From: Mycobacteriales bacterium
GTDB taxonomy: Bacteria; Actinomycetota; Actinomycetes; Mycobacteriales; JACQDL01
Assembly (NCBI GenBank): GCA_035476575.1
Contig: DATILL010000124.1
Span: forward strand, 9,039-73,038
Direction: 5' to 3'
DNA: 64,000 nucleotides
Every line of letters begins with the position of its first letter. Position 1 is the first letter of the stretch. Below the pieces are notes generated by a model. The model saw only the letters and a list, made by a program, of their open reading frames with translations, had not been told where the DNA came from and did no database searches. Made by a program: the position numbers and the translations under genes. Positions 1 to 64,000 of this stretch are shown here, in pieces.

Positions 1-62
1 CGGTGTCGCCGGGCCGACGTAGCATCGAGCTCAACCCCGGCGGGAACGCAGCGAGGTGGGCC

Positions 63-800
63 ATGAGTCACCAGAGTGATCTGATCGACACCACCGAGAT
101 GTACCTGCGCACCGTGTACGAGCTGGAAGAGGAAGGCATCGTGCCGCTGCGTGCCCGGATCGCCGAGCGGCTGCGGCAGAGCGGCCCGACGGTCTCCCAG
201 ACGGTGGCCCGGATGCAGCGGGACGGGCTGCTCACCGTGCAGGGCGACCGGCACCTGGAGCTGACCCCGCACGGCCGCGAGCAGGCCATCGCGGTGATGC
301 GCAAGCACCGGCTGGCCGAGTGCCTGCTGGTCGACGTGATCGGGCTGGACTGGGCGGACGTGCACGTCGAGGCCTGCCGCTGGGAGCACGTGATGAGCGA
401 GGCGGTCGAACGCCGGCTGGTGACCCTGCTGCGTAACCCCACGCACTGCCCGCATGGCAACCCGATCCCCGGCCTGGCCGACCTGTGCGCCGACGGCGAG
501 CGGACCGGTGCGCAGCCCTGCGCGCAGGTCGCCGAGACGATCTCGGAGCCGGGCCTGACCACGCTGCAGCGAGCGGTCCGCGAGGGCATCGTCCGGGTTG
601 TGGTACGGCGGATCAGCGAGCAGCTCCAGCCCGACCTCGCGGTGATGCACCTGTTGCAGCAGGCTGGCGTACGTCCCGGGGAGTCGCTGGAGCTGACCCA
701 GGCGTCCGGTGGCGTCCGGGTCGGGTCGGTCGAGCACGGCGTCGACCTGAACGACTTCGTCGCGTCACACGTCTTCGTCGATGGGGCACCGGCACGGTGA
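63..800 (+). CDS. ideR: DtxR/IdeR-family metal-dependent transcriptional repressor
   Basis: ATG at 63 within ORF 3..800. MSHQSDLIDTTEMYLRTVYELEEEG...HRLAECLL...CPHGNPIP matches the DtxR/IdeR wHTH, metal-binding region and C-terminal SH3-like domain. Confidence 0.9.
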   Translation: MSHQSDLIDTTEMYLRTVYELEEEGIVPLRARIAERLRQSGPTVSQTVARMQRDGLLTVQGDRHLELTPHGREQAIAVMRKHRLAECLLVDVIGLDWADVHVEACRWEHVMSEAVERRLVTLLRNPTHCPHGNPIPGLADLCADGERTGAQPCAQVAETISEPGLTTLQRAVREGIVRVVVRRISEQLQPDLAVMHLLQQAGVRPGESLELTQASGGVRVGSVEHGVDLNDFVASHVFVDGAPAR

Positions 801-1483
801 CCGCAGTGACGGTGGACGTTGTGGCGCTCACCGTACAGTCAGACCGGCTCGAGGTGCTGCTGGTACGGCGTGCCGACGAGCCATACCAGGGCTGCTGGGC
901 GCTGCCCGGCGGGTTCGTCGGGCCGGCCGAGGACCTGGCCGCCGCGGCCGCGCGCGAGCTGGCCGAGGAGACCGGCGTCAACGAGCTGGCCGCGCACCTG
1001 GAGCAGCTTGCCACCTACGGCACGCCGGGCCGGGACCCGCGCGGCCGGGTGGTGACCGTCGCCTACCTGGCCTTCGCGCCGGCCTGCGAGCTGCCGCCGC
1101 GGGGAGACGCCGAGGTCACCGACGCGCGCTGGCACCCCGTGGCCAGGCTGCCGGGGCTGGCGTTCGACCACGGCCGGATCATGGCCGACGGGGTCGAGCG
1201 GGCCCGGGCGAAGCTGGAGTACTCCGCGCTCGGCACGGCCTTCTGCGTCGAGCCGTTCACCGCCGCCGACCTGCGCCGGGTGTACGAGGCCGTGTGGGGG
1301 GTGCCGCTCGACCCGCGCAACTTCTGGCGCAAGGTGTCCTCCACGCCGGGCCTGCTGCTGCCGGTGCCGGGCCGGTCGGTGCCCGGGCCGAACGGCGGCC
1401 GGCCGGCGGCCCGGTTCCGGCGCGGGCCGGCGATGATGCTGCACCCGCCGATCCTGCGGCCGTCCCGGCTGCCGGTGCCCTGA
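797..1483 (+). CDS. Nudix hydrolase with C-terminal winged-helix domain (NrtR-like)
   Basis: GTG at 797 overlaps the ideR stop (GTGA). Nudix box GGFVGPAEDLAAAAARELAEETG, then FDHGRIMADGVERARAKLEYS...FTAADLRRVYEAVWG...DPRNFWRKV, typical of the NrtR wHTH. Confidence 0.8.
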   Translation: MTAVTVDVVALTVQSDRLEVLLVRRADEPYQGCWALPGGFVGPAEDLAAAAARELAEETGVNELAAHLEQLATYGTPGRDPRGRVVTVAYLAFAPACELPPRGDAEVTDARWHPVARLPGLAFDHGRIMADGVERARAKLEYSALGTAFCVEPFTAADLRRVYEAVWGVPLDPRNFWRKVSSTPGLLLPVPGRSVPGPNGGRPAARFRRGPAMMLHPPILRPSRLPVP

Positions 1484-1557
1484 GGCCGCGGCGCACCGGC
1501 CCCAGCCGCGTCGGATCAGGCACCAGACCGGACACGCCCGGTAACCTTGGGAACACC

Positions 1558-3288
1558 ATGGGGGACGACGACGCGGGCCAGCCCCGCAACGGCTCATCCC
1601 AGGGCGGCCCACCCCACGGGAGCCAGCCCGAGAACGGCCGCGCCCTTGACAACCCGACCACCGACCACGCCCGATTAGTGAGCCTGCTGGACCAGGCGGA
1701 GCGGCTGTTCGACGAGCACGACCCCGCGGCTGGCATCGACCCGGCGCGTGACGCCGTGGAGCTGGCCCGGCTGCTGGGCGACGGGCCGCTGACAGCCCGT
1801 GCCCTGGCCCTGCTTGGCGGTCATCACCGGCTGGCCGGCGACGCCGGCCGGGCCGTCCCGCTGCTCACCGAGGGCGCCGACCTGGCCGACAAGTACGCCG
1901 TACCGCCGGTGCAGGCGGCCTGCCTGACCAACCTCGGCTACCTCGCGCTGATGGCGGGCGACCTGACCGAGGCCACGGCGTACCTGGAGCGGGCACTGGT
2001 CATCCAGCGCTCCGTCGGCAACGTGGTGGGCGAGGCTGCCGTGCTCGACTATCTCGCGTTCACCCTGTACGAGGAGGGAGAGCAGGGGCAGGCCGAGGAC
2101 CTGCTGGACCGGGCGCACCGGATCCGGCAGGAGCACGGCGACCCCCGGTGGATCGCGGTCAGCCTGAACAACAAGGGCTACCTGGCCAGCCTGCTCGCCG
2201 CCCGGGTCGGCGTCGGGCCGGACCGGGTCGCGCGGTACCGGCAGCGGGCCGTCGACCTGCTTACCGACGCCGTGGACCACGCGCTGCGCTGCGACCACCG
2301 GGAGCTGCGCTCGTTCGTGACCGCCAACCTGGCCGCCGCCCGGGTGGCGCAGGGTGTCGACGAGCCGTCGCCGGCGGTCTTCGCGGGCCGGCTGGCCGCT
2401 GCCCGCCGGACCGGCGACCGGCCGGAGGAGGCGCTGGCGCTGTTCAACCTCGGCCGGGCGCACTTCCTGGCCGGTAACCGGGCCACCGCTGAGCTGCTGT
2501 GGGCCGAGGCGGTCGAGCTGGCCAACGAGCTCGGCCAGAGCAGGCTGCTGCGCGACATCCACCGCGACATCGCCTGCGACTACGAGGAGGCCGGCGAGGC
2601 GACCAGCGCGCTGGAGCACTACAAGCGGTTCCACGAGCTGGAGCGCACCGTCGCCGCCGAAGCCGCGGCGCAACGCGCCCGGCTGGCGATGGTCCGGCTG
2701 GAGGCGGAGCACGCCCGCCACGAGACAGAGCGGTACCGGCAGCTCAACGCCGAGCTGGCCGAGGCCAACCGGCGGTTGAAGGAGCAGGCCCTGCTGATGG
2801 ACCGGGTGTCCCGGGAGGACGAGCTGACCGGGCTGGGCAACCGGCGGTACCTGGCCGCCCGGCTGCCGCTGGCGTACGAGCACGCGCTGCGGACCGGTGA
2901 GCCGCTGGCGGTGCTGGTGGCCGACGTCGACCTGTTCAAGGAGATCAACGACCGGTACTCGCACGGTGTCGGGGACGCGGTGCTGCGGTCGGTGGCCCAG
3001 CTCCTGTCCGCTGCCACCCGGCCCGGTGACCTGGTGATCCGCTACGGTGGCGAGGAGTTCGTGCTCGTGCTGGCCAACACCGACGTGGCCGGCGCGCGGA
3101 GCCTGGCCGAGCGGCTGCGTGCACTGGTGGAGGACCACGACTGGGACGTGATCCGTCCCGGCCTGCGGGCCACCATCAGCCTCGGGGTCTGCGCGGACAC
3201 CGGGCTCGGCTCCGGCCCGCGGATGATCGACGTCGCCGACCAGCGGATGTACGACGCCAAGCGGGCTGGCCGGAACCGGGTCCGGTGA
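1558..3288 (+). CDS. TPR-repeat / coiled-coil diguanylate cyclase (GGDEF domain)
   Basis: ATG at 1558 in the frame of ORF 781..3288. The C-terminus has DELTGLGNRRYL...DVDLFKEINDRYSHGVGD...RYGGEEFVLVL...DQRMYDAKRAGRNRV. Confidence 0.85.
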   Translation: MGDDDAGQPRNGSSQGGPPHGSQPENGRALDNPTTDHARLVSLLDQAERLFDEHDPAAGIDPARDAVELARLLGDGPLTARALALLGGHHRLAGDAGRAVPLLTEGADLADKYAVPPVQAACLTNLGYLALMAGDLTEATAYLERALVIQRSVGNVVGEAAVLDYLAFTLYEEGEQGQAEDLLDRAHRIRQEHGDPRWIAVSLNNKGYLASLLAARVGVGPDRVARYRQRAVDLLTDAVDHALRCDHRELRSFVTANLAAARVAQGVDEPSPAVFAGRLAAARRTGDRPEEALALFNLGRAHFLAGNRATAELLWAEAVELANELGQSRLLRDIHRDIACDYEEAGEATSALEHYKRFHELERTVAAEAAAQRARLAMVRLEAEHARHETERYRQLNAELAEANRRLKEQALLMDRVSREDELTGLGNRRYLAARLPLAYEHALRTGEPLAVLVADVDLFKEINDRYSHGVGDAVLRSVAQLLSAATRPGDLVIRYGGEEFVLVLANTDVAGARSLAERLRALVEDHDWDVIRPGLRATISLGVCADTGLGSGPRMIDVADQRMYDAKRAGRNRVR

Positions 3289-3369
3289 CTTGATGAGCTG
3301 GCCGGAACGTCCCCCCGGCACGATAGTTTGCCTTCCAAAGGACTCTCTCGACCAAGGGACTTGCTGGCG

Positions 3370-5496
3370 ATGACTGATCGGACCATTTCCGGCGGGACAC
3401 CCGCACCCGAGCTACCGGGCGGGGCGCCCGCACCGGAGCTACCGGGCGGGACACCCGCACCCGGTCAGTTCATGGACCTGGCCGCGTTCGTCGCACTGCC
3501 CCGGCTGTCTGGCCTCGTCGTCTCGCCGGACGGCGCCCGGCTGGTGACCTCGGTCTCCCGCCCCGGCCCGGACGGCACGAAGTACGCCTCGGCGCTGTGG
3601 GAGATCGACCCGGCCGGCGTACGGCGCCCACGGCGGCTGACCCAGTCCGCCCTCGGCGAGTCGCAGCCGGTGTTCGCGCCGGATGGCTCGCTGGTGTTCA
3701 CCTCTCGCCGGCCCGACCCGGCGGAGAGGTCCACGGCGGGTGACGGTGCCGGCGATCGGGCCGACAAGCCCGCGCTCTGGGTGCTTCCGGCCGGTGGTGG
3801 CGAGGCCCGGGCGGTCGCGAGCCGGCCGGGCGGGATCGGTACCGTGGCGGTCGCCCAGGTGGCCGGCGACGTGGCCTTCCTGGCCGGCGTGCTGCCAGGT
3901 TCTGGCACCGTCGAGGAGGACGAGCAGGCCCGCAAGGCCCGCAAGGATGCCGGGGTCACCGCGATCCTGCACGAGCGGTACCCGGTGCGGCACTGGGACC
4001 ACGACATCGGCCCCGACCAGGCCAGGGTGTTCCTCGCCGGCCCGCTGCCGTCCGACGAGGAGCGCTACGCCGAAGCCCGCGACCTCACGCCCGACCCGCA
4101 GGGCCGGGTGGGCGACGCGGAGCTAGCCCTCTCTCCTGACGGCAGCCTGGTCGCCTACGGCTGGACCGTGGACGGCCAGGGGGCCGAGGAGAGGCACACG
4201 ATCGTGGTGGCCGAGACCGCCACCGGAGCCCGCCGGCTGGTGCTGCAGGAGCCGGACGCTGGCTTCGTCACCCCGGTGTTCTCCCCGGACGGTGGGTCGC
4301 TGGCCTGCGTGCGCGAGGAGATCACCACCTACGAGGGGGTCGGGCGCTGCACGCTGTGGCTGGTCGACCTGGCCACCAGCGCCGGCCGGGACGCCACCCC
4401 GAGCTTTCCGGACGCACCGTGCTCACCGGTCTTCGCGCCGGAGGGCGACGCGGTCTACCTCATCGCGGACGAGCGCGGGCACTCGCCGGTGTTCCGGCTG
4501 GACATCGCGGACGGTTCGATCACCCGGCTGACGGCGTCCGGTGCGTACACGGACGTGACGCCGGCTCCTGACGGCTCGGCCGTGTACGCGCTGCGGTCGG
4601 CCGTGGACAGCCCGCCCACGCCGGTGCGGCTGGACCCGAGGGTGGCCGACCAGGACGCCGTACCGCTGCCCAGCCCGGGCGACCTCGGCACGCTGCCGGG
4701 CACCCTGGTCGAGGTGACCACCAGCGCGGACGACGGCGTGCCGCTGCGGGCCTGGCTGTGCCTGCCGGACGGCGCCTCGGCCGCCGACCCGGCGCCGCTG
4801 CTGCTGTGGATCCACGGCGGCCCGCTGGCGAGCTGGAACGCGTGGTCGTGGCGGTGGAACCCGTGGCTCATGGTCGCCCGGGGGTACGCCGTCCTGCTGC
4901 CCGACCCGGCGCTGTCCACTGGCTACGGCCCGGCGTTCATCGCCCGTGGCTGGGGCGCCTGGGGAGCCCGGCCGTACACCGACGTCATGGCGCTGACCGA
5001 CGCCGCGGTCGCCCGGGACGACATCGACGAGAGCCGAACCGCCGCGATGGGCGGCAGCTTCGGCGGGTACCTGGCCAACTGGGTGGCGACCCGGACCGAG
5101 CGGTTCAAGGCGATCGTGACCCACGCCAGCCTGTGGCATCTGGACGCCTTCGGCGGGGCCACCGACCATTCGTGGTACTGGCTGCGCGAGATGGGTGACC
5201 CGCTCAGCCAGCCGGAGCGGTACCTCGCCAACTCGCCGCACCTGGGGGTACGGAACATCCGCACCCCGATGCTGGTGATCCACGGTGACAAGGACTACCG
5301 GGTGCCGATCGCCGAAGGGCTGCGGCTGTGGTTCGACCTGTGCCGGTTCGAGGTGCCGGCGAAGTTCCTGTACTTCCCAGACGAGAACCACTGGATCCTG
5401 ACTCCGGGGCACGCCAAGGTGTGGTACGAGACTGTGCTGGCCTTTCTGGCCGAGCACGTCCTGGACCACAAGTGGGAGCGCCCGTCCCTGCTGTGA
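3370..5496 (+). CDS. S9 family prolyl oligopeptidase / acylaminoacyl-peptidase-like serine peptidase
   Basis: ORF 3328..5496. Beta-propeller N-terminal part, then WIHGGP...GGSFGGYL...IHGDKDYRVP...DENHW (Ser-Asp-His hydrolase domain). Start at 3370 (MTDRT) is chosen, so it is uncertain. Confidence 0.85.
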   Translation: MTDRTISGGTPAPELPGGAPAPELPGGTPAPGQFMDLAAFVALPRLSGLVVSPDGARLVTSVSRPGPDGTKYASALWEIDPAGVRRPRRLTQSALGESQPVFAPDGSLVFTSRRPDPAERSTAGDGAGDRADKPALWVLPAGGGEARAVASRPGGIGTVAVAQVAGDVAFLAGVLPGSGTVEEDEQARKARKDAGVTAILHERYPVRHWDHDIGPDQARVFLAGPLPSDEERYAEARDLTPDPQGRVGDAELALSPDGSLVAYGWTVDGQGAEERHTIVVAETATGARRLVLQEPDAGFVTPVFSPDGGSLACVREEITTYEGVGRCTLWLVDLATSAGRDATPSFPDAPCSPVFAPEGDAVYLIADERGHSPVFRLDIADGSITRLTASGAYTDVTPAPDGSAVYALRSAVDSPPTPVRLDPRVADQDAVPLPSPGDLGTLPGTLVEVTTSADDGVPLRAWLCLPDGASAADPAPLLLWIHGGPLASWNAWSWRWNPWLMVARGYAVLLPDPALSTGYGPAFIARGWGAWGARPYTDVMALTDAAVARDDIDESRTAAMGGSFGGYLANWVATRTERFKAIVTHASLWHLDAFGGATDHSWYWLREMGDPLSQPERYLANSPHLGVRNIRTPMLVIHGDKDYRVPIAEGLRLWFDLCRFEVPAKFLYFPDENHWILTPGHAKVWYETVLAFLAEHVLDHKWERPSLL

Positions 5497-5585
5497 TCTC
5501 GCCCTGCTGGTGGTCCGGCCTGCCGGACAAGGGCATCGCGGGCGATCCCGATGCCGGGGATGATCGCGTCCGGCATACTCGACAG

Positions 5586-5750
5586 GTGCTGATCGTCACC
5601 ACGAACGACATCCCCGGCTTCGAGGTTACCCGCGCGTTCGGGCCGCCGCCCGGATGCCCGGGTGGCTATCAGGGCGGGCCGGGCACGCAGGGCCAGGCAC
5701 CGGGCCAGCAGTACGGCCAGCCCCAGCCGGGGACGCCGTACCCCGGCTGA
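5586..5750 (+). pseudogene. Remnant of a YbjQ/UPF0145-like gene fused to a P/G/Q-rich tail
   Basis: GTG at 5586 gives VLIVTTNDIPGFEVTRAFG, which resembles a YbjQ-family N-terminus. It then runs into PPPGCPGGYQGGPGTQGQAPGQQYGQPQPGTPYPG. CATACT lies 6 nt upstream of the GTG, so a leaderless -10 is possible. Confidence 0.3.
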
Positions 5751-5790
5751 CCGCCAGCAGCTCATGGCCGCAGTGGGGACCGCCGAGCTG

Positions 5791-9660
<3,870 letters not shown>

Positions 9661-10767
9661 CTAGGTGTCGCCAGCCACCTGGGCCTCGTCAACCATCCGG
9701 GCACCGTCCACCACCTGGCCAAGCAGTGGGGTCGTGCGGGGATCCAGACCGAGGGAAAGCGTCTGGTCGAGCAGCAGGGCCGCGCTGTAGGTCGGGTCGA
9801 GCTCCAGCGCCCGATCCACCGCGATCCTGGCCAACGGCCCGGCACCATCCCGCCAGGCCGCCCATCCGGTCAGGAACAACGGCGCCACCCGGTACCCCGC
9901 CGGCACCCGCCGGGCCAGCTCCCGCCATAGCTCGAGCACCGCCCCGCACAGCCCTCGAGAACGCTCCATCCACAGCCAAGCCGCATCCCGCACCGCCCTG
10001 TCGGTCAGCCCGACCGCCACCTTCGCCGCCGCGGAGTGGCTCGGCCAGGACACCGCGCCAGCGGCCGTCAGCTTGTCGAGCGACCGGCGGACCCGGGCGG
10101 CGGCCGCTGCCCGCCAGGGCTCAACGCTGCGGTCGGCGGTCACCCGGCGGGCCAGGTCACCCTCGGCCCGTACCACGGCCGCAGCCAGCCCGATCCCGTC
10201 CTCCGGCTCCGGATCCAGGGTGGCGGCCAGCGCCGCCCGATCCGGCAGCACAACCAGGCCGACCGTGGCCGCCGCCACCGCCAGCCGGCTCGTCGCCCCA
10301 CCCACCGGCCGGCCCGCGGCAGGACAGCACTCCTCGTCCGCGCACGTGTAGGACCGCCACCGGCCGCTGGCCACGAACAGCGCCTCCCGCATCCGCACCC
10401 CAGACCCGGCCGCGGCGGCGGCGATCTCGGCGACCAGGTCCCGCTCCGGCAGCACGCCGAGCAGCACCTCGGCCGACGGGTCGGCCAGCTCCCCGAACAC
10501 GACGACCACGATCTCCTCCGCACCGGCCTGAAGGAGCTGTGCGGTCAGGTGCGCAGCGAGCTCGGGCTGGTCGCGCAGCTCGGCGAGATCCGCCCTGACC
10601 ACCACGCCGACCTGCGCCCCGGCCGCGTGCAGCGAGACCACGACCAGACTGTCGCGGGGATGGAACCCAAGCAGGTAGGGCACGACATCAACGAGGTCAC
10701 CCGGCCCACGCAGGGTCAACGGCACCAGATCCTCGGGACCTGCGGCCCCGGTCAACGCGTCGGTCAT
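9661..10767 (-). CDS. DUF4192 family protein
   Basis: 368-aa ORF. GPGDLVDVVPYLLGFHPRDSLVVV...RWRSYTCADEECCPAAG is the pattern I recognise for actinobacterial DUF4192. Confidence 0.75.
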   Translation of the reverse strand: MTDALTGAAGPEDLVPLTLRGPGDLVDVVPYLLGFHPRDSLVVVSLHAAGAQVGVVVRADLAELRDQPELAAHLTAQLLQAGAEEIVVVVFGELADPSAEVLLGVLPERDLVAEIAAAAAGSGVRMREALFVASGRWRSYTCADEECCPAAGRPVGGATSRLAVAAATVGLVVLPDRAALAATLDPEPEDGIGLAAAVVRAEGDLARRVTADRSVEPWRAAAAARVRRSLDKLTAAGAVSWPSHSAAAKVAVGLTDRAVRDAAWLWMERSRGLCGAVLELWRELARRVPAGYRVAPLFLTGWAAWRDGAGPLARIAVDRALELDPTYSAALLLDQTLSLGLDPRTTPLLGQVVDGARMVDEAQVAGDT

Positions 10768-10902
10768 GCCGGACAGCCTCGGCCGGCGAGCATGCGTCGC
10801 ACCACCCCCGAGCGCCCCGCTGTGGATAACGCCTGACCCTGTGGACAGTCACTTGACAAAGTCGCAACGAGTCTTCGGTCCTGCTCACGACCCGGTCGTG
10901 AC

Positions 10903-11253
10903 ATGCTGCCCGGCATGACGGAGCGCGGACTGCCGGCACACGGTGTGCGGGACCTCAAGGCCAAGGTCACCCGGCACCTGGAGGAGCTCGCAAGAGAGTC
11001 GCTGGACAACGAGAACGTCGACCTCGGTCTGGCCACACGTATCGCCGACGCCCTCTGGTCCCTCATCGACGTGGTGGCCGACCGGGACGAGGATGCGAAG
11101 ATCGCCGTCCGCGGCGCGGTCGACTACTTCGTGCTCAACCGGGACGAAACTCCGGACCTGGACAGCCGACACGGCTTCGTCGACGATGTCAAGATCGTCA
11201 ACGAGGTATGCGTCGAGCTCGGCCTCCCCGAGCTCGCTGTCCGGATCGGCTGA
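10903..11253 (+). CDS. Hypothetical acidic protein
   Basis: 116-aa ORF with high GC3 and no family recognised. An alternative ATG lies at 10915. Confidence 0.5.
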   Translation: MLPGMTERGLPAHGVRDLKAKVTRHLEELARESLDNENVDLGLATRIADALWSLIDVVADRDEDAKIAVRGAVDYFVLNRDETPDLDSRHGFVDDVKIVNEVCVELGLPELAVRIG

Positions 11254-11298
11254 GACCCGGAACCGGCCAAGCCTGCTCGGCCTGCTGGGGCCTGCCTG

Positions 11299-11487
11299 CT
11301 ACAGGTCGGCCGACTCGATCAGGGCGTCCGGGCCGGGGAAGATGAGGGACTCGTGCCCGTCGTCGAAGCGGACCAGGTACGGCGGCCCGCCGTCCTCCCC
11401 GCGAACGTCAACGATCTCACCGAGCCGGTCCCGCTCTCCGACCACATGACCGTGCACGTGCAACCGGTTCCCCACGACAGCGCGCAT
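11299..11487 (-). CDS. DUF1918 domain protein
   Basis: MRAVVGNRLHVHGHVVGERDRLGEIVDVRGEDGGPPYLVRFDDGHESLIFPG is a typical DUF1918 sequence. The ATG at 11487 has a GGGAGG RBS upstream. Confidence 0.7.
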   Translation of the reverse strand: MRAVVGNRLHVHGHVVGERDRLGEIVDVRGEDGGPPYLVRFDDGHESLIFPGPDALIESADL

Positions 11488-11614
11488 CTGCCTACCTCCC
11501 GCGGTGTGTGCCGGAACTAGCGTCCCGCGCGGCCGGCCACATGGGAAGACCGCGCGCACGGCACTACCCGTCCAGGTAAGCAGGTACCGCTACCTCGTCC
11601 AGGTACCACTACCA

Positions 11615-12493
11615 CTACCCGTCCAGGTACGCGGCCAGCAGGTCGGCCATCTGGCGGGCGTTGGTCTGGGCGTAGCTGTCACAGCAGTTGTTCATCAGCA
11701 CGTGCGTGTCCTTGGCCGTCGCCGCCAGGTCCACGATCTTCGGCGCCCAGCCGGCCAGCTCCTCCTTCGAGTACTCGTAGCCGAACCGTTCGTATATGTC
11801 GCGGCTGTCCCACTTCTCGCTGTGGCCATGGAAGCGCACCACGACAAGGTCGGCGGTCGCGACCAGCACCGGCGGCACCGAGCTCGGGTAGCCCTGCGGC
11901 ATGTCGACCACGACGTACGGCAGCGCGTAGGACCGGAGGAAGTCGAGCGTCTCGTCCTGGTTCTCCGGCGACAGCCAGGTCCTGTTTCGGAACTCTACAC
12001 AGATCCGATATGGTTTGGCCCGGTCCGCGCACTCCAGGATGTAGCGCATGTTGCGCCGGCCGATCGGAAACCACCGCGGGAACTGGAACAGCACCGCGCC
12101 CAGCTTGCCGGCCGAGTGCAGAGGCTCCAGCGCGGCGAGGAACCGCTCCCACACGGTGTCCACCGTCGCCGCCGGCAGGTCCTTGAGGTAGACGTTCCTC
12201 GTCCCCTCGGGCCGGACGTCCTTGTACAGCGCGGCCGGTCGGGTGGGATGCTGGGTGAGCAGGCTGAAGGCCTTGACATTGAAGACAAAGCCCTCGGGCG
12301 TGCGCTCGACCCAGGCGCGAGAGTTCCGCTCGTTGGGCGGGGTGTAGTAGGTCGAGTCCACCTCGACCAGCGGGAACTGGCTGGCGTAGTACCTCAGCCG
12401 CTGCTCCGGCGTGGTCACATCAGCCGGGTACCAGCCGGAGTCCAGCAGCGTCTTGTCCGTCCAGGACGCCGTACCGACCCTGATCGTGCCCAT
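11615..12493 (-). CDS. DUF72 family protein
   Basis: MGTIRVGTASWTDKTLLDSGWYP...YYASQFPLVEVDSTYY...FQFPRWF are DUF72 hallmarks. The start ATG overlaps the upstream gene's stop (ATGA). Confidence 0.9.
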   Translation of the reverse strand: MGTIRVGTASWTDKTLLDSGWYPADVTTPEQRLRYYASQFPLVEVDSTYYTPPNERNSRAWVERTPEGFVFNVKAFSLLTQHPTRPAALYKDVRPEGTRNVYLKDLPAATVDTVWERFLAALEPLHSAGKLGAVLFQFPRWFPIGRRNMRYILECADRAKPYRICVEFRNRTWLSPENQDETLDFLRSYALPYVVVDMPQGYPSSVPPVLVATADLVVVRFHGHSEKWDSRDIYERFGYEYSKEELAGWAPKIVDLAATAKDTHVLMNNCCDSYAQTNARQMADLLAAYLDG

Positions 12494-13122
12494 CAGCGTA
12501 GAGTGCCGTCCCGCCAGGCCGCCGCGGCCCGCTCCAGGGCGTCGGCGGTCCGCACGTTGCGCTCGGCCCGGGACCACTCAGCGGCCCGCTCATGGTCGCC
12601 GGCCACCTCCGAGCGCCCCAGCGCCACGATCCGGAAGAACGCCGCGGCCCGCTCCAGCGCGACCGCGAAGTCGCCCTTGTAGGCCCCGGTGAGCACGGCG
12701 TCGGCGAGCGCCCGGACCGCCGCCGGGTCTACGCCGTCGGCCATCCCAGCCACCACCTCGGCCACCGGCGCCAGCCCCCGGCCGGCGGCGTACCACCGGG
12801 CCAGCGCGGAGCCCTGCTCGCGGCACCAGCTCCGCAGCAGGTACAGCGTCCACAACACGCCGGGCAACGAGTCGTCGGCGGCCTCCCGCCACAGCTCGGC
12901 CAGCGTGTCCAGCCCGACGGTGTCGGCCAGGTCCAGCAGGTCGGGGGTACGTGGGCCAACGCCACTGCGCCCGGCCTCCACCACCACAGCGGCGGTGGCG
13001 TGCGCCAGCTCGATCCGGGCCAGCGGCTCGCCGTGCCAGCGGGCAGCGGCCAGCCGCTCCACGTCCGCGGCGACGTGCGGCCGGGGCCGACGTTCGCCGG
13101 CAGGCTGCCCTGGGTCGGTCAT
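12493..13122 (-). CDS. Conserved hypothetical protein
   Basis: C-terminal 209 aa of ORF 12493..14034 (MTDPGQPAGERRP...AAAWRDGTLR), high GC3, translationally coupled to the DUF72 gene. An alternative start at 13218 has lower GC3. Confidence 0.6.
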   Translation of the reverse strand: MTDPGQPAGERRPRPHVAADVERLAAARWHGEPLARIELAHATAAVVVEAGRSGVGPRTPDLLDLADTVGLDTLAELWREAADDSLPGVLWTLYLLRSWCREQGSALARWYAAGRGLAPVAEVVAGMADGVDPAAVRALADAVLTGAYKGDFAVALERAAAFFRIVALGRSEVAGDHERAAEWSRAERNVRTADALERAAAAWRDGTLR

Positions 13123-13385
13123 GCGGTCAACGGTACGTGACACCGCGGACAGTTTCGCGGCGATCACGGGAACGCTGGACGCATCGGTTATGTTGAGGTG
13201 CGACGCCGGCCCGTTCATGACCCCCGGTTCCCAATCATGTCGCCATGAGCGACCTCGCGCCGCGAGGCGATCTGGCGGGCCGGCGTTCACCTGTCCGTCA
13301 GCCAGCCTGCCCGCGGCGCTCGCCGGGCTCAGCGGGCGTCGACAGCTCGCTGGCGGACACCCATCGTCGGGCCCAGCCAGCACAC

Positions 13386-13817
13386 TCACGGGCGGACGTA
13401 CAGGATCTGGCCTGGGTGGACCGTGCCGTCGGGAAGCCCGTTGCCGCGCCGCAGCGAGTCGACGACGGCGCGGGCGTCCGCATCTGGCGCGACCCGCCGG
13501 GCGATGCTCCACAGCGTGTCGCCCGGGCGCACCTCCACCACCGTCGGCGCCGTCGGCGGCACCGCGGTCCGGACATGCGCGAGCTGCAGGCCGAGCCAGC
13601 AGAACGCCGCCGTATGCAGCACGACTGCCACGGCGACCACGCGGCGACCGCGCCGGGTGAGCCGCAGCCGCCCAACGCCCGCTGCCGGATCCGCACAAGC
13701 CGGATCCGCACAAGCCGGGACCGTGGCTGCCGAGCGGGCGACGATCGGGCCCACCGCCGCGGGCGCCGGCCGCGCGGGCCGCACCACTCGGTATGGCCTG
13801 GCGATTGGCCACGCCAT
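13386..13817 (-). CDS. LysM domain protein with N-terminal membrane anchor (ChiZ-like, divergent from lexA)
   Basis: C-terminus VEVRPGDTLWSIARRVAPDADARAVVDSLRRGNGLPDGTVHPGQILYVRP is a LysM domain, preceded by the TM segment VVAVAVVLHTAAFCWLGL. The start at 13817 is tentative. Confidence 0.7.
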   Translation of the reverse strand: MAWPIARPYRVVRPARPAPAAVGPIVARSAATVPACADPACADPAAGVGRLRLTRRGRRVVAVAVVLHTAAFCWLGLQLAHVRTAVPPTAPTVVEVRPGDTLWSIARRVAPDADARAVVDSLRRGNGLPDGTVHPGQILYVRP

Positions 13818-14043
13818 CCGGCATGCTCCGGCCGGCTCCTCGGTCAGCGGCTCGACCGATGACGCGGCCGGCCGCGCGCTGGGGAACGCGATCACGACTG
13901 CCCCACCAGCCGGCCGGCCGGCCTTGGACGACAGGATCCCGGGTGACACGGCCTTTGGTGACACGGTCGTGGGCGACGAGATCCTGGGCGGCAACTCCGG
14001 TGCGACTGACATGGCGGGACCTCCCACAGGCCATCCGACCAGA

Positions 14044-14059
14044 CCGAACGTCTGTTCGA
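14044..14059. promoter_or_regulatory. LexA operator (SOS box) in the LysM-lexA intergenic region
   Basis: CCGAAC-GTCT-GTTCGA matches 15 of 16 positions of the actinobacterial TCGAAC-N4-GTTCGA palindrome. A degenerate half-repeat TCGAACGTCTGCGC follows. Confidence 0.8.
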
Positions 14060-14124
14060 TCGAACGTCTGCGCGACAGTGAACCATCGGGGTCTGACAAA
14101 ATCGAGATCCGTACGGCGTGTCCT

Positions 14125-14140
14125 TCGAACACCTGTTTGA
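14125..14140. promoter_or_regulatory. Second LexA operator (SOS box) upstream of lexA
   Basis: TCGAAC-ACCT-GTTTGA, about 90 nt upstream of the lexA GTG. It has the same GAACACCTGTT core as the recA box. Confidence 0.7.
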
Positions 14141-14230
14141 AACCGTCCTGGCCGGGCGCTAGCGTCCGCCGTGGATCATTCGGGCGGGATCGCACGAGCG
14201 GGTCACGGCTCGGCGGGCAAAGGAGGCGTC

Positions 14231-15046
14231 GTGGCGACAGGGGCAGACAGGACCGGCCGCGGCCGACGAAAGGCCGGGACGAACGGCACGCACGCCGACG
14301 ACCCCGGTACGGCAGAGGCTGGCACGACAGATGCCGGGAGGACGAGCGCCGGTACGGCGGGCCCGGGCACGGCGGGCACCGTACGGGAGATCCCGGACGG
14401 CCCGCCGGACGCGAGCGGGCTGACCGCCCGGCAACGGCGGATCCTGGAGGTGATCCGCGACTCGGTGGAGCGCCGAGGCTACCCGCCGAGCATGCGCGAG
14501 ATCGGCGAGGCGGTCGGCCTGACCTCCACCTCCAGCGTCTCGCACCAGCTCGCCACCCTGCAGAAGAAGGGCTTCCTGCGCCGCGACCCCAACCGGCCGC
14601 GCGCCGTTGACGTGCGGATGCCCGATCCGGAGGAGCCGTCGGTCTCGGCCGAGGAGATCGCCGAACGGCCGGTCCCGGCGTACGTGCCCGTGGTCGGCCA
14701 GATCGCCGCCGGCCGGCCGATCCTGGCCGAGGAGGCCGTGGAGGACGTGTTCCCGCTGCCCCGGGAGCTGGTCGGGGAGGGCACCCTGTTCCTGCTTCGG
14801 GTCGCTGGCGACTCGATGATCGACGCGGCCATCGCGGACGGTGACTGGGTGGTGGTCCGCCAGCAGCCCGTCGCCGAGACCGGTGACATCGTCGCCGCGA
14901 TGATCGACGGCGAGGCGACCGTGAAGACGTTCCGCCGCCGCGACGGGCACGTCTGGCTGCTCCCGCAGAACCCGGCCTACCCGCCGATCCTCGGCGATGA
15001 CGCGACGGTGCTCGGCCGGGTGGTGGCGTTGCTACGCCGGCTCTGA
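14231..15046 (+). CDS. lexA: LexA repressor
   Basis: GTG at 14231, preceded by [41 protein letters not shown]...[19 protein letters not shown]...DGEATVKT (S24 peptidase Ser/Lys dyad). Confidence 0.9.
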
Positions 15047-15073
15047 TCCGCTGGCGCGGGGCAAGGCCGCCGG

Positions 15074-16147
15074 TCAGCCACGGCGGTGGGCCAGGTCGCG
15101 GACCTTGCCGCCGCCCCACATCAGCACGGTCGCCAGCACACCCGCCAGCACCAGCCCACCGAACGTCGTCCACCCCGTGCTGGGCTCCTTCCGGCCGGGC
15201 GATGGGGCGCGGGCCGCCGTACCGGACGGCGGCGTGCCATCCGGAGCCGGCGGGCCCGCCAGCGTGCCGAGGGAGATGACGTGCACCGCCCCCGGCACCC
15301 CCTCGGTGCTGGTCAACAGGCGCTGGCCGTCCGGGCTGAACGTGACCGCCTCGCCCTGCCGGGTGGGCGGCAGCGGGATCCGGGTCGGCCGGCCGTCCCG
15401 CAGCGCCTTGACCACATCCGCGTCGTCGGCACGCCACAGGTAGGCGTCGGTGTAGGTGCGCAGCACCACTCGGGTGCCGTCCGGGGACACCGCACCACCG
15501 GTGACCAGCACCTGCCCCACGGTCCCGACCGGGCCACCGGGGGTGCCGGTCGGGCCGAACCGCACGGTGGCCACCTTGCGCAGCGGCGTCGACCGCGCAG
15601 CGGCCGGCACGCCCACCGGGGTGTACACCCCGCTCCGCCCGAACACCTCCTTGGTGACGATGAACGGCCGGCCCTGCCGGTCCAGCAGCAGCGCCTCGGC
15701 ATCGTGCGCGCCGTCCGGGTAGCTGAACCGGTGCAGCGTCGCCTCGCCGGACTCGGTCAGCAGCTCGATCGCGACGGTACGGCGCCGCCGGTCGTTGTCG
15801 CCGAGGTCGGCGAGCCACAGCGTGCCGTCGGCGGAGCGGGCCAGGTCCTCCACGTCGTACGGGTCGATGCCGGCCCGGATCACGCCGGTCACCCGGCACC
15901 GGCCGTCCAGCACGTACACGACCAGCCCGCTGCCGCCGTCGTTCACCGTGAACAGCCGGGCGCCCGCCGCGGCCAGGCCGGACGACTCGGTGATCCTCGG
16001 GTCGGTGATCACGCAGCGTACGGCGACCGGCCCTGGGGCGGTGGCCTCAGCCGTGGCGGTGGCCTCAGCCGTGGCGGCCGTCGGTGAGCCCAGCCAGAGC
16101 ATCAGCGCGATGCCGGCCAGCGTCACCCCGCCCCTGATCTGCCGCAC
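15074..16147 (-). CDS. Secreted beta-propeller-like protein with C-terminal membrane anchor (hypothetical)
   Basis: 357-aa ORF with an N-terminal signal-like segment, repeated beta-strand-rich body, and C-terminal GLVLAGVLATVLMWGG. No firm family. It overlaps the upstream PAP2 gene by up to 83 nt, so the start may be later. Confidence 0.55.
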   Translation of the reverse strand: MRQIRGGVTLAGIALMLWLGSPTAATAEATATAEATAPGPVAVRCVITDPRITESSGLAAAGARLFTVNDGGSGLVVYVLDGRCRVTGVIRAGIDPYDVEDLARSADGTLWLADLGDNDRRRRTVAIELLTESGEATLHRFSYPDGAHDAEALLLDRQGRPFIVTKEVFGRSGVYTPVGVPAAARSTPLRKVATVRFGPTGTPGGPVGTVGQVLVTGGAVSPDGTRVVLRTYTDAYLWRADDADVVKALRDGRPTRIPLPPTRQGEAVTFSPDGQRLLTSTEGVPGAVHVISLGTLAGPPAPDGTPPSGTAARAPSPGRKEPSTGWTTFGGLVLAGVLATVLMWGGGKVRDLAHRRG

Positions 16148-16850
16148 CGCCCCAGTCTCCCAGCCGGCCAGCGAAGAGCCCGTGAATGACGCGCAGTGCC
16201 AGCACCCCTACCGCCAGCCCGGCCAGCAGGTCGGTCAGCCAGTGGTAGTCGAGCAGCAGCATCGCGGCCACGGTGACCACCGGGGCGGCGTAGCCGAGCA
16301 CCCGCAGCCCCCACCGTGACCACGCCGGCAGCCCAAGGTCGACCGCCAGCCAGGCCAGCAGGCCCCAAATCACCACCGCCAGCGCGGCGTGCCCAGAAGG
16401 AAAGGACTCACCATCGAAATGGACCCGGTCGATGTTCGGCGCCGTGCGGCCCACGCCGTACTTGAACGCCATGACCACCGCGACCAGCAGCCCGGCCGCC
16501 ACCGCGACCCGCAGCACGGGCTGCCAGCTCCGCCGGACCCAGGCCAGCACACCGACGAACGGCGTCACCAGCCCCGCGATGGCGGCCGGATGCCCCGGCA
16601 GGGTGAAGACGTAGATGGCCAGCTTGCGGACGAAGGAACCGCGCCGGATGCCGGTCGACCAGGACCAGCCGGCGACCTGGTGGTCCAGCCGCGTCCACGG
16701 CCCGCCGACCAGCACGTCGACGGTGAGCCAGGCGAGCAGCACGCCCGCGGTCACCACCACGAACCATGGCGGGCCGCCGGCAGCGCGATGGGCAGGGCCG
16801 TCGCGGTCGGCCAGGGCGGGTGTCGGGGCCTCTGCCGCGACCGCCGTCAC
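16065..16850 (-). CDS. PAP2 superfamily phosphatase (membrane)
   Basis: Multiple TM helices plus SFPSGHAALAV and LDYHWLTDLLAGLAVG (PAP2 motifs C2/C3). Confidence 0.75.
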   Translation of the reverse strand: MTAVAAEAPTPALADRDGPAHRAAGGPPWFVVVTAGVLLAWLTVDVLVGGPWTRLDHQVAGWSWSTGIRRGSFVRKLAIYVFTLPGHPAAIAGLVTPFVGVLAWVRRSWQPVLRVAVAAGLLVAVVMAFKYGVGRTAPNIDRVHFDGESFPSGHAALAVVIWGLLAWLAVDLGLPAWSRWGLRVLGYAAPVVTVAAMLLLDYHWLTDLLAGLAVGVLALRVIHGLFAGRLGDWGGAADQGRGDAGRHRADALAGLTDGRHG

Positions 16851-17116
16851 TCCTGGCGCCGGGGCGCCTCGTCCCGGGTCTGCTCCGCGCGGCGTACCGC
16901 CTCGCCCTCAATCACGCCGGGCGCGGCCGGTGCCGCCGGACGGGTCGGCTCGGTGCGGCGGACGTCGTCCTCCTGCCGCATCTCGTGGTACTCCGACTTG
17001 AAGATCCGCATTGACCGGCCGACCGACCGCGCGGCGTCCGGCAGCTTCTTGTAGCCGAACAACGCCAGCACGACGATGGCAACGATCAACCAGTGCCAGA
17101 TACTGAGCGTGCCCAT
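16847..17116 (-). CDS. tatA: Twin-arginine translocase subunit TatA/E
   Basis: MGTLSIWHWLIVAIVVLALFGYKKLPDAARSVGRSMRIFKSE is the canonical TatA N-terminus. Confidence 0.85.
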   Translation of the reverse strand: MGTLSIWHWLIVAIVVLALFGYKKLPDAARSVGRSMRIFKSEYHEMRQEDDVRRTEPTRPAAPAAPGVIEGEAVRRAEQTRDEAPRRQE

Positions 17117-17153
17117 CCGGATCCTCCTGTCACGGGGTCTTACCGGCTCCACC

Positions 17154-18578
17154 CTACGCGGTCACGTCGGCCGAGGGCTGCCCGATGTAGGGCATCAGGG
17201 CGGTCGCCAGCTCGGGATCCACCCGCACGTGCAGCGCCGTGCCATGTGCGGTGTGATCCGAGGCGATGACCTCGCCGTGCCGGTGCACCCGGGCGACCAG
17301 GTCGCCGCGGTCGTAGGGCACCAGGAGGTGGAGCTCGGCGCGCGGCCGGGGCAGCCGGTCGGCGATCACCGCGCGCAGCTTGTCCAGCCCCTCGCCGGTG
17401 CGGGCCGAGCAGAACACCGCCTCGCCGAACGCCGCCCGCAGCCGGTCCAGCGTGGCCGGGTCCGCGGCGTCGGCCTTGTTGACGACGATCAGCTCCGGCA
17501 CGCCGGCCGCGTCGATCTCGGCGAACACGGCCCGGACGGCGCTGATCTGCGACTCCGGGTCGGCGTCGGCGCCGTCCACCACGTGCAGTACCAGGTCGGC
17601 GTCGGCGACCTCCTCCAGCGTGGACCGGAACGCCTCGACCAGGTCGTGCGGCAGGTGACGGACAAAGCCGACGGTGTCGGCCAGGGTATGGACTCGCCCG
17701 TCCGCCGTCTGGCAGCGCCGCACCGTCGGGTCGAGGGTGGCGAACAGCGCGTTCTCCACCAGCACGCCGGCCCCGGTGAGCCGGTTGAGCAGGCTGGACT
17801 TGCCGGCGTTGGTGTAGCCGGCGATGACCACGCTGGGCACGGCGCGGCGGCGGCGCTGCTCACGCTTGGTGTCCCTGGCGGTCTTCATATGCGCGATCTC
17901 GCGGCGCAGCTTGGCCATCCGGGTCCGGATCCGCCGCCGGTCGATCTCAATCTTGGTCTCGCCGGGGCCGCGGCCACCGATGCCCGCGCCACCCGCGGCT
18001 CGCCCACCGACCTGCCGGGACAGCGCCTCGCCCCAGCCACGCAGCCGGGGCAGCATGTACTGCATCTGGGCCAGCTCGACCTGGGCCTTGCCCTCCTTGC
18101 TGCGGGCGTGCTGGGCAAAGATGTCCAGAATCAGCATGGTCCGGTCGACCACCTTGACCTTGACCCGCTCCTCCAGCGTGCGAAGCTGCGCCGGGGTCAG
18201 CTCGCCGTCGCAGACCACCGTGTCGGCCGCGGTGGCCAGCACGATGTCGCGCAGCTCGGCGGTCTTGCCGGAGCCGATGTAGGTGGCCGGGTCGGGTCGG
18301 GCGCGGCGCTGGATCAGCCCGTCCAGCACCTCGGAGCCGGCCGTCTCGGCGAGCCGGGCCAGCTCAGCCAGCGAGTTCTCGGCGGCGGAGAGGGTGCCCT
18401 CGGTCCAGACGCCGACCAGGACGACCCGCTCCAGCCGGAGCTGGCGGTACTCAACCTCGCTGACGTCGGCGAGCTCGGTGGCCAGACCGGGGATGCGGCG
18501 CAGGGCCTGCCGCTCCTCCAGCTCCAACCCGCCGCCATCGCCGAGGCGTCTGCCGTCGTACATGGGTTTAGTCATCAT
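17154..18578 (-). CDS. hflX: GTPase HflX
   Basis: From MMTKPMYDG. HflX N-domain ([10 protein letters not shown]...[21 protein letters not shown]), then G-domain [12 protein letters not shown]...DTVGF...NKAD. The upstream extension in ORF 17154..18836 runs through repeats and is rejected. Confidence 0.9.
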
Positions 18579-18585
18579 CGCGTCG

Positions 18586-18608
18586 ATCCTGACACGGCCC
18601 ACCGACAA
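18586..18608 (-). promoter_or_regulatory. RecA-NDp/PafBC-like promoter motif upstream of hflX (candidate, leaderless)
   Basis: The minus strand reads TTGTCGGTG-ggccgtgt-CAGGAT-cgacgcg-ATGATG. This matches tTGTCRgtg-N8-(T)AnnnT with the -10 ending 7 nt before the start codon. Confidence 0.4.
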
Positions 18609-18638
18609 GAGCACGCAAGTTAGAGGCTGGCCGCCCGT

Positions 18639-18749
18639 GTGGTCACCTCTTGGGGTCTCCCAGCAACGAGAGGTCACCACAACGCCGAGAGGTGACCACA
18701 CGCGCCGCCACAGCAACGAGAGGTCACCACAACGCCGAGAGGTGACCAC
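18639..18749. repeat. Palindromic 12-mer repeat cluster 1 (GTGGTCACCTCT family)
   Basis: One forward 12-mer at 18639, then two tandem 50-bp copies of CAGCAACGAGAGGTCACCACAACGCCGAGAGGTGACCACA. Lies in the hflX / MFS divergent intergenic region. Confidence 0.85.
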
Positions 18750-18845
18750 AACGCCGGCTTGCCGGTCGGGTCTGCGTGCGGGCTCCGCTACGCCGTGAGG
18801 ATAAACCGACTGACAGAGCTCAACCAGTCCGGGCACGCTGCACGG

Positions 18846-20134
18846 GTGCCCAGTTCACTGTTGCGCCACCGCGACTTCCGGTTGCTGTGGGCGGGCGACA
18901 CGATCAGCCAGCTTGGCACCCAGGTCACCGTGCTGGCCCTGCCGCTGCTCGCGATCACCACGCTGCACGCTACCCCGTTCGAGGTCGGCCTGCTGACGAC
19001 GTTCGAGTTCCTGGCCTTCCTGCTGGTCGGGCTGCCGGCCGGCGCCTGGGTCGACCGGATGCGGCGCCGCCAGGTGATGGTCGCCGCCGACCTGGGCCGG
19101 GCGGTGCTGCTCGGCTCGCTACCGCTGGCCGCCTGGTTCGGCGTGCTGGGCCTGCCTCAGCTCTACGTCGTGGCGCTGGGCACCGGCCTGCTCACAGTCT
19201 TCTTCGACGTGGCGTACCAGAGCTACCTGCCGCACCTGGTCGGGCGGGAGCGGCTGGTCGAGGGAAACGCGACACTGCAGGCCAGCCAGTCGGTGTCCCA
19301 GGTGGCCGGGCCGACGGCTGGCGGGCTCCTGGTCCAGGCGCTGACCGCGCCGTACGCCGTGCTGGTGGACGCGGTGAGCTTCCTGTGGTCGGCCGGCTGC
19401 GTCGGGCTGATCCGCGCCCGGGAGCCACGGCCGGAGCGGTCCCCCGACCGGCACCTGGGCCGGGAGGTCGCCGCGGGCGTGCGGTTCGTCTTCGGCCACC
19501 GAATCCTGCGCGCGATCAGCGGCTGCACCGCGACGTTCAACTTCTTCACCAGCCTGTCCGGCGCGATGCTGCTCGTGCTGCTGGCCCGCGACCTCGGCCT
19601 GTCGGCCGGCCTGATCGGGCTGGTCTTCAGCGTCGCCAGCGTCGGCGGGCTGGTCGGCGCGCTGGTGGCCAGCCGGTGGCAGGCTGGATCGGCCAGGGCC
19701 AGACGATCTGGCTGTCCACCGCGGTGTCCGGACCGTTCGGGCTGCTCGTGCCGCTGGCCCAGCGCGGCTGGCTGCTCTGGCTGGCCGCGTTCGGCCTCGC
19801 GGCGTCGTTCGCGCTGTCGGTGGTCTACAACATCACCCAGGTCAGCTTCCGGCAGGGCCTGTGCCCGGAGCGGCTGCTCGGCCGGATGAACGCGACGATC
19901 CGGTTCCTGGTGTGGGGCACCATGCCGCTCGGCGGCCTGGCCGGTGGCGTGCTCGGATCCGTGGTCGGGGTCCGGCCGACGCTGTGGGTGGGGGCGACCG
20001 GGGCAGCGGTCGCGTTCGGGTGGGTGTTCTGGTCGCCGCTGCGCGGGATGCGCGAGCTGCCCACCCGACCGGACGACGATGACGACAACGGGGATGACGA
20101 TCTCGTCGAGCTGGAACCGGTCACCGTCGAGTAG
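18846..20134 (+). pseudogene. MFS transporter (EntS/MFS_3-like) with an apparent -1 frameshift near 19675
   Basis: The N-terminal two-thirds is in the frame of ORF 18759..19889 (RDFRLLWAGDTISQLGTQV...GALVASR). The C-terminal third is in the frame of ORF 18776..20134 (VAGWIGQGQTIWLSTAVSG...). The junction is at CGG-TGG, where one G seems to be missing. Confidence 0.7.
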
Positions 20135-20936
20135 GCGCCGGCTCCCGGGCCACCAGCCCAGGCCGCCACCGCCCGGCCGCGACCAGGACGGCCGGACCGC
20201 TCAGCGCGACACCGTCGTCAGTCCACATCACCGAAAGCCGGCCGCCCGGTACGTCGACCGTCCACTCCGCCCCCCACTCGGCCCTCCCGGGGTCGGCGCA
20301 CGCGGTGGCGACGACCGCCGCACAGACCCCGGTGCCGCAGGACCGGGTCTCTCCCACCCCACGCTCGTGCACCCGCAGCGCGAGCGACCGCCCGCCGCGG
20401 CGCACGACGAACTCGACGTTCTGCCCGGCCGGCAGCGGCGGGTCCACCTCGGGCGGCCGGGTCAGGTCCAGCGCGGCCAGCTCGTCCATTGTGGACAGTG
20501 AAACGACGACGTGCGGGTTGCCCATGCCCACCGCGATGGCCTTGACACCGGCCACCACGGGCGCGGCGTCGAGGAGCTCCGGCTGGCCCATCGCCACGGT
20601 GATGTCACCGCTGGCCGGAACGCTGACCCGCTTGACGCCGCCACGGGTGGCCAGCTCCAGGACGCCCGGCTCAGCCAGGCCCGCGTCGACGAGGTACCGA
20701 GCGAAGACCCGCACACCGTTGCCGCACATCTCGGCGACCGTGCCGTCAGCGTTCCGGTAGTCCATGAACCAGCGTGCGCCCTCCCGGGCGACCCGCAGCA
20801 CGCCGTCCGCGCCGATCCCGGCATGCCGGTCGCACAGTGCCCGGACCAGCTCGGGGGTCAGCTCGGCAGCCGCGATGTCGGGCAGCACGAGGAAGTCGTT
20901 CTCCGTGCCATGACCCTTGACGAACCGCAGCTCCAC
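20121..20936 (-). CDS. dapF: Diaminopimelate epimerase
   Basis: MELRFVKGHGTENDFLVLPD...MCGNGVRVFARYL...ETRSCGTG, with both catalytic Cys motifs. Confidence 0.9.
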   Translation of the reverse strand: MELRFVKGHGTENDFLVLPDIAAAELTPELVRALCDRHAGIGADGVLRVAREGARWFMDYRNADGTVAEMCGNGVRVFARYLVDAGLAEPGVLELATRGGVKRVSVPASGDITVAMGQPELLDAAPVVAGVKAIAVGMGNPHVVVSLSTMDELAALDLTRPPEVDPPLPAGQNVEFVVRRGGRSLALRVHERGVGETRSCGTGVCAAVVATACADPGRAEWGAEWTVDVPGGRLSVMWTDDGVALSGPAVLVAAGRWRPGLVAREPAPTRR

Positions 20937-21068
20937 GCGGTCGATCGTGGCACACCGCTGGGGCTGGCGGTGCGCAGGTCTCCGACCTGTCCGGATGGGC
21001 CGGGCGATGAAGGACGGGGGCGATCCCGGTCCGGGTCGGCTGGTGGGCGGAGCCCGGAGAGGCGACGC

Positions 21069-22037
21069 TCAGCCGGCCGCGCCGAGCCGGTCGAGCGCGG
21101 CGGTGAGCAGGTCCGGCGCGGCGGCGTCCAGCCAGACCACCCCGGGGTCGCGGCGAAACCAAGACCGCTGGCGCCGGGCGAACCGCCTGGTCGCCCGGCA
21201 TGTCTCAGCCCTGGCCTCGGCCTCGGTGCAGCGTCCGGCAAGCTGGGCCAGCACCTGCTGGTAGCCGAGCGCCCGGCTCGCGGTCAGCCCGTCCCGGATC
21301 CCGGCCGCCAGGAGCGTGCGCACCTCCTCGACCAGGCCACGGCTCCACATCAGGTCCACCCGGGCGCCGATCCGCTCGTCCAGGTCGGGCCGGTCCAGCC
21401 CCAGCCGTACCGCCGTGTACCCGGCGCTCCACCCGCGGTACGCCGGCCTGGCACCGGCCGGCACAGCACCGGCCGGCCCGGCGTCGTCCCGCCCGGCATA
21501 GGCCGGCATCGTGGCGGTGTACGGCCTGCCGGTCAGCTCGACGACCTCCAGCGCCCGCACGATCCGCCGGCCGTTGCTGGGCAGGATGCCGCCGGCCGCC
21601 GCGGGGTCCAGCACGGCCAGCCGAGTGTGCAGGGTCGCAGCGCCAAGGTGGGCCAGCTCGCCCTCCAGCCGGGCCCGGATGGCCGGGTCGGTGCCGGGGA
21701 ACTCCAGCGGGTCCAGCACCGCGCGAACGTACAGCCCGGACCCGCCGACCAGCAGCGCCGTCCGGCCTCGGGCCAGGATCGCGTCGATGGCCGCCCGAGC
21801 GAGCCGCTGGTAGTCCGCCACGCTGGCCGTCTGGGTGACGTCCCAGAGGTCCAGCAGGTGATGGGGTACGCCACGCCGCGCTGGCTCGGCCAGCTTGGCG
21901 GTGCCGACGTCCATGCCCCGGTAGAGCTGCATCGAGTCAGCGTTGACGATCTCGCCGTCGAGCCGGCGGGCAAGCTCGACCGCCAGCTCGGACTTGCCGG
22001 CCGCGGTCGGGCCGACCACGGCCACCACCCGGCTCAT
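21069..22037 (-). CDS. miaA: tRNA dimethylallyltransferase
   Basis: [23 protein letters not shown]...[19 protein letters not shown]...HHLLD. Confidence 0.9.
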
Positions 22038-22717
22038 CGCGGCACCCACGAGGCAACGAGGTACCCGACGCCGTACGGCGCCCCGGCGTACAACAGCTCG
22101 GCAGCGTACCTGCCGCCGCCGAGCAGCGCCCCCGCCGCCCGCCAGGCCGGCACCCCAGCGGCCAGCAGCTCGGCACCGAGGCCGAGGTCCAACGTGGCCA
22201 GGTCGGCCGGGTCGCCGGCCGCGAGCGCCTGCTCCACACCGGCGTCGAACGGCGCGGCCCGCGGGTCGGCGTAGCCCGGTGAGGTGTCGGTACGGCGGGC
22301 CGAGCCGTCCCCCATGACGAGCAGCCCCACCCGGCCGCGCAGATCCAGCGGCGGCGCGGCCCCGTCCGGCCCCACCTGCGCGCCCGCGGCCGGCGGGTGA
22401 TCTCCAGCCCGGCCGAGCAGCCAGACACCCACCGTGATCGGCAGCGGCAGGCTGTCGGCGCCGCTGTGCCGCGCCGGCCCCAGCCGCACGGTGAGGTCGA
22501 CGCCGTACCCGGCGAAGGACCCGTGGTCACCCGGGCCGTGGCACCGCGCCCGCTCGCCAGCGCCCATCACGTACAGCCTCTCCGGCTCCGCCGCCAGCAG
22601 CCGGCGTACCGCCTCGTCGCAGGCAGCCCGCAGCCCGTCGAGCTCGCCGGCCGCGCCGGCCGCGACCCGAGGCACCAACAGCGGCGGATGTGGACAGAAC
22701 GCAGCGGCCACAAGCAC
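22034..22717 (-). CDS. Class III extradiol dioxygenase subunit B-like domain protein
   Basis: [16 protein letters not shown]... has the conserved N-terminal pattern of this family. Translationally coupled to miaA. Confidence 0.6.
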
Positions 22718-22790
22718 TAATCGAGACTATCTGAGCCGAACCACCGTCCTCGGGCTGACCATTGGGCCGCACTGCTGTGAGAATGCGGAC

Positions 22791-23996
22791 ATGACCAGCA
22801 GCGAATGGGGTCGGATCGACGCCGACGGCACGGTCTGGGTGAAGACCGAGTCCGGCGAGCGGCAGATCGGCTCATGGCAGGCCGGGGATCCCGCGGCCGG
22901 GCTCGCGCACTACGAGCGACGGTATGAGGATCTTGCCACGGAGGTCGAGCTGCTGGAGCAGCGGCTGGCCAGCGGGGCCGGAGATCCCGCTGCCACGCTC
23001 TCGCACGCGGCCACGCTGCGCGAGTCGCTGGCCACCGCCGCGGTGATCGGTGACCTGGGCGCGCTGGACCGGCGGCTGGCCAAGCTCACCGAGTCCGCGC
23101 ACGCCAAGGCGGACGAGGCAGCGGCGGCGCGGGCGCGGTCCCGGCAGGAGGCGGTGGCGGCCAAGGAGCGGTTGGTGGCCGAGGCCGAGTCGCTGGCCGA
23201 CAGCACGCACTGGAAGGCTACCGGTGACCGGTTCAAGGCCATCGTGGAGGAGTGGAAGGCCATCCGTGGGGTGGACCGGCGTACCGACGCGACGCTGTGG
23301 AAGCGGTTCGCGGTGGCCAGGGACACCTTCACCCGGCACCGCGGCTCGCACTTCGCCGAGCTGGACAAGCAGCGGCACGCCGCCAAGGTGCGCAAGGAGG
23401 AGCTGGTCGCCGAGGCCGAGGCGCTGGCCGACTCCGCCGACTGGGGCCCGACCGCGGCCCGGCTCAAGCAGCTCATGGGCGAGTGGAAGGCGGCCGGGCG
23501 GGCCACCAAGGACGCCGAGGAGCAGCTCTGGCAGAAGTTCCGGGCGGCGCAGGACCGGTTCTTCGCGCGGCGGTCGGAGGTGTACGGCGAGCGGTCCGCC
23601 GAGCAGCACGACAACCTCCAGCGCAAGGAGGCGGTGATCGCCGAGGCCGAGGCGGTCGACCTGTCCGACGTCAAGGCCGCGCAGGCCCGGCTGCGTGAGC
23701 TGCAGGACGCCTACGACCGGATCGGGCACGTGCCACGGGAGGCGATGCGGGGGCTGGACACCCGGATGCGGGCCGCCGAGCAGCGGATCCGGGAGGCCGT
23801 GGACGCACAGTGGCGACGGGCCTCGGTGACCAGCAACCCCGTGCTCATGCAGCTCCGCGACGCCGTCGCCAAGGCCGAGACCCAGCTCGCCAAGGCCCAG
23901 GCCAACGGCGACCCGAAACGGATCGCCGACGCCGAGGCCAACCTGGCCGCCCGCCGCGAGTGGCTGGCCGAGGCCGAGCGCTCCGCCGGGAGCTGA
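22791..23996 (+). CDS. DUF349 domain protein
   Basis: From MTSSEWGRIDADGTVWV. Repeated W-K-x-F/W...R helical units (WKATGDRFKAIVEEWKAI, LWKRFAVARDTF, LWQKFRAAQDRFF) are typical of DUF349. Confidence 0.85.
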   Translation: MTSSEWGRIDADGTVWVKTESGERQIGSWQAGDPAAGLAHYERRYEDLATEVELLEQRLASGAGDPAATLSHAATLRESLATAAVIGDLGALDRRLAKLTESAHAKADEAAAARARSRQEAVAAKERLVAEAESLADSTHWKATGDRFKAIVEEWKAIRGVDRRTDATLWKRFAVARDTFTRHRGSHFAELDKQRHAAKVRKEELVAEAEALADSADWGPTAARLKQLMGEWKAAGRATKDAEEQLWQKFRAAQDRFFARRSEVYGERSAEQHDNLQRKEAVIAEAEAVDLSDVKAAQARLRELQDAYDRIGHVPREAMRGLDTRMRAAEQRIREAVDAQWRRASVTSNPVLMQLRDAVAKAETQLAKAQANGDPKRIADAEANLAARREWLAEAERSAGS

Positions 23997-24013
23997 CGTA
24001 CGTCTCTCCGTCC

Positions 24014-24057
24014 GTGGGCAGATCGCGTGGTCCCACTGCGCTTTCGGTCCACTCACG
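24014..24057. repeat. Palindromic element copy A (GGACAGATCGCGTGGTCCCACTGCGCTTTCTGTCC family)
   Basis: GTGGGCAGATCGCGTGGTCCCACTGCGCTTTCGGTCCACTCACG lies just after the DUF349 stop and is near-identical to the element at 24870-24933. Confidence 0.8.
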
Positions 24058-24111
24058 GTGCCTGTGGACGGTCGAACCGGCCGCCGCCGTCGTTCCGGCA
24101 GGCTGGCGTGC

Positions 24112-24874
24112 ATGAAACCTGAGCTGGTCCGGCTCGCCCGGCGGCAGCACGGCCTCTTCTCCCTCCAGCAGGCGTACGCGGCCGGGTACTCAGCCTGGCA
24201 GGTCCGCTCCAGGGTCGCTGACGGCGCCTGGTGCTGCCAGGCCAACGGCGTCTTCTCGGCCGGGGCCACGCCGATGACCGAGCCGGCGTGGCGGTGGGCG
24301 GCGTACCTTGCCTGCGGCCCGCGAGCGGTGCTGAGCCACCTGTCCGCCGCGGCATTATGGCGGCTCCCGGTGAACGGGCATCCGCCGCACGTGACGGTGC
24401 CGCCCGAGGCCCGGCCCCGTCCGGGCGGGCCGATCATGGTGCACCGGGTGCGGCTTGGCCCCCGCGGACGCCAGCCACCGGCTGGCTGGGTCGCCCAAGC
24501 GGCTGGGCAATGCGCGGCTCCGGCGACTGTTGCGACGGGCGTCAGACGGCGCAGCCTCCGAAGCCGAGCGGGTGTTGCACCGGCTGCTCCGCTCGGCTGG
24601 GCTGATCGGCTGGCTACCGAACTATCCGGTACGCCTCGGCGGCCAGTCGGTGGTGCTGGATGTCGCGTTCCCCACGACCCGGCTGGCGATCGAGGTCGAC
24701 GGCCTGGTCTGGCATGTGGACCCGGCCCGGTTCCAGCGCGACCGCACCCGCCAGAACGAGCTGGTCACCGCGGGGTGGACGGTGCTGCGCTTCACCTGGG
24801 CGGACCTGACCGAGCGGCCGGACCACGTGGTGGCCGTGGTCCGGTCCACCCTCGATCGGCTTTCGGCCGCGTGA
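24112..24874 (+). pseudogene. DUF559 / AbiEi-N-like endonuclease-related gene, disrupted (frameshift plus internal deletion)
   Basis: The N-part MKPELVRLARRQHGLFSLQQAYAAGYS...VHRVRL is in frame 24058. The C-part RLGNARLRRLL...AIEVDGLVWHVDPARFQRDRTRQNELVTAGWTVLRFTWADL is in frame 24455. The usual middle region seems to be missing. Confidence 0.65.
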
Positions 24875-24933
24875 GTGGACAGATCGCGTGAGTGGACAGA
24901 TCGCGTGGTCCCACTGCGCTTTCTGTCCGCGCA
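24870..24933. repeat. Palindromic element copy B with duplicated left arm
   Basis: CGTGAGTGGACAGATCG occurs twice, then CGTGGTCCCACTGCGCTTTCTGTCCGCGCAC. The first copy contains the DUF559 TGA stop. Located between the DUF559 gene and the miaB 3' end. Confidence 0.8.
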
Positions 24934-24949
24934 CCGGTTGCGGCGGAGG

Positions 24950-26383
24950 TCAGCTAGCGGGGGCGCCTACGGTCGGCATGCCGAGCAGCACGCCGGGGGG
25001 CCGGGGTGCCACGGCGGCCGCCCAGTTGTCGCCGGCCCGGGTCCGGCGATGCGCCAGCAGGGGCCGGTCGGCCACCAGATGGTGCGGCGCGGCGTAGGTG
25101 ATCACGGTGTGTACCACGTCGCCGGGCCGAACCTCCGGGCTTCCGGCGAAGTGGACCAGCCGGCCGTCGCGGGCACGGCCGGTCATCCGCCGGGTGCCGG
25201 CGTCCTTGCGACCCTCCCCCACCGCGACCAGCACCTCGACGGTCCGCCCGACCAGAGCGCGGCTCTGCGTCCACGAGGTCTCCTCCACCAGCGCGGCCAG
25301 CCGCTCGTACCGCGCCTGCACGACGGCCTTCGGCAACGGCGGCAGGCTGGCGGCCGGGGTGCCGGCGCGGGGCGAGTACTGGAAGGTGAATGCCCCGGCG
25401 AACCGCGCCGCCCGGACCACCTCCAGGGTGGCCGCGAAGTCCGCCTCGGTCTCGCCCGGGAAGCCGACGATGATGTCGGTGGTGATGGCCACGTCCGGCA
25501 TCGCGGCCCGCACGGTGTCCACAATAGACAGATACCGGGCCGACCGGTACGACCGGCGCATTGCGCGCAGGATCCGGTCCGAGCCGGACTGCAGCGGCAT
25601 GTGGAGCTGGTGGCAGACGTTCGGCGTCCCGGCCATCGCGGCGATCACGTCGTCGGTGAAGAACGCCGGATGCGGCGAGGTGAACCGCACCCGCTCTAGC
25701 CCGGCCACCTCCCCGCAGGCCCGCAGCAGCTTACCGAACGCGTACCGGTCGCCGAGCTCGACGCCGTAGGAGTTGACGTTCTGCCCGAGCAGGGTGACCT
25801 CGCTTACCCCGTCGGCCACCAGCGCCCGCACCTCGGCCAGGATCTCGCCCGGCCGCCGGTCCCTCTCCCGGCCGCGCAGCGCGGGCACGATGCAGAACGT
25901 GCAGGTGTTGTTGCACCCGACCGAGATCGACACCCAGCCGGCGTACGTCGACTCGCGCCGGGCCGGCAAAGCGGACGGGAAGACCTCCAGCGCCTCCCTG
26001 ATCTCCATCTGTGCCTCAGCGTTATGCCGGGCACGCTCCAGGAGCACCGGCAGCGAGCCGATGTTGTGGGTGCCGAAGACCACGTCCACCCATGGCGCCC
26101 GGGCCACGATCTCGCCACGGTCCTTCTGCGCCAGGCAGCCGCCAACCGCGATCTGCATGCCCGGGTTGGCCTGCTTGACCGGCCTCAGGTGGCCGAGGTT
26201 GCCGTACAGCCGGTTGTCGGCGTTCTCCCGGACGGCGCAGGTGTTGAGCACGACGACGTCCGGGGTGGCACCGTCGGCCGCGCGGACGTAGCCCGCCTCC
26301 TCCAGCAGGCCGGACAGGCGCTCGGAGTCATGGACGTTCATCTGGCACCCGTAGGTGCGGACCTGGTAGCTGCGCGCGCTCAT
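24950..26383 (-). CDS. miaB: tRNA-2-methylthio-N6-dimethylallyladenosine synthase
   Basis: [21 protein letters not shown]...[12 protein letters not shown]...[12 protein letters not shown], with a TRAM domain at the C-terminus. Confidence 0.9.
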
Positions 26384-26509
26384 CTTGGCGAACGAGGATA
26401 CGCGGACCCTCGCCGAGGCCGGGCGCCAGCCCGGGCGGTTCGGCACAAGATCGATGGGACACGGGCCGTTTCCGGCTTTCTGTCTGTGGCGTGGCCTACG
26501 CTGCCGCAC

Positions 26510-27289
26510 ATGAGGGTGACCGGCGACGGGGCGGCTGGCCCTGCGGGCGGCACGGCTCCGCTCGTGCTGCTCGAGAACGTCAACAAGCACTTCGGCGCGC
26601 TGCACGTGCTGCGCGACATCGACCTGACCGTCGGGCGGGGCGAGGTCATCGTGGTGATCGGCCCGTCCGGGTCGGGCAAGTCCACGCTGTGCCGCACGAT
26701 CAACCGGCTGGAGACGATCGACTCGGGGCGGATCCTGCTCGACGGCAGGGCGCTGCCGGCCGAGGGTCGCGCGCTGGCCCGGCTGCGGGCGGACGTCGGC
26801 ATGGTGTTCCAGTCGTTCAACCTTTTCGCGCACAAGACGATCCTGCAGAACGTCACGCTCGGCCCGGTCAAGGTGCGCAGGCTCGGCCGGGCTGAGGCCG
26901 AGCGGAAGGCGATGTCGCTGCTGGACCGGGTCGGCATCGCGAACCAGGCCCACAAGCTGCCGGCACAGCTCTCCGGCGGCCAGCAGCAGCGGGCTGCGAT
27001 CGCCCGGGCGCTGGCGATGGACCCGAAGGTGATCCTCTTCGACGAGCCCACCTCCGCGCTCGACCCGGAGATGATCAACGAGGTGCTCGAGGTGATGATC
27101 GGGCTGGCCCAGGAGGGGATGACCATGGTGGTGGTCACCCACGAGATGGGCTTCGCCCGCCGTGCGGCCAACCGGGTCGTCTTCATGGCCGACGGGCAGG
27201 TCGTCGAGCAGAGCCAGCCGGAGGAGTTCTTCGCCCGGCCGCGCAGCGAGCGGGCCAGAGACTTCCTGTCCAAGATCCTCACCCACTGA
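26510..27289 (+). CDS. gluA: Amino-acid (glutamate) ABC transporter ATP-binding protein
   Basis: [24 protein letters not shown] and [11 protein letters not shown] motifs. First gene of a gluABCD-like operon. Confidence 0.9.
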
Positions 27290-27397
27290 GGTGGCATCCC
27301 TCACCGGGTTTCGGTGCGTGCGGGCTTGCCAGCACGGCTCCATCAGCACCGGGTTTCCGCAAGTGCCGGGTTTCCGTGATACCGAGAAAGGGCCGCA

Positions 27398-28219
27398 ATG
27401 AGATTCCGTCGACGTCTCGCACTTGTCGCCGCGTTGGCTGCCACGCTGACGCTGGTCGCCGCCTGCGGGAGCAAGGGCACCGAGAGCACCATCGTCGGCA
27501 AGAAGTCACTGAAGATCGGCGTCAAGGAGGACCAGCCGGGCCTCGGCTTCAAGGGCACCGACGGCAGGTACGCCGGGTTCGACATCGAGATCGCCAAGCT
27601 GGTGGCCAAGCAGCTCGGGGTGGACGAGGGCAACATCGAGTTCGTCACCACGGTGTCGGCCAACCGAGAGCCGTTCCTGCAGCAGGGCAAGGTCGACATG
27701 GTGGTGGCGTCGTACACGATCACCGACGACCGCAAGAAGAAGGTCTCCTTCGCCGGGCCGTACTACGTCGCCGGCCAGGACCTGCTGGTCAAGGCGGACA
27801 ACACCGCGATCACGGGGCCGCAGTCGCTGGACGGCAAGACGGTCTGCTCGGTGTCCGGCTCCACCCCGGCCAAGCGGATCGAGACCGACTACCCCAAGGC
27901 CAAGCTGCAGAAGTTCGACAGCTACTCCAAGTGCGTCGCGGCGCTCCTGGGCGGGAACGTCGACGCGGTGACCACTGACGACATCATCCTGGCCGGCTAC
28001 GCCGCGCAGCACCCCGGCGAGCTGAAGGTGGTCGGCAAGACGTTCAGCACCGAGCCGTACGGCATCGGCCTGGCGCTGAACGACAAGAAGGGTCGGGATG
28101 CGGTCAACGACGCGCTGCAGAAGATCTTCACCGACGGCAGCTATGCGACGGCGTGGGTCAACACCCTCGGCAAGGGCGGTACGCCGACCCCGAAGCCGCC
28201 GACGCTGGCGCGGTACTGA
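27398..28219 (+). CDS. gluB: Glutamate/amino-acid ABC transporter substrate-binding lipoprotein
   Basis: Lipobox LVAACGS, then a family-3 SBP sequence ([15 protein letters not shown]...[21 protein letters not shown]). Confidence 0.85.
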
Positions 28220-28360
28220 CTGGCGCGGTACCGGCTGGCTGGCGCGGTACTGAGCTGTGCGGCGGCACCGCCGGGGCGGGTGACGGGCAACCCGGCCCCC
28301 CCGGCGGCACCGCCGGACACCTTCCAAGCCGGGAATGACGACTGACGACAGGGCGCGGAC

Positions 28361-29029
28361 ATGCAGGCACTGCTCGACAACCGGGACGCCGTGCTCTCGG
28401 CGTTCCTGCTGATCATCAAGCTGACCGCGGTGTCGGGGCTGTTCGCGCTGGTGATCGGCACCCTGCTGGCGGCGATGCGGGTCTCGCCGGTGCCGGTGCT
28501 GCGGGTGTTCGGGACCGGCTACGTGAACGTCTTCCGCAACACCCCGCTCACCCTGGTGATCTTCTTCTGCTACTTCGGGCTGTTCACCAACCTGGGCGTG
28601 CGAATCTCGGACGACCTTAACCGGAACAACTACTGGCTGTCCGTGATCGGCCTGTCGGTCTACACGGCATCGTTCGTCTGTGAGGCACTGCGCGCGGGCA
28701 TCCAGACCATTCCGGTCGGCCAGGCCGAGGCGGCCCGCTCGATCGGGTTAACCTTCGGCCAGAACCTGCGGCTGATCATCCTGCCGCAGGCGCTGCGGTC
28801 GGTGATCACCCCGCTGGCCAGCGTGCTGATCGCGCTCACCAAGAACGCGACGATCGCCGGCACGATCGGCGTGGCCGAGACCGCCAGCACGATGCGGGAT
28901 CTGATCAACGACAACGGCGACCAGGTGATCGCGATCTTCCTCGGCTTCGCTCTCGGGTTCCTGGTGCTCACGCTGCCGACGGGCTACTTCTTCGGCTGGC
29001 TGGCCCGGAAGGTCGCGGTGCTGCGATGA
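28361..29029 (+). CDS. gluC: Amino-acid ABC transporter permease
   Basis: 222-aa polytopic protein with the EAA-like motif EALRAGIQTIPVGQAEAARSIGL. Confidence 0.85.
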   Translation: MQALLDNRDAVLSAFLLIIKLTAVSGLFALVIGTLLAAMRVSPVPVLRVFGTGYVNVFRNTPLTLVIFFCYFGLFTNLGVRISDDLNRNNYWLSVIGLSVYTASFVCEALRAGIQTIPVGQAEAARSIGLTFGQNLRLIILPQALRSVITPLASVLIALTKNATIAGTIGVAETASTMRDLINDNGDQVIAIFLGFALGFLVLTLPTGYFFGWLARKVAVLR

Positions 29030-29895
29030 GAGGCTCAGTCCTGTACGACGTCCCGGGGCCACGGGCCCGGGCCCGCAACCGGGTGCTGTCAGTCGTCGGC
29101 CTGCTGTTGGTGGCCGGGCTGGCCTGGCTGGTGTACTCCAGGTTCGACGCCCACGGCCAGTGGGACGGCGCCAAGTGGAAGCCGTTCGTCCAGGCGAGCA
29201 CCTGGACGACGTTCATCCTGCCCGGTCTGCGCAGCGCGTTGACCGCGGCCGGGATCGCGATCGTGCTGGCGCTGGCCTTCGGGGTGATCTTCGCCGTTGG
29301 CCGGCTGTCCGCGCACCGGTGGCTGCGCTGGCCGAGCGGGGTCGTGGTGGAGTTCTTCCGCGGCATCCCGCTGCTGATCCTGATCTTCTTCGCCTCCTAC
29401 GGCGCACCGTTCGTGCTCCACCGGGACGTGCCGGCGCTGTGGGCGGTGGTGTTCGGCCTGACGCTGTACAACGGTTCAGTGCTGGCCGAGGCGTTCCGGG
29501 CGGGCATCCTCGCGCTGCCCCGCGGCCAGACCGAGGCGGCGTACGCGGTCGGCCTGCGCAAGGGCCAGGTGATGCGGCTGATCCTGGTGCCGCAGGCGGC
29601 CCGGGCGATGCTGCCGGTGATCGTCAGCCAGCTTGTGGTGCTGGTGAAGGACACCGCGCTGGGCTACATCATCGCCTATCCCGAGCTGCTCGCCCAGGTC
29701 AACGTCATCAGCGCCAACTTCAGCAACCTGGTGCAGGCGGCCATCGTGGTGGGCGCGGTGTACATCGTGGTCAACCTTGCGCTCGGGCAGCTCGCCCGCC
29801 TGCTGGAGCGGCGCTTCGCCCCGGGCAGGCTCAGCCGCGCGACCGTGGCCGCACAGGACGCCGTCATCGCCAGCACCATGGGCAGAGCCGGCTAG
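29026..29895 (+). CDS. gluD: Amino-acid ABC transporter permease
   Basis: ATGA overlap with gluC. Motif EAFRAGILALPRGQTEAAYAVGL. Confidence 0.85.
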   Translation: MRGSVLYDVPGPRARARNRVLSVVGLLLVAGLAWLVYSRFDAHGQWDGAKWKPFVQASTWTTFILPGLRSALTAAGIAIVLALAFGVIFAVGRLSAHRWLRWPSGVVVEFFRGIPLLILIFFASYGAPFVLHRDVPALWAVVFGLTLYNGSVLAEAFRAGILALPRGQTEAAYAVGLRKGQVMRLILVPQAARAMLPVIVSQLVVLVKDTALGYIIAYPELLAQVNVISANFSNLVQAAIVVGAVYIVVNLALGQLARLLERRFAPGRLSRATVAAQDAVIASTMGRAG

Positions 29896-30668
29896 CGCTG
29901 TCGCTGCTGGTGGTCGCGACGATCCAGTCCCACACGCTGGCGTGTTTCGCTGGATCGTCGCGGCAGGTGGGGGTCGGGGGCGGCCAGGGCCAGCGCGGCG
30001 GTGATGGAGTCCACTACTGGTACGCCGGCCTCGGCCAGCGCCGCCCGGGTGGTGATACCCGTCGAGAGCAGCACGCAGCCTGCGCCGACCGAGGCGGCGG
30101 CCGTCGCGTCGTCCACCACGTCGCCGATCAGCGTCACCTCCGCCGGGTCGAGGCCGAGCGCGTCGAGGTGGGTGCCCAGGTGGGCAGCCTTCGAGCCGAC
30201 GCCGGTGGCCTGCCGCAGCCCGTCGACCCGGGCGAAGTACCCGGCTAGGCCAAGGTCGCTCACCAAGGCGACCAGGTCGTCGTGGAACCACATCGACAGC
30301 AGCGACTGGGTGCCGCCGCCGGCCCGCCAGCCGGTCAACGCCGCCGCGGCGTCAGCGGCGAGCCGCACTGTGGGCACCAGCTCGGCGTAGGCGTCGTGGT
30401 AAATCTGGTCAAGCCGCGCCCAGTCGGTCGTGCTGAGCCGGCGGCCGAGCAGCCGTTCATAACAGACGTCCAGCGGCCGGAAGAAGATCACCCGCCACTC
30501 CTCCAGGGTCACCTGTGCCCGGCCGTAGGCGGCGCAGACGGCGTTCACCGCGGCGACGACGGCGTGGTTGTCGTCCAGCAGGGTGCCGTTCCAGTCCCAG
30601 ACGATGTGGCGGGTCGGCGTCGTCCGCTCGCTCTGGCGGGACCGCCGCGCTGGGTTGGGCTGGCTCAC
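29892..30668 (-). CDS. HAD-superfamily hydrolase
   Basis: IVWDWNGTLLDD (motif I DxD-like) and IGDVVDDATAAASVGA (motif IV). GTGA overlap with the rny stop. Confidence 0.7.
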   Translation of the reverse strand: MSQPNPARRSRQSERTTPTRHIVWDWNGTLLDDNHAVVAAVNAVCAAYGRAQVTLEEWRVIFFRPLDVCYERLLGRRLSTTDWARLDQIYHDAYAELVPTVRLAADAAAALTGWRAGGGTQSLLSMWFHDDLVALVSDLGLAGYFARVDGLRQATGVGSKAAHLGTHLDALGLDPAEVTLIGDVVDDATAAASVGAGCVLLSTGITTRAALAEAGVPVVDSITAALALAAPDPHLPRRSSETRQRVGLDRRDHQQRQR

Positions 30669-32539
30669 CGGGCGATCTCGGTGGCCCGCGACTCGCGCAC
30701 CACGGTGACCCTGATCTGGCCGGGGTAGGTCAGCTCGTCCTCGATCTGCTTGGCCACCTCACGGGCCAGCAGGTGCGCGGTCACATCGTCGACCTGCTCC
30801 GGCTGCACGATGACCCGCACCTCGCGACCGGCCTGCATGGCGAAAACCCGGTCCACGCCGGGCTTGCCGGCGGCGATCTCCTCGATCCGCTCCAGCCGCT
30901 TGACGTAGGACTCCAGGCTCTCTCGCCGAGCTCCCGGCCGGCCGCCGGAGCAGGAGTCCGACGCCTGGGTCAGCACCGCCTCAATGGTCTGCGGCGGCAC
31001 CTCGTTGTGGTGCGCCTCGATCGCGTGCACCACCTCGTCCACCTCGCCGTACCTGCGGGCCACGTCGGCGCCAATCAGCGCGTGGCTGCCTTCGACCTCG
31101 TGGGTCAGCGCCTTGCCGATGTCGTGCAGGAAGGCCGAGCGCTTGAGCACCCGGCCGTCCATCCGCAGCTCGGCGGCCATGATGCCGGCGATGTGCGCGG
31201 TCTCAACCAGGTGCTTGAGCACGTTCTGGCCGTATGACGTGCGGTACCGCAGCCGGCCGAGCAGCTTGACCAGCTCCGGGTGCATGTCGGTGATACCGAC
31301 CTCGACCAGCGCGTCCTCGCCGGACTTGACACACAGTTGCTCAACCTCCTCCCGGCTGCGCTCGTAGATCTCCTCGATCCGCTGCGGGTGGATCCGGCCG
31401 TCCAGCACCAGCTTCTCCAGGGTGAGCCGGCCGACCTCCCGGCGGACCGGGTCGAAGCACGACAGCAGCACGGCCTCGGGCGTGTCGTCGATGATCAGGT
31501 TGACGCCGGTGACCGACTCGAACGCCCGGATGTTGCGGCCCTCGCGGCCGATGATCCGGCCCTTCATCTCATCGCCCGGCAGATGCAGCACGCTGACCAC
31601 ACTCTCCGCGGTCTGCTCGCTGGCCACCCGCTGGATCGCGTCGACGATGACGGTGCGGGCCCGCAGCTCACCGGTCTGCCTCGCCTCGGCCTCGATGTCA
31701 CGGACGATGATCGCGGCGTCCCGCCGGCACTGCGACTCGATCGAGGCCAGCAGCTCGGCCTTGGCATCGCCCGCGGTCAGCCCGGCAACCCGCTCCAGCT
31801 CGGCCTGGATCTGCGCCTGCCGGGCGGTGATCTCGGCCTCCCTGGCGTCCAGCGCCAGGTCGGCGGCGGCCTGGTCCCGCTCTCGCTGCTCGATCCGGCG
31901 GTGCGTCTCGTCCAGCCGCTGCTCCCGCTCGGCCAGCCGCTCCTCGCGGCGTTCCACGTCGGCCTTGAGCGCCCGCGCCCGCTCGGTGATCTCGCCAGAC
32001 TCCCGCTCGGCCTGCCGGCGGGCGTCCAAGACCAGGGTGGAGACCTCCAGCGCGGCCTGGCGCCGGGAGTTCTCCACCTCCGCCTCGACCGCCCGGCGGG
32101 TGTTGTCCATCTCCGTCTGGGTGGTCCGGCGCAGCGTGTCGGCCTCGGCCTCGGCCATGCTGCGGGTGAAGGCGGCGAGCGTCTCGGCCTCGGACCGGAC
32201 CGCCGCGGCGGCCTGGACAGCCTGCAACCGGTCCTCGGACAGCTCTCGCTCGATCTCGGCGCGAACCCGGGCGCGGAGCTCGTCATGAGCGAAGCCTGGC
32301 TCCTCAGGCCCGGTCAGCTCAGGCTGGAAAAGTTCGGACGTCGTGACGTCCATCATGGGATCGCTGTGCCCAGTTTGCCCAGTGTGCCCGGCGGCGACCG
32401 GACCGGCCGTAACAGCGCCACCGGCCGTGCGGGCGGCTGGCGCTGCGCTGCCTGGGCGGGACCGGACCGTGAGCCGCCACACGGCAGCTACCAGGCCGAT
32501 GACGACCAGGATAAGCAGCGTGATCACCACATCCCGCAC
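30665..32539 (-). CDS. rny: Ribonuclease Y
   Basis: N-terminal TM segment, long coiled coil, KH domain (KGRIIGREGRNIRAFESVTGV) and HD domain (FLHDIGKALTHEVEGSHA). GTG start at 32539 with a GGAGGT RBS. Confidence 0.9.
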   Translation of the reverse strand: MRDVVITLLILVVIGLVAAVWRLTVRSRPGSAAPAARTAGGAVTAGPVAAGHTGQTGHSDPMMDVTTSELFQPELTGPEEPGFAHDELRARVRAEIERELSEDRLQAVQAAAAVRSEAETLAAFTRSMAEAEADTLRRTTQTEMDNTRRAVEAEVENSRRQAALEVSTLVLDARRQAERESGEITERARALKADVERREERLAEREQRLDETHRRIEQRERDQAAADLALDAREAEITARQAQIQAELERVAGLTAGDAKAELLASIESQCRRDAAIIVRDIEAEARQTGELRARTVIVDAIQRVASEQTAESVVSVLHLPGDEMKGRIIGREGRNIRAFESVTGVNLIIDDTPEAVLLSCFDPVRREVGRLTLEKLVLDGRIHPQRIEEIYERSREEVEQLCVKSGEDALVEVGITDMHPELVKLLGRLRYRTSYGQNVLKHLVETAHIAGIMAAELRMDGRVLKRSAFLHDIGKALTHEVEGSHALIGADVARRYGEVDEVVHAIEAHHNEVPPQTIEAVLTQASDSCSGGRPGARRESLESYVKRLERIEEIAAGKPGVDRVFAMQAGREVRVIVQPEQVDDVTAHLLAREVAKQIEDELTYPGQIRVTVVRESRATEIAR

Positions 32540-32875
32540 CTGTGCACCTCCATCCCTTCAGACCGCCCGACTACGGCGGTGGGCGAGGAGGCCCTACAGC
32601 GCGGCGGCATCACGACCAGCAGCACGTTGACACCGAACACGCCGACGCCGGGCACGCCACCCGGAGCAGCCCTGCCGGGGGAAAGCAGGGAGCACAACCA
32701 CCCGCCCAGGACGGTGGTCGAGATGCCACTATCCCATCGAGATACCACAGTACCGACGAGAGGCGACGGTATCGAAGCCCCGCGCGACGAGCGCCGGAGC
32801 CTGTGGAGGGTGTTCGGTTGATCTATCCGCAGCCGTTGTGCGCTACTAAGCCTAGGTTGACTCCTCGTGAATCCG

Positions 32876-32905
32876 AGGCTACGGGCGTAGCGATACGCCG
32901 GTCAA
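32876..32905 (-). promoter_or_regulatory. Candidate sigma-70-type promoter for rny (TTGACC-N18-TAGCCT)
   Basis: The minus strand reads CTTGACCggcgtatcgctacgcccgTAGCCT just downstream of recX. It implies a 5' leader of about 330 nt. Confidence 0.3.
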
Positions 32906-32930
32906 GCGACCCCTCACCGACGGTCCAGCG

Positions 32931-33545
32931 TCACTCGGTCTCAACATCAACTGGGTCCCAGCCCTCCGTGTCAACGTACATCTCGTCGGTCACCTCCACG
33001 CCCTCAGCGGCCAGCTCAGCGCGGACCGCCTGGTACGCCATACCGGGCGAGTAGCCCTTTCGGACGAGCATCCCCACTGCACGACGCGTCCACACCCTCG
33101 TCTCCTGGCCCTGGTCGACCCCGGACCGGCGTCGTACCAGCGCCCGGGCCGTGGCCAGCTCAGCCTGCTCGTCCAGCCGGTCCAACGCCGTTGCGGCCGT
33201 CCCCGGATCCACCCCGCGGTGCCGAAGCTCCGTGGCCAGGGCTCGCCTGGCCAGCCCCTGCCCAGCATGGCGCGAGGCGACGAACGCCTCGGCGAACGCC
33301 CGGTCGTCGACCAGCCCAACCTCGGCGAACCGGGAGAGCACCCGGTCGACCGCCTCCTCCGGAACACCCCGCCGGGCCAGCGAGGTAGCCAGCTCGGCCC
33401 GGGTGCGAGCACGGCTGGCGAGCAACGTCAAGCAGATCTCGCGAGCCACCGACTCGGGGTCGCCCGATGAGTCCTCTGGATGGTCGGGCGGCTGCGGAGC
33501 CGGTGCACACCGGCCCCGCAGCGCGCCGGTCTCGTCGTACGCCAT
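32931..33545 (-). CDS. recX: Recombination regulator RecX
   Basis: ICLTLLASRARTRAELATSLARRGVPEEAVDRVLSRFAEVGLVDDRAFAEAFV shows RecX helical repeats. Lies immediately downstream of recA. Confidence 0.9.
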   Translation of the reverse strand: MAYDETGALRGRCAPAPQPPDHPEDSSGDPESVAREICLTLLASRARTRAELATSLARRGVPEEAVDRVLSRFAEVGLVDDRAFAEAFVASRHAGQGLARRALATELRHRGVDPGTAATALDRLDEQAELATARALVRRRSGVDQGQETRVWTRRAVGMLVRKGYSPGMAYQAVRAELAAEGVEVTDEMYVDTEGWDPVDVETE

Positions 33546-33559
33546 CGGGTGGGCTCGGA

Positions 33560-35662
<2,103 letters not shown>

Positions 35663-35704
35663 ATCTCCACCTCGTGGGGTCTGCGGTCTGCGGTAGTGCC
35701 CTGA

Positions 35705-35727
35705 ACGCTAGGCCGGACCACCGACAA
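35705..35727 (-). promoter_or_regulatory. RecA-NDp (PafBC-type) promoter motif upstream of recA
   Basis: The minus strand reads TTGTCGGTG-gtccggcc-TAGCGT, an exact fit to tTGTCRgtg-N8-TAnnnT, about 40 nt upstream of the recA ATG. Confidence 0.6.
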
Positions 35728-35780
35728 AAACTCGGTAGCGCGGCCAGCGGTGGAAAACCACGGCGGGTGTGGACAGGCTA

Positions 35781-35796
35781 CCGAACACCTGTTCGA
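35781..35796. promoter_or_regulatory. LexA operator (SOS box) upstream of recA
   Basis: CCGAAC-ACCT-GTTCGA, about 120 nt upstream of recA. Confidence 0.8.
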
Positions 35797-35814
35797 AGTT
35801 ATCGCGACACGCCG

Positions 35815-36009
35815 TCAGCGGCTTCGAGCCGGCACGTCAAAGGCCTCGCACACCGCCCACCAGACCACGCGGGCCGGCTCACCCGCCTCCAGCGCCTCCG
35901 TCACGGTCCGCCCGCCAAGCTGCGCCAGCACCTGGTCCTTGGCCAGCGACTCGGCGTACGCCGCGCCAAACTGTGCCCGCATCCGCTCCCAGAACTCGGT
36001 CAGTCGCAC
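35815..36009 (-). CDS. DUF3046 domain protein
   Basis: MRLTEFWERMRAQFGAAYAESLAKDQVLAQLGGRTVTEALEAGEPARVVWWAVCEAF is the conserved small protein found upstream of recA in actinobacteria. Confidence 0.85.
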   Translation of the reverse strand: MRLTEFWERMRAQFGAAYAESLAKDQVLAQLGGRTVTEALEAGEPARVVWWAVCEAFDVPARSR

Positions 36010-36087
36010 AGGCCAAGGCTAGTGCTCACCAGGACGCCGGTGTTCAACAGGCGGTGCTCACCAGGAGGCGGTGCTCACCCAGGAAAG

Positions 36088-36109
36088 TGTCGGCGGCCGG
36101 CGCTACGGT
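36088..36109 (+). promoter_or_regulatory. RecA-NDp-like motif upstream of the DinB-like gene (candidate, leaderless)
   Basis: TGTCGGCG-gccggcgc-TACGGT-tcgcggc-ATG. One mismatch in the upstream octamer, perfect TAnnnT, and 7 nt to the ATG. Confidence 0.35.
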
Positions 36110-36116
36110 TCGCGGC

Positions 36117-36686
36117 ATGGACGAGACGACGCTGGACGAGATCACGCTGTATGACGAGGCGCTGGACGAGACCGGCCGGCTGGTGGCCGCGGTCACGGCC
36201 GACCAGCTCAGCCGGCCGAGCCCGTGCACCGGGTGGGACCTGGGCCGGCTGCTGGCCCATCTGACGACGAGCCTCCGGCAGTTCACCCGACAGCTCGACG
36301 GGCTGCCGATGGACTTCCAGGCCGAGCCCGAGGTCGCCGCCGATCCGGTCGCGGCGTACCACGAGTCGGCCGCGGCGCTCCGCGCGGCCTGGCACCAGCC
36401 CGGTCGGCTGGAGTCGGAGATCACCATGTTCGGCCAGCCGACCCCGGCGGCGACGGTGCTGGCCTGGCAGCTCGCCGAGATCCTGCTGCACGGCTGGGAC
36501 GTGGCCCGGACCATCGGCCAGCAGCCGGGCTACGACGATGCGGCCGTCGCCGCGGCAGCCGGCTTCGTCACGCGGAACATGCCGACCGAGCGACCCCCTG
36601 GCTCAGGGTTCCAGCCGCCGACCGAGCCGCCCGCCGGTGCCTCTGCCCTGGACCAGCTCGCCGCGTTCAGCGGCCGGGTGGTATGA
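36117..36686 (+). CDS. TIGR03086-like / mycothiol-dependent maleylpyruvate isomerase N-terminal (DinB-like) domain protein
   Basis: MDETTLDEITLYDEALDETGRLVAAVTADQLSRPSPCTGWDLGRLLAHL...LHGWDVARTIG. Confidence 0.7.
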   Translation: MDETTLDEITLYDEALDETGRLVAAVTADQLSRPSPCTGWDLGRLLAHLTTSLRQFTRQLDGLPMDFQAEPEVAADPVAAYHESAAALRAAWHQPGRLESEITMFGQPTPAATVLAWQLAEILLHGWDVARTIGQQPGYDDAAVAAAAGFVTRNMPTERPPGSGFQPPTEPPAGASALDQLAAFSGRVV

Positions 36687-37038
36687 CCCGCCCGACGGGC
36701 GGGTCGTTCGGCCCGGGCAGGACGGGCAGCAGGCGGGTGCGGTCCGGCGACAGGCCAGGCCCGGGCGGTACGACGGCGTACGGGTAGCCGAGGCCGGGCT
36801 GGCCGTCGAGGTGTCCCGGCTGGGTCGTCGGGTGGGCGGCCCGGCGGGTCGAAAGGCCGACCCACCAGAGCGCGGCCGACCCACTGAACAGGGCGCCGAG
36901 GCCGGCCGCGGCCATGGCCGTGAGCCAGCCGGCCGCCCGGTCCGGCGACCTGCGGGCGACGTAGCCCAGGCAGCCGGCGGCAAGCAGGGTCAGGAGACAG
37001 ACGAACGCGATGCGGATGGCACGGGTCCGGTGGGGCAC
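36667..37038 (-). CDS. Hypothetical small membrane protein
   Basis: ORF 36667..37122 has two hydrophobic segments. Its first 28 codons run through a repeat unit, so GTG 37038 is proposed. Weak support. Confidence 0.3.
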   Translation of the reverse strand: MPHRTRAIRIAFVCLLTLLAAGCLGYVARRSPDRAAGWLTAMAAAGLGALFSGSAALWWVGLSTRRAAHPTTQPGHLDGQPGLGYPYAVVPPGPGLSPDRTRLLPVLPGPNDPPVGRVIPPGR

Positions 37039-37092
37039 TGGGTCATCGTGGCAGAGCGCAGCGTGACCGCGACCCCCGTCGCCCCGGAAATT

Positions 37093-37123
37093 GTGGTCAC
37101 CTCTCGGCGTTGTGGTGACCACA
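37093..37123. repeat. Palindromic 12-mer repeat, single unit (locus 2)
   Basis: GTGGTCACCTCT-CGGCGTT-GTGGTGACCACA, 22 nt upstream of the lhr promoter motif. Confidence 0.85.
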
Positions 37124-37144
37124 CGCGGGATCGGGCGGCGAAAC

Positions 37145-37166
37145 TGTCAGTGCCGGTGAGCAGACT
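37145..37166 (+). promoter_or_regulatory. RecA-NDp/PafBC-like promoter motif upstream of lhr (candidate, leaderless)
   Basis: TGTCAGTG-ccggtgag-CAGACT-ggaccg-GTG(37173). The octamer fits TGTCRGTG and the -10 has the conserved A2 and T6. Confidence 0.45.
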
Positions 37167-37172
37167 GGACCG

Positions 37173-40100
37173 GTGACCGGATCCCTGCCTGGCTTCTCCC
37201 CCACCACCGCCGCATGGTTCACCGCCGCCTTCGCCGGGCCCACCGCGGCTCAACGGGCAGCCTGGGCGGCGATCGGCCGCGGCGAGCACACCCTCGTCGT
37301 GGCGCCCACCGGATCGGGCAAGACGCTGGCCGCGTTCCTGTGGTCGCTGGACAGGCTGGCCGCCGAGCCACCCCCGGCCGATCCGGCCCGGCGGTGCCGG
37401 GTGCTCTACCTCAGCCCGATGAAGGCGCTCGCCGTCGACGTGGAGAAGAACCTGCGAGCCCCGCTGGCCGGCATCCGGCAGGCCGCCCGCCGGCTCGGCC
37501 TGCCCACGCCGGACATCCAGGTCGCGGTCCGGTCCGGTGACACTCCGGCGGACGAACGGCGCGGCCTCACCCGGCACCCGCCAGACGTGCTGATCACCAC
37601 CCCGGAGTCGCTGTTCCTGCTGCTGACCAGCGGTGCACGGGAGGTGCTGCGCGGGGTCGACACGGTGATCGTGGACGAGATCCACGCCGTGTGCGGCACC
37701 AAGCGGGGCGCCCACCTGGCCCTGTCCCTGGAGCGGCTGGACGCGCTGCTGCCCCGGCCGGCCCAGCGGGTCGGGCTGTCCGCGACGGTCCGGCCAGTGG
37801 CGGAGGTGGCCCGTTTCCTGGCCGGTGGACGGGTGGTGACAACCGTGCAGCCGCCGTCAGCGAAGACGGTGGAGCTGCGGATCGTGGTGCCGGTCGAGGA
37901 CATGTCCGCGCTGGGTGGTCCGACGCTGGGTGGGCCGGCCGGCGACCTGGACGGGGACGCCATCCCACAACGGCGGGCCTCGATCTGGCCGCACGTCGAG
38001 GAGCGGGTGCTGGACCTGATCGAGGAGCACCGCTCCACCATCGTGTTCGCCAACTCCCGTCGGCTGGCCGAGCGGCTCACCTCACGTCTCAACGAGCTGG
38101 CCTACGAACGGCGGCACGGCGAGGCGCTCGCGGCGGAGACTGTGCCGGCCCAGCTCATGGGCGGGTCCGGGTCCGGGCCGGGCGCACCGGCGGTCGTGGC
38201 CCGGACCCACCACGGCTCGATGTCGCGCGAGCAGCGGCTGTCGGTCGAGGAGGATCTCAAGGCTGGCCGGCTGCCCGCCGTGGTGGCCACCAGCAGCCTG
38301 GAGCTGGGCATCGACATGGGCGCGGTCGACCTGGTGGTGCAGGTGGAGTCGCCGCCGTCGGTGGCCGCCGGGTTGCAGCGGATCGGCCGGGCCGGGCATC
38401 AGGTCGGGGCCACCAGCCGGGGGGTGATCTTCCCGAAGTACCGCGGCGACCTGGTGGAGTCGGCGGTGGTGGCCGAGCGGATGCGGGCCGGTGCGATCGA
38501 GGCCATCCGGTACCCGCGCAACCCGCTGGACGTGCTGGCCCAGCAGGTCGTGGCCATGGTGGCGATGGACGGCTGGCGGGTCGCCGATCTGGCCGCGTTG
38601 GTCCGCCGGGCCGCGCCGTACGCCGAGCTGCCGGACAGCGCGCTGGACGCCGTGCTGGACATGTTGTCCGGCCGGTACCCGTCCGACGCGTTCGCCGAGC
38701 TGCGCCCGCGGCTGGTCTGGGACCGGGTCACCGGCCTGCTCTCGCCCCGGCCGGCGGCGCAGCGGCTGGCGGTCACCAGCGGCGGCACCATCCCGGACCG
38801 CGGGTTGTTCGGGGTCTACCTTGCCGGCACCGCGGAGGGCAGGCCGGTCCGGGTCGGTGAGCTGGACGAGGAGATGGTGTACGAGTCGCGGGTCGGCGAC
38901 GTGTTCCTGCTCGGCTCCAGCTCGTGGCGGATCGAGGACATCACGCACGACCGGGTGGTGGTCTCCCCGGCGCCCGGCGAGCCCGGCCGGATGCCGTTCT
39001 GGAAGGGCGACGCGCCGGGTCGGCCGGCCGAGCTGGGCCGGGCACTCGGCGCCTTCCTGCGCGAGCTGGCCGGGATGACCCCGGCCGCGGCCCGGGAACG
39101 GGCGCACGCGGCCGGGATGGACCCGCTGGCCGCCGACAACCTGGTCGCCTACCTGGCCGAGCAGCGCCAGGCCACCGGCCAGCTTCCGGACGACCGGACG
39201 CTGCTCGTAGAGCGGTTCCACGACGAGCTGGGCGACTGGCGGGTGGTGGTGCACTCGCCGTTCGGTGCCCCGGTGAACGCGCCGTGGGCGCTGGCCATCG
39301 CCACCCGGCTGCGCGAGCGGTACGGCGTGGACGCGCAGTCCATGCACTCCGACGACGGCATCGTGCTGCGGCTGCCGGAGACCGAGACGGTGCCGGATGC
39401 CGGGCTGGCCGTGTTCGACGCCGAGGAGGTGGCCGGGCTGGTCACCGACGGGGTGGCAACGTCGGCGCTGTTCGCGGCCCGGTTCCGGGAGTGCGCGGCG
39501 CGGGCGCTGCTGCTGCCCCGGCGCGACCCGCGGCGACGTACGCCCCTGTGGCAGCAGCGGCAGCGAGCCGCCCAGCTCCTCGCGGTGGCCGCGCAGTTTC
39601 CCAGCTTCCCGATCACCCTCGAGGCGATGCGCGAGTGCCTGCAGGACGTGTTCGACCTGCCCGGGCTGGTCGCGCTGATGAGCGACATCGCGGCCCGCCG
39701 GGTGCGGGTGGTGGAGGTGGAGACGCCGGAGCCGTCGCCGTTCGCCCGGTCGCTGCTCTTCGGCTACGTCGGGGCGTTCCTGTACGAGGGGGACGCGCCG
39801 CTGGCCGAACGCCGGGCGCAGGCGCTGGCGCTGGACTCGGCGCTGCTGGCCGAGCTGATGGGCCAGGCCGAGCTGCGAGAGCTGCTGGACCCGGCCGCGC
39901 TGGCCGAGGTCGAGGCCGAGCTGGCCTGGCTGACGGCGGAACGGCGGGTCACGACGCTGGACAGCCTGCACGACGCGCTGCGCATCCTCGGCGACCTGAC
40001 TACGGCGGAGGCGCTGGCCCGCGGCGCGAGCCCGCACCTTCTGGCCGAGCTGGAGGCGGGCCGCCGGGCGCTGCGGGTCCGGATCGCCGGGGAGCAGCGG

Positions 40101-41858
40101 TGGATCGCGATCGAGGACGCCGGCCGGGTCCGGGACGCGCTCGGGGTGGCGCTGCCGGTCGGTGTGCCGGAGGCGTTCACCGAGCCAGTGGCCGACCCGC
40201 TCGGCGACCTGGTCGGCCGGTATGCCCGCACCCACGGGCCGTTCCACCCAGCCGACTGCGCCCGCCGGCTCGGGCTCGGGCCGGCGGTGGTCGGCGACGT
40301 GCTGGCTCGGCTGGCCGCAGCCGGGCGGGTGGTGACGGGCGAGCTCCGGCCCGGCGGGTCCGGGCCTGAGTGGTGCGACGCGGAGGTGCTGCGGCGGCTC
40401 CGGCGGCGTTCGCTGGCCCGGCTGCGGCGCGAGGTGGAGCCGGTGCCGCCGGAGGTGCTGGCCCGGTTCCTGCCGGCCTGGCAGGGAGTGGCCGGGTCGG
40501 CGGGCCGGCCAGGCTCGGGGTCGGGTGGCCGGCGGTGGCGCGGGGTGGACGGCCTGCTGCGTGCGGTGGAGCAGTTGCAGGGGGCAGCGGTACCGGCCTC
40601 CGCGCTGGAGTCGCTGGTCCTGCCGGCCCGGGTGGCCGACTACGCACCGGCCCTGCTGGACGAGCTGACCGCGGCCGGCGAGGTGGTATGGGCCGGGGCC
40701 GGCGGGCTGCCCGGCAACGATGGCTGGGTGCTGCTGGCTCCGGCCGAGACCATGCCGCTGGTGCTGCCCGCGCCGGAGGAGATCACGCTGGCCCCGCTGC
40801 ACCAGGCGGTGCTGGCCGCGCTGGACGGCGACCAGGCGTACTTCTTCCGGTCGCTGTCGGACCGGGTGTACGCGGGGGCCAGCCCAGCCAGCCCAGCCAG
40901 CCCAGCCGGGCTGGGCATCGGTCCGCCGGACGACCAGGCGCTGGCCGGCGCGGTATGGGACCTGGTCTGGGGCGGGCTGGTCACCAACGACACGCTTGCG
41001 CCGCTGCGGGCCCGAATCGGCGCCGGCCGCACCACGCACCGGCGCCGGCCCGCCGCTCCCCGCGGCCGGTACGGCCCACCGCGACCCACGCTGCCGAGCC
41101 GGACGGGACCGTCGGCGATGGCCGGGCGGTGGTGGCGGCTGCCAGAACGGGAGGCGGACCCGACCCGGCGGGCGCACGCCCTGGCCGAGGTCCTGCTGGA
41201 CCGGCACGGCGTGGTCATCCGGGGCGCAGTGCTGGCCGAGCGTGCGCCGGGCGGCTTCGCTGGGGTGTACCCGGTGCTGCGGGCGTTCGAGGAGTCCGGC
41301 ACCTGCCGGCGCGGGTACTTCGTGGACGGGCTCGGCGCCGCGCAGTTCGCCTCGCCGGGCGCGGTGGACCGGCTGCGCGGGTACGCCGCCGACCGTCCCG
41401 AGGCCAGCCCAGCCGGTACCGGTCCGGCGCTGGTGCTGGCGGCGACCGACCCAGCCAACGCCTACGGCGCCGCGCTGCCCTGGCCGGACCGGCCGGCCGC
41501 CGCTCCCGAGCAGCCGTCCCCTATCCGCCCCACCAGTGGGCCGCCCGCCAGCCCAACCGCCAGTGGCGGGCACAAGCCGGGGCGCAAGGCCGGCGCGCTG
41601 GTCGTGCTGGTGGACGGTCGGCTGGTGCTCTATGTCGAACGCGGCGGCCGGAGCCTGCTGTCCTGGAGCGACGACCCGGACGTGCTCCAACCGGCGGCCG
41701 ACGCGCTCGCGCTGGCCGTGCGGGAGGGCAGCCTGGGCTCGATCGCGGTGCAGCGGGCGGACGGCGGCCCGGTGCTCGCCGAGACCGGTGTGCTGGCCGG
41801 TGCGCTGGCGGCGGCCGGGTTCCGGGCCACCCCGCGCGGCCTTCGGCTGCGCGGATGA
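37173..41858 (+). CDS. lhr: Lhr-family large ATP-dependent helicase
   Basis: 1561 aa. VVAPTGSGKTLAAF, DEIH, SAT, HHGSMSREQR and a large C-terminal extension, as in mycobacterial Lhr. Confidence 0.9.
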   Translation: MTGSLPGFSPTTAAWFTAAFAGPTAAQRAAWAAIGRGEHTLVVAPTGSGKTLAAFLWSLDRLAAEPPPADPARRCRVLYLSPMKALAVDVEKNLRAPLAGIRQAARRLGLPTPDIQVAVRSGDTPADERRGLTRHPPDVLITTPESLFLLLTSGAREVLRGVDTVIVDEIHAVCGTKRGAHLALSLERLDALLPRPAQRVGLSATVRPVAEVARFLAGGRVVTTVQPPSAKTVELRIVVPVEDMSALGGPTLGGPAGDLDGDAIPQRRASIWPHVEERVLDLIEEHRSTIVFANSRRLAERLTSRLNELAYERRHGEALAAETVPAQLMGGSGSGPGAPAVVARTHHGSMSREQRLSVEEDLKAGRLPAVVATSSLELGIDMGAVDLVVQVESPPSVAAGLQRIGRAGHQVGATSRGVIFPKYRGDLVESAVVAERMRAGAIEAIRYPRNPLDVLAQQVVAMVAMDGWRVADLAALVRRAAPYAELPDSALDAVLDMLSGRYPSDAFAELRPRLVWDRVTGLLSPRPAAQRLAVTSGGTIPDRGLFGVYLAGTAEGRPVRVGELDEEMVYESRVGDVFLLGSSSWRIEDITHDRVVVSPAPGEPGRMPFWKGDAPGRPAELGRALGAFLRELAGMTPAAARERAHAAGMDPLAADNLVAYLAEQRQATGQLPDDRTLLVERFHDELGDWRVVVHSPFGAPVNAPWALAIATRLRERYGVDAQSMHSDDGIVLRLPETETVPDAGLAVFDAEEVAGLVTDGVATSALFAARFRECAARALLLPRRDPRRRTPLWQQRQRAAQLLAVAAQFPSFPITLEAMRECLQDVFDLPGLVALMSDIAARRVRVVEVETPEPSPFARSLLFGYVGAFLYEGDAPLAERRAQALALDSALLAELMGQAELRELLDPAALAEVEAELAWLTAERRVTTLDSLHDALRILGDLTTAEALARGASPHLLAELEAGRRALRVRIAGEQRWIAIEDAGRVRDALGVALPVGVPEAFTEPVADPLGDLVGRYARTHGPFHPADCARRLGLGPAVVGDVLARLAAAGRVVTGELRPGGSGPEWCDAEVLRRLRRRSLARLRREVEPVPPEVLARFLPAWQGVAGSAGRPGSGSGGRRWRGVDGLLRAVEQLQGAAVPASALESLVLPARVADYAPALLDELTAAGEVVWAGAGGLPGNDGWVLLAPAETMPLVLPAPEEITLAPLHQAVLAALDGDQAYFFRSLSDRVYAGASPASPASPAGLGIGPPDDQALAGAVWDLVWGGLVTNDTLAPLRARIGAGRTTHRRRPAAPRGRYGPPRPTLPSRTGPSAMAGRWWRLPEREADPTRRAHALAEVLLDRHGVVIRGAVLAERAPGGFAGVYPVLRAFEESGTCRRGYFVDGLGAAQFASPGAVDRLRGYAADRPEASPAGTGPALVLAATDPANAYGAALPWPDRPAAAPEQPSPIRPTSGPPASPTASGGHKPGRKAGALVVLVDGRLVLYVERGGRSLLSWSDDPDVLQPAADALALAVREGSLGSIAVQRADGGPVLAETGVLAGALAAAGFRATPRGLRLRG

Positions 41859-41989
41859 CCCCACCGGGCGACGCACCGCCCGACGGCAGATGGCCCGTAC
41901 CGGTCCATTGGGTGAAACCAGTCCCTACCCGACGCGGGCGGAGCAGAATGCGGCCCAGTCATCGACCGACCTCACCAGTGGGGGATCCC

Positions 41990-43876
41990 ATGTCCGACAC
42001 CCCTCGCCGCGGCCGCGTGTCCGGGGCGTGGCGGCTCGCCATACCGGTGCTGGCGCTGGGCGCGATCGCCCTGGCGCCAATCGCCGGTGGCGCCGCCGCG
42101 CGCGGTGGCCCGGCTTCGGGCGCGGCCCCGCCGGCCGCGTCGGCCTGGACACCGCTGACCCCGGTGACCGTCTCGTACAGCCATTCGACGCAGCGCACCC
42201 GGGCGGTGCACCTGCTCTCGTTCAACGACCTCCACGGCAACATCGACCCGCCCACCGGCAGCGGCGGCCTGGTCGCCGGCAACCCGGCCGGCGGGGTGGA
42301 GTACCTCGCCACCACGGTCAAGACCCTGCGCCGGCAGGCCGCGGAGCAGGGCGCCGACTCGCTCACCGTCGCGGCCGGCGACCTGATCGGCGCGTCGCCG
42401 CTGATCAGCGCGGCGTTCCACGACGAGCCGACCATCGAGCTGATGAACGCGCTCGGCCTGGACATGAGCTCGGTGGGCAACCACGAGTTCGACGAGGGCG
42501 TGGCCGAGCTCACGCGGATCCAGCGCGGTGGCTGCCACCCGGTCGACGGCTGCCAGGACGGCGACCCGTACGCCGGCGCTGACTTCCCCTACCTGGCCGC
42601 GAACGTGGTGGACAAGCGGACCCACCTGCCGATCCTGCCGCCGTTCCAGGTCCGCACCGTCAACGGCGTCAAGGTCGGCTTCGTCGGCCTGACCCTCAAG
42701 GGCACCCCCACCATCGTCAACCCGGCCGGCGTCACCACCGTCGACTTCCTCGACGAGGTGAGGACGGCGAACTTCTACGCCGACCTGCTGACCCGGGTGT
42801 TCAAGGTCAGGTCGCTGGTGCTGCTGATCCACCAGGGCGGCTCCCAGGGCACCACCCCGCCGCCCACCGTGGACGGCTGCGCCGGCTTCGCCGGTGACAT
42901 CACCCCGATCGTGGCTGGGCTGCGGCCGGAGTACGGCGTCGTGGTGTCCGGCCATACGCACCGCTTCTACAGCTGCGCCCTGCCGAACTCCTCCGGGCAG
43001 AGCTCGGTGGTCACCAGCGCGGGCGCGTTCGGCGTGCTGGTCACCGACATCGCCGCCACGCTGGACCGCGGGACCGGCCGGTTCGCCACCATCAGCGCAC
43101 ACAACGTGATCGTCGAGAACGGCATCCGCAACCCCGACGGCACCTGGCAGAAGGACGCCAACGGCAACTTCGTCCGCAACCCGGACACGGTCGACCACGC
43201 CGCCAAGGCCATCGCCGACAAGTACCGGGCGAAGATCCTCCCGATCGCGAACCGGGTGGTCGGCACCATCACCGCCGACATTACCAACACCAACAACCCG
43301 GCCGGTGAGAGCGCCATGGGCGATGTGATCGCCGACGCCCAGCTCGCCTACACCGCAACCAGCGCGCAGGCGCAGATCGCGCTGATGAATCCCGGCGGCA
43401 TCCGCACCTCGCTGACCTACGCCAGCTCTCCCGGCGGCGAGGCGCCCGGCCAGGTCACCTACGGCGAGTGCTTCGCGGTCCAGCCGTTCAACAACCTGGT
43501 GGTCACCCAGACCTTCACCGGCGCGCAGCTCAAGAACGTGCTGGAGCAACAGTTCGCCGGCTTCGGCGGGCAGGGCACCACCCGGATCCTGCAGGTGTCG
43601 GCAAGCCTGACGTACTCCTACAACACGACGCTGCCGCTGGGCAGCCGGGTCTCCAACCTGGCCCTGAACGGCACCCCCATCGACCCGGCCGCCAGCTACC
43701 GGGTCACCACCAACGACTTCCTGGCCAACGGCGGTGACGGCTTCACCAACCTGACCGCCGGCACCAACCGGGTCACCGCACCGGGCTTCGACGTCGACGC
43801 GCTGACCGCATACCTGGGCAGCCCGGCACAGCCGGTCGCGCCAGGCCCGCAGAACCGGATCACCATGCTTGCCTGA
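41990..43876 (+). CDS. Secreted bifunctional metallophosphatase / 5'-nucleotidase
   Basis: Signal peptide, then LSFNDLHGN, AAGDLIGASP and GNHEFD metallophosphoesterase motifs, with a 5'-nucleotidase C-terminal domain. Confidence 0.85.
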   Translation: MSDTPRRGRVSGAWRLAIPVLALGAIALAPIAGGAAARGGPASGAAPPAASAWTPLTPVTVSYSHSTQRTRAVHLLSFNDLHGNIDPPTGSGGLVAGNPAGGVEYLATTVKTLRRQAAEQGADSLTVAAGDLIGASPLISAAFHDEPTIELMNALGLDMSSVGNHEFDEGVAELTRIQRGGCHPVDGCQDGDPYAGADFPYLAANVVDKRTHLPILPPFQVRTVNGVKVGFVGLTLKGTPTIVNPAGVTTVDFLDEVRTANFYADLLTRVFKVRSLVLLIHQGGSQGTTPPPTVDGCAGFAGDITPIVAGLRPEYGVVVSGHTHRFYSCALPNSSGQSSVVTSAGAFGVLVTDIAATLDRGTGRFATISAHNVIVENGIRNPDGTWQKDANGNFVRNPDTVDHAAKAIADKYRAKILPIANRVVGTITADITNTNNPAGESAMGDVIADAQLAYTATSAQAQIALMNPGGIRTSLTYASSPGGEAPGQVTYGECFAVQPFNNLVVTQTFTGAQLKNVLEQQFAGFGGQGTTRILQVSASLTYSYNTTLPLGSRVSNLALNGTPIDPAASYRVTTNDFLANGGDGFTNLTAGTNRVTAPGFDVDALTAYLGSPAQPVAPGPQNRITMLA

Positions 43877-43916
43877 CCCGCTGCTACACCGCACCGCCGT
43901 CACACCGCAACCATCG

Positions 43917-43965
43917 CCGAGCAGGTGCGGACCAAGGCACGTATCCCGGGTCCGCACCTGCTCGG
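43917..43965 (+). terminator. Stem-loop terminator candidate after the 5'-nucleotidase gene
   Basis: Perfect 17-bp inverted repeat CCGAGCAGGTGCGGACC / GGTCCGCACCTGCTCGG with a 15-nt loop, 40 nt after the stop. No clear U-tract. Confidence 0.55.
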
Positions 43966-43997
43966 AGCGAGAATTTCGCTCGACAGGACCCCCGCAC

Positions 43998-44495
43998 GTG
44001 GCCAGAGTCGCGTCCGTGGACCGACTCGCCGTACGCCCGCCGACCGCGGCCGAGCTGCCCGAGCTGCACCGGCTGCTGGCCCGGTCCTGGGGTGACGTCA
44101 CCCAGGTCGGACACGGCGAGACCTGGGACCTCACGGCGCTGCCCGCGGTGGTCGCCGTGGCCGGCGGGCGGATCGTCGGCGCGTTCACCATCCGGGAGTG
44201 GGGCCAGACCATGGAGCTCGGCTCGCTCGACGCGTTCGAGCCCCGGCGGGGGGTCGGCACCGCGCTGGTCACGTACGCCGTCGAGGAGGCCCGCCGCCGC
44301 GGCCGCACCCGGCTGCGGGCCACCACGACCAACGACAACACCGACGGGCTGCGGTTCTACCAGCGGCGCGGATTCCGGCTGGTCGCGCTGCGCCCGGGCG
44401 CGGTGGAGGAGTCCCGCCGGGTCAAGGACATCCCCGCGACCGGCCAGCACGGCATCGCGATCCGGGACGAGCTTGATCTGGAGCTGAGCCTGTGA
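43998..44495 (+). CDS. GNAT family N-acetyltransferase
   Basis: GTG at 43998. IVGAFTIREWGQTMELGSLDAFEPRRGVGTALVTYAVEEARRRG...RFYQRRGF. Confidence 0.75.
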   Translation: MARVASVDRLAVRPPTAAELPELHRLLARSWGDVTQVGHGETWDLTALPAVVAVAGGRIVGAFTIREWGQTMELGSLDAFEPRRGVGTALVTYAVEEARRRGRTRLRATTTNDNTDGLRFYQRRGFRLVALRPGAVEESRRVKDIPATGQHGIAIRDELDLELSL

Positions 44496-45017
44496 CCCGG
44501 GAGCTGAGCACGTGACGACGTTCGAGCCGGTGGTGCTGGCGACGGCGCGGCTGCGGCTGTACGAGCTCAGCCCGGGCCAGGCCGGCGAGCTGCTGCTCGG
44601 CCGGCAGCCGGTGCCTGGCGTCGCCTGGTCGGCCGGCTACCCGCTGGCCGGCACCCGGATCGCGGCCATCATGCTGACCAGCTCGGCCGAGGCCGGCGCG
44701 TGGCGGCCCGGCTTCGGGATATACCAGATCGTGCTGGCCGGCGCGGCGGTCGGCGACATCGGCTTCCACGGCGCCCCGGTGGACGGCCGGGTCGAGATCG
44801 GCTACGGCCTGGCCGCGCCAGCCCACGGCCGGGGCCTGGCCACCGAGGCGCTGACCGCCCTGGGGAGCTGGGCGCTCGACCAGCCCGAGGTCGCCGTGCT
44901 GACCGCCGAGACCGACCGCGGCAACCTCGCCTCCCAGCGGGTGCTCACCCGCGCCGGCTTCCGGCACCTGCGCGACGACGACGTCGCCCGGTACTTCGAG
45001 CTGACCGCCGAGGACCG

Positions 45018-46289
<1,272 letters not shown>

Positions 46290-46327
46290 CGGACCTCCGT
46301 CGTACTGCGGGTGGCGGGACGTCGACC

Positions 46328-46412
46328 CGGCACCCAGGCGCGCGGTGAAGGTCAGGCCGTGGCGTCGCTCCCCGGTGGTGGGCTCCACCTTTGTTGCGCC
46401 AGTCGCGACAAG
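46328..46412 (-). promoter_or_regulatory. ZTP (pfl-motif) riboswitch upstream of glyA
   Basis: The minus strand reads GCGACUGGCGCAACAAAGGUGGAGCCCACCACCGGGGAGCGACGCC...CACCGCGCGCCUGGGUGCCGGGUCG. It carries the conserved ACUGGCG, CCACCGGGG and CGCCUGGG elements of the two pfl subdomains. Confidence 0.75.
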
Positions 46413-46436
46413 CCGGATGCTACCCGCCGCCGCCGG

Positions 46437-46994
46437 CTACCGGCCGGCGCAGGCCGTCCGGACCGCCGCCGCCAGGGAGCCGGTCGGATCGTCCACCGAT
46501 AGCCGGACCGGTACGTCGCCGAGCGGGTTGACCGTCGTGATCAGCACCGTCCAGGGGCCGCCGGCCGCCCCGCAGTCGAGCGAGAACACGATCCCCAGCC
46601 GTCGGGACGCCCCACCGGGCAGCGGTCCGCCGGCCAGCCAGGCCGGGCGGCCGGCGATGGCGGGCTCGACCGATACCGCGGTGACGCCGACGGCCGGCTC
46701 CGACAGCAGGTATCTCAGGGGCATGGGCGCCCACCCGTCGTTATGCAGGTCCACCTCGACGGTCACCCGGCCCGCGCCTCGCTGGACGTCGTGGCCGACC
46801 AGAACCACCGACAGGCGAGGCCACAGCAGCCCGGACCAGATCCCCAGGCCGCCGACGAGCAGCACCACCGCGAGCCCGCCAAAAAGCGGCAGCCGGGACC
46901 GGCCTCGGGCGGGTCTGACCCGCTCCCAGGTCCGGTCGTCGAGCTCCGCCCTCGCCGTCGTCACGGCTGCTCCCCCATGCTCGGTTGCCGTCAC
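46437..46994 (-). CDS. Hypothetical membrane-anchored protein
   Basis: ORF 46437..47159 has a single TM segment (LPLFGGLAVVLLVGGLGIWSGLLW) followed by a beta-rich domain. The start is uncertain, and 46994 is chosen to avoid the palindrome at 47038-47063. Confidence 0.45.
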   Translation of the reverse strand: MTATEHGGAAVTTARAELDDRTWERVRPARGRSRLPLFGGLAVVLLVGGLGIWSGLLWPRLSVVLVGHDVQRGAGRVTVEVDLHNDGWAPMPLRYLLSEPAVGVTAVSVEPAIAGRPAWLAGGPLPGGASRRLGIVFSLDCGAAGGPWTVLITTVNPLGDVPVRLSVDDPTGSLAAAVRTACAGR

Positions 46995-47037
46995 TCCACC
47001 GTCACTCTGCCGTCTCTGTCGTCGCCGTCCACTGTAT

Positions 47038-47063
47038 GAATGTATCAACATGGTGATACATTC
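47038..47063. promoter_or_regulatory. Perfect 10-6-10 palindrome, candidate GntR/YtrA operator
   Basis: GAATGTATCA-ACATGG-TGATACATTC, AT-rich for this genome, 27 nt upstream of the membrane-protein/GntR operon start at 47090. Confidence 0.4.
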
Positions 47064-47089
47064 TGTCGAGACAGGCAAGGGAGAGACGG

Positions 47090-47920
47090 ATGTTGGCACT
47101 CTTCGACACCATGGCCTACCTTCTGGTGCCCGCCGTGTTGGTCGTGGCCGGCGGCGCACCGGTTCGGCGGGCCCGGCTGGAGTCCTTCGCGGTGGCCCAC
47201 CAGATCCCGGTCACGGAGGAGAACGGCCCCATGCTGGTGCGGCACCTGGCCCGCACCCGCCGGTTCCGGTGCTGGTGCGCCGCGGCCGGCTGGCTGCTGG
47301 CACCACTGCCCGCCGTAGCCGGCCTCCCGCCGGCGAACCCGCCGAGCTGGTCGGTGCTGGGCTACCTGGTCGGCGCGCTGCTCGCGGAGCTGACCGGTCG
47401 GGCGCTCCAGCCGGTCGGCCCGCCCCGGGCCGACCTCACGCCCCGCAGGGTGGCCGACTACGTCTCACCGACCGCCCGACTGGGGCCGATCGTGCTGGCC
47501 GTGCTCGCCCCGCTGCTGCTGACCGCCCGGCTGACCTGGCCGCCGAGGGACGGTGGCTGGCCGAGCGACCAGCAGGTTGTCGGCACGACGGTGGCCGTGG
47601 TGCTGCTGGCCGTGGTGCTGGTCTGCGCCCGCCGCTGGATCGCGTCCCGGCGACAGCCCGCGCTAGCGGAGGACGTCCGGCGGGCGGACGACGCGCTGCG
47701 GGCCAACGCCATGCAGACTCTGTCCGGGGGCGGGCTGGCGGTGATGTGCTTTCTCATGCAGTCGCTCACCGCGGTCGACGTGCACCAGATTCCGGCCAGC
47801 CAGGTGCTGGGCTGGCTGCGCGCCAGTCTCGTGGTCGGCCTGCTGGCGCTCGGGGTGGTCGCCTGGTTCGGAATGCGCACGCTCGCGGTGCCGGTGCGCA
47901 GGCGACGAGTCTCGGCGTGA
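47090..47920 (+). CDS. Hypothetical polytopic membrane protein (first gene of GntR operon)
   Basis: 276-aa ORF with about 6 hydrophobic segments. Its stop overlaps the GntR GTG (GTGA). Confidence 0.6.
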   Translation: MLALFDTMAYLLVPAVLVVAGGAPVRRARLESFAVAHQIPVTEENGPMLVRHLARTRRFRCWCAAAGWLLAPLPAVAGLPPANPPSWSVLGYLVGALLAELTGRALQPVGPPRADLTPRRVADYVSPTARLGPIVLAVLAPLLLTARLTWPPRDGGWPSDQQVVGTTVAVVLLAVVLVCARRWIASRRQPALAEDVRRADDALRANAMQTLSGGGLAVMCFLMQSLTAVDVHQIPASQVLGWLRASLVVGLLALGVVAWFGMRTLAVPVRRRRVSA

Positions 47921-48318
47921 TCGTCGAGATCGACCCAGCCTCGCCGCTGCCTCCGTATGAGCAGATCCGGCAGCAGGTCGCGGCCCTCGTCGGCTCTGGC
48001 GAGCTGCCGGTCAGTGCCCGGCTGCCCAGCATCAGGCAGCTCTCCGCGGATCTCGGGCTGGCCGCCGGAACGGTGGCCCGGGCCTATCGCGAGCTGGAGG
48101 CAGCGGGCTACCTGAAGAGCCGGGTCGGCCAGGGCACCGTGGTCGCCGGCCGGCCGGGTCTGCCCGCGGCCGAGCGTCGCCGCCGGCTGGCGGACGCCGC
48201 CCGTGCCTACGCCAGCGCGGTGCGACAGCTCGGCGTTGAGCCGGCCAGTGCCCTGGACGCCGTCCGCCACGAGCTCGACCAACACCCGGGCCGGTCACCC
48301 GGGCCCGCCGCACCGTAA
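47917..48318 (+). CDS. GntR-family (YtrA-like, short effector domain) transcriptional regulator
   Basis: PLPPYEQIRQQVAALVGSGELPVSARLPSIRQLSADLGLAAGTVARAYRELEAAGYLKSRVGQGTVV. Confidence 0.85.
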   Translation: MIVEIDPASPLPPYEQIRQQVAALVGSGELPVSARLPSIRQLSADLGLAAGTVARAYRELEAAGYLKSRVGQGTVVAGRPGLPAAERRRRLADAARAYASAVRQLGVEPASALDAVRHELDQHPGRSPGPAAP

Positions 48319-48469
48319 CCGGGCCCGCCTGCGAACGGGCCGGATGGGGGCCGGGCAGGATGGGGCGGTGCCAGCGGGAGACACCGTGTCGATTCGCCGG
48401 CGTCCCGTTCGTCATGACAGTGACCGCAGCCGCTGTGGTCACCCGCGAAAGACAACCCGAGGGGGGAAC

Positions 48470-48817
48470 ATGTAGTTCCTGTTGCTGATCCACGCCGACG
48501 AGGTCGCCTAGGACAACGCGACCAAGGACGAACGCAAGGAAATGTACACCGCACACGAGGCGTTCGTCGGGGCCATGCAGGAGGCCGGCGTGACGGGCGT
48601 CGCGAGCGCCCAGCTCGGCAACAGCTCGGCTGGCGCGATCGTGCGCGGGCAGGGCGCGGACGCGCTGGTCACCGACGGGCCGTTCGCCGAGGCCCGCGAG
48701 CAGCTCGCCGGGCTGTACGTGCTCGACTGCGCGGACCTGGACGAGGCGCTGGCGCTGGCCACGCTGGTGCCCGGGTCGCCCGGCCTCGCCGTCGAGATCC
48801 GTCCCGCCATGTCCTGA
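48470..48817 (+). pseudogene. YciI-family (DGPF) gene with two in-frame TAG codons
   Basis: GAGGGGGG RBS, then ATG TAG TTC CTG TTG CTG ATC CAC GCC GAC GAG GVC... The reading is M*FLLLIHADEVA*DNATKDERKEMYTAHEAF...DGPFAEAREQLAGLYVLDC. Stops are at 48473-75 and 48509-11, in positions where K/Q and W are expected. Confidence 0.7.
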
Positions 48818-48822
48818 CCGCC

Positions 48823-50100
48823 GTGGCCACCGGCACCGGCACCGCCGACGTCGCGGCCGCGGTCGAGCGGGCGCACCGGGACCACTGGGCGCGCCTGCTC
48901 GCCCTGCTCACCGGCCAGCTCCGCAGCCTGGACCTGGCCGAGGACTGCCTGGCCGAGGCGTTCGTGTCCGCGCTGTCCGCCTGGGCCGGTCAGGGCGTGC
49001 CAGCCCGCCCGGAGGCGTGGCTGCTCACCACCGCGCGCAACCGGGCGATCGACGTGCTGCGCCGGGAGGCCACGGTCGCCCGCAAGCTGCCGCTGCTCAT
49101 CACCGACCCGGTCCAGACCGGCGAGCCGACCGACGGGGAGGATGAGATGCCCACCATCCCCCACGAGCGGCTGCGGCTGCTGTTCACCTGCTGCCATCCG
49201 GTGTTCACCTGCTGCCATCCGGCGCTGGCGCCGGAGGCCCGGGTGGCGCTGACCCTGCGCTGCGTCGGTGGGCTGACCACGTCCGAGGTGGCCCGCGCCT
49301 TCCTGGTCGCCGAGCCCACGATGGCGGCCCGGATCACCCGGGCCAAGAAGAAGATCACCGCGGCCGGCATCCCCTACCGGGTGCCCGCCGACACCGAGCT
49401 CCCCGAGCGGCTGTCCGGGGTGCTCGCCGTCCTGTACCTCATCTTCACCGAGGGGTACGCCGTCACGTCGGGCGACGTACCGATCCGGCGGGAGCTGGCG
49501 GCCGAGGCGATCCGGCTGGCCCGGACCGTTGCCGGGCTGATGCCGGACGAGCCGGAGGTGCCGGCGCTGCTGGCCCTGATGCTGCTGCAGCACTCCCGCC
49601 GGGACGCCCGCTTCGCCGCCGACGGCCGGCTGGTGCTGCTGCCGACCAGGACCGGTCGCGCTGGCCCGCCGCGGAGATCGCCGAGGCGACTGGGCTGATC
49701 GCGCGGGCCGTCCGGCGCGGCCAGCCTGCCGGGGCCGTACCTCCTGCAGGCGGCCATCGCCGCCGAGCACGCCGCCACCCGCCGGGCCGAGGACACCGAC
49801 TGGCTGGCTATCGCCACGCTGTACGGCGAGCTGGAGCGGCTGACCGGCTCGCCGGTGGTCCGGCTCAACCGGGCCGTGGCGGTGGCCGAGGTGGACGGTC
49901 CGGCGGCCGGGCTGGCGCTGCTGGCCGGGCTGGACGGGCCGCTCGCCCGGTACCACCTGCTGCCGGCCGTGCGGGCCGACCTGCTCCGCCGGCTCGGCCG
50001 GACCGCCGAGGCCAGTACGGCGTACGACGAGGCCATCGCGCTGGCCGGCGCCACCGCCGAACGCGAGTTCCCCCAGCGCCGCCGCGCCGAGCTTCCCTGA
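48823..50100 (+). pseudogene. ECF-like sigma-70 family factor (YciI-associated type with C-terminal extension), frameshifted
   Basis: Frame A carries the N-part (WLLTTARNRAIDVLRRE...LTLRCVGGLTTSEVARAF) and the C-part (GPYLLQAAIAAEHA...). The conserved segment DQDRSRW...GLIARAVRRGQ is in another frame between about 49644 and 49733, and frame A hits TGA at 49696. There is also a 21-bp in-frame duplication at 49181-49222. Confidence 0.7.
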
Positions 50101-50150
50101 CCGCCGTCCCGCCCCTCCGCTCGGCCCACTTGTCACGAAGGTGGCGTTCG

Positions 50151-50181
50151 TTGACAGACAAGGTTATGGGCGTTTTAGTAC
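50151..50181 (+). promoter_or_regulatory. Candidate promoter in the AT-rich patch upstream of the carboxypeptidase gene
   Basis: TTGACA at 50151, followed 17-19 nt later by TTTAGTAC. Embedded in the imperfect inverted repeat CTTGTCACGAA...TTCGTTGACAGACAAG. Confidence 0.3.
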
Positions 50182-50259
50182 ATATCACGTGTGCCAGACC
50201 GGCATGCCATCCCCTCACCGCCGGTCCATCCCCGGGACCGGCCCCGGCAGGAGGTCAGC

Positions 50260-51606
50260 GTGGAGCGCAGACGCCTGTTCGTCCTGCTCACGGCACTCGC
50301 CATGAGCCTCTTGATCCCCGCCAGCATGGGTCTGGCCGCGCCCAGCGGCCTGCCCCCGTCGTCCCCCGACCGCACCAGCGCCGACTACCGCGTCGTCGGC
50401 GCGAAGACGGCCGTCGACCGCAGCGCGATCGCCCGCACCGGCGCTGCGATCAACTACGTCGAGGACGCCGCGATCAACGTCACCGCCACCCCCGAGGAGG
50501 TCCGCAAGATCCAGAAGCTCGGCTTCACCGTCGCCCTGGACTCCGTACCGGCGCCTAGCGGCACCGTCGGGACCAACGACTTCCCCACCGCCGACTCGAA
50601 CTACCACAACTACGCCGAGATGACCACGGAGGTCAACAACCTGGTTGCCGCCCACCCGACCATCGCGCAGCAGAGCGTGATCGGCCAGTCCTACCAGGGT
50701 CGCAACATCGTCGTGGTGAAGATCTCCGACAACGTTGCCACCGACGAGGCCGAGCCCGAGGTGCTCTTCACCCACCACCAGCACGCCCGCGAGCACCTGA
50801 CCGTGGAGATGGCGCTGTACCTGCTGCACCAGCTCCTCGACCTCTACGGCAGCGACACCCACATCACCGACCTGGTCAACAGCCGGGAGATCTGGATCGT
50901 GCCGGATCTGAACCCGGACGGCGGCGAGTACGACATCGCGACCGGCGCATACCGGTCCTGGCGCAAGAACCGCCAGCCGAACGCCGGCTCGTCCTTCGTC
51001 GGCACCGACCTGAACCGCAACTGGGGCTACAAGTGGGGCTGCTGCGGCGGATCGTCCGGCAGCACGTCGAGCGAGACCTACCGGGGCTCGGCGCCGTTCT
51101 CCGCACCAGAGACGCTCGCCCTGTCGAGCTGGGTGAAGACCCGGGTGGTCGGCGGCAAGCAGCAGATCACCACCAACATCGACTTCCACACCTACAGCCA
51201 GCTGGTGCTCTGGCCTTACGGCTACACCTTCAACGACACCGACCCCGGGCTGACCGCCGACGACCAGGCCGTCTACTCCACCATGGGCAACGCGATGGCC
51301 GCCAGCAACGGCTACACCCCCGAGCAGGCCAGCGACCTGTACATCGCCGACGGGACGATCGACGACTGGCTGTGGGGAAGCCAGCACATCTTCAGCTACA
51401 CCTTCGAGATGTATCCCGGGCCGTCCGGCTCGGGCGGCGGCTTCTACCCGCCGGACGAGGTGATCTCGGCACAGACCTCCCGGAACCGGGCCGCCGTGCT
51501 CTACCTGCTGGACAACTCCGACTGCCCGTACAAGGTGATCGGCAAGCAGGCGCAGTACTGCGGCGGGCCACCCCCGCCAGGCACGACGTTCACCAACGGC
51601 ACCTAA
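50260..51606 (+). CDS. Secreted M14 zinc carboxypeptidase (carboxypeptidase T/SGCP-like)
   Basis: AGGAGG plus GTG at 50260, signal peptide, then [12 protein letters not shown] (HxxE zinc site), [29 protein letters not shown] and FTFEMY. Ends at TAA 51604-06. Confidence 0.85.
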
Positions 51607-51607
51607 C

Positions 51608-51922
51608 GTGTCCATCCCGGACGCCGGGGCGGCGGTGTTCAGCCCGATCACGATGAGCGGCGTCAGCGGCAACGCGCCGGCGACCCTGCCGGTGTCAGTG
51701 AACATCCAGCACACCTGGCGGGGTGACCTGGTGATCGACCTGGTCGCGCCGGACGGCTCGACGTACCGGCTGAAGAGCTTGAGCAGCTCGGACAGCGCCG
51801 ACATCGCGACGTACACCGTCAACGCCTCCAGCGAGGTCGCCAACGGCACCTGGCAGCTCAAGGTGCAGGACGTGGCTGCTCAGGACGTCGGCTTCATCGA
51901 CACCTGGAGCCTGACCTTCTGA
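51608..51922 (+). pseudogene. Proprotein-convertase P-domain fragment, probably the detached C-terminal domain of the carboxypeptidase
   Basis: VSIPDAGAAVFSPITMSGVSGNAP...HTWRGDLVIDLVAPDGSTYRL...GTWQLKVQDVAAQDVGFIDTWSLTF has no signal peptide of its own. Removing one nt at 51604-06 would join it in frame (..FTNGT-N/Y-VSIPD..). Confidence 0.65.
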
Positions 51923-51936
51923 CGTCCCCACCCAGT

Positions 51937-52018
51937 GTGGTCACCTCTCGGCGTTGTGGTGACCTCTTGTTGGTCCAAGGACCCCAAGAGGTCACCACAC
52001 GGCGCAGAGGTGACCACA
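51937..52018. repeat. Palindromic 12-mer repeat cluster 3 (inverted pair of units)
   Basis: GTGGTCACCTCTCGGCGTTGTGGTGACCTCT-tgttggtccaaggaccccaag-AGAGGTCACCACACGGCGCAGAGGTGACCAC. Confidence 0.85.
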
Positions 52019-52091
52019 CCAGGAGCCTGAGGCATGGTGAGCGGGCCCGATGCGGGTGAGCCGACCCCGCAGCCGCTCTACGCTGGGCACC

Positions 52092-53226
52092 ATGACGCCG
52101 GACGACGAGGAGTTCCTCACCAACGTCTACCAACAGCTCGACAAGCGCGCCGGGCCGCCGACCTCCCCGCAGTACCGCACTGGAGGAGCTGCCCGGTGAC
52201 GTGATCGGGCCGGACGCCGTCCGCCTGCTCGGGCGCAGCGTCGCCCGGACGACGCCCGGCGAGGCGTTCTTCCTCACCGGGCTGCGCGGTTCCGGCAAGA
52301 CAGTCCAACTGCTCCGGCTCAAGCAGGACCTGGAACGAAGCGGCTTCGCCGTGGTGATGTTCAGCGCCGAGGACTACCCCAACATGCACGAGCCGCTGAA
52401 CATCGTGGACATGCTGTTCTTCCTGGTCGGTGCAATCTCCGACAAAGCGGTCGAGAGCGATCTGATCGACACCGACGGCACGGGCGACTCACCGGGCTGG
52501 TCCCGGCTGCGCACCTGGCTGAAGAAGCTGCCCGGCAGGATCGAGCTGACCCGAGCGCGGAGCTGAGCTTTCCGGCGCTGCTGGAGGCGAAGGTCAGCCT
52601 CAAGGCCGAGCTGCGCCGTGACCGTTCGTTCGTCGCCGCGCTGCGGGACCTCCTGGAGGGCCGGCTGTCCGAGCTGGTCAGCCAGGCGGACCAGATCGTC
52701 ACCGAGCTGGCCGAGAAGATGCGGGCCCGGTGATGGGATCCGACATCCTGAAAGGGCCTGGTGGTGATCGTCGACTCCCTGGGCCACAACCGCGCCGTGG
52801 AGAGCAAGCAGTTCCAGCAGGTCCGGCGGGCGCTGATCAACCTGTTCGACCGGGACTACGACAACCTGCGCCTCACCCGCTGCCGCACGATCTACACGCT
52901 GCCGACGTACGCCCCGGTGAGCGCCGGCAAGGTGGTCCGCCGGGTGACGAACGTCAAGATCGTCACCCGCAATGGCGACCTCGTGCCGGCCGGCGTCGAG
53001 GCGCTGCGCACCCTGCTCGCCCGCCGCATTCCGAGCGGCGACCTGCTGCGGATCTTCCCAGACGACAAGGCGGGCACCTGCACATCCTGCTCATGCTCGC
53101 CATGGAGGTGATCACGCAGGCCGAGTCGCTGACCAGCATTTCGTGCTGGGCTACCAGAACGGCAGGACGTGGTACGACGTGCACCCGCTGCTGCGTGACG
53201 AGATCGGCGATGGCCAGCCGGGCTGA
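52092..53226 (+). pseudogene. P-loop NTPase gene (unassigned family) with about six frameshifts
   Basis: Coding signal hops between frames: MTPDDEEFLTNVYQQLDK.. / ..LEELPGDVIGPDAVRLLGR...FFLTGLRGSGKTVQLL (Walker A) / ELSFPALLEAKVSLKAELRRD... / VVIVDSLGHNRAV (Walker B-like) / HLHILLMLAMEVITQAESLT / HFVLGYQNGRTWYDVHPLLRDEI. Confidence 0.5.
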
Positions 53227-54240
53227 GCCCGAGCCGCGGTTCCTGTCCCCGGCCGGCGAGCGTGCCTGGACCTGGCTGCGCCGGCACCTGGACCTGGCGA
53301 ACGGCTTCTGGCTCGGCTTCGTCTTCACCGCCGACCAGTACGCCGAGCGCACCCTCCGGGAGCGGGCCAGGGGTAACCGACGGCTGCATGTGGCGCCGTT
53401 CGTCGTCCTGGAGCCGGGCACGCCCGGGGAGCTGGCCGACCTGCTCGGGGTTCTGGACGAACGGGCCGCCGATCCGCCCGGGTGTACCTGGGTGGCCGCC
53501 CCCCGGTCTGACCCGGACTGGGTCGAGGCGTGGGCGCGGTTCCTCAGGTCGCTGAACCACCGGCGCGAACCTGCGTGGCCGGCTCGGCGGGCTGGTCCTG
53601 GTCGCGTCGCCGGCTGCCAAGGCGCCCGCCCAGCTTGAGAGCCCGGACCTGTGGTTGGTGCGCGACCTGTTCGTCGAGCTGGCCGTCGAGCGGCCGGCAA
53701 CCCGTTGATGCCTCGAGAGCGCGAGCCGGGCACCGACGCAACGAACACCCGCGTAACCATGTCCGCGGCCTGTCGCTGGACGACTCCTCTGACGAGCTTG
53801 CCCACGAGACCGCAGTGCTGGTCGCGATGCCGCGGGGTGAGCTGGCGACGACGGGCCGGGATCGCGCGGCGAACGCGGTGGGACGCGCGCTGCGGGACGG
53901 CAGCGACCAGACGGCGGCGGTGCTGCTGCTGGCGATGGCCGAGGGGTACGCCGAGTCCGGCGACGTCGCCGGTGGGCTGGACCTGGCCCGCCGATCGCTG
54001 GACCTCTCCGATGCCGATGAGGAAACCCGGATCGGTGCCCTCGACCTCGCGGCCGAACTCGCCGTGGCCACCTCCGACTTCGAGCTCGGCACCCCCGAGG
54101 CCCTGCGCGACCTGTCCGTCAGCCTCGACAGGGTCGCCGAGATCGAGGAGCAGCTCGGTCACGACGTGGAGGCGGAGGCCGCCCACCGCCGGGCGGCCGA
54201 GGCCGAGAACCACTACACGATCATCACGGGAGATGCCTGA
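53210..54240 (+). pseudogene. Partner gene with helical/TPR-like C-terminus and at least two frameshifts
   Basis: MASRAEPEPRFLSPAGERAWTWLRRHLDLANGFWLGFVFTADQ...FLRSLNHRR (frame 2) / ANLRGRLGGLVLVASPAAKAPAQLESPDLWLVRDLFVEL (frame 0) / ...AAVLLLAMAEGYAESGDVAGGLDLARRSLDLSD... (frame 1). The start overlaps the NTPase 3' end. Confidence 0.45.
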
Positions 54241-54389
54241 CGGGCCAGCCCTGCCGCCTGACCGTCGTGATCCCGGTTGCTCTCGTTCTCCATTCGACTG
54301 TTCCGTGCCGAACGGCGAACAGGTCGGCCTCGCGGGCCGACATCTCGGCGTATGGATTGTGGACGTGCGTCGCCGACCATTCCGGCCCG

Positions 54390-54418
54390 GCCAGACGACC
54401 ATTTCAGCCGTCTGGCCG
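54390..54418. terminator. Stem-loop between convergent genes
   Basis: GGCCAGACG-accatttcagc-CGTCTGGCC (9-bp stem), between the partner pseudogene end and the lectin gene end. Confidence 0.35.
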
Positions 54419-54488
54419 GGCGCCGTACCCACCGGCCCAGCAGGCGCGGTGGCGACCCTTACGCCACGCTCGTCCGGACGTCGGTCAG

Positions 54489-54854
54489 CTACTTCGCCTG
54501 ACCGCGGTAGCCTACTGGCCCCTCGCCCGGGAACTGGGCTGCTCCCTGGAAGCTGGCCCCGTCGTCGAAGAACGTGATCGCCGCGTTGCCTTGTGTGCCC
54601 GCCCAGGACACCTGGGTGCCGTTCGCGGGCCGGCCACTTTGCGGCACCACCGCCTTCCGATTTTGGATAACAACGGTCAGGTCAGAGTCGTCATGCCATT
54701 CCGCGTTGGGTCCACCCCACTGGATCTGCGTCCGATACGTCGCCATGCCGTAGTTCCCCCTTAACGTGATATTGCCCGGATCTTGTACGACGTCCGCCGG
54801 GATCTCCCAAGGGGCTCCCCCGGCCGGCGCACCGAAGAATACGCCACTATCCAC
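54489..54854 (-). CDS. OAA-family (Oscillatoria agardhii agglutinin-like) lectin domain protein, putative
   Basis: YRTQIQWGGPNAEWH and FFDDGASFQGAAQFPGEGPVGYRG resemble the OAA repeat as I recall it (ENQWGGSSAPWN ... GDDGQTLNGTMTYAGEGPIGFR). GC3 is about 70%, there is a TTA codon at 54762-64 and a TAG stop, and the upstream region is AT-rich. Confidence 0.5.
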   Translation of the reverse strand: MDSGVFFGAPAGGAPWEIPADVVQDPGNITLRGNYGMATYRTQIQWGGPNAEWHDDSDLTVVIQNRKAVVPQSGRPANGTQVSWAGTQGNAAITFFDDGASFQGAAQFPGEGPVGYRGQAK

Positions 54855-54986
54855 TCCAGAGCTTTGTTCGACCGGGGCTTTGTCAGGTAGTGTGATTTAT
54901 TGTCGCGGCATTGGGATGGTGACACCCGATCGGCACATTACTTCCCCTAATCGGGTGACGCCAGGGAGCTGGCCGACTGCGGAAAG

Positions 54987-55369
54987 TCACGGAACGGCGA
55001 GACGGCACAATCCCGCAGCGCTATCCCGCGGCGCCACCCCGAGCCACGCCTCGAACGCACGCACCGAGGGCGTCCGGCGCACCGCGGCGATCACCCGGGC
55101 GCGCTCCGCTCCGGTGATCGCCGGCGTCCTGGGCAGCTCGACGGCGGCCAGCGCGGAGCTGACCCGGCCGAGCAGAAACCAGTCGGTGACCGGGGCAGCC
55201 GACCGACCGGTCCGAGCTGGGCCGAGCCACCGCCCGCCGGCCAGTGCCAGCGCGACCACGACGGCGGACCCGGGCGGTCCAGTCGAACGGCGACCCGCAC
55301 ACCCTGCTGAGCTGGCTCGGCGTCGACGTACACAGCGAGTCCCAGGCGCAGTCCTGACCGCATGAGCAC
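54987..55369 (-). pseudogene. Gene remnant (C-terminal fragment of an unidentified regulator or binding protein) with a frameshift
   Basis: The high-GC3 tail VTDWFLLGRVSSALAAVELPRTPAITGAERARVIAAVRRTPSVRAFEAWLG is in frame 54987..55376. An N-ward piece MLMRSGLRLGLAVYVDAEPAQQGVRVAVRLDRPGPP is in frame 55091..55369. No full-length ORF exists. Confidence 0.3.
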
Positions 55370-55390
55370 ATCTCACGGAGGAGATCTTCC

Positions 55391-55504
55391 ATGGCTTGTG
55401 AAAGCGAGCTGAACAATGTCGGCGCCGCGCTGGCCGCCTTTGTCGCCGTCTGCGCGACAGTTGAGACCGGAATCGGCGTGATTGCCTGTGCCGCAGCCGG
55501 ATGA
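55391..55504 (+). CDS. Small hydrophobic Cys-containing ORF (37 codons) ending at an in-frame TGA
   Basis: GGAGGAG RBS, then ATG. MACESELNNVGAALAAFVAVCATVETGIGVIACAAAG*. The same frame continues with coding-like bias: AYYNALEAYDKCRQQNGLATLTEEIGQVYADAQQLQG. Confidence 0.3.
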   Translation: MACESELNNVGAALAAFVAVCATVETGIGVIACAAAG

Positions 55505-55626
55505 GCCTACTACAACGCGCTGGAAGCGTACGACAAGTGTCGCCAGCAGAATGGTCTGGCCACTCTCACCGAGGAGATCGGGCAGGTCTACGCCGACGCC
55601 CAGCAACTACAGGGACACAGGCACGC

Positions 55627-56457
55627 TCATGGCATCCGGTGGAGCCCCGGCGGTGCGCCACTGCCGGGCTTCCTCAGGCCCGCCGATCGGTCGCCGGGCT
55701 CCTCAGCACATTTGTCGGGTTGCTCAGCCTGTTCGCCGGGTTGCTCAGCACATTCGCCGGTCCGCTCCACCCCGGCCGTCTCGGTCTTGCGGGCGATGTC
55801 GGCGAGCGCGGTCCGGCGTACGGCGTCCTTCTTGTCGTCCTCGGCCCGGTTGCGGATCACCCGGGCCGGCACGCCGACCGCGACGGAGTACCCCGGCAGG
55901 CTCCTGCTGACCACGGCGTTCGCCCCGACCACGCAGCCGCGGCCGATGGACACCCCTCGCAGCACGGTGACCTTGGTGCCGAGCCAGACGTCCGGGCCGA
56001 TCCGCACCGGCGACTTCACGATGCCCTGGTCCTTGATCGGGCGGTGGATGTCGCTGAACACATGGTCGAAGTCGCACACGTACACCCAGTCCGCGACGAT
56101 CGTGGTGTCACCGAACTCGACGTCGAGGTAGCAGTTGACCGTGTTGTCCGTGCCGAACACGCACTTGTCGCCGATCCGCAACGTGCCCTCGTGCGCCCGT
56201 AGCGCGTTGCCGGTGCCGATGTGCACCCAGCGCCCGATGATCATCCGACCGTAGCCGCGCCGAACGTACAGCTCGACCCGCTTGCCGAGGAAGACGAACC
56301 CCTCGGTGACGATGTGCGGGTTGCGCAGCCGGAGGACGAGGAACCGCCAGTACCGCACGAGGTACCACGGGGTCCACGCCCGGTGCCGGACCACCCAACG
56401 CAGGCTGGCCACGGTGAGGACCCGCGCCTGCCGTGGGTCACGATGACGCCCGAACAT
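55627..56457 (-). CDS. Hexapeptide-repeat (left-handed beta-helix) acyltransferase
   Basis: IGDKCVFGTDNTV...VRIGPDVWLGTKVTVLRGVSIGRGCVVGANAVVSRSLPGYSVAVGVPARVI. The long acidic C-terminal tail contains three 21-bp repeats (55698-55760). Confidence 0.8.
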   Translation of the reverse strand: MFGRHRDPRQARVLTVASLRWVVRHRAWTPWYLVRYWRFLVLRLRNPHIVTEGFVFLGKRVELYVRRGYGRMIIGRWVHIGTGNALRAHEGTLRIGDKCVFGTDNTVNCYLDVEFGDTTIVADWVYVCDFDHVFSDIHRPIKDQGIVKSPVRIGPDVWLGTKVTVLRGVSIGRGCVVGANAVVSRSLPGYSVAVGVPARVIRNRAEDDKKDAVRRTALADIARKTETAGVERTGECAEQPGEQAEQPDKCAEEPGDRSAGLRKPGSGAPPGLHRMP

Positions 56458-56516
56458 GGGCCAACACGCTACCTCGCCACCGTGCGGCGCTACTGCCCGG
56501 CGCTAGCCTGGGGAGC

Positions 56517-57263
56517 GTGGACGACCTGTCCCCGCCGCGGTACGCCGCCCTGGTCGCGCCGGCCATCGACCGGGTGCACCTGTCAGTGCACGAGCGGACC
56601 AGGCGAGACCATGGTGCCACCTTGATGAGGTACGGCGTGCCGCGGCGCGGCCTGGGCCTGCTGGTGTCGCTCCGCTTCGTGCTGCCGCGCGGCGCGCTGC
56701 GCCGGCCGGCGTTCGCGCTGGCCGCGCGCTACCACGATCCGGCGGAGGTGGACCGTGCGGTCGGGGAGCTGGTCGCCGACGGCTGGCTGGTGCCGGACGA
56801 GCACGGGCCGGCGCCCGACGCGCTGACGCCGGACGAGCGGTGCGCCGCCTTCCTGCACGCGCTGTACGACGCCCACGCCGAGGTGACCACCGCCGCCTGG
56901 GAGCCGCGGGCGACGTCGCTGCCGGGGCTGGCCGCGATGGCCGGGCGGCTGCTGGCGGGCGCGGTGCCCAGCGGCGGGCCGTCGTTCGACGTGTTCTGCC
57001 CGCCGTACGAACGCGCCGGAGACCCGCCGGGGGTGCTGCTGTTCAACCGGCTGGCGGCGCTGCGGTACCACCGCTCCGACGCGCACGTCGCGGCCTGGTC
57101 CGCGGCGGGGCTGACCGCGGCGACGATGCGGGGGCTCGCGGCGGACGATCCGCGCCGGGCCGGGATCGAGGCCGAGACCGACCGGCTCGCGGCACCTGCG
57201 TACGGCGTGCTGTCCACCGCCGAACGGCTCGACCTCCTGGCCGGCCTGGCCACGCTGGCATAG
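56517..57263 (+). CDS. Conserved hypothetical, probable winged-helix DNA-binding protein
   Basis: GTG at 56517, 7 nt after TAGCCT (possibly leaderless). LLFNRLAALRYHRSDAHVAAWSAAGLTAATMRGL...IEAETDRLAAPAY. Confidence 0.55.
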   Translation: MDDLSPPRYAALVAPAIDRVHLSVHERTRRDHGATLMRYGVPRRGLGLLVSLRFVLPRGALRRPAFALAARYHDPAEVDRAVGELVADGWLVPDEHGPAPDALTPDERCAAFLHALYDAHAEVTTAAWEPRATSLPGLAAMAGRLLAGAVPSGGPSFDVFCPPYERAGDPPGVLLFNRLAALRYHRSDAHVAAWSAAGLTAATMRGLAADDPRRAGIEAETDRLAAPAYGVLSTAERLDLLAGLATLA

Positions 57264-57403
57264 CTCGACCCCGGGCTCATCGGCCCGTGCTGACCGTGCG
57301 CGGACGGCTTCTACCCGCAGGTCACGCACCGGAGCGACCGCCGGGACGTGTTCACCGCCGCCTCACAGCGTAGGCCCCGCCCGACCGCGGCACGTGTTGC
57401 AAA

Positions 57404-57438
57404 GGTCCGGTGGGACACACGGGCGTGCCCACCGGACC
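57404..57438. terminator. Stem-loop between convergent genes
   Basis: GGTCCGGTGGG-acacacgggcgtg-CCCACCGGACC (11-bp perfect stem). Confidence 0.4.
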
Positions 57439-57555
57439 TTCGCGACACGCGGCCGTCCTGCCGTTACGCCGTCAGCCACCGGGACGTGCGCCGCGCACTG
57501 CCCGCAAGCGCACACCGGCCCGGCATCCAGGTCCAGGGCCGAAAGGGCAGGCGTG

Positions 57556-58485
57556 CTATGGCTTCACCCCGGTCAGCAGGGCGTTGTAGAAAAGCCCGGC
57601 GGGAACCACCCGGGCCAGCACCCGATCATCCACAGTGGACAGTCCCTGCCAGGTGCGGTAGGCGAACATGGCCCACCCCCAGCCGAGCTTGTCCTTCGGT
57701 ACGGCGCACTCGAACGTGCGCACCGGCCAGCCGAACCAGGCCGCGGTCAGCTCCTCGGTCCGCACCACCACGTCGACCGCACCGGCCCGCACCGCCAGCG
57801 CCCGCAGCTCGGCCGGCGCGAAGGTGTGCAGGTCGACCACTGACTCCAACGCCGCCGCCTGGGACGACTCGTCCAGCTCCGCCTGCGGCCGCCGCCAGGA
57901 CCGCAGCACCGGCAGCTTGGTCACGTTGGTGGTAGCCCACCAGGTGAGGCGCGAGAGCCGCCGCGCCACCAGGTCGCCGTACCTCGTCGGCTCGCCAGCG
58001 AAGACAAACCGGCCACCCGGCCGCAGCACCCGCAGGACCTCCCGCAGCGCGAGCGCGACGTCCGGGATGTGGTGCAGCACCGCATGCCCCACGACCAGGT
58101 CGAACTCGCCGTCGCCGTACGGGATCGACTCCGCGTCGGCCACCCGGCCCTCGACCGCGAAGCCGAGCCGGGCGGCGTTGCGCCTGGCCGCCTCGACCAT
58201 GCCGGGGCTGATGTCGGTGACGTGGCCCTCGTCCAGGATGCCGGCCTGCCTGAGGTTGAGCAGGAAGAAGCCGGTGCCGCAGCCGAGCTCCAGCGCGCGG
58301 CCGTACGGCCAGCCGGCCCGCCCGGCGATCTTCTCGAACCGTTCGCGGGCGTAGGTGATGCACCGCTCGTCGTAGGAGATCGACCATTTCTCGTCGTACG
58401 TCGACGCCTCCCAGTCGTGGTAGAGGATGTTGGCCTGCTTCGGGTCGTGGCGGGCCGCCTCGACCTCCTCCCGGCTGGCCGACAT
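57556..58485 (-). CDS. Class I SAM-dependent methyltransferase
   Basis: ALELGCGTGFFLLNL (motif I) and LRPGGRFVFAGEP, 309 aa. Confidence 0.85.
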   Translation of the reverse strand: MSASREEVEAARHDPKQANILYHDWEASTYDEKWSISYDERCITYARERFEKIAGRAGWPYGRALELGCGTGFFLLNLRQAGILDEGHVTDISPGMVEAARRNAARLGFAVEGRVADAESIPYGDGEFDLVVGHAVLHHIPDVALALREVLRVLRPGGRFVFAGEPTRYGDLVARRLSRLTWWATTNVTKLPVLRSWRRPQAELDESSQAAALESVVDLHTFAPAELRALAVRAGAVDVVVRTEELTAAWFGWPVRTFECAVPKDKLGWGWAMFAYRTWQGLSTVDDRVLARVVPAGLFYNALLTGVKP

Positions 58486-58487
58486 GG

Positions 58488-59267
58488 CTACCTGCCCATG
58501 AACTCGGCCTTGCCCGGGCCGCTCTCGAGGAACGAGCGCATCCCGGCCGACCGGTCCTCGGTGGCGAACAGGCTGGCGAACAGATAGCTCTCCAGCTTCA
58601 GCCCGCTGGCCAGGTCGGTGTCGAGCCCGCCGTCCACCGCGGCCTTGGCCGCGCGCAGGGCCAGGGCCGGGCCGGTCGCGTACTGCCCGGCGAGCGCCCG
58701 CGCGGCGTCGTACACCTCGTCCGGTGCGACGACCCGGTCGACCAGGCCGATCCGCAGCGCCTCCGCAGCGTCCACGAACCGGCCGGTGAAGATCAGGTCC
58801 TTCGCCTTGGCCGGGCCGACCAGGCGGGGCAGCCGCTGGGTGCCGCCCGCGCCGGGGATGATGCCGAGCAGGATCTCGGGCTGGCCGAGCTTGGCGTTGT
58901 CGCCGCAGACCCGGAGGTCGGCGGTCAGGGCGAGCTCGCAGCCGCCGCCGAGCGCGTAGCCGGTGACCGCGGCGACCACCGGCTTGGGGATGCGGGCCAC
59001 CGCGTCGAACGCGCTGGACAGCGCGATCGCCCGCTGCGCCATGTCGGCGTAGGTCATGTCGACCATTTCCTTGATGTCCGCGCCGGCCGCGAAGACCTTC
59101 GGACCGCCGTAGATGACGACGGCGCGTACGTCGGCCCGGGCGGTCACCTCGGCGGCGGCGGCCCGCAGCGCCTCCTGGACAGCGGTGTTGAGCGCGTTCA
59201 TCGGCGGGCGGTCGAGCCGGATGGTGCCGATGCCGCCGTCGACCTCGACCTGGACGAACTCGGTCAT
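58488..59267 (-). CDS. Enoyl-CoA hydratase/isomerase (crotonase) family protein
   Basis: MTEFVQVEVDGGIGTIRLDRPPMNAL...FAAGADIKEM...GYALGGGCELALTADLRV...GIIPGAGGTQRLPRLVG. Confidence 0.9.
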   Translation of the reverse strand: MTEFVQVEVDGGIGTIRLDRPPMNALNTAVQEALRAAAAEVTARADVRAVVIYGGPKVFAAGADIKEMVDMTYADMAQRAIALSSAFDAVARIPKPVVAAVTGYALGGGCELALTADLRVCGDNAKLGQPEILLGIIPGAGGTQRLPRLVGPAKAKDLIFTGRFVDAAEALRIGLVDRVVAPDEVYDAARALAGQYATGPALALRAAKAAVDGGLDTDLASGLKLESYLFASLFATEDRSAGMRSFLESGPGKAEFMGR

Positions 59268-59304
59268 GCTGGCGCTCCTCCTCCGCGACCCCCGGCAGCC
59301 TACT

Positions 59305-59483
59305 GTGGTCACCTCTCGGCGTTGTGGTCACCTGTCGTTGCCTCCGCAGCCCGTGTGGTCACCTCTCGGCGTTGTGGTGACCTGTCGTTGCCTCCGGACC
59401 CCAAGAGGTCACCACAAGACCGACAGGTGACCACACGGGGAGGCCGGGCAACGACAGGTGACCACAACGCCGAGAGGTGACCA
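59305..59483. repeat. Palindromic 12-mer repeat cluster 4 (two forward plus two reverse units, nested palindrome)
   Basis: Eight 12-mers: GTGGTCACCTCT, GTGGTCACCTGT, GTGGTCACCTCT, GTGGTGACCTGT, then AGAGGTCACCAC, ACAGGTGACCAC, ACAGGTGACCAC, AGAGGTGACCAC. Lies in the echA-like / FAD-oxidoreductase divergent region. Confidence 0.9.
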
Positions 59484-59515
59484 CACCGGAAGCGGGGGCG
59501 GGCTAGCCTGGCCGG

Positions 59516-60928
59516 GTGGGTGCCCAGCCTGTCGACCTGGCCGTGCTCGGGGCCGGCCCGGCCGGGTTGGCCACGGCCTGGCGGGCCGCGCGGCGTGGGC
59601 TGTCGGTCGCCGTACTGGAACGCGCCGACCACGTCGGCGGGATGGCCGCCTCGACCGAGATCGCCGGCATCCGGGTGGACGCCGGCAGCCACCGTCTGCA
59701 CCCGGCCACCCCGCCGTACCTGCTCGACGCGCTGCGCGGGCTGCTCGGCGACGACCTACAGCTTAGGCCGCGCAACGGCCGGCTGCGCGTCTACGGCCGC
59801 TGGGTCAGCTTCCCGCTGCGGGCCGGCGAGCTGCTCCGCGCGCTGCCGCCGGTCGCGCTGCGCCGGATCGCCCGGGACGCCGCCTGCGCGCCGTTCCGGG
59901 CCGGGCGCGGGCGCGGCGCGGCGTCGTACGGGGAGCTGCTGTCGGCCCGGCTCGGACCGGAGCTGTACAGCGCCCTCTACGGCCCGTACGCCCAGAAGCT
60001 GTGGGGCCTGCCCGGCGACCTGGTCGACGTCGAGCAGGCCCGCCGCCGGGTGACCGCCGACAGCCCCGGGAAGATCGCCGCCCGGGTGTTGCGCGCCGGC
60101 CGGCGCAACGACGGGCGGGGCCGGGTCTTCTGGTACCCCCGGCGCGGCTTCGGGCAGCTCGCCGAGGCGCTGGCCGACGCCGCGGCCACGGCCGGCGCGA
60201 GCATCCGCACCGGCGTCGAGGTCACCCACGTCGACCTGCGCGGCACGACGCCGTACGTCCGGCTGGCCGACGGCGGCACCCTCCAGTGTGGGCACGTCTG
60301 CGCGACGGTGCCGCTGACCGTGCTGGCCCGGCTGGTCCGCCCGCTGCCGCCGCCGGCCGTCGCGGCGGCGGCCGGGCGGCTGCGGTTCCGCGCGATGCTG
60401 CTGGTCTACCTGGTCCATGACGGCGGCCGGTGGACGCCGTACGACGCCCACTACCTGCCCGGCCGCGAGACGCCGGTGACCCGCGTCAGCGAGCCGGCCA
60501 ACTACCGCGACTCCACCGACGACCCCACGGACCGGACCGTGCTCTGCGCCGAGATCCCCTGCGCGGTTGGCGATCCACTGTGGAGGCTCGACGACGACGC
60601 CCTGGCCGGGGTGGTGACCGACGGGCTGGCCCGGTGCGGGCTGCCGCCGGTCCGGCTGGCCGGGGTCGAGGTGCGCCGGCTGCCGCGCGTGTACCCGGTC
60701 TACCGGGTCGGGTACGGCGACGCGCTGGCCGAGCTGGACGGATGGGCGGCCGGGCTGGCCAGGCTGACGACGTTCGGCCGGCTCGGGCTCTTCGCCCACG
60801 ACAACACCCACCACGCGCTGGCCATGGCGTGGGACGCGGTGGCCGCGCTGCGCCTGGACGGCGCCCGCGACGAGGCGGGCTGGGCTCGGGCCCGGGCCCG
60901 GTTCGCCACCCACGTGGTCGAGGACTGA
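59516..60928 (+). CDS. FAD/NAD(P)-binding oxidoreductase (amine-oxidase / UDP-galactopyranose-mutase-like fold)
   Basis: DLAVLGAGPAGLATAWRAARRGLSVAVLERADHVGGMA (GxGxxG dinucleotide motif). GTG start 6 nt after TAGCCT. Confidence 0.8.
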   Translation: MGAQPVDLAVLGAGPAGLATAWRAARRGLSVAVLERADHVGGMAASTEIAGIRVDAGSHRLHPATPPYLLDALRGLLGDDLQLRPRNGRLRVYGRWVSFPLRAGELLRALPPVALRRIARDAACAPFRAGRGRGAASYGELLSARLGPELYSALYGPYAQKLWGLPGDLVDVEQARRRVTADSPGKIAARVLRAGRRNDGRGRVFWYPRRGFGQLAEALADAAATAGASIRTGVEVTHVDLRGTTPYVRLADGGTLQCGHVCATVPLTVLARLVRPLPPPAVAAAAGRLRFRAMLLVYLVHDGGRWTPYDAHYLPGRETPVTRVSEPANYRDSTDDPTDRTVLCAEIPCAVGDPLWRLDDDALAGVVTDGLARCGLPPVRLAGVEVRRLPRVYPVYRVGYGDALAELDGWAAGLARLTTFGRLGLFAHDNTHHALAMAWDAVAALRLDGARDEAGWARARARFATHVVED

Positions 60929-60935
60929 CCCATCC

Positions 60936-61010
60936 CCCTTCCCGACGATCATCGAGCTGTGGTCGCTTGATCTTCAATCGCGACCACAGCTCGATGATCG
61001 TCGGGAAGGG
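60936..61010. terminator. Perfect 31-bp inverted repeat between convergent genes
   Basis: CCCTTCCCGACGATCATCGAGCTGTGGTCGC-ttgatcttcaatc-GCGACCACAGCTCGATGATCGTCGGGAAGGG. It overlaps the last about 20 codons of the GT2 ORF. Confidence 0.6.
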
Positions 61011-62628
61011 CATGGTTGATCTCCTGGTGTACGGCGGGCAGCACCCGGCGCAGGTACCGGCCAAGCCGGACGAACGACGTCCCACTCGTCCGGAACGCGT
61101 AGGAGATCGGCACCTCCGCGTACCGGAACCCCTTGCCCAGCAGGTCCAGCGTGAGCACCTGGGCATAGTTGTAGTCATGGATGATCTCGGCGTCCCGGGC
61201 CGCCCGGGGTGCGAACGCGCGGTACCCGCTCTGCCCGTCGGTCAGCCCGTCCAGCCGGGTCATCCAGCGCACCCACCGGGTCAGCAGCAGGTTGCCGAGC
61301 ATCCGGTGCGGCCGCATCCGTTCCCGCGGCAGGCGCCCGCCACGAAATCGCGACCCCACCACGTAGTCCGCCTCGCCGGCCAGCACCGGAGCGGCCAGCC
61401 GGGCCAGCTCCTCGGGCTGGTACTCGCCGTCCGCGTCGAGGTAGACCACGCACGCCGGCCCCAGCGCCACCGCCTCGGCCAGCCCGCGCCGCACCGCCGC
61501 GCCGAGCCCGAGGTTGGCCGGCTGCCGGACCACCACGGCGCCGGCCGCGGCGGCCCGCTCCGCGGTCGCGTCCCGCGACCCATCGTCCACCACCAGCACC
61601 CGCACCGACCGTCCACACGCGACGGTCGGCACCCGGCGGACCACCCCGCCCACCGATGCCTCCTCGTCGTAGGCCGGGACAACCACGACGATGGGCGCGC
61701 CAGCGGCGACCGGCTCGGGCGCCGGCCGGGGCGGCAACGCGGCCGGCAGCCGCAGCCGGCCGAGGTACCCCGGCTCCGGCACGACCAGCGCCACCAGCCC
61801 CACGACCAGGGAGTACGCCGTCTTCGCCGCGTGCGCGACCAGCGCGGCGGCCAGCGCCGGGCCGGGACCAGCCCCGAGCCCAACGAGCGCCGCGGTGGCC
61901 GCCGCCTCGTACGACCCGATGCCACCCGGCGTGACCGCGACGGTCTGCGCGGCGATCGTCACCGCCGTCACCGCCACCGCGCCGGGGTAGCCCAGCCCGA
62001 TCCCGGCCGCCGCGGCAGCCGCCCACATGACACCGGCCTCCAGCAGCCAGGCCACGGTGGCCGCCGCGGCCACGGCCGGGCCCGGCAGCCGGACCGGCGT
62101 ACCGGCCCGCCGCAGCCGGACCAGCCAGGCCAGCGCCGCACCGACCAGCACCAGCACTGCCGCGCCCGCCACCCAGAGCCAGCCGCCGGCCAGCCGGGAC
62201 AGCAGCGCTGGTGCCGCCAGGGCCGCCAGGCCGAGCACCGCGAGCAGGTCCGCGCCGCGCAGCAGCACGGCCGACGCCGTGACCGGGCCGGCGCCCAGCA
62301 TGGTCCGCCGCAGCACCGACGTGACCCGCAGCGCCTCGCCGAGCCGGAACGGCAGCACGTGGTTGCCCAGCAGCGAGACGTGCAGCGCCGCCCAGGACTG
62401 CCCCCCGGGCAACCCCGGCAGCACCCGGCACCACGCCCAGGCCCGCAGCCCGAACGCCGCCGCGTAGGCAGCGAGCGCCCCCAGCAGCGGCGCCGGCCGG
62501 TTGGCTACGGCGGCCAGCGCGGCGCCCACCGCGCCGAGATCGACCACTCGCATGAGGTAGCCGACGGCGAGCGCCAGCAGGAGCACCCCGACCCCCCGTC
62601 GCACGTCCCGCGCAGCTCCTAACCGCAC
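60949..62628 (-). CDS. Fusion of flippase-like (UPF0104 / LPG-synthase TM) domain and family-2 glycosyltransferase
   Basis: N-terminal about 300 aa polytopic, then VVVPAYDEEASV...VVDDGSRDAT...YLDADGEYQPEEL...GSRF...QSGYRAF (GT2, DPM1-like). Confidence 0.8.
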   Translation of the reverse strand: MRLGAARDVRRGVGVLLLALAVGYLMRVVDLGAVGAALAAVANRPAPLLGALAAYAAAFGLRAWAWCRVLPGLPGGQSWAALHVSLLGNHVLPFRLGEALRVTSVLRRTMLGAGPVTASAVLLRGADLLAVLGLAALAAPALLSRLAGGWLWVAGAAVLVLVGAALAWLVRLRRAGTPVRLPGPAVAAAATVAWLLEAGVMWAAAAAAGIGLGYPGAVAVTAVTIAAQTVAVTPGGIGSYEAAATAALVGLGAGPGPALAAALVAHAAKTAYSLVVGLVALVVPEPGYLGRLRLPAALPPRPAPEPVAAGAPIVVVVPAYDEEASVGGVVRRVPTVACGRSVRVLVVDDGSRDATAERAAAAGAVVVRQPANLGLGAAVRRGLAEAVALGPACVVYLDADGEYQPEELARLAAPVLAGEADYVVGSRFRGGRLPRERMRPHRMLGNLLLTRWVRWMTRLDGLTDGQSGYRAFAPRAARDAEIIHDYNYAQVLTLDLLGKGFRYAEVPISYAFRTSGTSFVRLGRYLRRVLPAVHQEINHALPDDHRAVVAIEDQATTAR

Positions 62629-62682
62629 GCTGGCCGCCTCTCGCCGTCGCCGCGTCGTACCCGCTTGATCGCGCGTCCGAAA

Positions 62683-62701
62683 TTAGGCAAGGCTAACCTC
62701 C
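62683..62701. promoter_or_regulatory. Candidate IdeR/DtxR iron box
   Basis: TTAGGCAAGGCTAACCTCC matches 16 of 19 positions of TWAGGTWAGSCTWACCTWA. It lies 28 nt upstream of the epimerase ATG in the GT2/epimerase divergent region. Confidence 0.35.
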
Positions 62702-62728
62702 ACCCACGCTGAGCGAAGGGGATACTCC

Positions 62729-63634
62729 ATGCCCGTCGTGGTCACCGGCGCCGCCGGGTTCATCGGCACTGCCCTGGTCGCCGAGCTGACCTGCCACGGT
62801 ATCGCGGTCGTCGCGGTCGACCGGGAGCCGATGCCCCACCTGCCGGCCGGCGCCGTCCCGCTGCGGGCCGACCTGCTCGACGCGGACCCGACCGTGCCCG
62901 CCGCGCTGGCCGCCGCCGACGCCGTCTTCCACCTAGCCGGCCGGGCGGGGGTCCGCGGCTCCGGCCCCGCTGCCGAGCGCGGCCGGCACCGCGACAACGT
63001 GCTGGCCACCAGCGTGGTGCTCGACCTCGTCCCGCCACGCACCCCTCTGGTCATCACCAGCTCCTCCAGCGTGTACGGCGGCAGCCGGGGCTGGCCGTGC
63101 ACCGAGACCGACCCGCTGCGCCCGGTCGGCGGGTACGCCCGCAGCAAGGCGGCGGTCGAGTCCCTCGCCGCTGGCCGGCTCGCGGTGGGCGGCGCGGTCG
63201 CGGTGGCCCGGCCGTTCACCGTGGTCGGCGAGCGGCAGCGGCCGGACATGGCGCTCGCGTTATGGGCGGCGGCGGCCCGACGTGGCGACCCGATCCGGAT
63301 CCACGGCTCGGCCGCTCGCACCCGCGACCTCACCGACGTGCGGGACGCCGCCCGCGCGCTGCGCCTGGTCGCCGAGCGCGGCCTGCTCGGTCCGGTCAAC
63401 GTCGGCACCGGCCGGCCGCACACCCTGGCCGCGCTGGCCGACGCGGTGCGCGCGGCCACCGGCGTCGACGTCCCGCTGCAGGTGGTGCCGGCCGCCGCCG
63501 AGGAGCCCGCCGACACCTGGGCCGACCCGACGCTGCTGGCCCGCCGCTGCGGACTGCGGCCGTACACCGACCTGGCCGACGTCGTCCGGCGGGCCGTCGC
63601 ACCGGCCGCCGCACCTGCGATGGTGACGGCGTGA
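62729..63634 (+). CDS. NAD-dependent epimerase/dehydratase (SDR) family protein
   Basis: VVVTGAAGFIGTALV (GxxGxxG) and YARSK (YxxxK). Confidence 0.85.
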   Translation: MPVVVTGAAGFIGTALVAELTCHGIAVVAVDREPMPHLPAGAVPLRADLLDADPTVPAALAAADAVFHLAGRAGVRGSGPAAERGRHRDNVLATSVVLDLVPPRTPLVITSSSSVYGGSRGWPCTETDPLRPVGGYARSKAAVESLAAGRLAVGGAVAVARPFTVVGERQRPDMALALWAAAARRGDPIRIHGSAARTRDLTDVRDAARALRLVAERGLLGPVNVGTGRPHTLAALADAVRAATGVDVPLQVVPAAAEEPADTWADPTLLARRCGLRPYTDLADVVRRAVAPAAAPAMVTA

Positions 63635-63685
63635 GCCTGCGTCGCCCGCCTCTCCTGCCTAGGCCACCACGCCGCTGCCCGCGCC

Positions 63686-63830
63686 GCTCGGCGCAACTTT
63701 CCCTAACTTGTGGGGATCTCCCGCCCGCTCGCCGCAACTTTCCCCAACTAGTGGGGATCTCCCGAGCCGCTCGCCGCAACTTTCCACAACTAGTGGCGGA
63801 TCTTGACTAGTCGCGGAAAGTTGCCCGGGC
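63686..63830. repeat. Three tandem 41-42-bp repeats ending in a hairpin (CGCAACTTTCCCCAACTAGTGGGGATCT family)
   Basis: Copies start at 63692, 63733 and 63775. The last folds back: GCAACTTTCCACAACTAGT-ggcggatcttg-ACTAGTCGCGGAAAGTTGC. It contains three ACTAGT hexamers (plus one AACTTGT variant in the first copy), which look atypical for a genome this GC-rich. Confidence 0.75.
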
Positions 63831-63925
63831 CCGGCCAGGACAAGCCGGCGTCCGGCCTGGAGCACGCCTCGGCGCGCGGCCCGAGCGCGGCCCCGGGCAC
63901 CGGCCAGCTCCGGCTCCGGCTGGCC

Positions 63926-64000
63926 ATGCTCGCCGTCGCGCTGGTCGGCTTCGGCGCGGCGGCGCTGGGCATCGGCGTACAGGCCCTTGAGTGGGCGCAC
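63926..64000 (+). CDS. 5' end of a membrane-protein-like gene (partial, runs off the window)
   Basis: ATG at 63926 gives MLAVALVGFGAAALGIGVQALEWAH. Only 25 codons are visible. Confidence 0.2.
   Translation, partial: MLAVALVGFGAAALGIGVQALEWAH

Follow-up and report, generated by a model that had tools for sequence, protein, structure and literature searches.

Short interspersed repeats are usually classed as hairpin elements moved by a RAYT (REP-associated tyrosine transposase), REP being a repetitive extragenic palindrome. A RAYT-associated REP is an imperfect palindrome of 20-40 bp, the stem of which is preserved through compensatory changes. Bacterial interspersed mosaic elements (BIMEs) are clusters of REPs bound by gyrase, IHF or DNA polymerase I. 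In E. coli, the BIME-2 and atypical BIMEs form clusters of tandem REP pairs with fixed linkers and reported gyrase-binding sites (PMC2817692; PMC3333891). REP palindromes end on one side in a conserved tag, either GTAG or CGTC, and the CGTC-type class is without a dedicated transposase (PMC3733652). A further kind of repeat, the mycobacterial interspersed repetitive unit (MIRU) of M. tuberculosis, consists of tandem units of 40-100 bp at 41 intergenic loci; it is reported to lack obvious palindromes and to keep a single direction with respect to the flanking genes (PMC5056196). MIRU/VNTR loci vary in copy number from strain to strain. The repeat family presented here shares the population features of REPs and BIMEs and departs from their structural and genetic criteria.

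The window, i.e., the whole stretch of DNA analysed, comprises 64 kb (C124:9039-73038) of a 4.57-Mb assembly in 160 contigs with 71.4% GC. At no more than one mismatch, the 12-mer GTGGTSACCTST has 21 matches in the window (shuffled sequences: mean 1.28, maximum 6), a number reached by none of 100 shuffles. The preliminary description had placed the 12-mer at four intergenic loci, and all 18 exact copies in the window are indeed found there: five at 18639-18749, one at 37093, which is accompanied by the variant GTGGTGACCACA at 37112, four at 51937-52017 and eight at 59305-59484. Matches with one mismatch at 3694, 4710 and 56879 stand isolated. On reading the loci, the proposed basic unit, a 12-mer followed by CGGCGTT and a second 12-mer (19 bp start to start), was seen, and the loci at 51.9 and 59.3 kb hold the inverted pair and the 2+2 palindrome, respectively, that had been described. 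The locus at 18.6 kb does not consist of simple pairs; a single box is joined there to two inverted units (+----). The degenerate copy suspected at 48419-48447 is doubtful in view of its second box and its spacing (Table 1).

Table 1. Repeat features in the window (positions counted from the first nucleotide of the window; spacing given between box centres)
Feature	Position	Strand	Details
5-box array, +----	18638..18750	.	Spacing 31-19-31-19
Single two-box unit	37092..37123	+	Second box is the fully palindromic TGTGGTGACCACA
Doubtful relic, not counted in the family	48419..48447	.	One good box, CTGTGGTCACC, and one imperfect box, AGTGACC, 18 rather than 19 bp apart
Array ++--	51936..52018	.	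Junction of 32 bp, a rare exception to the 31-bp rule
8-box array (4 units), ++++----	59304..59485	.	Spacing 19-31-19-31-19-31-19
Unit 1	59304..59335	+	TGTGGTCACCTCT-CGGCGT-TGTGGTCACCTGT; centre bases C,C
Unit 2	59354..59385	+	TGTGGTCACCTCT-CGGCGT-TGTGGTGACCTGT; centre bases C,G
Orientation-flip junction spacer	59386..59403	.	CGTTGCC...CCCCAAG type; 31-bp centre distance maintained
Unit 3, inverted	59404..59435	-	
Unit 4, inverted	59454..59485	-	

Gene positions were taken from an ORF caller based on GC3 and are approximate, with uncertain start codons. The array at 59.3 kb, whose core centres lie at 59310, 59329, 59360, 59379, 59410, 59429, 59460 and 59479, occupies most of the 247 bp that separate two divergent genes, one with a methyltransferase domain (minus strand, start 59268) and one for an amine oxidase (plus strand, start 59516). 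A scan of this locus found neither a sigma-70 promoter nor a terminator. The array at 18.6 kb is also situated in a divergent gap, between the start of hflX (minus strand, ~18578) and an unannotated plus-strand ORF. The unit at 37.1 kb, which has a 10-bp stem (-10.3 kcal/mol), is followed 50 nt downstream by the start of lhr (37173), and the array at 51.9 kb begins 14 nt past the stop codon (51920-51922) of a P-domain ORF, which in turn comes after an M14 peptidase gene.

A genome-wide pattern search found hundreds of further copies, and a reading of the loci as local duplication only is therefore not borne out; the interspersed intergenic family that had been proposed is real and far larger than the window implies. 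The box is 11-13 bases long and is present in ~1,000 copies in the genome. There are 878 exact TGTGGTSACCT boxes, only seven of which lie outside multi-box clusters, and about 400-431 copies of the two-box unit. When boxes are chained by core spacing, 206 arrays of two to nine boxes are obtained, together holding 992 boxes. A box was found within 150 bp of 38 of the 320 contig ends (12%), compared with 2.8% of random windows, which indicates that the arrays break the assembly and that the true copy number is higher.

The spacing of the boxes, measured from centre to centre of the palindromic core GGTSACC, is highly regular. Among 820 adjacent pairs, 475 are 19 bp apart and 321 are 31 bp apart, together 97%, while 17 are irregular and seven are 49-50 bp apart with one box missing between them. 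The repeat unit thus has a period of 50 bp (19 + 31), and the centre-to-centre distance is unchanged where the orientation flips. Arrays nearly always have a 19-bp pair at either end, and their box number is even, most often six (58 arrays), four (48), two (30) or eight (22). Box orientation is set by the asymmetric flanks, TGT on one side and T on the other, and the orientation within an array is either uniform or changed by a single flip, the commonest forms being ++++ (28), ++ (24), ++++-- (24, and 15 more with one box missing), ++-- (9) and ++++++ (9). The flip is located in a 31-bp spacer and is almost always of the +- kind (99, vs. 8 of the -+ kind), so that TGT faces outward at both ends of the array. 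The unit consensus is CCCG-TGTGGTCACCT-cTCGGCGT-TGTGGTGACCT-nTcGTtG, with the core unit CCCGTGTGGTCACCTcTCGGCGTTGTGGTGACCT; the 31-bp spacer reads TgTCGTTGnC-nnnnnn-gCCCGTGT between direct units and TnTCGTTGcC-nnnn-GACCCCAAGA, in either direction, at junctions. The conserved linkers are CGGCG/GCGCC, CGTTG...CCCG and CGTTGcC...GACCCCAAG.

Conservation is confined to part of this structure. Box positions carry about 2 bits each and the GC at the centre of the 19-bp spacer is conserved to 97%, whereas in the 31-bp spacer there are eight positions with only 0.3-0.8 bits. Identity at these eight variable positions is 0.64 within arrays and 0.42 between arrays, and near-identical spacer pairs make up 22% of the pairs within arrays vs. 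0.28% of those between arrays. The greater identity within arrays implies that arrays grow partly via local unit duplication, and arrays at separate loci are no recent copies of one master. Because phase is kept while the eight positions vary, substitutions are free in the spacer where indels are not; the free positions are randomised and indels nevertheless almost absent, which suggests constraint on phase and boxes and not youth of the arrays. The near-identity of distant units had been attributed to recent spread or to constraint. The data speak for constraint and not for recent spread, since unit identity is limited to the boxes and a few spacer bases and so few spacer pairs between arrays are near-identical.

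Two further rules were found in the boxes themselves. The centre bases of the 19-bp pairs, read on either strand, are CG in 230 cases, CC in 117, GG in 105 and GC in only 11, where 32 GC pairs would be expected under independence; in other words, one deviant box per pair is tolerated and two are not. This pair rule suggests that the two boxes of a unit are read together. Moreover, canonical boxes account for 87% of terminal and 66% of internal boxes (p = 3e-9), the canonical terminal core being GGTCACC when read from outside inward, and the ends of the arrays are therefore special.

It could be argued that the family is a neutral minisatellite similar to MIRU/VNTR loci, i.e., an anciently seeded 50-bp unit subject to slippage and concerted evolution and without any sequence-specific partner. 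The presence of 50-bp tandem units across many intergenic loci would agree with this, as would the closer resemblance of units within than between arrays and the breaking of short-read assemblies at the arrays. However, position-specific conservation at >200 unlinked loci would hardly arise unless selection or a templating enzyme were at work, and boxes of ~2 bits lie beside spacer positions of far lower information content in arrays from which indels are almost absent. Conversion tracts that homogenise the boxes should presumably homogenise spacers of 8-20 nt too, and slippage predicts neither the pair rule nor the end rule. A neutral minisatellite is thus an improbable explanation.

The arrays are restricted to intergenic DNA: 192 of the 211 clusters lie outside any stop-to-stop ORF and the remaining 19 are at extreme ORF ends. 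Of the 148 arrays with two called neighbours, 44 lie in divergent, 35 in convergent and 69 in tandem gaps, a distribution that differs (p = 0.0015) from that of the background gaps (549 divergent, 529 convergent and 1685 tandem). The difference is modest and consists in fewer arrays in short tandem gaps. A role of the repeats as marks of divergent promoters would fit the window, but does not fit these genome-wide counts. At gene 3' ends, arrays start at a median of 20 nt past the stop codon, and a cluster of them is seen at 4-5 nt (stop-CCCG-TGTGG); distances to start codons are widely spread (median at least 65 nt). The arrays are neutral in orientation and context. Their orientation relative to transcription is random (12 same and 16 opposite; 18 and 17 for asymmetric arrays), and the share of arrays with inverted units does not differ (p = 0.61) among divergent (59%), tandem (59%) and convergent (69%) gaps. 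Avoidance of GGTNACC due to restriction-modification was also considered and rejected; the counts of the core match the expectation of a Markov model.

The palindromic core raises the question of a hairpin. According to the preliminary description, each unit could form a hairpin of 7 bp, which is the case for only about half of the units, those with C..G centres. The stem of a C..G unit is weak (7 bp, -6.5 kcal/mol, z = -2), and a C..C unit gave no fold when folding was computed. With a stem under selection, the centre pairs CG and GC would be favoured to the same degree, and CC and GG would be selected against; the reverse was seen. Mirror arms across the flip do not covary, as agreement at variable positions is 0.473 compared with 0.518 for shuffled partners, and the arms accordingly neither pair preferentially nor resemble fresh inverted duplications. 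In an analogous arm-pairing test, the arms of a control hairpin family in the same genome (CGATCATCGAG-N36-CTCGATGATCG, 74 copies) do covary (0.751 vs. 0.635, about +8 sd). Taken together, three tests give no sign of the hairpin as a selected feature.

These results bear on the proposal, made for classical REPs, that the repeat acts as a structural hairpin or cruciform, folded in RNA or single-stranded DNA, and serves as a factor-independent terminator, a stabiliser of mRNA 3' ends or an RNase target. In favour of such a role, the predicted folds of inverted arrays are very stable: the 59.3-kb array reaches -97.8 kcal/mol (z = -13.75) as single-stranded DNA and the 51.9-kb array -42.9 kcal/mol (z = -9.9). 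Arrays at gene 3' ends, moreover, usually lie within 30 nt of the stop codon. However, inverted units are found in 91 of the 148 arrays with called flanking genes, and the other ~40% have direct units only and no stem other than the weak one just mentioned, in half of their units. Pairable GC centres are depleted and the mirror arms lack the covariation seen in the control family. The 44 arrays between divergent genes are located where transcripts do not end, the inverted form is no commoner at 3' ends, orientation is random with respect to transcription, and no terminator-like T-tracts were found in the scan of the 59.3-kb locus. Terminator hairpins and neutral minisatellites are both less likely readings, and the hairpin in particular is very improbable.

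The absence of a RAYT/IS200-type transposase, observed before for the window, is true of the whole assembly. PF01797 (Y1/RAYT) has no match in this genome, which is 98.4% complete, while controls matched in 6 of 14 genomes. RAYT, IS200 and TnpB were accordingly rejected as mobilisers, their genes being absent from the assembly and the controls being found in reference genomes. The genome has eight rve, seven DDE_Tnp_1 and four resolvase genes, and none of these 19 adjoins an array; the nearest transposase or recombinase is 1.2 kb from an array and most are >6 kb away (random median 9.6 kb). No transposase was found between outward-facing arrays. Genes bracketed by arrays were considered as a hidden transposase and have ordinary products: as named from reading the translations, they comprise a PIN toxin, a MerR regulator, rsmI, an antiporter and nicotinate phosphoribosyltransferase, as well as DUF58, HemW, a glycosyltransferase-like membrane protein, DUF559 and two P450s. 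Paralogues of DUF559 show no linkage to arrays. Array-bearing stretches of metagenome contigs that are missing from the assembly likewise hold no transposase and encode an encapsulin, CopCD, an ECF sigma factor and SdhAB. In 77 arrays of the +...- form, the best direct repeat at the ends averaged 2.77 nt, compared with 2.77 +/- 0.10 in the null, and there is thus no target-site duplication.

The main rival to the explanation favoured below is that the family is a selfish repeat mobilised in trans, a non-autonomous element of REPIN (paired-REP) or MITE (miniature inverted-repeat transposable element) type. Its boxes would then be sites for an enzyme encoded elsewhere or lost, which would copy units or arrays into intergenic DNA, preferentially beside existing copies and in register, and box conservation would reflect a copying requirement and not a host function. 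In accordance with this, the family is very abundant in a single lineage and no array was found in the genomes screened from the class (400) and the order (300); the outward-facing TGT at both ends of flipped arrays (99 vs. 8) resembles inverted transposon termini; canonical boxes are more frequent at array ends than inside; and arrays lie within 1-25 nt of stop codons, as if non-disruptive insertions alone survived. Two nearly identical ++++-- arrays, 792 bp apart on contig C70, could also be explained in this way, and a lack of dedicated transposase is equally found in the published CGTC-type REP class (PMC3733652). On the other hand, the assembly is 98% complete and yet has neither Y1/RAYT nor TnpB, no array adjoins any of the 19 rve, DDE_Tnp_1 and resolvase genes, and the genes bracketed by arrays and in the additional metagenome stretches are ordinary. 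Target-site duplication equals that of the null, the scarcity of near-identical spacer pairs between arrays (0.28%) speaks against a recent burst from a master copy, and array length and composition vary freely. A selfish repeat is rather unlikely, though more probable than the hairpin or the minisatellite.

The ends of Tn7/Mu-type elements hold several direct transposase-binding sites and have TGT...ACA termini. Direct asymmetric boxes in each arm, inverted arms and an outward TGT are common to these ends and the present arrays. In contrast, the arrays have no cargo, transposase or target-site duplication, they are strictly periodic, and many of them consist of one 'arm'.

The family is known from one population only. 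In 400 other genomes of the class, the two-box unit occurred in at most one copy per genome, and none of 40 near relatives, two of them from the same family, contained it. When 300 genomes of the order were searched by BLAST with the 197-bp array, short single matches only and no array were obtained; one 23-nt match that was examined proved to be a single box in apparent coding sequence. Collections of viruses, plasmids and phages contained no matches. A 310-kb sample of the same-family genome G002 held no comparable family, only a small unrelated palindrome, and the amine-oxidase neighbour of the 59.3-kb array is not conserved in family-level relatives examined in an empty-site comparison. 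A metagenome scan yielded 97 loci, nearly all of them in one JGI metagenome and on contigs ~100% identical to the genome. The same population is thus seen in a different assembly, which makes an artefact of the assembler unlikely; the differences between these contigs and the genome are unrelated tandem indels of 15-36 bp. The eight remaining metagenome matches were rejected as family members, as they are unrelated 19-bp minisatellites. The repeat had not been recognised as a described REP or MITE family, and no catalogued match to it was found: Rfam gave only sub-threshold microRNA-hairpin noise, and a full-text literature search with the box sequences gave, among the papers listed, only primers and unrelated matches. 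Species-specific repeats are common in bacteria (PMC3372372), and the surprise is therefore moderate.

With the E. coli BIMEs, the family has in common a high copy number, a strictly extragenic location, composite arrays, regular spacing and conserved linker motifs. Both have two ordered box types, C-centred then G-centred here and Y and Z2 in E. coli, and in both the copy number varies per locus without target-site duplication. However, REP orientation alternates in BIMEs (PMC2817692), whereas units here are mostly direct with at most one flip, and each REP is an imperfect palindrome, whereas the hairpin here is not maintained. The cognate RAYT gene is flanked by REPs, unlike in the present assembly, which is without RAYT; the sequences are unrelated, and the host does not belong to the Proteobacteria, the group in which REP-RAYT systems were defined. 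REPINs and REP-RAYT systems (PMC2817692; PMC8049555) are likewise lineage-specific and abundant, with inverted doublets able to form long hairpins. They differ in their fixed-length doublets, compensatory stem evolution, GTAG head and RAYT, four features that were tested here and none of which was found.

In comparison with REPs generally, the 878 exact boxes in 206 arrays lie well within the range of >100 extragenic copies per genome, and neither a GTAG nor a CGTC tag is present in the unit consensus or in the spacer consensus TgTCGTTGnC...CCCG. The CGTC-tagged REPs are also abundant, palindrome-containing intergenic repeats without an associated transposase gene; the present family differs from them in having no CGTC tag (the spacer reads TgTCGTTG), a core that is not a stem-loop and a 50-bp tandem layout. 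MITEs have a defined length, a target-site duplication and terminal inverted repeats shared with an autonomous IS of the genome, whereas the arrays here range from two to nine boxes with no transposase nearby. The size and layout of MIRUs agree with those found here, i.e., a 50-bp unit, one to four or more units per array and 206 loci, and both kinds form short tandem arrays of units of ~50 bp at many intergenic loci of a high-GC Gram-positive genome. In contrast to MIRUs, the present family has a palindromic core, inverted units, random orientation and about five times as many loci.

Of the explanations considered, we prefer, with about an even chance of its being correct, that of a lineage-restricted, non-autonomous repeat of the REP/BIME kind that consists of phase-locked boxes read by a putative protein. 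The exact phase, the paired asymmetric boxes, the constrained ends, the free spacers and the indifference to transcription are the reasons for reading the arrays as protein-read DNA. The conserved feature is a phase-locked row of asymmetric boxes, TGTGGT[C/G]ACCT, and not a hairpin, and the boxes may be binding sites for one sequence-specific protein that reads both boxes of a unit together and forms a row along the array. At the DNA level, selection for such binding would preserve the boxes, the spacing and the array ends while the remaining spacer drifts, and arrays would grow mainly through in-register duplication of units. The effect would be on DNA and not on RNA, possibly in chromosome structuring, supercoil management or protein loading, comparable to BIME-2 and gyrase in E. 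coli. Protein binding, the paired reading of boxes and any cellular role are what we infer from these patterns. It should be noted that conserved sites with free spacers would also be expected from a trans-acting transposase, and the pattern itself therefore does not show a benefit to the host.

Some points speak against this explanation. The flanks of a box (TGT...T) show a direct, asymmetric arrangement, the centres of a pair have dyad symmetry, and no simple symmetric dimer fits this combination. Known operator geometries include GTnAC-n6 for GlnR/AfsQ1, 11-nt repeats of GTTCACC for PhoP, TGTGA-N6-TCACA for CRP and TGGT-N-ACCA for GntR, and all of these were rejected because of a misfit in spacing or symmetry. 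To our knowledge, no operator geometry matches the 19/31 spacing.

A more far-reaching interpretation, which we regard as tentative and rather unlikely, is that the family represents an unrecognised kind of prokaryotic repeat: a phase-locked platform for a cooperative, sequence-specific protein, with paired reading of asymmetric boxes at 19 bp and polymerisation with a period of 50 bp, independent of hairpins and RAYT. If this is true, the protein could be a lineage-specific chromosome-structuring factor or a new enzyme for in-register copying of units beside those already present, and the pair rule and the canonical-end rule would be its binding signature.

The arrays explain part of the fragmentation of the assembly (12% of contig ends), and the boxes are a specific marker for binning and strain-typing of this uncultured organism. 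The family has the abundance and mosaic layout of REPs and BIMEs, yet it fails all hairpin and RAYT tests, and it retains the exact 19/31-bp phase and the pairwise box rule. If a protein partner of the phase-locked boxes exists, the arrays would be a compact natural case in which a protein is loaded periodically onto the intergenic DNA of a high-GC Gram-positive lineage, and would show that BIME-like arrays can arise without the REP-RAYT machinery.

The palindromic element of about 45 nt that flanks a DUF559-like gene on either side in the window is a local duplication and not a dispersed family, because a search of the whole genome returned two copies in total. The DUF559 paralogues on contigs C6, C35 and C119 of the assembled genome (G000) had no link to this element, and the paralogue on C119 lies between two arrays of the box family by happenstance. 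Two riboswitches in the window are listed with the other features in the table.

Positions of the features described (C, contig of G000; L, scanned or sampled locus)
Feature	Location	Strand or orientation	Remark
TPP riboswitch	window 7492-7601	-	60.2 bits, above Rfam gathering threshold
ZMP/ZTP riboswitch	window 46325-46416	-	52.1 bits, above Rfam gathering threshold
Palindromic element, ~45 nt	window 24014-24057; 24870-24933
Box arrays, ++++--	C70:40493-40624; 41417-41548	direct	792 bp apart
Hairpin family, example copies	C2:271; C14:13404; C17:29595; C40:107416		outside window
Indel sites, metagenome	L021:6961; L094:6215; L019:764; L054:3343; L057:4201; L072:4205
Indel sites, contigs compared in G000	C35; C79; C156; C119; C118
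Type 2A encapsulin shell protein genes (SrpI-like)	L088:1780-3216; 3257-4630		tandem pair, Ga0307470_10006469
Minisatellite, 19-bp period	L007:6574-6736		Pseudomonas rhodesiae DSM 14020, NZ_VFEU01000024.1

A second interspersed repeat family, of conventional type and distinct from the box family, was also observed in G000, where it is present in 74 copies. Its unit, CGATCATCGAG-N36-CTCGATGATCG, spans about 60-75 bp and carries GATC-containing loops, which were seen in both orientations. Compensatory changes were found in the stem, and the complementarity of the arms was 0.751 vs 0.635 with shuffled partners. As for the box family, no RAYT gene for this hairpin family was found in G000. In other genomes, the 19-bp minisatellite of P. 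rhodesiae, with at least seven exact copies of AGGTCACCACAGCAAGCCA, matched the box by chance and was rejected as an unrelated sequence. In G002, a genome from the same taxonomic family as G000, a separate small palindromic repeat, CCGGCTCATCACGAGCCGG, is present; 16-mers spanning it were counted six times, strands merged, in the 310 kb sampled (L112-L129).

Comparison of the JGI metagenome assembly with G000 showed short indels, 15-36 bp in length, which have no relation to the box family and may reflect either true minisatellite polymorphism within the population or assembly collapse; both 36-bp indels are visibly tandem 18-bp repeats. The metagenome also contains an encapsulin stretch that is mostly missing from G000, in which each encapsulin bears a cyclic-nucleotide-binding domain at its N-terminus and the pair adjoins a box array at the end of the contig.

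The two ++++-- arrays on C70 are almost identical to each other, variable spacers included. The gene that they enclose encodes a protein of 140 aa whose sequence, on inspection rather than by family search, looks like that of a PIN-domain (VapC-like) toxin. This array-plus-gene segment is the clearest candidate for recent duplication or movement.
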